This document shows, in pieces, positions 1-53,048 of a DNA stretch of 53,048 nucleotides. Each line of letters begins with the position of its first letter. Position 1 is the stretch's first letter. The stretch comes from Balamuthia mandrillaris. Taxonomy: Eukaryota. The translations under genes were made by a program, and so were the position numbers. The notes below the pieces were generated by a model. The model made no database searches. It was given only the letters and a program-made list of their open reading frames with translations, and was not told the DNA's origin. The stretch lies in NCBI GenBank assembly GCA_031835245.2, contig JAVKOQ020000017.1:310001-363048 (forward strand), given 5' to 3'.

Positions 1-184
1 CGCCGTCTCTCTCTCCCAAAGTAAAATAGCAGTATTTGGCGGTTTCTGCTGCGATGAGAACAACAAGCAACGGGAGGGCACCCGCATTTGCAACGACCTC
101 CTAATTTTGTATCATTTGGATCAATTATTGGTCCCTGTAAAGACCTTTAAGAGAGGAAAGAGTACTCGGCAGAAGGACGGCAGC

Positions 185-2648
185 ATGTTCCAAATACGAA
201 GGAAGAACACTACGGAGGACAAGAAAGCGAAGATTAAGCCAGTAAAGAAGAAGAAGCGAGAAGGCAAAAAGAAAACTAAGGATGGCGGCGATGATGGTAC
301 TGTCTCTTCGCTCCCTCTTTCTTTCTCTCTTGCTGTTTCTTTTACTTAATCTTATTTGCGCTTTTCCTTATATTTCGTCGTTATTTCTCCTCTCTGCTTT
401 TTCTTCTTTCAATAAAATAGGCATCGGTCTACCGTATCAAGTGCAACACACAATTCATGTGGACCAAGATTTCAACTGGACGGGTGGCGAGTCCGTCTTT
501 CAAATTGAAGAAAAATTGGGAGAAGGGTACGCTTTTTCTTTTCAACACGACAAAGAGAGGTCTCCTTTTGGTTAGTGGTGTCAATGTTCTTATTTATTGT
601 GATTTTTCAACCAAAAATAGAGCATATGGAGCAGTGTATAAAGGAAGACAGAAGGAGACGGGCTTCATATTGGCCATCAAAGAGATAAACGACGGTGGGG
701 ACTTTGATGATCTCAAGAAAGAGATCGAAATATTGAAAAGAGTATGAGTATCATCACCCTTTTTTTTCTTTCTTGTTATCTCACCATTCTTTTTCAATGT
801 TAGTGTCGTAACAAACATGTGGTGTGTTATTACGGAACTACCAACGCAAAGAATAACAACAATAACTTATGGGTATGGTATCCTTCCTATATTTTCTCTT
901 CTAGTGCTTACTAAACTGTGTATTCATTGCTAAAAAAGATTTTGATGGAATACTGTTCGGTGGGTTCGGTGAGAGACTTGATCGAAATGTCGGAGCTCAC
1001 GCTTGTAGAAGATCAAGTGGCTTTTATTTGCAGGGAGGCTTTGATGGGACTCGTCTATCTTCACGCACAAAAGATCATTCACAGAGACGTCAAAGCAGCA
1101 AATATCCTGGTTGACTCTGCAGGAACTGTTAAAATTGGTTCGTTTTGTTTTTCTTATCTTCTCATTTATCTCTTTTCTTGCTCTGCCCTTTGTTTTGTTG
1201 TGTTTTTGCGAGGAACCGTCCTTATTCTTATTTTCCAACATTAGCCGATTTTGGAGTATCAGAACAACTTAGCGGAGAAAAGAGCCAAGAACGGATAGGT
1301 ACGCCGCTATGGATGGCGCCTGAGGTCATGCAGAACCGTGAATACGATAGCCGCTGCGACATTTGGTCTCTTGGTATCACTGCCATTGAAATGGCGGACG
1401 GCTTGCCGCCGCGTCACGAGCTCTCGCCTGCTCGTGCCATGCGTCTCATTCCCTCGCAGCCGCCCCCTACTTTGGAGAATCCTGCCGAGTGGTCCGATGA
1501 GTTCAATGCCTTTGTGAAGAGATGTCTTGTGAAAGATCCTACCAACAGGCCTACTGCCATGGACCTGCTCACCGATCCTTTCATCGTTAACGCAAAAGGT
1601 TTTTTTTTGATGTCCTTTATTTTCTGTTTTTAATATTCTTACATTTTTCAAAAAAAAAAAAAAAAAAGGACCGGAAGTGCTGCGCGAACGAATTGTTCAA
1701 GTGATGAAGATTCGCAAAGCACAACGAATGAAGAAGTTGAAAGAAGCAAAAGGAGAAGGAGAGGACGAGGATGACGAGACCAACAGCAGCAACACAACCA
1801 CTACGTCTACCACTACATCCAACCACACTAGCACTCAGGACTCTGCTTTCTCCACGATGGTTGTAGTGGATGGAGAGCAAGGTGAATGTAAACTCAATGA
1901 AGACTTTTCGATCTTCTCCACCGTCATAGTAAATGCCCAAGAACTGGAGGAAGAAGGAGAGGCAGAAGGAGGAGACATGTGGAGCACCGTTCGAGTTCGA
2001 CAAGTGGATGAAGATGAGGAGGATGGATCTGGCAGTGGTGATGCTTTCAGCACTATGGTCGTTCGCGATGACGATGAAGAAGAGGAAGATGAAGATGGTG
2101 GTGACGCGTTTAGCACGATGGTCGTGCGAAAGGCAGATGATGGCGGTGAAGATGATGAAGAAGACGATGACGTCGGCGGTGACGCCTTCAGTACGATTGT
2201 CGTTCGCAAGAAAGTTGTTGAAGAAGAGGCGGACGAAGACGAAGAAGGCGGAGATGCCTTTAGCACAATGGTTGTCACTCGCTCCAACAAAACGGAAGAG
2301 GGAGGAGACGACAGCGCCTTTGATGATGCCGTTCGTCGAAAGTTTTTAGGTCAGCAACAACAAATCGAAAGAAGGACCGAAGAGGAGGAAGAGACCGACT
2401 TTGCGGAAGCTGTTCGAAGAAAGTTTGGCATGATGGGAACAAGCGACAACAACGAAGAAGACGATCAGCCACCTCCTTTGCCTCCACGAACGAAAGGTGG
2501 AAGAAGGAGAGCGGAGAAAATGACGGCGGAGACGATCGAGCTTTTGAGGCCTTTGGTGGAGCGGTACGTAGCTGAAACTGTGGACGCCGTTTTGGAACGA
2601 AAGCTTCAACAAGAGCTGGATGCGCTCCAAAAGAAAGCCTCTGGCTGA
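185..2648 (+). CDS. STE20-family Ser/Thr kinase with N-terminal CRIB-like motif and acidic, repeat-containing C-terminal tail (multi-exon)
   Basis: ATG at 185. Spliced exons give IGLPYQVQHTIHV (CRIB-like), KLGEG/AYGAVYKG, LAIKEI, MEYCSVGSV, IHRDVKAANIL, ADFGVSEQL, IGTPLWMAPEV and DIWSLGITAIEMADGLPP (STE20/GCK signature). The last exon (~1668-2648) has FSTMVV repeats and a coiled-coil-like end; stop TGA at 2646-2648. Confidence 0.92.
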
Positions 2649-2773
2649 CTTTGTTTTTTCTCTCTTCTGCTGTTGTATTTTGTGTACTAAACTAAACTTT
2701 TTTGTTTTTACACCTTTTTTTTTTGGGGGTCCACAAATGAAAGAGAGAACAGTTCTTCAACTTTGTTTTATGT

Positions 2774-3839
2774 TCAGCAGTTGCCACAATCATTCTTCTT
2801 TGCGGGGGTTGGATCTCTCTCGAGGTCAACGGTGCAGGAGAGCAGGTCCACGGGTTCCAGTTTAGCAACGCAGAGGTCACAAACGGCCTCGAAGGCTCTG
2901 TCCACGTTTCTGCCTTCTTTGGCGCTGGTCTCGAAATATCTAAAGTTGTGTTGTTTGCAATAGGCCACGAGGTCCTCTTTGGACACCGCCCGTTGTTCCT
3001 CCAGATCCACTTTGTTGGCAACGATGACCGTTGGGAAGTCTTTGCTGCCCTCTTGACCCACTTGAATCAAGAACGACTCACGCCATGTCTCCAATTCCTA
3101 ATTGTTTCGGGTTGAGTTTTCTTTCTCGCTCTCCTCTTTCCTCTTTCCCTTTCAGTTTGCTTCTCTTCTTCTTTGCTTTCTCTGTTGTTCCTTTCTGGTC
3201 TCTTTGCTGTTGCTTTTTCTTCTTGCGCTCTTTTTTTTTTCTTTTCTTTTCTTTTCGTGCTTTCTCTGGAAGTTGTTTTCTTCGTGTGTATGAAGCAAAC
3301 AACGTACCTCAAAAGACTTTCGGCGCGTTACATCAAAGACAAAGATGACACCGTCTGCACCTCTGTAAAACGCCGTTCCCAAACCTTGGAAGCGTTCCTG
3401 ACCAGCTAAGAATAAAAAGTATGAGAGAGAAGGAGAAGGAAAAAAAAAACGGAGAGGGAGAGAAGGAAGTCCAAACCTGTGTCCCATATTTGACAAGTAA
3501 CCAAGCCTTCGTCCGCTGTTTTTGTTTTTTTAAACAGTTAGAAAGAGGGAGATTAAAGAAGAAGAAGCAAACGCACTCTCTATTTCTTTGGAAAGGAAGT
3601 TGGCGCCGATGGTAGACTTGGTGTTGATGGTAAATTTGTTTTGGACATAGCGCAACAAAAGCGACGTCTAAATCAACAAAGCAAGTGAGAGAGAGAAAAA
3701 GTGGTTAATCATGGGAGAAATAATAGAGGGGCAAAATAAAAACAAATATGGCTCATGTTGCACAGCAAACACAAACCTTTCCTACTCCAGAGTCTCCCAG
3801 AACCAACAGCTTCAACAAAATCTTGCGTTTGGAGGCCAT
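2774..3839 (-). CDS. Rab GTPase, Rab7-like (multi-exon)
   Basis: [71 protein letters not shown]; Cys-containing C-terminus KKNDCGNC. Confidence 0.92.
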
Positions 3840-3940
3840 CCCGCTTGCTGTTTTTTTTCTTTACTTCTCTATTTTTTCTTTCGTTGCTTTTTATTTTACG
3901 TAAATTTCTTTTAATTAATTAACAAAAAATTTTGCGAAGA

Positions 3941-3980
3941 AAAAATAAAATAAAATAAAATAAAATAAAATAAAATAAAA
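3941..3980. repeat. (AAAAT)n tract between the HECT gene 3' end and the Rab 5' region
   Basis: About 8 perfect TAAAA units read directly. Confidence 0.8.
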
Positions 3981-4034
3981 GCTTTATCATATTAAAGGCG
4001 TGTAAACCCACCATCCCATCACCATCTCAACTCT

Positions 4035-7000
4035 CTAACCATCAAGATCGTACTCCACGCCCACGCTGATGGCATAGAGCAGCTTGCTGCGGAGGGCCTC
4101 CTTGGTGGTGTAGGCGGGGAGGTCCAGGCCGAAGCTGCAGGTGTGGGCCTTGGGCAGGAAGTTGTCCACCGGTTGGCCGCGCGGCGTGCGGTAGGCCTCC
4201 AGGTTGAACTTTTGGGTGAACTCGGCGGAGGTGGCGGGGATGCTCTCCCGCCCCCACACGAACACCAGGAACTTGCGCTTCTGCTCGGGGGTGAACTCGG
4301 AGAGCACGTTCCAGAACATCACCACCTCCTTGGCCGTTGCGCTTATGCCGTACCCATAGTGCGTGTTTCTCTGTTTGTTTTTTTTTTTTGTTTTAACAAA
4401 TAGTTTAAATAACGTATAAAACGAGAAACAAAAAATAAAAAAAAAGGAAGGAGCAAAACCTTTAACATTTCGACGTCAATGTCGCGATCACCGCAAACGA
4501 GGCGTTCCAACTCAGGAGCGGTGAAGAGACAAACGGCGGAGGAGGGAGTGATGGAGGCAAGGCCTTCCCTCATGCTGCGGATGGCTCCCTCGAATTCTTG
4601 AGTCTTGTACGCTTGCACCAGTTCCACATATTCTTCTCTGTTCTCCCATCTTTCATTTTTGTTTTTGGTTTTAAAGACGTCAATGAAAAAGATAAGGAGT
4701 GAGGAGAAGAGAATAGTTACGTGACAGGGATGTCGGCACCGCCTTCGACGAGTTCGACTTCTCTGCCATCAGCTGAGTTGGTGGTGAACGTTAGGAAGAT
4801 AAGATCACCAAACATTTCCTCGGTGATACCCTCCTTCTCCAAGTTGCGTAGCGTCTCTAAGCTCTTTACTCCCATCAGGTCCACTCCTTCTAAGTCCTCT
4901 AGTGTTATCCTTACTCCATCTCCTACCTATAATAGAGAGAGAAAATCAGGAAAGAAAAGAAAGAGCACAGCAAGAGAAGAAGGAGTTTAAACAAACCAAA
5001 AGCTTCCAAACGAGAGGAGCAAGGTCAAGGGCAACAGCCGTGGTGCTGGAGCCAGAGCGCAGAGCCATGCCCAACAGCCTTCCCACGAAATTAAAGAGGG
5101 ACAGATGGAAGGGGGAATTGGCGGATGGATTTGGGATGAGACACCCCTGGTGCTTTCCAATCTTGTGTTTAGTGTTGGGGCTTTCTATGAACAACGGCTG
5201 CTCTGATTGTATGGCCACTGTCTTCAAGTCTGTGCAGATTTGAGTGAAGCACTCACGATAAGGGCCACCTTTTGAGATGTTATTAATCTCAATAACAAAG
5301 AGAAGATGCAAGAGAAAAAGTAAGAAGAAAAAAATTTAGTAAGAGTTACCCGCATCAGTTGCTCTTTCGCCTATGAGCTTGACTTTGAAGGGCTGACGTC
5401 TGGTGCAGCGGAATGAGTCAGGACGGAGCGGTTGCAACTGTTTATAAGCCTGCAGCAACAAACACTGTTTCTCCGGATCATCTGATCAAAGACGATAAAT
5501 CAAAAAGAGAATAGGAAAGTAGAAGCCAACAGAAAAAAAGAAAGGGCTGATAAATAACAAACCAGTAGCATCTTGTCGGGAAAGATGAATATGAGGCATA
5601 TCATAGTAGCCTCCACTGCTGCGGTTGTTTAACACATTATTATAGTGCTTAAGCTTAACCATCATAAACAGCTTGTGGCGAGCTTGACAAGCTTGTTGAG
5701 CAATGCTGCGCCAGCGAGGATGAGCCCAAGGGCATGCTTCACCTCCTTGTTCTTGGGGTTCATTCGACTCGTTGTTACTTGCGCTTCCGTTTGTAGAGGT
5801 AGAAGAAGAGATTTGGTGGTTATCAAATGTGAAACCAGATGTAATGGCGTTCATCATCTTGGTGTTGTAATAGCGAAGCAATGTATAACGTTTACGAAGA
5901 AGCTCCAAAGAGATGCCGGAGAGGAGAGGGTATTTGAGGAGATCGTTGGAATTGGGCATGAGGAGTTCGCTCGGATGCAAAGAAGCGGAGAGATCTTGCA
6001 CGTCCAAATGTGTCAGTATCTGTTCGACATACTGCACTATCTGTTCGTCAAGTGAATCTGGTACCTCGGAAAACCATTGATTCACAGTTTGCATTGCGAC
6101 GATGATATTCTCTGCTGGAGAGTCGGAAAAGAGTTCGTCGTCATCATCGTTTTCTTCTTTGTCCTTTTCTTTCTTTTCCTCTTTGTCTTCTTCCATTTTG
6201 TCTTTGTTAAGAGAAGCAGGTGTTGAATCGACTTCAGAAAGGAGAGCTTTCTCTATGCTCTCGGTTGATAATATTGGCTTGATGACATAACGGAAGCCCC
6301 ATGGTCCTCCTGCTCACGTATTAAACCATAATAAGCACGAAAGGAAGGAAAGCAGGTAGAAAGGAATCATACCGAAAGCAGTTTGAGAAAGGAGTGGTTG
6401 AACTAGCTGTTGCTGTGGACTAAGAGGGCGCGGAAATTTGAGGAAAATGTGAGAGGAGCCTTGATGCCAACTGTTTTTAGTCTCGCATGTTTCGCACAAG
6501 GTATAATTGCAGTGGCCACACTCGAAACGAGCTCCAGCAAAGTCCTCCGCACGACATACCCTGCATACTGCTCCTTTGTGGCATTGAGCAGAAGCAGAGG
6601 CACCATCACTGGTTCCTTCGCTCTCCTCTTTCTTCTCTTCTTCGACTGTTTAACAAACACATGGTAAATAGACGCATACAATAGACACGTCCAAGAAAGA
6701 AAATATGAATGAACTAGCAACAAAAAGAAAGATAGAAACAATGACGAGGTGGGGATGGCACGCACCCATATCAAAGGACAAGGGTCCAGTACTTAGGCTG
6801 CCAGAAATAGTGCCACGTAGTTTCGCAAAGACGTGTTTTGCGGGATGCTGGTACTCGCCTTTGCTCTCGCATTCGCTGCACAGGTTGTATGGATCGGTAC
6901 ACGTTACGCAACGATAGCAAATGCCTTCAATGGCCACTTTTCCACAATGAGCACAAGAGCTGTCCGTGTGAATTGTTTCTTTTTTGAATAAGAGGAAAGT

Positions 7001-7536
7001 AAGTTTTGAGCGGAACAAAATAAGAATCCAAAAAAAAATAAATAAATAGGATTGTGAGAAGTACATACTCGAGCTGGGGGTAAAGCGAATGAATACACCT
7101 TCAGACGATATGTTGGACTGTAAAGAAAAGTTTAACTTGCTTTTTTTTTACGCAAAAAGGAGATAGGGGAGTAAAGAAGCAAAAAGATAGGGAGTGAGGA
7201 GAGGAAGAAAGATGACTTACCGTGCCACGGAGTTCAATTGCTTTATCATCATCAAAGCCAGAAGGGGAAAAAGTGATCCGATTTCCCCAATTGATGTCGA
7301 AGCGAGGATCCGAACTGAATTCCAATGAAGCAGCTCCTGGGATTTCCACATACTGTTCCCAAGTGTCCATTTCAAGAGGATGGTTACTCTCTATCACAAC
7401 TTCCTTGTTGGCTAATACAGGTGCAAACACAGTGAGCGGCAATGATTCTCGTTTGTTGAAATGTCTCAACATGTAACCTATTTCTAACATGTCCCATACT
7501 CGCTGTTGAGTTGGTCGAAAGGCTTAGTGCGATGTT

Positions 7537-7570
<34 letters not shown>

Positions 7571-10500
7571 GAGAGAGTGAGAGAGAGGTGGTCTTACTGT
7601 GTTCGTTTTCAACGCGCCAATGGTCTTCTGCCAATCAGCCTCCTCCCAGCTTACCTTCGTCGTTATGTGTGTGTCGTTGAGTTCCTTCTCCTTGCCTTTA
7701 TCTGTCTCTCGTGCATCCACTGCTGCGTTGTTGGAATGTTCCAGCAGGCGATACTGTCGTCTCCGTTGCAAGGCGATGGTCAATGCGACCACCATTTCAC
7801 AAAGAGCAGAACAGTATAGCAAGTTATCTTTAGTTCGAGGATTGATGCGCCACAGTTCGCCGGGAGAGGCAAGACGATGATATAACTTGAGCAAAGGACC
7901 AGAGAAGAGCTCGTCCAACAAAGTCCAGAGCTCTGGATTGACTTTTCTTAGAGCCGGTTCTTGTTTTGCGTCAGCAGTTGGAGGGTAACACAATTGCTCC
8001 AAGTTTTGAATGGTTCTGATGAGCCAACGGGCGGTGATTACGTTAAAAGGTGCACAACGGTCCAACGTATAGTCCGCCAGTAGACGAATGAACTCCTCCG
8101 AATAAATAAACGCTGCGGCCGAGCTAATGGTTGGTTTAGCTGCCGAAGACTCTTCCTTTTCTTTTTGTTTATCCTTATCTCCCTCTCCCTCCTTGCCTTG
8201 TTTGGCATCAGAGCCTTCTAAGAAAGACTTAGTGTCATCGCAGCGATGATAGAGGAGTTGCACGATCCAAAAGGAAAGCGTGAAGTTGAACGGGGAAAGA
8301 GCTTGCCAGTCATCCAATACCAGCAAATCGTTCGGAAGAAACGCGAACGAGATGCTATAATCGCCTTGGTCTTTGTCTTCCTCTCCAGTTTCGGAATTGT
8401 AGACAACGTGCTTGACCCACACCTCGCTACAATTGAGCCTGACAGGGGTGTTAGTATTGTGAGAACAAAAATCGAGCCGTTTGACCAGTTCAGTGCAGGA
8501 TGGATCCTTAAAAAAGTGAACTTCCGCTCCTACATTTTGGAAATACAGAGAAAACAGAAAAGATAATGAGTACTCCACAGAAGAACAACCCGAAGATGGA
8601 GAAGGGATTTAAAAATAAAGCATAACGCGAATGAGAAAAACGAAGCCCATACCAGTTTTGTGAGAACTATAGTTATTGAAAATGATGGCAATACCTCCAC
8701 CCCCACCAACGCTTACTTTGGCGGTGACGCCACATTTCGGCAGAGTAACCGTACCAAGAGATGGAAAGAAGGTCTGATGGCTTTCCGCTTTCTTTTCGGT
8801 GGTCTCCCTATACTTCTTGACCTCTGTGCTAAAAGTTTGCATGGAGCGAAGATTGAGCTTGCAGTAGTCCACAAGAGAAACGAACAGCGGATCGACGTCT
8901 GTCCAAAGATCGACCCACTTCTGACTTTCAGCTTCATCTTCAGAAGCAAACAGCCGACAAGATATGCAAAGAGAAAGAGAACATAAACGTCAGGAATGAA
9001 AAAAAAAAAACATTAAGGTTTGTTGCACGCTACCTTCTTTAGATTCGGAGATTTTAGGAGGAGTCGTACTGGACTTGTTGAGTCGAACAGGTTGCGAGAT
9101 AAGTTCCTCCAAGAATGGAGTAAAAGCTGCAAGCCCATCTTGTACGACTGGTTCTGTCGGTTTAGAAGAGTAAGAATCTATCTTGTTCCAATCGGAAGAG
9201 AGCAGCCTCGCGCCAAGAGGAATTAATGGTAGAGTGATATGCTTAGCAGCCAACAGTTGCAGAAATTTGATTAGACGGTCGTTAGAGCCAAAGGCATGTG
9301 TCATGGTCTTGCTAAGATGCGATGTGTTTGTGCGCGGTTCTTTTGGTGTCGTTGCCATCCAATATTGCTCTCTTTCCATCAACACTTGGCCCATTATTTG
9401 TCGCGCATAAATGACCGACAATTGGCTATCGGCTTGCATTCCTATTGATGCAAGAAAGGGTAGATGAGAGTATCAACAAAACAACCAGTAGAAGAATGAT
9501 GATGCGATCCTACCGATTGTTTGCAAGCGTTCTTTCTTGGCTGAAAACAGCTTGTCGTCAGGATGGTAGACATATTTGGAGGGGGCGTGGATGTCATTAT
9601 TGGAGAACCACCACTGTTCCAGAATTCCAGTTTCCGTATCATAGAATTGAACTTGGATGCGCCTTTTCATTTTAAGCATCACATAACCAGTCTTTCCAGC
9701 ACAGGGAATATCCTACATACAAAACAGAAGATAAATAGGAAAAATACTAGTTATTGAATCAAAAGCATAAAGAACGGAAGAAGCGCAAAGAAAGAAATAT
9801 GAAGTGCATGAATAGAAAATAAAAATAAAAGCAAACCTCGCCTTGATTTTTCTCGTGTTCTCTTTTTCTGATACGGAGAACCATGCCCTTTTGTAATTGT
9901 GGCAAATCTTGCTCTATCATGTTAACAGGAATGATACCTCCGTTTTCCTCATCATCGCTATCCTCATCGCTATCTTCATCTTCGTCAATAACGTTTTGTC
10001 TTCGTCGGCGAGCAATTGCAGTTGGTTCCTCTTCACCCACCAGTTCGTCTTCTTCCGCTTCGTCGTCAATCATTTCTGAGCTGATCACATTATTATTGTT
10101 GGTATTTGGTAACTCTTCGATGGGTGGCTCGTCATTATCAGCAGAGTCCATTCGATAATTGTAACTGCGATAGCCGTTTTCGAATTTCTTCCAAGTGGCT
10201 CTATCCAGCACAGGGCCAAATTCAACAGTCGCTTCAACCTGTTTCTCGTTTGCTTGCTCATCCGATTTCTCTGAGGTTTTGTCTTTGCCTTCATCTTTTC
10301 CGCTCTCATTATTTCCTTCCAGTTCCATTTCTTGCGGAGACAAATCCAAAATATCTTGAATATCTCCATCAGGCACTTGATTGAACAAAAGTTTCAAGTC
10401 AAACGACGGAAGGAAAAAAGAAGGTGATGTGGAAACAGAAGCCACGGAGGAGGAAGCATAAGTAGAGGATATATCTTTGTCTGCGTCCTCGTCGCGCCAT

Positions 10501-11362
10501 CGCCGCTTGCGATTGCTAAGCATGCGAGGCTCATCGTCAAGCGTAAAGTCTTCGTCGTCCTCATCCACCTTCTTTTTCTTGGATTTTCTCGAAGTACTCT
10601 TCTTCTGCTTCTGCTTCTGCTTCTTCTTTGAGGAGGCCTTGTCTTTTTTCTTGCTTTGCTTCTCGTTGTTTTCTTCAACTGCTTTTTGTTCCTTTGTTGT
10701 CCTATACCGAAGTTCATGAAGCAGTCTTTCCGCTTGCATTGAAGCGCTTTCCAAATGGAAAGTGGACAAAACCTCGTTCTTTTGGACTCCCTGCGCCGCA
10801 AACGCTGCTAACTTGTTTGTCCAGCCTGAATTAATTAAATGATCAGTTTGTATACAGCAAAGATATGGCGAAGGAAGAAAGAAAAGATACCTTGAGCGAG
10901 GAGAGGCGCCATAACTTGAGAATGATTGGAAAGGATGTCGCAAAGTGCCTTAAACGAGAAACTTCGAAGCTTGATGTAAAGGAATAACCTTGCTTTGCGA
11001 TCCGCCAAGTTCTCCACAACTTGGGTCTTTTCTTTGCCTTTGAGGGAAGATGAAGGAGGACAACCAAAGAAAGCCCCCACAACGCTGAGCAACGGCGTTA
11101 TCAGGGAGGTCAGGTCACAGCTTTTTGTTGGCGTGTCAGCAAATGGACGCAGCTTAGAAACTTCGCATTCCATTGTTACAGGAGAACCCTCCACCTTCAC
11201 TGGCACTATCGCCATTTGGGGAGAGTAGCTGAGTATGCGACCCTTTTGTACTACTCCTTCGCTCATATGAATTTCTACTCGAGCGCCCTTACGCAAGAGA
11301 TTTTTGTTACCACCTATTCTTGAAAACAAGCAGACATGACACTTCCGTCAAAAGGACCAATC

Positions 11363-11401
<39 letters not shown>

Positions 11402-11402
11402 G

Positions 11403-11454
<52 letters not shown>

Positions 11455-13407
11455 ACTGACCGATAATGCACAGGGCAGCGAGGGCAAACCAGACGTGCTC
11501 TGTAGAGTGTGGCGTCTGTTCACAACGAGAGAGGGCCAATATTATGGTAGGTAGTCGCTCCAAGCATTCCCTTAGTAGAGTGGCAATGGAGTCTTTCCAC
11601 ATGGAAGGAGCTGAGGGTTGAAGCAGCACTCGTATTAAACTTATAACCTCTTCCGCCAAACTTAGCATGGAGAATCCCGAGTTCCATGGCTTTCTGTAAA
11701 CTTTTCCTGTATTTATTCAAAATGTCGTGTTAGTTAAATCATTTTTGCAGTTGGTTAGTACATTTCGTTGTGATTCATTTTTTTTTTTGAATAACGACAT
11801 ACCTGGTGGCAGTTCGCTTGCTTTGACGGGATCTCCTTCGTAGAGGGCTTCTCCGTTTTCTATCTGTTTTTTCCTGGCTTTTGCAGTTTTCTTTGGTGGG
11901 TGTCGGTAGGTAACGCGGTGGTCTTTAGCGCGCTTGCGACAATTCTCACCAAGCTCGCACACTTTGGTGTCAACATTAGTTTGTGGGTCTAACGAAAACT
12001 ACAGAAAAATAGAGCTACCAAAACAAACACAAAACCAATACACACCTGGGAGCTCCTCAACGCGGAGTCTTTGAACCTCTTGTTTGCTAAGTGGTTGGAA
12101 TAAGTCGATGCCCTCCTTTTCCAAGTCCAATTGTTCATCGGGATTAAACACAGCAACAGATGGATAATACGCTTTTCCCACGCTTTGCAATAAAAGGGGT
12201 ATGAATCCAGCAGCAACGCTTGTTGAACGGTCAACGTTTTCTTGCTGCTCTTTGTCTTTTTCTTGTGCTTCGTTTTCTTTCTGCTTAGTAGAAGCACGAC
12301 GGCGTTTAATCGCAGGACTTGAGTTTTGTTCTTTCTTTTTCTCTGAAGACGAAGATGGTGTTGAGGTAGTAGCAGGTGAAGTTACGAGTAAGGCAACAGA
12401 AGTAGCATCCAACAAAGGCAGAAAACGTCTGCAAAGGCGAAGATTGATGGTTTGAACCCGAGGCGTGCCCAGTCCTTCCTGAACCAAAGAAAGCACAAAG
12501 GAACAGAGGCGCAGACAGCCACGATTCTGATTGGCCAAAAAGTAGGACTTGCTGCTGTCAAAGTGGCTGTTGAGCAGCGCGAGAGAGTCGAAGATGAAGC
12601 GATCCATGTTGCGAATGAGAATGTTGTTGAGCGGATCGTTGCGAAGGGAGTGAGGGGTCTCTTTCCACATGTTTTGTTGGTAGCGAGTTTCCAGGAGAGA
12701 GGCATAACGCTTCATGAAGGCTACTTCGCGCTCCAAAAGGTTGAACAACATTTCAAAGATTCGCTCTTGCAACGCTCTGACTTGCTCATTCTCTTGGAAT
12801 GAAACGGTTTCTCCTTTGTTGTTCTTGTCGTGGACGTCATTAGAAACAACATTCATAGCATTATCTTCTGCTGCCTCTTCTTCGTCGTGGTCAGAAACAA
12901 CTTGATAACCCAGACCTAAACGAGCCAAGAACAAGAACAATGTCCATGCCGATTCCAATGTCTGTAACTGTTGTTCGTGATCTGCATGCTGCGTTTTGGT
13001 CGTGCTTTTAGCGGAGGAAGATGAGGAAGAAGAAGGGCTAGATCTGTGTGTTCGTCTTTGTCTCTTGGAGCTACGCGGTTTAGTTTCTTGCTCTGTTTCA
13101 TCATTTAGTTCAACGTCTTCCTGAAGGATGAGTTGCACAAAGTCATCGCGTTGTTGATAGATGAGCTTTATGAGGAACTCCAAAACTCCGCTCTCAATCA
13201 GCATCTTAGCATCGCTGGCCTTTGTAAAGAACATTGTCAAAGAGTTGAGAACCAGTAAAACAAGCGGAGTATTGTCTCTGTGTGCTTCCAGGAAAGACGC
13301 CAGCAGAGAAAGCAAAGGCAGTAATGCTTCCTCCACTGCAGCTACCAACATTTTGCCTGAGCTCTGTATTCATCGTCACATTTTAAGTTTAACCAATATT
13401 AACCAAG

Positions 13408-13447
<40 letters not shown>

Positions 13448-14686
13448 GCGAAGCGGAAACGAACCTGAATGCAATTCAAGTAGTGAACTTGGTCCACACG
13501 GCGGTTAGTGACAAGAGCATTGACACTGCGTAAGCTATCGCTTATCCGCCACAACAAATCTACCTTCGCGGGTGTCAATTCAACCGAGCGCAAGAGAGAA
13601 TGCAGTGACTTAAATGCAGTCAAGAAGGAAAAAGCTCTTTCCTTTCGTTGTGTAATTACTCGTTTGAACATTGGAAGAGGAACGTCTTCTTCTCCGGCTT
13701 GAATGAAGTTAAGCACCTCATTGCATACTGCCTCAATGCGTTTCATCTCTTCCGGCTCAGATTCCTCTTTGGTGGCTTGTTTTCGCAGCGCATGAAGAGC
13801 TGACATCAAAGGAAAATAGAAATAGAGAAAGGAAATATTAATCAGAAAAATGGCAATAGAGTAAAGAATATAGCAAAGAAATGAAAAGCGGAGGCCTGAA
13901 GAGGCACCTTGCATTGTTTCGATCAAGAAATTCCAGTTAGGAGACACGACGGCAGTCCCACGCTTCGTTCTTTTTACGGAGGCGCTGTCTCCTTTGGCAA
14001 TCTCATGGACATTGCTGAGAGTAGCCGAACGAACTAGTCGGAAAAACCCCGAATCTTTTTTTCTTCCTTGTTTCTCACTCTGCTGCTTTCTGGAGTCTGA
14101 AATTTCTTGTGTCAATTCCTTTCGTTTTCTGACTTGTAGACCAACATTGACAGAGGCGATGCGTTGAAGTTGCTGGGGTCTAAGCCTCGTGCTAAGCCTT
14201 TTGTAAAAAAAGTAACACATCCCGTTAGTTTTAGATGTTCTCTCTCTCTCGCTCTCTCTCTTCAAACAAAAAAAGAGCGAACAATACAACGAGAGGAGAA
14301 TCCAATTACCTCTTATCTATGTTCTTGGTGGGTCGGATGGCAACGGACCCGCTGCTATTGTTCAATGTGATAGAGGAGGACATTTGGAACTGTACCCTTT
14401 TTCGTTTGTTTGTGGAGAGGCCGCCAGTCTTTCGGTCCGCAGAGGAATCACGGAAATAGACCAAAGCGCCCACAACTTCCAGCAAGAAAGAAGCCCTCAT
14501 AACGACCGCATCAGCAAGCCTTTTATAGGACTCCTTTGTGTGCCTTCCCCAATAGCATTAATCAGGTCAACACCCATTATCAGTTTGGAGAATAGGATAG
14601 AAATACTTACTTTGAGGAATAGTCCGATGAGTTCATACGCGCTCTTTGGTGTTTATTGATGAGCCAATGCTTAATCTGAGTGAGAG

Positions 14687-14730
<44 letters not shown>

Positions 14731-15452
14731 GGTATAATCATGAAAGCTGAAAACAGCAGGTTGATGAACCTTGTGTGATAACCGACAGATAAGCTGAATG
14801 CGCGGTGGTAAGGCAGACTGATATTCAGCATTTCTGGCACACGCAATAGCCTCGACCACAAGGTTGGTGTGCTTCAGCATTGCTGCAATAACTGCTCTTT
14901 CTGCATGGGCCACTGTTATGCAGAGAAAAGAGTTAGTGATAGTGAAGAGAAAGAATAAGGAGAAGAGGAGAAGAAAATGAGATGAGGCAAGGAAGCTCAC
15001 AAAATACGTCACGCTCGCTGTAGGTAGGGGATCTAAAAGTTGTATTTTCACCCATAAGCTTTTGCATACTTTCGAAGAGAACTTTGCCTTCTCCTTTGCC
15101 ATAAATGAAGTCCTCAAGAAAAGTTCTCGTGTGTTCCATTGGCTGAATGAGGACAGAGAAAGAGAGCGAGTGGGTAGGTGAGTGAGCGAGTGACTAGTAA
15201 CATCGAGAGCGGAGCAACAGAGGGAAGGCGCCAAAAGCGTACAATTGGTTGTTCGCCCCGCGATGGCGAGGAGGGTAATGACGAGGAAGAGTGAGGACGT
15301 TCGGTACTATTCAATTCATTTTCCAATCCCCCACAGAACAAAATGGAATCCAACCACTTGTTTAATTTTATCTCGTCGCTGAGCTTCGAGCCTTTTATCA
15401 ACAGTGAGACACCCTTCAACAATATGCGTCAGACAAAAAAAGCATTCTACAT

Positions 15453-15490
<38 letters not shown>

Positions 15491-18375
15491 CGAGCGAACC
15501 CTCGATACTAAGCAAGCAACAGTTCTCTCGAAATCACGAAGCCAACTCATAGTTGAAGCAACAGTTTCATTCTTTTCGTCAATCGGTTGTTCAAGAGTGA
15601 ATGCCACGATCTTGCAAGACCAACCCCACTTGTTTGTGTTGATATCTAGTGATTCAAATGCAAAACTAGCTGAGCTGCCTGGCACATAGAATGCATCCTT
15701 TGGCCAGTCGTCGGCCCCTCCCAAAGATGTAGCTGATGAAGAGGTATTATTTTGAAGGATAGATTCTATGCTAAGAAGTTGTCTTTTATCAGGTTTACAT
15801 GAAAGTTGGAGGCGGTCGTCAACACTTGTACAATATTGAGAGAGGAGAGGAGAGAGAGAGAAATCAGCATTTTGTTCGAAGAGGGTGAAGGAAACAAAGT
15901 TGAAGTACGTACGAGGTACAACATTTGGGATCGAATTTTAGCTGCAAGAAAGCAGCGCCAGGCATTGAAACGTTTTTGACAACATTCTCATGGTAAGGAT
16001 GGTTCGTTTCAACAACCAACGGTTCTGATTTTCGATACGGAATAGCGGCAGTTGAAACAGCATCATCCTGATAGATCCAATATTAAAGAGAATGAGAGAG
16101 AGTGGGAGAGTGAGAAAGAGATTAAAAAAATGTTACCAGAGAACAGAGCTTATAGAGGGTATCAATGGACGTCAAAAGGGAAGCCAAAGCGCCAGCTATT
16201 TGCGTAAGGTTGCTTTGAATCGCCAGTTTCTCCATCAAAGCACTTAGTGAGACTAACAAGCCAGGGAGAAGCTTGCCAACAAAAGTGGAATTCAACAAGT
16301 GTAGCAGAGCGGCTGCGTTCTCGCGGGTCTGTCGCATAGATATGAATTCTTGGCTCATCTTGATGACCTGTGAAGACTTGTCGAGGATCAATGTGAAGTA
16401 AGCTTGAAAGAGTTGGCTTATTTCTTCAGCCATGTTTGCATCTAACTCTGGTAGCAAATGCCAAAGATGGGCGAACAGGTCGTCTTGAAACTTAGCCAAC
16501 AACTGCAGATCCGTGGACTGAAAGTGGTCGCCGGAAACCGACAAAAGAGTGGAGGGGGGGGCCTGTCTCTCAGAACTCGAGTCCTCCTTGTTTATTTTTT
16601 TGCGCTTGCTTTCTCTCTTACAGAAAAAAAGAAGAGAAAATTCAATTAGCAAGCAGAGAGTGGTTGAGAGGGAGAGGGAGAGGGAGAGAGGGAGAGGGAG
16701 AGGGAGAGGGAGAGGGAGAGGGAGAGGGAGAGGGAGAGGGAGAGGGAGAGGGAGAGGGAGAGGGAGAGGAGAGGGAGAGGGAGAGGGAGAGGGAGAGGGA
16801 GAGGGAGAGGGAGAGGGAGAGGGAGAGGGAGAGGGAGAGGGAGAGGGGGAGAGGGAGAGGGAGAGGGAGAGGGAGAGGGAGAGGGAGAGGGAGAGGGAGA
16901 GGGAGAGGGAGAGAGGGAGAGGGAGAGGGAGAGGGGAGAGGGAGAGGGAGAGGGAGAGGGAGAGGGAGAGGGGAGAGGGAGAGGGAGAGGGAGAGGGAGA
17001 GGGAGAGGGTACTGTTTTATCAGATCCTAAAGAAGAGCTTTTTGGTTGGGGTGCACTAATGTTAGAGAGCAATTCGTGGAATGTCTGTATCTGTCGCTGA
17101 AAGAAAATAGACAACAGAGCCTCCACATTTTCTACAGTATATCTAGATAGTTCACGTTGAACTGCTTTCTTGAACTTTGGTTGCGCAGCATCATTGCTCG
17201 GGTCTATAATGGCAAACGGTTCCGTCTCGGGAAGGAACAAGAGAGTCAGGCTTTTGTCCTTTTGCAAGCACCAATCTGTCACCTCAGCACGAAGGAGGGC
17301 GTTGTCTGGTGGTTCCGGAGAGGTCTCGGTTGCACTGAATTGGGTTTTAAACAGAGATAAGAGCAGCTGTACTTGTTGTTGCTTCGTGTAAAACAGTTTG
17401 AATCCGGTAACCAGCACAGAGGCGGCCATTTTTCGCAGATTTTGATGGACCGTACAGGAGGAAGAAGCCTCGTTCATTTGTTGGGTGACGGTGATTTAAG
17501 TAATTGCAATAGAAGCTCGTGGATGTTGCTTAAGACATCTGTATCCTCTTTCTTAAGCAATAGAAGCTCTTCGGAGCTTGCGCTTCGTGGGGCTTCTCTC
17601 CACAAGGTCAACGAGTGGCAATGAAGTCGTAGAATACGGAGGCAAGCAAACAAGGCATACGTTTGACAAGCTCCCTACAATGTATTTTTGTTAGCAACTG
17701 GTAAAACAGAGGGGAGGAAGGGAGTGGGGTGACAAACGTAGGAGCTACAAACCATCTCCAGCCCGGAGGTATTCTCTTCCGCTTCGTCTCCACTCATCAA
17801 GTAAGATTCTGTAAGATGCTTAAGCAACTTATATGTAGCACTAAACGTGGAGGATTCTGTTTGCAGCGCAAACGGATGTTTTGTGAAGGATTTAGCATAT
17901 TCGGGGTTGCCTAGAAGAGTTGTTGTCCATCGTACTGTAAGTTGATCCACCGAGTACAAGAGCAATATCGCGATCTTCATCGGACTGCAATCTTCGGGTT
18001 GTTCCAACAATTCCGTTTGATAGCCATTGTTGACGGTATGATCTTTTTCGTCTTCCTTCTTTGTATTTGTCCCTACCTGTTCTGCTTGGTTGTAGGATTC
18101 AACAGAAATCTGATTTGACAAAAAGCGATTGCTGTTTTCGATGTAGTCGCGCTTGCGCAGGAACTTGGCTCTCATGGAGCGTGGGGGTGAGAATAGCACT
18201 GGAGGATAGGCTCGCTTAAGAAGACGGTAATGATGAGGAGGAGGAACATCACTGTTATTGTAGGCTTCCAATTGGCCATGTTGCTCCTTGTTATACCGCC
18301 AAATAAGGTTGCTGAGTACGTCATAACAAAAGGGGTCGCCAGCAACACGTCCTAAAGAGTGAAGAGTAAGTGAAA

Positions 18376-18412
<37 letters not shown>

Positions 18413-21302
18413 GGAGAAAACATCAGCCTTACCCAGTGTCTTACTATTGACATCTGCTAGCCTCCTACTAAAAGCACACACAGTGTACCCTTGATCGAGA
18501 GCGAAAGTTATTGCAAAAACGTTGGCTGCATCCGGTTTATCACGCGGGGCACTATTATTGCCAACAAAAAAGCAAGATTTGAGTGATCATGCCTTTCTCT
18601 AAGACAAGAACAGCAACAAAAGGAAAAAAAGAAATTGAAATTGAAAAGAGAAGGCAAGAAAGCAAAAAATGGTGCTTACTTTGGAGCCAGAATGACTAAC
18701 TCGAGGCCATTTGTAAAGAGGGAACACTTGGGTAGGCTGCCCACATGATCAAGATCCGGCACTAAAGATTACAATAAAAAGGGTGTTACTTCAAAGCAAC
18801 GGGGAGAAGCGACAACACAAAACAAAAGGTACCTTCCCGTTTGATGTGTTTTATGAGAGTAAGTTTATCTCCTTGATGCGGATCGTACACATCGATGGTT
18901 AGAGGACGCTCTATGAGCTGCGGGGAATCTATGAATGGATCCACTTCTGGACAAAGTTAAGCCAAATATTTGTTAAACATAACGGCTATTTACCTTGTTG
19001 AGGTGAATCCACTACGAATGTGTCAGGCGAGTTGTCATGAGCGAAGAAATTAGAGTCTGAAACGGTGTTCATGTCCAGGGTAGGCACGTTCTGGGAGGAA
19101 GCAGCCGTTGCTAAACTGTCAGCCTCAGAATCATCATTTGGTGTATCACTCTCCTCCTGACTGGAGGTGTGTGAAGCCTCGCCAACCATGTTATTGGCAA
19201 AAGAGGGAGTAGAGAAGGAAGCATTTTCTCCCATTCCTATATCAGATACGGAAGAATACGTCGGTGTAGTGGGAGAATAACCAGGAGATGTAGGGGAATA
19301 ACGTGGAGAAGTAGGGGAATAGCCGGGAGAAGAGGGAGAATAACCCGGAGAGGTGGGATTATAGCTTGGCGAAGTAGGAGAATAACCTGGAGAAGCAGGA
19401 GAACAGAGAGAGAGAGGGTTGTACGAAACAAAGTACAGATACTGGCCATCAGTTACCATTGCTGTGTTAAGCTGCACTGATAAAGGCATATCGACTTTGG
19501 CTAATACCTAATGGTAGAAAACAGTTACATAAGCGTAAAAGAGAAGTACTGCAGGAAGTGAAAGCTATCTTTGATTGCTTACCTCAAGTGTATCCGTACT
19601 GATTTTGAAGAGAGTATAGGGCTCATCTGAAGATTTGAAATAGAGAAAAGAGCTGCTGTCGCTAGAAGTACATAATCCCTGGCGAGTATCATACACACAA
19701 GCAAGCCAACAGTCATGCGCACCCATAAACACGTTATCCGGTCCTACAGAGTGAGCATAGCACTTGCCTTTCGTGTTACTACGCCCAGTTCCAATTTTAA
19801 AAAGTCCATTCACGTTTCTCACATAGACAAAGTGTTCATTGGCGGCAATACTAGTGGAAACGGGAAGCGAATGTCCAGGCCGATCGGTGGATTTGAGTTC
19901 TGGCTGGAATGCTATTCATAGAGAAAGATGAATTCAAACGAGAGAGAGAGAGAGAGAGAAAACAGAGAAGAACTTACCTTCAATAAACTGAGTGTCATTG
20001 AGAGTGAACACTTCCGTAGGTTTGAGTTGCGTTCTGGCTGATTCTATGTACTGCAAAACGGGAAGAGCTTCCCTCCACACAGATGGAGAAATACGGTGGC
20101 TGTAGCTGGCTTTTTCTTTGCTTTTCTTTGAGAGTTCGCGGTGCCCTTCCTCGGCCAATTTGTACAGAAAATGAACGAGATGCAGAGTCCCGCTCAAATT
20201 GGAACTAGCGGCAGTGTAAGCAAATAGTGTCTTCAACGCCTCTTCTCGTCGTTGAGCTACTTCTGCACCAGTCCCCTCTGTTTGTGTTATTTTTGTCATA
20301 TATTTTTTTGTTCGTTTGTTAATAAGAAACCGAAAAAACACAGCAACCGAAAAGATACACCAACGAGTTCAGTACCTGAGTGATTCAAGTTATTTACTAG
20401 CCACTTTTCAATGCAAGTTGATAGTTGAGCTGCGTGTAGCAAGGAACCCACATTCAAGAGCGATGAGGCGTGAGGAGGACGGGGCTGAATGGAGATATGG
20501 CCAATAGGTTGCAAAAGAGACTCGCGGAGTCGTTGACAGGTCTCAGTGAAGACAGCCGTGGGCTGGCCGTGTTGCGTCAACAAAGGAAGAAAGACCGAAG
20601 TGACCAGCTGTTCTGTGGGAAGAGGGCGGGGAATAACAGGATAGCTCGAATATAAAAGCATCTGTACAAACCAAAGCTTCTCTCAGAACGATAGAAGAGC
20701 ACGAGAGAGAGAGAGAGAGAGAGAGGAGGAGGGAAGGGGAGGAGGAGAGGAGGAGAGGAGGAGAGGAGGAGCGAAGGGGAAGGGGAGGAGAGAAGTTAGA
20801 AGCAGGAGGCGCTGAAGAAAGTTCAAACAAAAAGCAAAAGGGGCAGCAAGTGTACCTCCAAAAAACTCCAATACTTGAATCTGGCACGATAGACTTGCTC
20901 AGCAAGAAGCGCTCTGGCTCGCACCACCTCATGAAAGGTGGCTTGCTCGGCGTCCTCGGTGAGGGTCATCACCTTGTTAAACAGTCGTTTGGAGTGAAAG
21001 TAGGAGCGAGAGGCCAGCAAAGCCTCTCTTTTCTTTGCACTGTAGCTCTGATCCTGCTGTTGCCGTGATGAAGACAGAAATAAAGGGTAGGGAGTGATGC
21101 CGCTCTCAACCAAAAAGCGGTCGAGGGCAGCGGGCTCGGAGAAGAGGGAGGAGAGGTCCCATGAGGCCACCTGGATGCTGTGGCGAAGCCCTTCATGAAC
21201 CACCCCGGCCACCAAGGGTTGGTGGCAGCCACCACCCGCGGCCGCTTTCTTGGGATGATCGGAGGACGCAGCCGTGCTGCTACTGCTACTACTGCTGGCC
21301 AT
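4035..21302 (-). CDS. Giant HECT-type E3 ubiquitin ligase (HECTD4/ZZEF1-like architecture) with two ZZ zinc fingers, a PBZ finger, CUB-like segments and CTD-like heptads; many exons
   Basis: C-terminal [74 protein letters not shown] (catalytic Cys), stop at 4035. ZZ fingers at ~6820-6970 and ~6440-6580; ESNHP/ETNHPY CUB-like starts. An unbroken run of minus-strand exons extends to ATG (MASSSS) at 21302. That all exons form one gene is inferred from splice sites and the absence of an intergenic gap. Confidence 0.8.
16666..17008. repeat. Intronic (GAGGGA)n / (CCCTCT)n hexamer microsatellite, ~340 bp
   Basis: Near-perfect tandem GAGGGA. On the minus strand it lies between a GT donor (~17012) and an AG acceptor (~16620) of the HECT gene. 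Confidence 0.95.
19259..19405 (-). repeat. 21-nt coding tandem repeat encoding RNA Pol II CTD-like heptads inside the HECT gene
   Basis: Translates as [52 protein letters not shown] differences between units are mostly synonymous. Confidence 0.9.
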
Positions 21303-21693
21303 TTTGGCGGTACCTCTAGCCAACAACCCAATCAACCAACCAAGCAAAGGCTCTCCTGCGGTTTAAAAAAAAAATATTGATTGAGTCTTAAACGTTTGAA
21401 TGGAGATTCTCGAGCGGCCGGAGCAGGAGATGCACAGTACACAAAAAACAAAAAACAAAGGAGAGTCGATTGGAGTTTGGCGCGGTGGTGGGATAGAGGA
21501 CGAGGGAGAGGGCGTTACCTTGTGTTTTCCTCTCTCTTTCCTTCCTGCCTTGTGTTTCTTTTCTGTGCCCTCCCCTGATTATTTGTAGACATATATTCCT
21601 CCAAAATTTTTCTGCGAAAAATTCTATATTCATCGGAGATGAACCTATTATGTGTGATCTGATCAATGAAGAAAAACAACAAGAACGACCCCG

Positions 21694-22993
21694 ATGAGAA
21701 TGAATGCAGTAAAAGGAGGAGGAGCCAGGGCGCGGTTCGCCTGCCTTTTAGCCCTCCCCAGGCCCTTTGCGCTGACCGCACGAGCGAGCCGCCCCCGAGT
21801 CACCGCCAACTCTCCCTTCACCTCTTCCAAGGCATGGCTTTCCTCCTTCTCCTCCTCTTCGCCCCAACCACCACCCTCACAGAAGGAGCACGAGAACGAC
21901 TACAGCGGTCGTTCCACCGCCAGAACTCAAGTCACCACCGCTCTTTGGGAGAAACGAGTCCAAGCGCAACGCCTCCAGCTGGAAAAATTTGTGGAGGAGC
22001 TGACCGGGTCGGAGGGCGCCTCCAGCGGAGCACCGGCCGCCGCCGGCAAGAGCGCCGTGCAAGAAGACCTGGAGGCCAAGATCAACAGCGAAGCGCCTTC
22101 CTTTCTGCTGGACAAAACGCCGGCAGAGTCTGCCGTAGAGCTGTACCTGCCCTTCAGCACGGACCAAAACCTCAGAGAGCAGTATGTCAACTTTTATGGC
22201 AACCTTAGGTATTTAGCTTTCGTCACTCTCCCTTCCTTTCTTCTTCTTCCTTCTTCCTTCTCAACACGACTACCTCCATTCTCGTTGTTGCGCCAAAAGG
22301 TTCGGCAAGATCCTGGAAGATCTGGACGCAGCTGCAGGTAACGTGGCGCATGCCCATGCGGACGACAACAATCCAGTGACCCGCCCACTTACCATCGTTA
22401 CGGCCAGCGTGGACCGCATCGACCTCCTCGACAAGCTGCTGCCCGATCGAGACATGCGCATGAAGGGCTGCGTGACGTACGTCGGCAGCAGCTCCATGGA
22501 GGTGAGGGTCGATGTGGAGAGCAAGGACCCCGACACAGGACGCTTTTACCCTTTGATTCTGGCAACGTTCACCATGGTGGCCACTTTCGAGGGGCGACCT
22601 GCTCCCGTCAACAGGCTGAACCCCCAAACGGAGCAGGAGAAGCTGCTCTATGCGCTGGGACAGGATAACAAGCAGTGGAGGAAGCAGTGGGCCAAAGAGG
22701 CATTGCACGTGCAGCCACCCACGTTGGAGGAGCAGCAGCTCATTCATCAGTTCTTTACGGACAAGAAGTGGGAGGTTGTAAGGCAGGCACAAGCACAAGG
22801 CCAGAACGGTGGAGGTGCTCGAGGAATGGACGGAGCTGGCGAGGAAGTGGTGGAGATGAAGGACGCAAAGTTGCAGTCCGTCATGCTCTGTCAACCGCAG
22901 GACAGAAACACTAACGACAAGATCTTTGGTGGCTATCTCATGCAAAAGTCTTTCGAACTTGGTAACTATATTCCCTTGAATACAGCAGATATG

Positions 22994-23037
<44 letters not shown>

Positions 23038-23425
23038 TACTGCAAATGCTCACTATGAAAACACAGCATGGACCAACGCTCACGTTTACTGCCGAAGCCG
23101 CCCTTGGTTCTTGGCATTAGACCATGTGGCCTTCCACCGGCCCGTCTCCATCGGCTCCATCGTGAGCTTCAACTCGAGCATCGTCTACACAGAGCAACGT
23201 TCCTTGGGCGTCAAGGTAACGGCGGAGGTGGTCAACCCAAAGGATGGCTCCAAGCAAAGAACCAACACCATGCATTACACTTTTACCTGCCCGGAGAGCA
23301 GCATCCCCCACGTTCTGCCAGTTACCTATCAGGAGGCCATGGACTGGGTGGAGGGACGAAGACGATACCTGCGAGGCAAGGAGACTGCCACCAGGTTGGG
23401 AAGTAACCTCCTCAGATTTTACTGA
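21694..23425 (+). CDS. ACOT9: Acyl-CoA thioesterase 9-like, double hotdog fold, probably mitochondrial (2 introns)
   Basis: Arg/Ser/Ala-rich presequence-like N-terminus; LREQYVNFYGNLR/FGKILEDLDAAAG; IVTASVDRIDL; VTYVGSSSMEV; PQDRNTNDKIFGGYLMQKSFELA; FHRPVSIGSI; HVLPVTYQEAM. Confidence 0.9.
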
Positions 23426-23564
23426 GCTGCAGTATGAGCTCTTCTCTCTTTTGTATCTTTCTCGCTTTCGTTTGCTGGCTCTCATGCGAATGTGATGACT
23501 TGTATTATTTGAGCAACAAAATGACTCAATCGATATCTACAAAAAACACATCGCCGCAACAGCT

Positions 23565-24012
23565 TCATCTTCGCTTGGTAAGGCCAGCAGGCGAAGGCAA
23601 TCCAAACAATCGCAATCTCGAGATACCTCCACAAGGGTATATCTTAAGCAGGGCATGGGTGCAGGTCTTGTGGCGTGCCTCCTCCATCACTTCAAACACG
23701 TGCTCCTGGTGAGGATGAAGCAAAGTGGGAGGGATCAACGTGAAGTAAGACGCTTGATGAAAGTCGTCACCGTCAAGACCTTCAGGAGCGAGGCAGCCCT
23801 CCAGAGAGAAGGCCACAGGGGAGTTGTTCTTGAAGTGGAGGGTGTCAATGCCAACCGTCACGATGTGCCCGGAGCGATGCAGCCTGACCACCGTCCAGTT
23901 CCAGACGGAGGAGAGGGGTCCTTTCATTGTGAAGATTTCATTTGGTTGGGCTGGTCGAAGTCTTGCTGTCTCCCATCCATCCCCTGTTTGTTTTTGTTAA
24001 CGAATTCGTTTG

Positions 24013-24049
<37 letters not shown>

Positions 24050-24716
24050 CGGTGAGCAGACAAACCCATGTTTATGCCCCGTCCTGGTTTGAGCATATTA
24101 CCAGGCAAGCTATAATGAGCGCTGCTGCTGGCCACCACTTGAGCATCAGAGCCACAAGCCAATTCCGTCAACTCTGGAAAGTTAAAGGATGACGGTAGTA
24201 CTTCCGTCAGTGTTGTGGATGTTTCACTCGCCTTCTTCTTCTTTGTTTTGCTCAGCTCTATTTTGGGATTCTTTGGAGGGACAAAGTCAGCGGGAAAACC
24301 GTTGTTGAAGTTGAGGGTTTGCAGCCATGCTTGCTTCAGTTGAAGGTCGATTCTAGCATCATCAGAGTCGCTCCTTCTACGCGGTTGCTCCAACGAGTCT
24401 TCCAACTCTTCACCGTAGAGCTCCAACGAGCAATGCCTCCATCAGGATAGCTGCAAAGACGAATGAAGCGAGTCCAAGGACAACCCTCACTCGCACTGCT
24501 ACTCTGGTCCTCCGCAGTTATCGTTGGGAAGTAATTTCTGGAGTTCGGTTTGAGGACGGAGCAAGGCACAGCGGTCACCCACTCAGCAATCTTGCGGCGG
24601 TTCACAATGTGTTCTTTGAGGCATTCAAGCCTTGCACCAGGTGCATGATTGCCATCAAAATGAGCCGTATCAACTGACGTTTGTATTGGATAGAAGGGAG
24701 GGACGAAGAGGGTGAG

Positions 24717-24750
<34 letters not shown>

Positions 24751-36166: not shown

Positions 36167-37230
36167 CTAGGCAAAGTAGCCAATGGTGAACAGGAGGACA
36201 ACAATGCTCAAAGAAGAAGCTGACCAGAAAAGCCCGGTCAGGTGAGATGCAGGACACAAGTCCACATCCCCTCCCTCCCCTGTGTCAAAGGTGATGTGGC
36301 ATGACTGGCAGTGAGGGTCACCACGCAGCTCGCTGCTGGAGTCGATCTGAACGCTGCCTGATGTGCAGTAGATGCTATTTGAGTTTTGCTCGTCATCTAC
36401 AACGCTGTCCTCCAGCACCTTCAAGTTGGCCGATTGCAAATAGACCGCTCCTCTGTTTTGTTATCATTTTTTTTTCAGAAAGGATGAATGGCAACGAAGG
36501 TTCAGGGGGATACGATACCCATCAAAGGATGCTTTGCTACCGCTGATATGAACCCCATGCAGCTCCACGCTGTTGGAGAGGATGTTCAAAGCACCGCCAT
36601 AGCCGCCCTTCTCCTCGTCCTCGTCTTCATCGAACTCGGACTGAGCCTCGTTGTTCTCCATTACAACGTCCCTCAACACCGTGAATGTATCTCGAAGGAG
36701 GAACGCCCCGCCACCTCCTTTTCCTCTCTCATCAACCTCACCGATCCGAATGCAGTTCTTGACGGTGAGACCTTCGATCGTTATTGCAGAGGAGGAGATG
36801 AAGAAGGCAGGCCCCTCTTCCTCGCAGTTAATAACTGTTGAAGCAGAGCCATTCGTTGATCTTTATGGGAGAAGCTATTTTAAAAAATGATGGTTACCAA
36901 AAGGAAGAAGAAAAAAAGTTCAAACCTGATGGTGAGGGAGACAGAAGAGATGGTAAGATCGCGGTTCATGCTCCCGGTGTAAGTCCCTGAGCGAACTAGG
37001 ATCTCTCCCTGAGGACGGTTCTCAAGGGCCTTCTTCAACGAAGGAAAGGGTTTGGTTTCGCTGCCATCGCACGAAGCCCCACAACCGCTCTGGCTATCGA
37101 CCCACACTGTGCGTTAACATTGTGTTAGTACTTCTGTGACTTAAAGCGCATGAAAAGCTGTAAAACCTTGAGCCAGAAGAGGGCAGACCAGCAACCCCAC
37201 AAAGAAAATCAATTGATACGCTGCAGCCAT
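36167..37230 (-). CDS. Secreted/GPI- or TM-anchored right-handed beta-helix (pectin-lyase-fold, DUF1565/Pmp-like) surface protein, 3 introns
   Basis: Signal peptide MAAAYQLIFFVGLLVCPLLAQ; VWVDS..CDGSETKPFPSLKKAL...VRSGTYTG (DUF1565-like start); GGGAF, GYGGAL and GGAVY repeats; hydrophobic C-terminus SLSIVVLLFTIGYFA. Confidence 0.65.
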
Positions 37231-37684
37231 ACTTTTCAGTTTGCATGCCTTGTTATAAAACAAAAAAAAAAACCTGCAGAAAAAAAAACAAACTCGTAGT
37301 CTTCCCGATTAATAGGCTGAAACGGCAAGGGAAAAAGTGGCGGCAAAATTGTCTCTGCGCTTACCTGTTAGTTTAAGCGGTGAGATTTAGTGTCGACAAG
37401 GACTACTGCCAAACCAAACCATTGCGCGGTTATCAATTAATAAAATTGGCCAATTTCGATAATAAAATTAATTAATTTTAATATTAATACAACAAATCCT
37501 CCGTGGTGACGTAAGATGTTGTAGTTTCGCTACCGCAGATCTAAGACGATCTGGTTTCACTCGTAACGAAAAGGTCGTGGAAAACCTCAGCTGCTTCTTC
37601 GGTGGCGGTTTTTGGCTTTATAAAAAATGGATTGCATCAAACAAGAACTCGCAACTAAGAGGGCATCCACTGCAAGATTCAGCA

Positions 37685-39110
37685 TCACTTGCGGAATGAT
37701 TGGACGTCGGCTAACAGCTTGCCTTTCTTAGTATCAGCAGCAGGAGAAGGAGCAGCAGAGTTGGTTGGTGTGCAAGCTTTGTTGTCGAGGCAGTTCAACC
37801 AGGTCATACCTTCTTCCTCCCTCAAGTACATGCAATACCTGGTATATGTGTTGTTAGGCACGAAGGCGACATCTTTCTCCTCAACAAAACACATGAAAAA
37901 CAAGGAACAAACCATTGCATAGCCAAATAGTTTGGACATTCTGCAAACATAAATGTGTCAGCCCAAAAGAAAGCGAATAAAAAAATGAAAGAGAAGAAGA
38001 CATAGCAGAAGAAACAAACCCATCGGTCTCTCAGCAAATTTGGTATTGAGCGCATTAGTTTCTTCCCAAGTTTTGTTCTGCCATTTCATGTAATAAGAGC
38101 CAAACAGTTCTCCAGTTCGGTCGCTGTCCATACGTAAGTTTCCAATTTGTTAATGGAATCAGAATAAAATGTGGGCAGAATGATAAGCAGTACCATCCAC
38201 AGTCGCAATGAGCATAGATGACAGCTGGCATTCCGACTTTGATCGTCAAAAAAAAATCAGATGAGAAGAGCGAAGAAAAGAGGGCGAGAAGTAGAGAGAA
38301 GAAGGGATAGGTTCAGTACAAGAAGTGGCCAAAAGCGCCCTCAACGTTTGCATTCGTTGAATGATGTCGTCGCCCTAGTTTGTTATTTTGAGTAAACAAA
38401 AAAAAAAAAGGTTTGCAACAAGAAAACAACACAAAGAAAGAAGGAAGAAAAGCGAACCATCCATTGAGGGAAAGATTTCATGAGGTAGTTCTTGAAGCTA
38501 GGGGTGAAGTAGGGCGTAGATATGTTGTTTGTGGTACCGAGCGTCTGCCAAAACAAGAACAATCCTTTGGAGGGGTTGGCTTCGAAGAACTCATACTCGG
38601 ACATGACGTGGTGACTGTCGTCCGTGTCTTTGTTGTCGTTTTCAATGTTTTCCAAACTGGTCATTTTTGGAGGGTGAAAAAGGGTTACTTCTGCAATACA
38701 GGGAAGAGGGAAGAGGGGAAGAGAAAAAGGCTCACTTGATATCAATCAAAAAGAAGGGTTGAGGAAGATCGACGTTATCTCTTTTGGCAGCTGCAAGAAT
38801 CCCCCTAACAAGGGCGTTGTAGTCAAACTGGCTGTCGTCGATGACGTCCGGGTTACCTCCTCGAACCAACCAGCTACATACAAAGTGCAGATCAAAGTTA
38901 GGAGGAAAAAAGGCACAAACAAAGCGTAGAGACAGAGAGAAGGAGTGATTACTTTTTGACAGTAGAAGATTTGTCAACAAAGTGTATGTGGGGCACTTCT
39001 CCGTCCTTAACGCCTGCACATCTGCCAGCTTTGGCATGGGCAGTGCCCACCACAAGGGCCAAAAGGGCCACTGCACAAACTGCTCCCACAACGAACGAAC
39101 GTGTCTTCAT
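37685..39110 (-). CDS. Cys-based (CX5R) protein tyrosine/dual-specificity phosphatase-like protein with N-terminal signal peptide, multi-exon
   Basis: ATG at 39110 gives MKTRSFVVGAVCAVALLALVVGTAHA. Removing the intron at ~38193-38124 reconstitutes VIYAHCDCGCDRTGELFGSYYM (HCX5R). Stop at 37685. Confidence 0.75.
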
Positions 39111-39356
39111 TTGTTTGTTTTTTTTTGGTGGTCTGCCGTCTGCCCCCTATTCTATTAACAAGTGACAAAAAAAAAAAGCTGACAAAGGAAAGGGCGCGCG
39201 TCACCCTATGCCTCGCCCTTGTCAAACGCACCACAGCGGCGAAGCACGTGGATGGGAGAGAGGATATGAGAGAGATATGTTTGATGTTCACGTCGTCCCG
39301 AAGATATCTCGAAAAAAAGGAAAAAACGAAGAACACGCAGCAGCAGCAGCGCAACA

Positions 39357-40994
39357 ATGAGGAGGAGCGCAGTGGGCAACTTGCAGCTTGCTGGTGGCTC
39401 CCTGGGCAAGGGGCCATGGGTTTCGCTTGCTAGAACCAACTCGATGGCATCCTCTCAGAGGATGTTCAGCACTGCCTCTGTGGACGACCTAAAGTGCGGC
39501 ACAACGAGCCTAGCCTGCCCCCTCTCTCCCCCCTTTTTTTTCTGACCGTTTTTCATCGATTTTTTTTTTTGCTTCATTCCAGACCACGTCTTCCTCGTGA
39601 TAGCGTGAAAGGGGAGCTCTCCTTCAAGTTTACTCGCACTGATTTTATGTACGTTGCAGAGACAGGAAGAGACCAACCATGGAAAGAAGGAAAACTGCTT
39701 CCTTATGGTAACGAGTGTGCCTCTTTGCCAGCACCAGTCTCTCTTGTCCATTGGCCTCAAAACGCTAACCTCTCACAACTGCGCAGGACCACTTTCGCTT
39801 GAGCCAGCAGCCACTGTTTTGAGCTATGGTCAAGGCATTTTTGAAGGTATCAAAGGTAGGGTATTAAAACGATAACATCGATCGATCTGCTCTCACCTAT
39901 GCTTTGCTGTTGATATCTGTTTTTTCTTTCAAAGCCTTCCGAACTGTGAAAGGAAGGGTGGTGGTGTTTAGGCCACAAGAAAATGCCAAACGCTTTGGCG
40001 AAGGAGCACAACGTTTCATGATGCCTCCTGTGCCCGAGAAGGTGTTTATGCACGCCATCGACTCCATTGTCAAAGGCAACAGTGACTACATCCCAGAGGC
40101 TACCAAGTACTTTCTTTCCATATCGTTCTTCTTTCAATCAACCTAAACAGTGGCTTCCACCTGTAGGGGATCGCTTTACCTTCGTCCATTGCTTTTTGGC
40201 AGTGGTGGCGACCTTGGCGTTGGCCCATCCTCCGCCTATACGTTCACTATCTATGCTTCTCCAGTTGGCAATTATTTCAAAGGTTCATCTTGCTCCACAG
40301 ACTTTTGGAAGAAAGATCTAAGACAACTTGTCTTTTGTTGCAAACAGATGGACCAAAAAAAGGAATAGAACTGTTGGCCTCAACAGACGTACACAGAGCC
40401 GCTCCAAAAGGCTCTGGATGGGTAAAATGCATCGGTAACTACGCTCCCTGCTTCGCTCCCCAACAAAAGGCGAAGAAGGAGGGATTTGCCGAAGTGCTCT
40501 ACCTGGACGCCAAGCACGAGAAGTACGTCGAAGAGGCCGGCGCTGCCAACGTCTTTTGCGTTACAGCAGATGGCACCCTTTACACTCCATCCCTGGAGGG
40601 TTCTATTCTGCCGGGCGTCACTCGTAAGAGCATTATACAACTTGCTCGCGATAGAGGTTACAAGGTTTGTTGCCCTGCTCAATCTTCTTCTTTACAGCGA
40701 AAAATAGAAATGTCCATACAAATTTACATACATTCACGTGTGCAGGTAGAGGAGAAGAGGTTGCCTATAGAAGTCATGTGCAATGCAGCGGAGGCGTTCT
40801 GCAGTGGAACGGGAGCATCCATTACCCCAATCGGTGGTATCACCTACCAGGGTAAGAGGCACGCCATCGGAGATGGAACCATCGGCAAGATCACCAAAGA
40901 GCTCTATGAGGCGCTGTTGGATGTTCAGTTGGAGCGTGCTGAGGATAAGCATGGCTGGTTGCACGACCCCTACGCAGCTGCCACTTCTCGTTGA
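39357..40994 (+). CDS. BCAT: Branched-chain amino acid aminotransferase (class IV PLP enzyme), probably mitochondrial, multi-exon
   Basis: [71 protein letters not shown] (PLP lysine); [33 protein letters not shown]. Confidence 0.95.
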
Positions 40995-41245
40995 TACTTT
41001 CAGATGCTCATATTGAAGGCGAGAGGATGAAATCAATGCTGAGATTTTAAGCTTGTCTATTTTGTTTGCTTGTTTGCTTGGTTAGCATCACTTTGCTCAC
41101 GATTAGAGATCATTTTTTAACACACAATAAGCAAAAGAACACAAATACAAATAACAAGTTCGAAGAAGAAGCAGAATGCTTTTACGTTAAAGTTACGTAC
41201 ATCAAAAACTTGGGTTTGAGCTAAAATCAACACCAAGCCATGTTA

Positions 41246-42002
41246 TCAAGAAAGCCTCCGTTTGTGGGTGGTTTTTACCGGCACAGCATAGATGAGGCCC
41301 ATTATGAACAGCATAAACAGCTCCAGCAGTGATAACAACAAATATTCAATGACCGGAAAGAGGGTGGTAGTATCTAGACCAGTGCCTACAGCCCACCACC
41401 CTGCCACATGCACCCATTGTAACATAGTTAATATGGCGTGGGATGCACTATTTTTTTTCATTAAAGAACAGTAGATGTTAGGCAAAATGGTAAACCTAAC
41501 GAGGAAGAAGAAGAAGAAGAAGAAAGCAAGAGGAAGAAGGTTATGAGAACGAGGGTGCACCTTGCTCGCTTCTTATGACAAGATAATATGTTTAGGGCAG
41601 AAAGCACAATGAAGCAGTAAAGTAAAATGGTGGGTGCGGGTTCAAATCGCTCCAATAATAGCATTACCTATTTCAACTGGAGTCAGCGTGCCCATACACA
41701 AGGAACTGCAACAAATCAAGCCAAACCAATAACTGACCTTTACAAAAAGGAAAATCGCTATGAATGCTTGTTTGGCGATAACCAGATCCAGCTGCAAAAA
41801 AAGTCTGCGAGGAGAACTCTTTATGACCCAAAGCAATCCATTGAGGATTGTGGAATTAGAAATTCTTCTCTTTGGCGTCAGAACCATCAATCGGGACTCT
41901 CCAGTCGTTTGGTGAGTAAGTAGGGATAAGACGTTCCCGTTCTTGTCTCTGTTGTGGCTAAGGTTAGCACTATTTCTAGAGATAGAGAGGAGAGGAAGGG
42001 GT

Positions 42003-42049
<47 letters not shown>

Positions 42050-44725
42050 GGTTGAAATGGTGCTGGTTGAAGAGCATACTTTGTTACAGAAGTAGGTTCC
42101 TGATTATGCTTGTCATGAACCACAGTTTCATCATCATAAGGAGAAGTAGGGACACTCATTGAAGTTGGCGGTCTAGCAAGGATTAGAGCCGAAGCTGAGA
42201 TTGCATCTTGATGCAAAGCGGTTGTATGAGCAGAATTAGGAGATGAAGATGTAGGAACAGAATATTTGGCGGAAGGAGCAGATGAAGCTTGCATACGCGA
42301 GAACAGTCGTTCTCGGATAGGAGGATATAAAACCAACTCATCTACTGTGGGCCTGTCTTGAGGATCCTTGTTCATCATCCACTCAATCAGCCTGAAGAAT
42401 GAGTGCAATGAGACCATGTGGGGTTGCCAAAAATTTTACAAATTTTACAAAATGAAGGGAGGGTACCTTTTAAGCACAGGAGCACGCTTAGGTGTGTCAG
42501 GAAAAGAATCAAGGTGTCGGAAGGAAAGGATTTCTTTCTCCATGTCCTCAATTCTATCCTTCCCGCTTTGTTGTGGGGCTGTTTCTTGGTTGACACTTGC
42601 AAATGGAGAAGCAGAGTAGCACAGAAAGTAGAGAATAACACCTAGTGACCATACATCGCTTTTTTCGCTGTAGTCGTGTTTATACTGGCCACTTAAAGGA
42701 TCGGTTAACAACACCTATTGTAACAAAAATCAGCAAAGAACGGAATTCGTGGCAAGAAAAGTGTAACACGTTGCTCTTTCACCTCTGGCGCCATATATTC
42801 GATAGTTCCAGTGTTGCCTGTTCTCTCCAAAGCCTTAGCTATCTGTTCCTTGTGGTCACTGGCTTGGCTCATCAAAATGGGTTTCACACTCCCGAAATCG
42901 GTGAGAACAACAGTAAGGCCTTCTTCCACAACTTTAGTGGATCGTTCGGTAGGATCAGAGTGTAGTGAAGATGCTTGAAGTGGGTCATGCAGCAATAGGT
43001 TTTGTGGTTTGAGGTCGTTATGGCAGATATTGTGAGCATGAAGATGGCTCAGGCCGCTCAAGATATCCAAGAAAAAGTTCCAAATGAGTGTCTCGTTTAA
43101 GTACTCTCCATCTGCATCTCTGAGAGGATTGTTATCCCTTCCTTGAGGTGCATTTTTCCTTCGTTGCTCCCGTCTCCATTGTTTCAAACATTGTATCTTG
43201 GTTGCATCCATTGTCGAATCTCTGCTTCTTCGTTTGTTCATTACGAAGTCGTAGAGGTTGGTGCCTTGATTGGCGTATTCCATCAATATGAACAGAAAGG
43301 GAACATCTGAGGGGCCAAAGTCGGCCACCTTGGATCTCCTAGCCAGCTATGCTTGTACGCTATGCAATTTGGATGGTGTAGAGACTCCAGCGCCCGTACT
43401 GTTGAGTTGGGTGGATGATCAGAAAGGAAATCAGGAAAGAAGGAAGACAATTCGAAGAACGGGCAGCAAGCAGTAGCAAAAAAGGAGCAGAGAGGCAAAC
43501 CTTCTTTGAGAACATCTTTGAGACGTTGAACATCATTGCCAACAGCCACCTTCTTCACAGCATAGCAACCGAGGTCCACACAGTCAAGCATGTGCCGACA
43601 GAGGAAGACGCTTCCAAAGGCCCCTCTTCCAATAAGTTTTTCCTCCACAAAAAAGCGGTCGTAGTAGCCTGTGTTGAAGGCTTCATTTCTCAATCCAGCG
43701 TATCTGTTGTTGTTGGTGGTTGTTGTCCTTGTTGATGATGCAGTGGAAGTGCTTGTTGTTGTTGTTGTGCGAGATGATGATGTGCATGCAGCAGGAAATG
43801 GAGCAGCAGTTGTGTGGGTGGGAGGTTCGAGGGTGAGTAGCCTGAAGTAGTTCGGGGCAAGAAAACGGGAAGGTGTCATGAAAGAGGAGATCAAGGCAGG
43901 GCCGGGAGCTGATATCGTATGGGTCATGCTCTTCGACCGCCGAGATAAGGAGGAAGGTTTCCCAAAAGCTGTAGCTGCAGAGTGTTGTTGTTGATCAACG
44001 GAGGAGCGCACTTCATCTTCGCCTTCGATAGGCTCCGTTTCTGCAAAGTCGCTGACGATGAATGGCTGTTGAGCTTCAAACATCTCTTCCTCTTCCTCGT
44101 CCTCCTCCTCCGCATGAGAAGAAGAAAAGGAGGAAGTACGGGAGAGGGAGCGATAGCAATAAGGACAAAACCGACCCCCACCACTGGCGAGATTATTGGA
44201 AGGTTGAGAGCTCACTGCCATGGCTGCCGGTGTGTTGAAAGAGGAGGATAGAGCAGGAAGGTCGTTGTTGAAGCAAGAGGCAATTGGAGAGATGGAGGAA
44301 GTGGAGGGACCACCAGGAACAGTGGCGAAGCCGGAGGTGCAAAGATCGTTGGCAGCGTTGGTGCGGGGACTGCTGCTGCCGTTGTGTACGGAAGAAGGTG
44401 TGGCGGTGGTGCTGGGCGGAGATCTGACCACGCATAGTTGTCTACGGCGTGCATTGTAGACCACCATCTTATGGAGAAGAGGGTCATGGAGCACCACCAC
44501 CCATGACTCAGGATCGCGAAGCGTCAGCGCCCATGAACCAAAGGGCTCCATTGCTGTGCCAGCAGAGGGAGCAGCACTGCTTGTTGTGGTTGTAGTTGTG
44601 GTTGGTGCTGGCAACGAACGGGAGAGACGAGAATGGGTGGAACCATCTGTGGAAGACAGAGAGCGCCTACGTCGGCTAAGGGCGCTCCCTGAGGGAAACG
44701 ATAATCCTGGTGAGGCTGTTCGCAT
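41246..44725 (-). CDS. Iks1-like Ser/Thr protein kinase with predicted C-terminal transmembrane segments; one apparent 1-nt frameshift at ~43338
   Basis: AFNTGYYDRFFVEEKLIGRGAFGSVFLCRHMLDCVDLGCYAVKKVAVGND; LHHPNCIAYKHSWL; ADFGP..VPFLFILMEYAN; CHNDLKPQNLLL; LTDFG; RTGNTGTIEYMAPE; SDVWSLGVILY. These motifs resemble the fungal Iks1 family. Start codon uncertain (44725 or 44551). Confidence 0.8.
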
Positions 44726-44970
44726 GCTTTGGGGGTTGCAAGTGGCCTTCAATGACGCTCGTTTGAGCACTATAAGCACACAAGTAGCAGCTGCTGCGCT
44801 GCGGTCGGCCTTCCCTACTTTCCTCTTCGTTGGTTGGTTTTTCTGGTGGAGTAGTGGACATAACACCGGTTCGAATCTCAGTGACTGCAAACTCGTTTTA
44901 ACTTATTTTTTTTTTTGCTCATTTTATCAGCAGGAGCAGCTACTTCCAGTTTGCTCTCTATCATCTCTAT

Positions 44971-47701
44971 GTGGACACACATGCCATTGACACAGAGGAG
45001 GACCCGAGGGAACAGGACAAGGAGAGAGCACAACAGCTGTTAGAAGTTGCTAACGAATTGCCACAACCCAACGGTGACCTTCTCCCGTCTTTGCTCCTCA
45101 CTCTGCGCATTACTCACTTGATGTCCTCACATCGCCGGAGAGCAGCTTTTGAAAAAGGTTGCCGGAATGGCATTTAGCTCTCCACAAGGCACTCGTTCTC
45201 GTGGCGTTGATGGACAAAACCCTCTTCGAAGCTGCCATAGGAACAGGTGGGAGGAGGGAGAATAAAAAAATGGCTGCGGCGGAGCAACAAAAAAGGGCCT
45301 CTGCCACTCGCTCTGTGTCAGTGTCGTACGTGTGGCCAAGACTTGTGGGCTTGTTGCATCAGTTCCGGTCCTTGTTGCTGTTCGCTCTGAGTTTGCATGT
45401 TGTTGCCGCGTTTATAAGCGCTACTGTGGCAAAGTACGTTTTTCCTGGCATGAGAGCTCTCAGAAAGGAGGTGACTAGTGATTGAGTTTGGTTTGAATAG
45501 GTTTTATGGAGGGTTTGTGGATTTGATGCTGGAACGCAATGTGACAGGGTTGCACCAACTTTTTGCATTGTGCGTCTTCTTCGAAGCTCTTAATGTCTTC
45601 ATTTGCAAATTCAGGTTTCTTGTTGTTGTTCTTGTTCTTGTTCTTCTTATTCTTCTCGTTCTTCTTGTTCTTCTCCTTCTTCTCCTTCTTCTTGTTTTTG
45701 TTCTTCTCCTTCTTCTTCTTCATGTTTGTCAGCGAATGGCGGTTAAGCTTGACTCTGTGTGTTGCTTTTTGGTGGCCTCAGATTCTTTTGGCTGTGCGAG
45801 TAGGAGCTAGGGTTCTCGTTTTCTTACTTACTTGCTTGGCTGCTTCCACCTTCTCACTGTGTTATTGTATTCTAACCGGTAACGACGATGCATCCACAGT
45901 GGCAGCGATATGAAGTATTGCGGCACAAGATTCAAACCAGAATGAACGCGGTGCTTGTTGAGACTTTGTCTTACAGAGGTTTCTTTTTGACTAAGCTCTA
46001 TGGAAGACAGGCACCTTCCTTCTCACCCTTCTCTTCGTCGCTTGATCCTTGCTGATGTCTCTACACTTGTAGGAGTTCTTTCTGAATAGAATGACGAGCT
46101 GTTGCCAAGAATTGGAAACCTCCTACGTCTCGCAGTACATAGAGGAATTCTTCAGAGGCTGGGCAATGTACAGATTGATGCCGCCTCTGGGCAGAGCAAC
46201 TATGCTCTATGTAGGAGGTCTGCTTGTTTGCTATTGTGGCGACTCTGTTGATGTTGGTGCGTTTGGTTGCGACTTTGGCTATCCCTTTCGATTGGACCTC
46301 TTTGAGGTCTATTAATACATGCTTGCCTAGGCGCAGTCGTTAGCTTTGCCTTCTATCTTACAAAAAGCATTCATGCCGTGGAGGAGTTGGTGGCTGTGCA
46401 TCGGGATATGGCAGGCAATTTTCCCAGTTTTAAACGCTATTTTGACTATTTGGAATCAGCAGCCCTTATCCAGGACCAACCAGATGCTCTCACGCTGACT
46501 AAAGTATCAGGAGCAATTGACTTTTATAACGTTTTGTTTTGGTATCCTCAGCCCCAATCGTTGCCCTCTGAGAGCAAAGAGATGCAACCAACGCAAGAAG
46601 TGGAACAAGAAGAAAAAGAAGAGGAAGAAGAAGATGATGAAGTAGAAGAAGAGAACAGCTTAAATGTGGAGACAGAGGAAAGATGGGCGTTGAGGAATGT
46701 TTCATTTTCTGTCAAGGTTTGTACTTTGTTTGTTATTGTAGCAGTATATTTGCTTGCGTACGTTCGTCATTTTTTAATTTTTAACGCCAGGCTGGGCAGA
46801 CAGTAGCATTTGTTGGCAGCAGTGGCAGGCAAAACCACTGTTACACTCCTTATCCAACGCTTTTTCGATCCTCTTCATGGCGTTGTGTCAGTGGACTCGC
46901 ATGATCTTCGCTCTGTTCGACATGGTATGTTTTGTGTCAAATATTCTTATTTGCAAAACAGAATGCTTATACTCTATTGCTTCCCGCAGAATCACTGCTC
47001 AAACATATTGCAATTGTATCGCAGGACTCTTTCTTTTTCAATGATACTATCGAATTCAATCTTCGCTTTGCTGAAGCCCAATTGTACCCAAGAAGAGATG
47101 GACCATGCATGCCAGATAGCCAACATCTATGACTTTATCACGGGCCTGGAGCACAAATACAACGCCATTGGTTTGTTTATTCATTACTCCAGCAGTTGTA
47201 GTAGCCTTCATATGAAGCTCAACTCACTCTCTCTTTGCACAGTAGGTGAAGGTGGTCATACTTTGAGTGGGGGACAACGGCAACGGTTATCCATCGCCCG
47301 AGCTATCCTCAAGAATACCCCGTACTCTTTCCTCTCTTGCGTTCCATTATATCTTTGCCACCTCTACATTCACTCGTTTTTCTTTATGTTGTTCAGTTTG
47401 CTCTATTAACAGTTTCGTGTTGAACAGGATCCTTATCTTGGATGAAGCGTCATCCAACATTGACAACATTAATGAGCAGCTCATTCGAGAGGCTCTGGTC
47501 TGCAAAAATCGCACAACTATCATCATTGCACATCGTTTAAGTAATGTAATGGATGCAGATTCTATTTTTGTGTTTGCTAATGGCATGCTGATGCAGCAAG
47601 GGAAGCATTCGCAGCTTCTCAAAGACAAACAAGGTCTTTACTTCAAACTTTACATGCAACAACGCGAAGAGAACTCCACAAGCACACAAGGCTTGCCATA
47701 A
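44971..47701 (+). pseudogene. Degenerate ABCB-type half transporter (TMD remnants plus NBD)
   Basis: LRNVSFSVK/AGQTVAFVGSSG-[frameshift]-AGKTT; LIQRFFDP; IVSQDSFFFNDTIEFNLRF-[frameshift]-KPNCTQEE; VGEGGHTLSGGQRQRLSIARAILKN; ILILDEASSNID; IIAHRLS. The TMD part is fragmentary and short. The 5' boundary is uncertain. Confidence 0.7.
45617..45722. repeat. Imperfect (CTT/GTT)n trinucleotide tract in a putative intron
   Basis: Read directly from the sequence. Confidence 0.75.
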
Positions 47702-48711
47702 ACTTTATTTGACCAGCACGCAATGGTTTAGTTTGGCGGTGGTCCTTGTCGACACTAATTTTTCTCGCTAAAAGTAGCAAGCACACGGACTTTTTTGCTG
47801 CTGTTTTGTGTCCCGTGCCATTTCTTTTCAGTCATTTGTAGGAAAATGTTGATGGGAATAACCCTGCGGATCAAGAAAGGGACGGCACGTAAGCGACTCT
47901 GGGTTTATTCACAGGAAAAAGGGGTGTGTACCAAAGTGTGTGCTTTGAATGTGTCGCGAGGAAAAGGGGAAAATAAAAAGGGCGAGAAAATTTGGAGGTA
48001 CCTGGCTCCATGAGGACCTCGGCACATGGTTGGCCTCGGGTAGGTTTTTCAACAACAACCCACCGGGGTTATTGACCAGATCGTTGGTGGGTGTCAGGTA
48101 CTGGTTCGGCGTTCCTGCTGGGATGGTATAAGTCTTACCATCGTTGCCTCCTGTGACTATATCCCCAGGATCGGAAAGGCTGCCGCCGATGCTGGCCTTG
48201 CTGGTGAAGCTGGCATGGAGAAAAGGAGTACTTTCGCTTGTACCGCCAACGGGAACGTGCTTTGAAAAAGACAAAGGGAGGAGAAGGAAGCAGAGGAATA
48301 GCAAGTTCTGAGAAAGAGAAAACCACAGCCGATCTCTCCGTACCAAAGGTGACAACCATTGAGGAGGTAAACAATCTGAGAGGAAGAGCTCTTGCGGTGT
48401 AAATAGCTCTCTATGGCCTTAAAAAAACGTTACAACGGGGACAACACAGTTGAGGGCCAGAAGAAGAGGTTAGCAGCGTACATCACGGACCCGAGCGGCA
48501 ACGTTCACTTTCTTACCCCAGCAAAACAAAGAGAGCTTAGTGAGCTGGGATTGTGCAGAAACTGAGCAACTCGGGTTTTTTTTGTACACATCTATTATGG
48601 GATAAAAAGGGGCTTGGAAGAAAACCCGACCTGAGGAGTAAAAGATTTTGCCCTGCTCGACAAAAATATCTCTGCTTGGCAAAAAAAAGTACCCGGTGGT
48701 TCTAGACGGAA

Positions 48712-50152
48712 TGATGCAACGCCTAACGTTTTTGCCACAAAAAAGTGCCCTTGGCTCTTCTTACATCTCGCGTATACAAGGCCTGTGTGGGTGGCACGAG
48801 CTCCATCGACACCATTCTTCGTTCTCGCTGTCAGGCAGCAGGTTGTTGGAGGTCATCAGTGAAAGCCGCACCCAAAGGAATAAGGCCCCCTTTTTAGCCA
48901 CCACTGCCAAGAAAGAATTGGTGGATACTATCGCATTCAAGGTCTCTGCGATGGTGCAAGGTGACTTCGTGGATACCTGTGGCGTGGCTTCGAGTATGAT
49001 CCATGGAGAAAAAGGCATCGGGAAGACAGCAACCCTCAAGGACGCCACTCACGTGCTCCCCAGTCTTTGTGAGAACTTGATACCTCTGTATGCTGACTAT
49101 CTGAAGGACGAGCTTCCGAAACCTTCTGTCCTGTTACGACAAGCTCTATTACAACGTGGCGCGATCATTCCGCATCCGTCACCGACATTGTCGAACCTGG
49201 ACAATCTCACTCGGTCCCTCGAGAACCACGATCTTTACTGCCTTTTCATTTCGGACGAAGTGGACAACCTCTACACATCCACAGCACAAAGGGAAGAGCG
49301 TCTTAAGATACTCCAAGAGTTGGCTTACCTCGGCAACTTAGATTCTGGAAGAGTGGTATCCATTGTTTGTGGCAGCTCTTCCGTACTTCCTCTGTTGTTA
49401 TCCAAGAATCTCACCAAGTACCCTCGCATCGCCCTAGAGTTCCTCTCGTTACCGATGCTCCGAACCTCAATGGCAGCAAGTACCAACCTTCCCGAATCAC
49501 TCAGGAGGTTAGCAAAGAAAACTTTGCCGCCATGGCCATCGCTTTCCGATTCCCCGATGAGTACTTGAATCTCTTCTACTTTTTGGCTGGTAACAATCCA
49601 CGAAACCTCAGCAAACTCCTCATCTCCGCGAAACATGGCAGACAAGGGGAACTGATCAGGCACATCAGTGAGTGGGACCCTCGCGCCGAGTTTACTCGTA
49701 CACAATTTGGACCCCTGATAAAAGAACTAAATACCGAGCTGATCAAGAAAAACCATGACCTACTGTGCGGCTTATACAACAAACCCTCCTTGAGCGAATT
49801 CCAGAAGACCATCGATACCACCAATTGGTTGACCGAGTTGCAGCCATTGACGGAAAGGGAGATAACTGAACGACTCTTACCACGTTTGAACCATACTCAA
49901 GAGAAAGACCTCTACGATCGGTGGTCAACTCCAGACATACTAGCTCTTGTGGATAAAGGATGGTTCTCCAGTTCCCCTCAATTGACACTCCTTTATCCAA
50001 GGACATGCTACCAACTTTACCTACAGTACGTGTCGTCCTTTTCGCAAGACAGACCTGGCACAAAGTTATGGCAAAATTGTTTTACCCCTGAATTTCGTAA
50101 CATGCTAGCTTCCTTTGTAGTGCAGTACGCCGCAGGCAAGTTCCTGCAATAA
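48712..50152 (+). pseudogene. Intronless P-loop NTPase (STAND / AAA-like) split by a single frameshift at ~49440
   Basis: Walker A HGEKGIGKT; Walker B LFISDEVD; IVCGSSS. After restoring 1 nt (GAG TT[n] CCT CTC) the frame continues as PLVTDAPNLNGSKY...LAGNNPRNL (GxP-like) to the stop at 50152. It could be an intact gene with a sequencing error. Confidence 0.6.
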
Positions 50153-50380
50153 TACCTCACCCTTCTATCTTCTGTCTTTCTTCCATTCCTTTTCTTATCC
50201 CTCAGTCCTCGTTTCTTTCTCTCTCTCCTCTCTCTCTCTCTCGCTCTAAAGGACCATCCGGAGTTCGTGTGGAACAACAACAACAACACTGGTGGTGGCG
50301 ATCGGTCGCGGAAGACATTTCGCTATCTGATCCGGTGAAACTTCAAAGTTGATTTAAAAAAAAATAATCATTTATTCACA

Positions 50381-50921
50381 TCACAAATCCAGACACCATT
50401 CTATTTCCTTTTTCTTTTGCTCTTCCTCCTTCGGGGTAAAGTCGTTCTCGATGTTGAAGGTCTGTCTGATTTCCTCCGGGGTCTTGCCTTGGATCATCTT
50501 GGCCACCGCATCGCAGGTCAGGTCCAGCAGGGGTTTGATGTCCAGGAAATTGGCGGCCAGGATCAATCTGAAAAGGGCCTGCTGGTCCAGATCCGACCAG
50601 AGCTTGAATCTTTCGTCGATGGGAGGGGGCTTGTTGTCGGCATTGGTTCTGGGCTTCTTGGTCGGAGCGGGTTCCTGTGGCAGAGGGTTGTCATGGTACC
50701 ACTGGCAGTATTATGGGCGGCGCCTCCTCTCCTTCCTCTTTGTGGCCACCGCCCAGTTCCTGTTCCTCCACGTCCTCCAGCATGTGTCTGATAGTGGAGC
50801 TCACCTTCACTGCTTCGGGATCCACCTCGAAAACAACCCCATCCTTGCTCTGGAGCTTTATCTTGGTGTTGGTCAGTTTCGTGGTTGTGATTATTGTTGT
50901 TATTGTGTATAAGATGTCCAT
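50381..50921 (-). pseudogene. SKP1: Intronless SKP1-like copy with internal deletion/frameshift
   Basis: KIKLQSKDGVVFEVD..VKVSSTIRHMLED in one frame; YCQWYH...[66 protein letters not shown] in another. The canonical PLPNV...LxKVIE segment is missing at ~50710. Confidence 0.85.
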
Positions 50922-50933
50922 TTGTGTTTTCCA

Positions 50934-51178
50934 TTGTTTGTTTGTTTGTTTGTTTGTTTGTTTGTTTTTTTGTTTGTTTGTTTGTTTGTTTGTTTGTTTG
51001 TTTGTTTGTTTGTTTGTTTGTTTGTTTGTTTGTTTGTTTGTTTGTTTGTTTGTTTGTTTGTTTGTTTGTTTGTTTGTTTGTTTGTTTGTTTGTTTGTTTG
51101 TTTGTTTGTTTGTTTGTTTGTTTGTTTGTTTGTTTGTTTGTTTGTTTGTTTGTTTGTTTGTTTGTTTGTTTGTTTGTT
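50934..51178. repeat. (TTTG)n / (CAAA)n microsatellite, ~60 units
   Basis: Near-perfect tetranucleotide tract with one interruption near 50967. Confidence 0.97.
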
Positions 51179-51950
51179 TTGGATTTCACTACCATACTTA
51201 AGCATCATAAAAACATTTCAACAAAAAGATAGAAAATAAAAAACAAATAAAATCAAGCATTAAAATGTTGACAAATAGCTTTTTCACTACTATACTTGTT
51301 GGAAAACTCCAACATAATAGCTCTTCTTCTCTTTCTGCTGACCTCTCCTTCATGCCTGTCGACCTGAGGAAACCTCTTGGTGTCCAACTTCTCCTTTCTT
51401 GAACTTTTCCTTTTTCTTGTTGTTTTTTCTTTCTGCCCTTTTATGCTGATTTTCTTTGCTCTTCTGTTTTGGATATTTCCTCTAGCATAAATACTGCCTC
51501 TTCTCGTTTCTTCTTCTTTTTCCTCTCAGGACAACTTACAACAAGACACAAGATACTTACTATCACTTGTACTCTTTACTTTTAGTAAATTAAGTTCAGG
51601 TCTTGTACTTATTTGTCTCTGCTATCATTAGACCTGAGGGAACGAGAGTTTATTCTACTCACTTTAAATGTGCAATATTTTCTGCAATGCAACTGTATGG
51701 TGTTGGGCAAGATGCATGGTGGTCAGCGAACCAAGCTAAGACCTTTCAATTTCCTCTTATATTGTGGCTCAGGAGGTTCTTCTTCTTCTTCTGCCTTTTC
51801 CTCTGCAAAGAAAAGCCCATTGCTTCTTCTGCTTCCTGATCTAAGAAAGGCGCAGCAGTTTGTCTTGTGTTGTTTCTCAATGCAAAAAGGTCATTAATCA
51901 CAGAGGTTGAGGGTGGGGGTGCTTGTAAACAAAAGTTGTTAGCAAGAGCA

Positions 51951-52169
51951 CTAAAGGCTAAGAGCAACTACTATTTCTTTTTTTTTCGACTTCATCTGTT
52001 TTTCTAGTTCTTTCCATTTCCTTTGAATGGCTGCCACAGACCAAGATTTGCCAAAGTCCTTTGTCAACATGGGACATGCTTTTTTCCAATCTCTGTTGAA
52101 GCTTTTGATGGCGTCACTTACAACTTTTAGTTCCTCTGCAGTCCATGTCTTGCCTCTTCCACTACTCAT
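51951..52169 (-). CDS. Myb/SANT-like DNA-binding domain exon of a probably degenerate gene (further exons may extend to ~51300)
   Basis: MSSGRGKTWTAEELKVVSDAIKSFNRDWKKACPMLTKDFGKSWSVAAIQRKWKELEK shows the spaced-Trp Myb/trihelix pattern. A GCTAAC...ACAAG branch/acceptor lies at ~51945-51922. Confidence 0.55.
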   Translation of the reverse strand: MSSGRGKTWTAEELKVVSDAIKSFNRDWKKACPMLTKDFGKSWSVAAIQRKWKELEKQMKSKKKEIVVALSL

Positions 52170-52329
52170 TGTGTGTGTTTGTGTGTGCATGCATGCATGT
52201 GTGTGTAAAATGTTTATGGTCTCACTGTTTATAGACAAAGAAAAAAAACCTTCAAAAGAACTTTCGTCACCATGGCAATGCCTAACTCATCTTTTTTGCT
52301 TTCCTCCTTCCTCTTTTTCAGGTATAGAA

Positions 52330-53048
52330 ATTTGATTGATTGATTGATTGATTTTATTGCTTTCTGTTGACTTGTTAGAGTGTCAAAACCACAACTTAGT
52401 AGATTGGGGATAGGTACAGATTGCTAAGGGGTGGAGAGGCAAGTAGGAGAGTACTAGCATGGCTAACAAGGCTGGTAGTCATCACGGTTATCAGGGCTGG
52501 TGGTTCTGTACAGGCTGGTTTGTCTTGAGCAGTTGTGAGTAGGGGTCTTGGGGTATCCTGTGTAGGCATTAGGGGTGCATGCTTGAGATTGAGGCTTAGC
52601 TCCAGCTTAGTTGCGTCCAGAGGGTGGCATTGATGGAGAGACTGTTGATACTGTTGGATGAGTATTTTGAGTGAGGGTAGGGGGTGTGAGATGGGAAGAG
52701 TTGGGAGTAGGGGTGGAGGGGGTGGGAAAGGAGGGAGTGGTAGACACTGATTAGCTGGAGGGGACCTAGCTGGGTCGAACAGCAGTTTATTTCTGGTGCG
52801 ATAGATTTTTTGCAGAGAGCTGGCGACTTTATATTGACAGTAAAAGACTGAATTTCTTTGTTCCTTGTTTGTTGGACTGAGGACAATTGGGTTTGGGAGG
52901 GCTCCCAGCCAAGTGTCCATGTCCATCAGTTTGTTTTTGTAGAACTGGGCTAGGTCAGGGTTGGACTCTTCCAGGTCCTTATATAAATCTTCTCTGATAT
53001 GGTTTAGGCTTGGGCATCGCAGTACCATGTATTTGACTGTAGGTTAGG
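52330..53048 (-). mobile_element. 3' end of a degraded non-LTR (L1/Tx1-like) retrotransposon ORF2, truncated by the window edge
   Basis: PTVKYMVLRCP resembles the ETxxH(L/I)xxxCP end of the CCHC knuckle, and LQKIYRTRNKLLFD resembles the IWxxRNxxxF motif. A polypyrimidine-rich 3' region and a short (TCAA)n tail (~52333-52351) follow. The RT domain is not visible in the window. Confidence 0.5.

Follow-up and report, generated by a model that had tools for sequence, protein, structure and literature searches.

The window, a stretch of 53,048 nucleotides of Balamuthia mandrillaris DNA that was analyzed as a whole, carries on its minus strand what is likely the gene of a giant HECT ubiquitin ligase, with an array of heptads resembling those of the RNA polymerase II C-terminal domain (CTD) toward its N-terminus. 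The features of this locus are as follows.

17477–21302, minus strand: NCBI gene model KAL6075984.1 (996 aa, Balamuthia mandrillaris), matched at 100% by the upstream exon
4035–21302, minus strand: inferred whole gene, ~40 introns, ~4,450 aa (4,457 residues), from the model built here
19583–19911, minus strand: upstream exon, rich in beta structure and propeller-like, with a weak match to designed propellers (E=8.5e-9 as a sum over repeats; no single stretch is significant)
18994–19507, minus strand: array exon, with both splice junctions (introns 19508–19582 and 18947–18993) present in RNA
19385–19405, minus strand: flanking unit CSPASPG, which reads YSPASPG, a seventh heptad, in sequencing run X13
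19259–19384, minus strand: six core CTD-like heptads, 42 residues, defined by Pfam, unit alignment and RNA coverage
19238–19258, minus strand: trailing unit YSSVSDI, decayed, from which an acidic linker rich in Ser, Thr and Asp runs on to the exon end
17474–17500, minus strand: frame break, at which the upstream frame stops and the next frame is open from 17495
11897–11959, minus strand: PBZ-like C2H2 finger (E=1.8e-4; 21.8 bits, below the Pfam cut-off of 22.7)
6842–6970, minus strand: first ZZ zinc finger (Pfam E=1e-5)
6470–6580, minus strand: second ZZ zinc finger (E=0.0029, below the cut-off)
4038–5209, minus strand: HECT domain spread over several exons (Pfam PF00632 on three of them, E=2.8e-4, 1e-11 and 1e-24)

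Several other genes share the window. At 24830–27723 (minus strand), one ORF joins the C-terminal region of a malate synthase to an allantoicase repeat, suggesting a malate synthase-allantoicase fusion. Genes with Pfam MCU and EF-hand matches, the former a mitochondrial calcium uniporter (35288–36052, plus strand), the latter at 32177–33060 (minus strand), lie ~2.5 kb apart; the EF-hand gene presumably resembles a MICU regulator. Two overlapping long ORFs with an AAA_22-type NTPase match and no obvious introns occupy 48642–50149 (plus strand) and possibly represent a frameshifted mobile-element or effector-like NTPase.

The array extends over 19238–19405 of the minus strand and consists of six core heptads between degenerate flanks. 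A sequence-only reading of this DNA had described six tandem heptads, one of them a perfect YSPTSPS, plus a degenerate flank, and this description was borne out by reading the units individually and by Pfam PF05001, which matches at E=1.2e-13 with 50.9 bits, where the cut-off is 20.3. A single core unit is a perfect YSPTSPS. Tyr1, Pro3, and Pro6 are invariant in all six; positions 2, 4, and 5 show one variant each; and position 7 reads S, G, G, R, G, T, with serine in one unit of six. A six-frame scan of the whole window for Y[ST]Px[ST]Px returned five matches, all inside the array. At the nucleotide level, TRF reports a period of 21 with 6.5 copies and a 72% match, and the units are pairwise alike at 12–18 of 21 nucleotides, with no identical pair. 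Third codon positions are near saturation while Tyr1, Pro3, and Pro6 are intact, and all seven tyrosine codons are TAT. The TRF result, the PF05001 score, and the unit comparison rule out a chance or simple-repeat origin. The array thus displays the tandem Y-S-P-T-S-P-x heptads that mark an RPB1 CTD, but is not attached to an RPB1 polymerase core, the second mark of that domain.

The array exon is spliced and transcribed. Four sequencing runs (X13, X18, X19, and X20) were mapped on 18420–20690; the identity of X13 as RNA is only a guess from its listing. A spliced contig from X13 covers 18994–19504 without gaps and is joined to the neighboring exons at CT..AC introns. Raw RNA reads from X18 and X19 cover the array at a depth of ~3–4, with two X18 reads on each joint flanking the array exon, and none of the 12 mapped reads of X20 falls on the array. 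The array lies, as had been proposed, in an open exon, and this exon is kept in mRNA, as shown by the spliced X13 contig and the low-depth X18 and X19 reads. The earlier reading had named removal of the segment by splicing as grounds for abandoning its idea, and the exon is whole in RNA; for the same reason an intron made of a GT after the last beta-strand, a pyrimidine tract, and an AG is ruled out. No indel in the array is listed among the mapped runs, so the copy number appears equal in them.

How the array exon connects to the HECT exons requires closer scrutiny. The public name of KAL6075984.1 is 'DNA-directed RNA polymerase subunit'; its sole Pfam match is the heptad repeat PF05001, so the name is a misannotation. 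RPB1 core domains were absent by Pfam from the 29, 24, and 14 ORFs or proteins scanned, in agreement with the earlier claim that no RPB1 sequence lies nearby, and an RPB1 gene or fragment is ruled out. That claim's companion, that the array is embedded in a HECT ligase, fared less simply: ZZ and HECT domains do follow downstream on the same strand, but the array-bearing frame of the assembled DNA meets a stop at 17474–17476, ~12 kb ahead of the HECT exons, and membership of the array in the ligase thus rests on bridging one frame break. The break is likely a one-base offset at a short A-run, an assembly error. An alternative join by a weak 68-nt intron at 17469–17536 is less likely, and none of the candidate introns there resembles the RNA-confirmed ones. 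Bridging the break by one base gives a continuous model of ~4,450 aa, in which the introns are RNA-checked only within 18420–20690 and local errors are present near 11760–10890. It is quite likely, judging from this model, that array and HECT domain belong to one polypeptide.

Frame breaks also affect two other conserved genes of the window, which encode a kinase (near 43340) and Skp1 (near 50690); continuity across these breaks was judged from the motifs of each family. At 43286–43400 (minus strand), the kinase gene shifts by one base within the kinase domain and leaves no space for an intron, likely an assembly error. In the Skp1 gene, one short stretch at 50660–50720 (minus strand) can be read in two frames, each giving a different Skp1-like segment, as though the copies of a direct repeat had merged and what lay between them had been lost, either by assembly artefact or in a pseudogene.

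The remaining anatomy of the ligase model can be divided into its two ends and the region between. At the C-terminus lies the HECT domain, with the catalytic cysteine in its C-lobe, the two features that define a HECT E3; the motif AHTCSF is intact and the cysteine codon lies at 4137–4139. PDB HECT matches to the HECT exons come from several classes within a few bits of one another. The last HECT exon, 4038–4370 (minus strand), has by eye a much higher G+C content than the rest of the gene. In the middle, the PBZ-like finger retains the four zinc ligands, the glycine, the basic pair, and the last aromatic residue, with leucine replacing the first aromatic before the glycine, as compared with consensus residues given in the available part of PMC4756826. 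The model also holds nine basic, NLS-like clusters, and the weak PBZ match together with these clusters indicates that the ligase is probably nuclear. A purine repeat of 344 nt at 16666–17009, ~56 copies of a 6-mer, lies in a predicted intron; it keeps the frame open, and gene models may read it as PS/LS/PL repeats. SPRY, RLD, APC10, and PH domains gave no Pfam match in exons scanned singly, and a SPRY domain could be split over exons; PDB sequence matches of two further exons yielded nothing useful. At the N-terminal end, a region that may resemble that of KIAA0614/HECTD4, 14 of the 58 S/T-P sites of the model fall in the one 100-residue block that holds the array. A single-sequence AlphaFold prediction of KAL6075984.1 (pLDDT 38, unreliable) places strands on either side and coil over the array and acidic linker. 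Taken with the weak propeller match of the upstream exon, these flanking strands and the coil make it likely that the array occupies a floppy loop within a region of propeller-like character.

Sequences related to the protein outside the heptads are scarce in the collections searched. Among 59 ortholog candidates, the only match was KAL6075984.1 itself, and 0 of 98 proteins of 1744–4980 aa in the protein collection were full-length versions sharing the 330–490 region. A search of 1.84 billion representative proteins gave 811 matches; in the 150 that were listed, all 149 others align to the heptads only, and relatives outside the heptads may sit among the other 661. Metagenome searches returned 0 of 78 and, among 194, one short HECT contig. 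These searches brought up no ortholog or paralog sequence that spans the loop, so its long-term retention is without support. At 19031–19099 and 19469–19580, a few reads and contigs have loose ends or replaced letters and hint at a ligase paralog in the same organism; the loop lies outside their coverage.

In heptads of the YSPTSPS type, Ser2-Pro and Ser5-Pro are phosphorylated by CDK7/8/9/12-type kinases, and the readers are WW, CID, and Pin1-type proteins. We tentatively favor, at somewhat less than an even chance, a reading in which the array is a CTD-type phospho-docking loop of a probably nuclear HECT ligase of ~4,450 aa. The heptads would make up a floppy loop at the surface of the giant ligase, close to its N-terminus, and the loop would be phosphorylated at Ser2/Ser5-Pro by Pol II tail kinases. 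Once phosphorylated, it would dock WW, CID, or Pin1-type readers, and docking could either switch the ligase or bring in the readers, or complexes associated with Pol II, as targets of ubiquitylation, for instance where damage is marked by poly(ADP-ribose). With six to seven units, the array would serve as a local docking patch rather than stand in for a polymerase tail.

Close behind the docking loop, and a real possibility in its own right, stands a passenger origin, in which either captured RPB1 tail DNA or an amplified local SPxSP seed settled in an insert-tolerant disordered loop and is translated but does nothing specific. Codon usage within the array bears on both readings. Differences from the unit consensus are synonymous in 16 of 24 cases (16:8), against 30% synonymous sites (P=2.4e-4), and in 11 of 18 when counted as distinct events (P=0.006), which shows that the array codons were under protein-level selection at some time, whether in this gene or before. 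The sequence-only reading had attributed synonymous variation to selection in the ligase; the excess is confirmed, but the attribution to this gene does not follow, because a copied RPB1 segment brings the same pattern and the bias cannot separate the two histories. Capture of RPB1 DNA is a live origin because Gly7 units, in which the array is rich, typically mark the proximal end in true CTDs: of the 286 Gly7 heptads in 120 RPB1s, listed among 839 matches, 165 fall within the first fifth of their arrays, and in these same 120 the strings SPASPGYSP and YSPTSPG occur in 11 and 83 proteins, respectively. The RPB1 of Balamuthia is not among these 120. The uniform TAT codons are consistent with a single origin, and the loop running on into a long acidic low-complexity linker also fits a tolerated insert. 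Against a passenger, no two units are identical and third positions are nearly saturated, yet Tyr1, Pro3, and Pro6 persist; had the array grown in place, such divergent units with an intact motif would need selection in this gene.

Variation among the mapped runs speaks to the same question. These show 20 exonic differences from the window, 4 in the array and 16 outside. Within the array, two differences are synonymous, one changes Ser2 to Thr in the last unit, and one changes Cys to Tyr in the flank (X13). Both amino-acid changes keep or improve the motif, which counts against a passenger, in numbers too small for a test. Outside the array, in the same exons, 11 differences are non-synonymous (two in one codon) versus 5 synonymous, which suggests that the N-terminal region is loosely constrained, as a tolerated insert would have it.

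Heptads outside RPB1 are not rare, and the company they keep is relevant to the choice between a docking loop and a passenger. Pfam was run on the 149 listed heptad matches with a cut-off of 1e-5 for 131 proteins and 1e-15 for 18. RPB1 core domains are present in 46, 88 show the repeat only or nothing, and 15 have another named domain. Six of these 15 carry E3 modules (an IBR, a SOCS box, a U-box, and three RINGs, one RING protein having Phe-type instead of Tyr-type repeats), and a seventh carries a MATH domain; they include a RING-VWA protein from a plant and a MATH protein from a mussel. The binomial P for the E3 excess ranges from 5e-5 to 0.017 under an assumed, unmeasured background of 5–15%, and the count rests on 15 proteins, mostly singleton clusters of unchecked gene models, some of which may be chimeric. 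The recurrence of E3 modules among heptad bearers weighs against a passenger, whereas the occurrence of arrays in many unrelated, mostly singleton proteins weighs for one. In viral contigs, 10 of 16 heptad loci are RPB1-like, 4 of these as confirmed by Pfam and the others as judged by inspection; 3 more are tail fragments similar to those, and the last 3 are non-polymerase ORFs, none of which has an E3 domain.

Individual cases within these collections deserve mention. In heptad bearers P0052, P0106, P0123, P0077, P0021, P0092, P0025, and P0131, arrays lie beside IBR, SOCS, U-box, RING, or MATH domains, and P0131 has, by eye, an F-box-like stretch that Pfam does not match. The viral RPB1 homologs (L005-L008, L012-L016, L019) end in glutamine-rich repeats, then 5–10 YSPTSPA-type heptads and a basic tail, which gives these viral polymerases a tail resembling the CTD. 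At L003:3014-5101, a PARP-domain protein of a giant virus has a basic, floppy region that holds about five heptads similar to Y[N/I]PTSPS. In a body of literature made up of titles and abstract openings, in which subscription papers are mostly absent, no ligase and no other protein besides RPB1 was found described as bearing a heptad array. In the parts that were available, the Balamuthia preprint 10.1101/2025.02.25.640156 has no mention of RPB1 and nothing on the array gene, and PMC3646058 likewise has nothing on the gene.

Several lines of evidence favor the docking loop: an exon kept in RNA, invariant Tyr1, Pro3, and Pro6, mostly synonymous differences, run-to-run changes that keep the motif, the concentration of S/T-P sites, the coil prediction (pLDDT 38), the PBZ-like finger, the basic clusters, and the recurrence on E3 proteins. 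Against it stand ortholog and paralog searches that returned nothing spanning the loop, the lone Ser7 in six units, a PBZ match below cut-off that lacks one aromatic, the loose constraint of the surroundings, a synonymous pattern equally expected from RPB1 capture, an E3 excess drawn from 15 proteins, and a viral check with no E3 domain in its three non-polymerase ORFs.

It is improbable, though conceivable, that the array is a generic proline-directed phosphosite cluster (a multisite switch, Pin1 target, or phosphodegron for CDK/MAPK/GSK3-type kinases) whose likeness to the CTD is convergent and which binds no CTD readers. The array is the sole dense S/T-P cluster of the ligase model, and the freedom of position 7 with single variants at positions 2, 4, and 5 would suit such a cluster, but the tyrosine in every unit and the exact seven-residue period are not needed by one. 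Least probable of all, we consider, is a real stop at 17474, which would put the array on a separate 996-aa protein without HECT, or on a broken allele, and make the ligase a different gene or a pseudogene. Both the assembled frame and the NCBI model do end there, and the absence of the 330–490 region from the 98 larger proteins is in keeping with it, but the downstream frame is already open 21 nt ahead of the stop and leaves no room for a terminator or promoter, one offset restores the continuous model, the kinase and Skp1 genes break similarly, and no alternative intron resembles those confirmed by RNA.

A broader proposal, which we regard as doubtful, is that E3s of many kinds (HECT, RING, U-box, RBR, SOCS) have repeatedly and independently gained short Pol II-tail arrays as phospho-bait for ubiquitylating CTD readers, kinases, and phosphatases; a PAR-reading amoeba HECT would then use the bait to remove CTD-binding factors, or to retune them, at damaged, stalled genes. 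If the docking loop works, it would be a natural ligase wearing a copy of the Pol II tail, reversing the logic of E3s such as Asr1, which are said to read the CTD, and why heptad arrays recur on E3 proteins would become a testable general question. Even if the loop does not work, two practical points hold for Balamuthia: anti-CTD antibodies may detect a second, very large protein, and KAL6075984.1 is probably the truncated front of a giant HECT ligase under a wrong public name.

Comparison with known systems places the array in context. The other non-RPB1 heptad proteins (with RING, U-box, IBR, SOCS, MATH, VWA, FHA, cap methyltransferase, or viral PARP domains) share short tandem arrays of the YSPTSPx type in predicted floppy regions, but none is a HECT and none aligns to the Balamuthia protein outside the repeats. 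CHFR, an FHA-RING protein and PBZ-bearing E3 according to the available part of PMC4756826, is likewise a ubiquitin ligase with a PBZ-type finger; it differs in being FHA-RING rather than HECT, and the Balamuthia finger is below the Pfam cut-off, with PAR binding putative. Class I HECTs, the large HERC, KIAA0614, and HECTAm1 proteins, have ZZ fingers listed for HERC2 and SPRY in most families, according to PMC3673628. The Balamuthia ligase shares with these giants its very large size, C-terminal HECT, and ZZ fingers; it differs in that the scanned exons match no SPRY, RLD, APC10, or PH domain, and section 13 of PMC3673628 mentions neither heptads nor PBZ for them.

The nearest described mimic, as far as the accessible text of PMC4186968 allows the comparison, is the NIM of Trf4, a single C-terminal 9-residue CTD mimic bound by the Nrd1 CID, with binding shown. 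Both are CTD-like motifs on a non-polymerase protein that could compete for a CTD reader, but the Balamuthia array is tandem and near-consensus, and a putative ligand of such readers. With the RPB1 CTD itself (PF05001), the array shares the seven-residue period, Tyr1/Pro3/Pro6, Ser/Thr at positions 2 and 5, one perfect unit, and Gly7 units like those found proximally in real CTDs. It differs from the CTD in three respects. First, it is internal, at residues ~489–537 of ~4,450, and not C-terminal. Second, it has 6–7 units, against 30-odd in the top RPB1 matches. Third, its protein has no polymerase core, and the acidic linker and ~3,900 more residues follow. The array falls outside the RPB1 CTD family, though on a local scale it may work as a CTD does.
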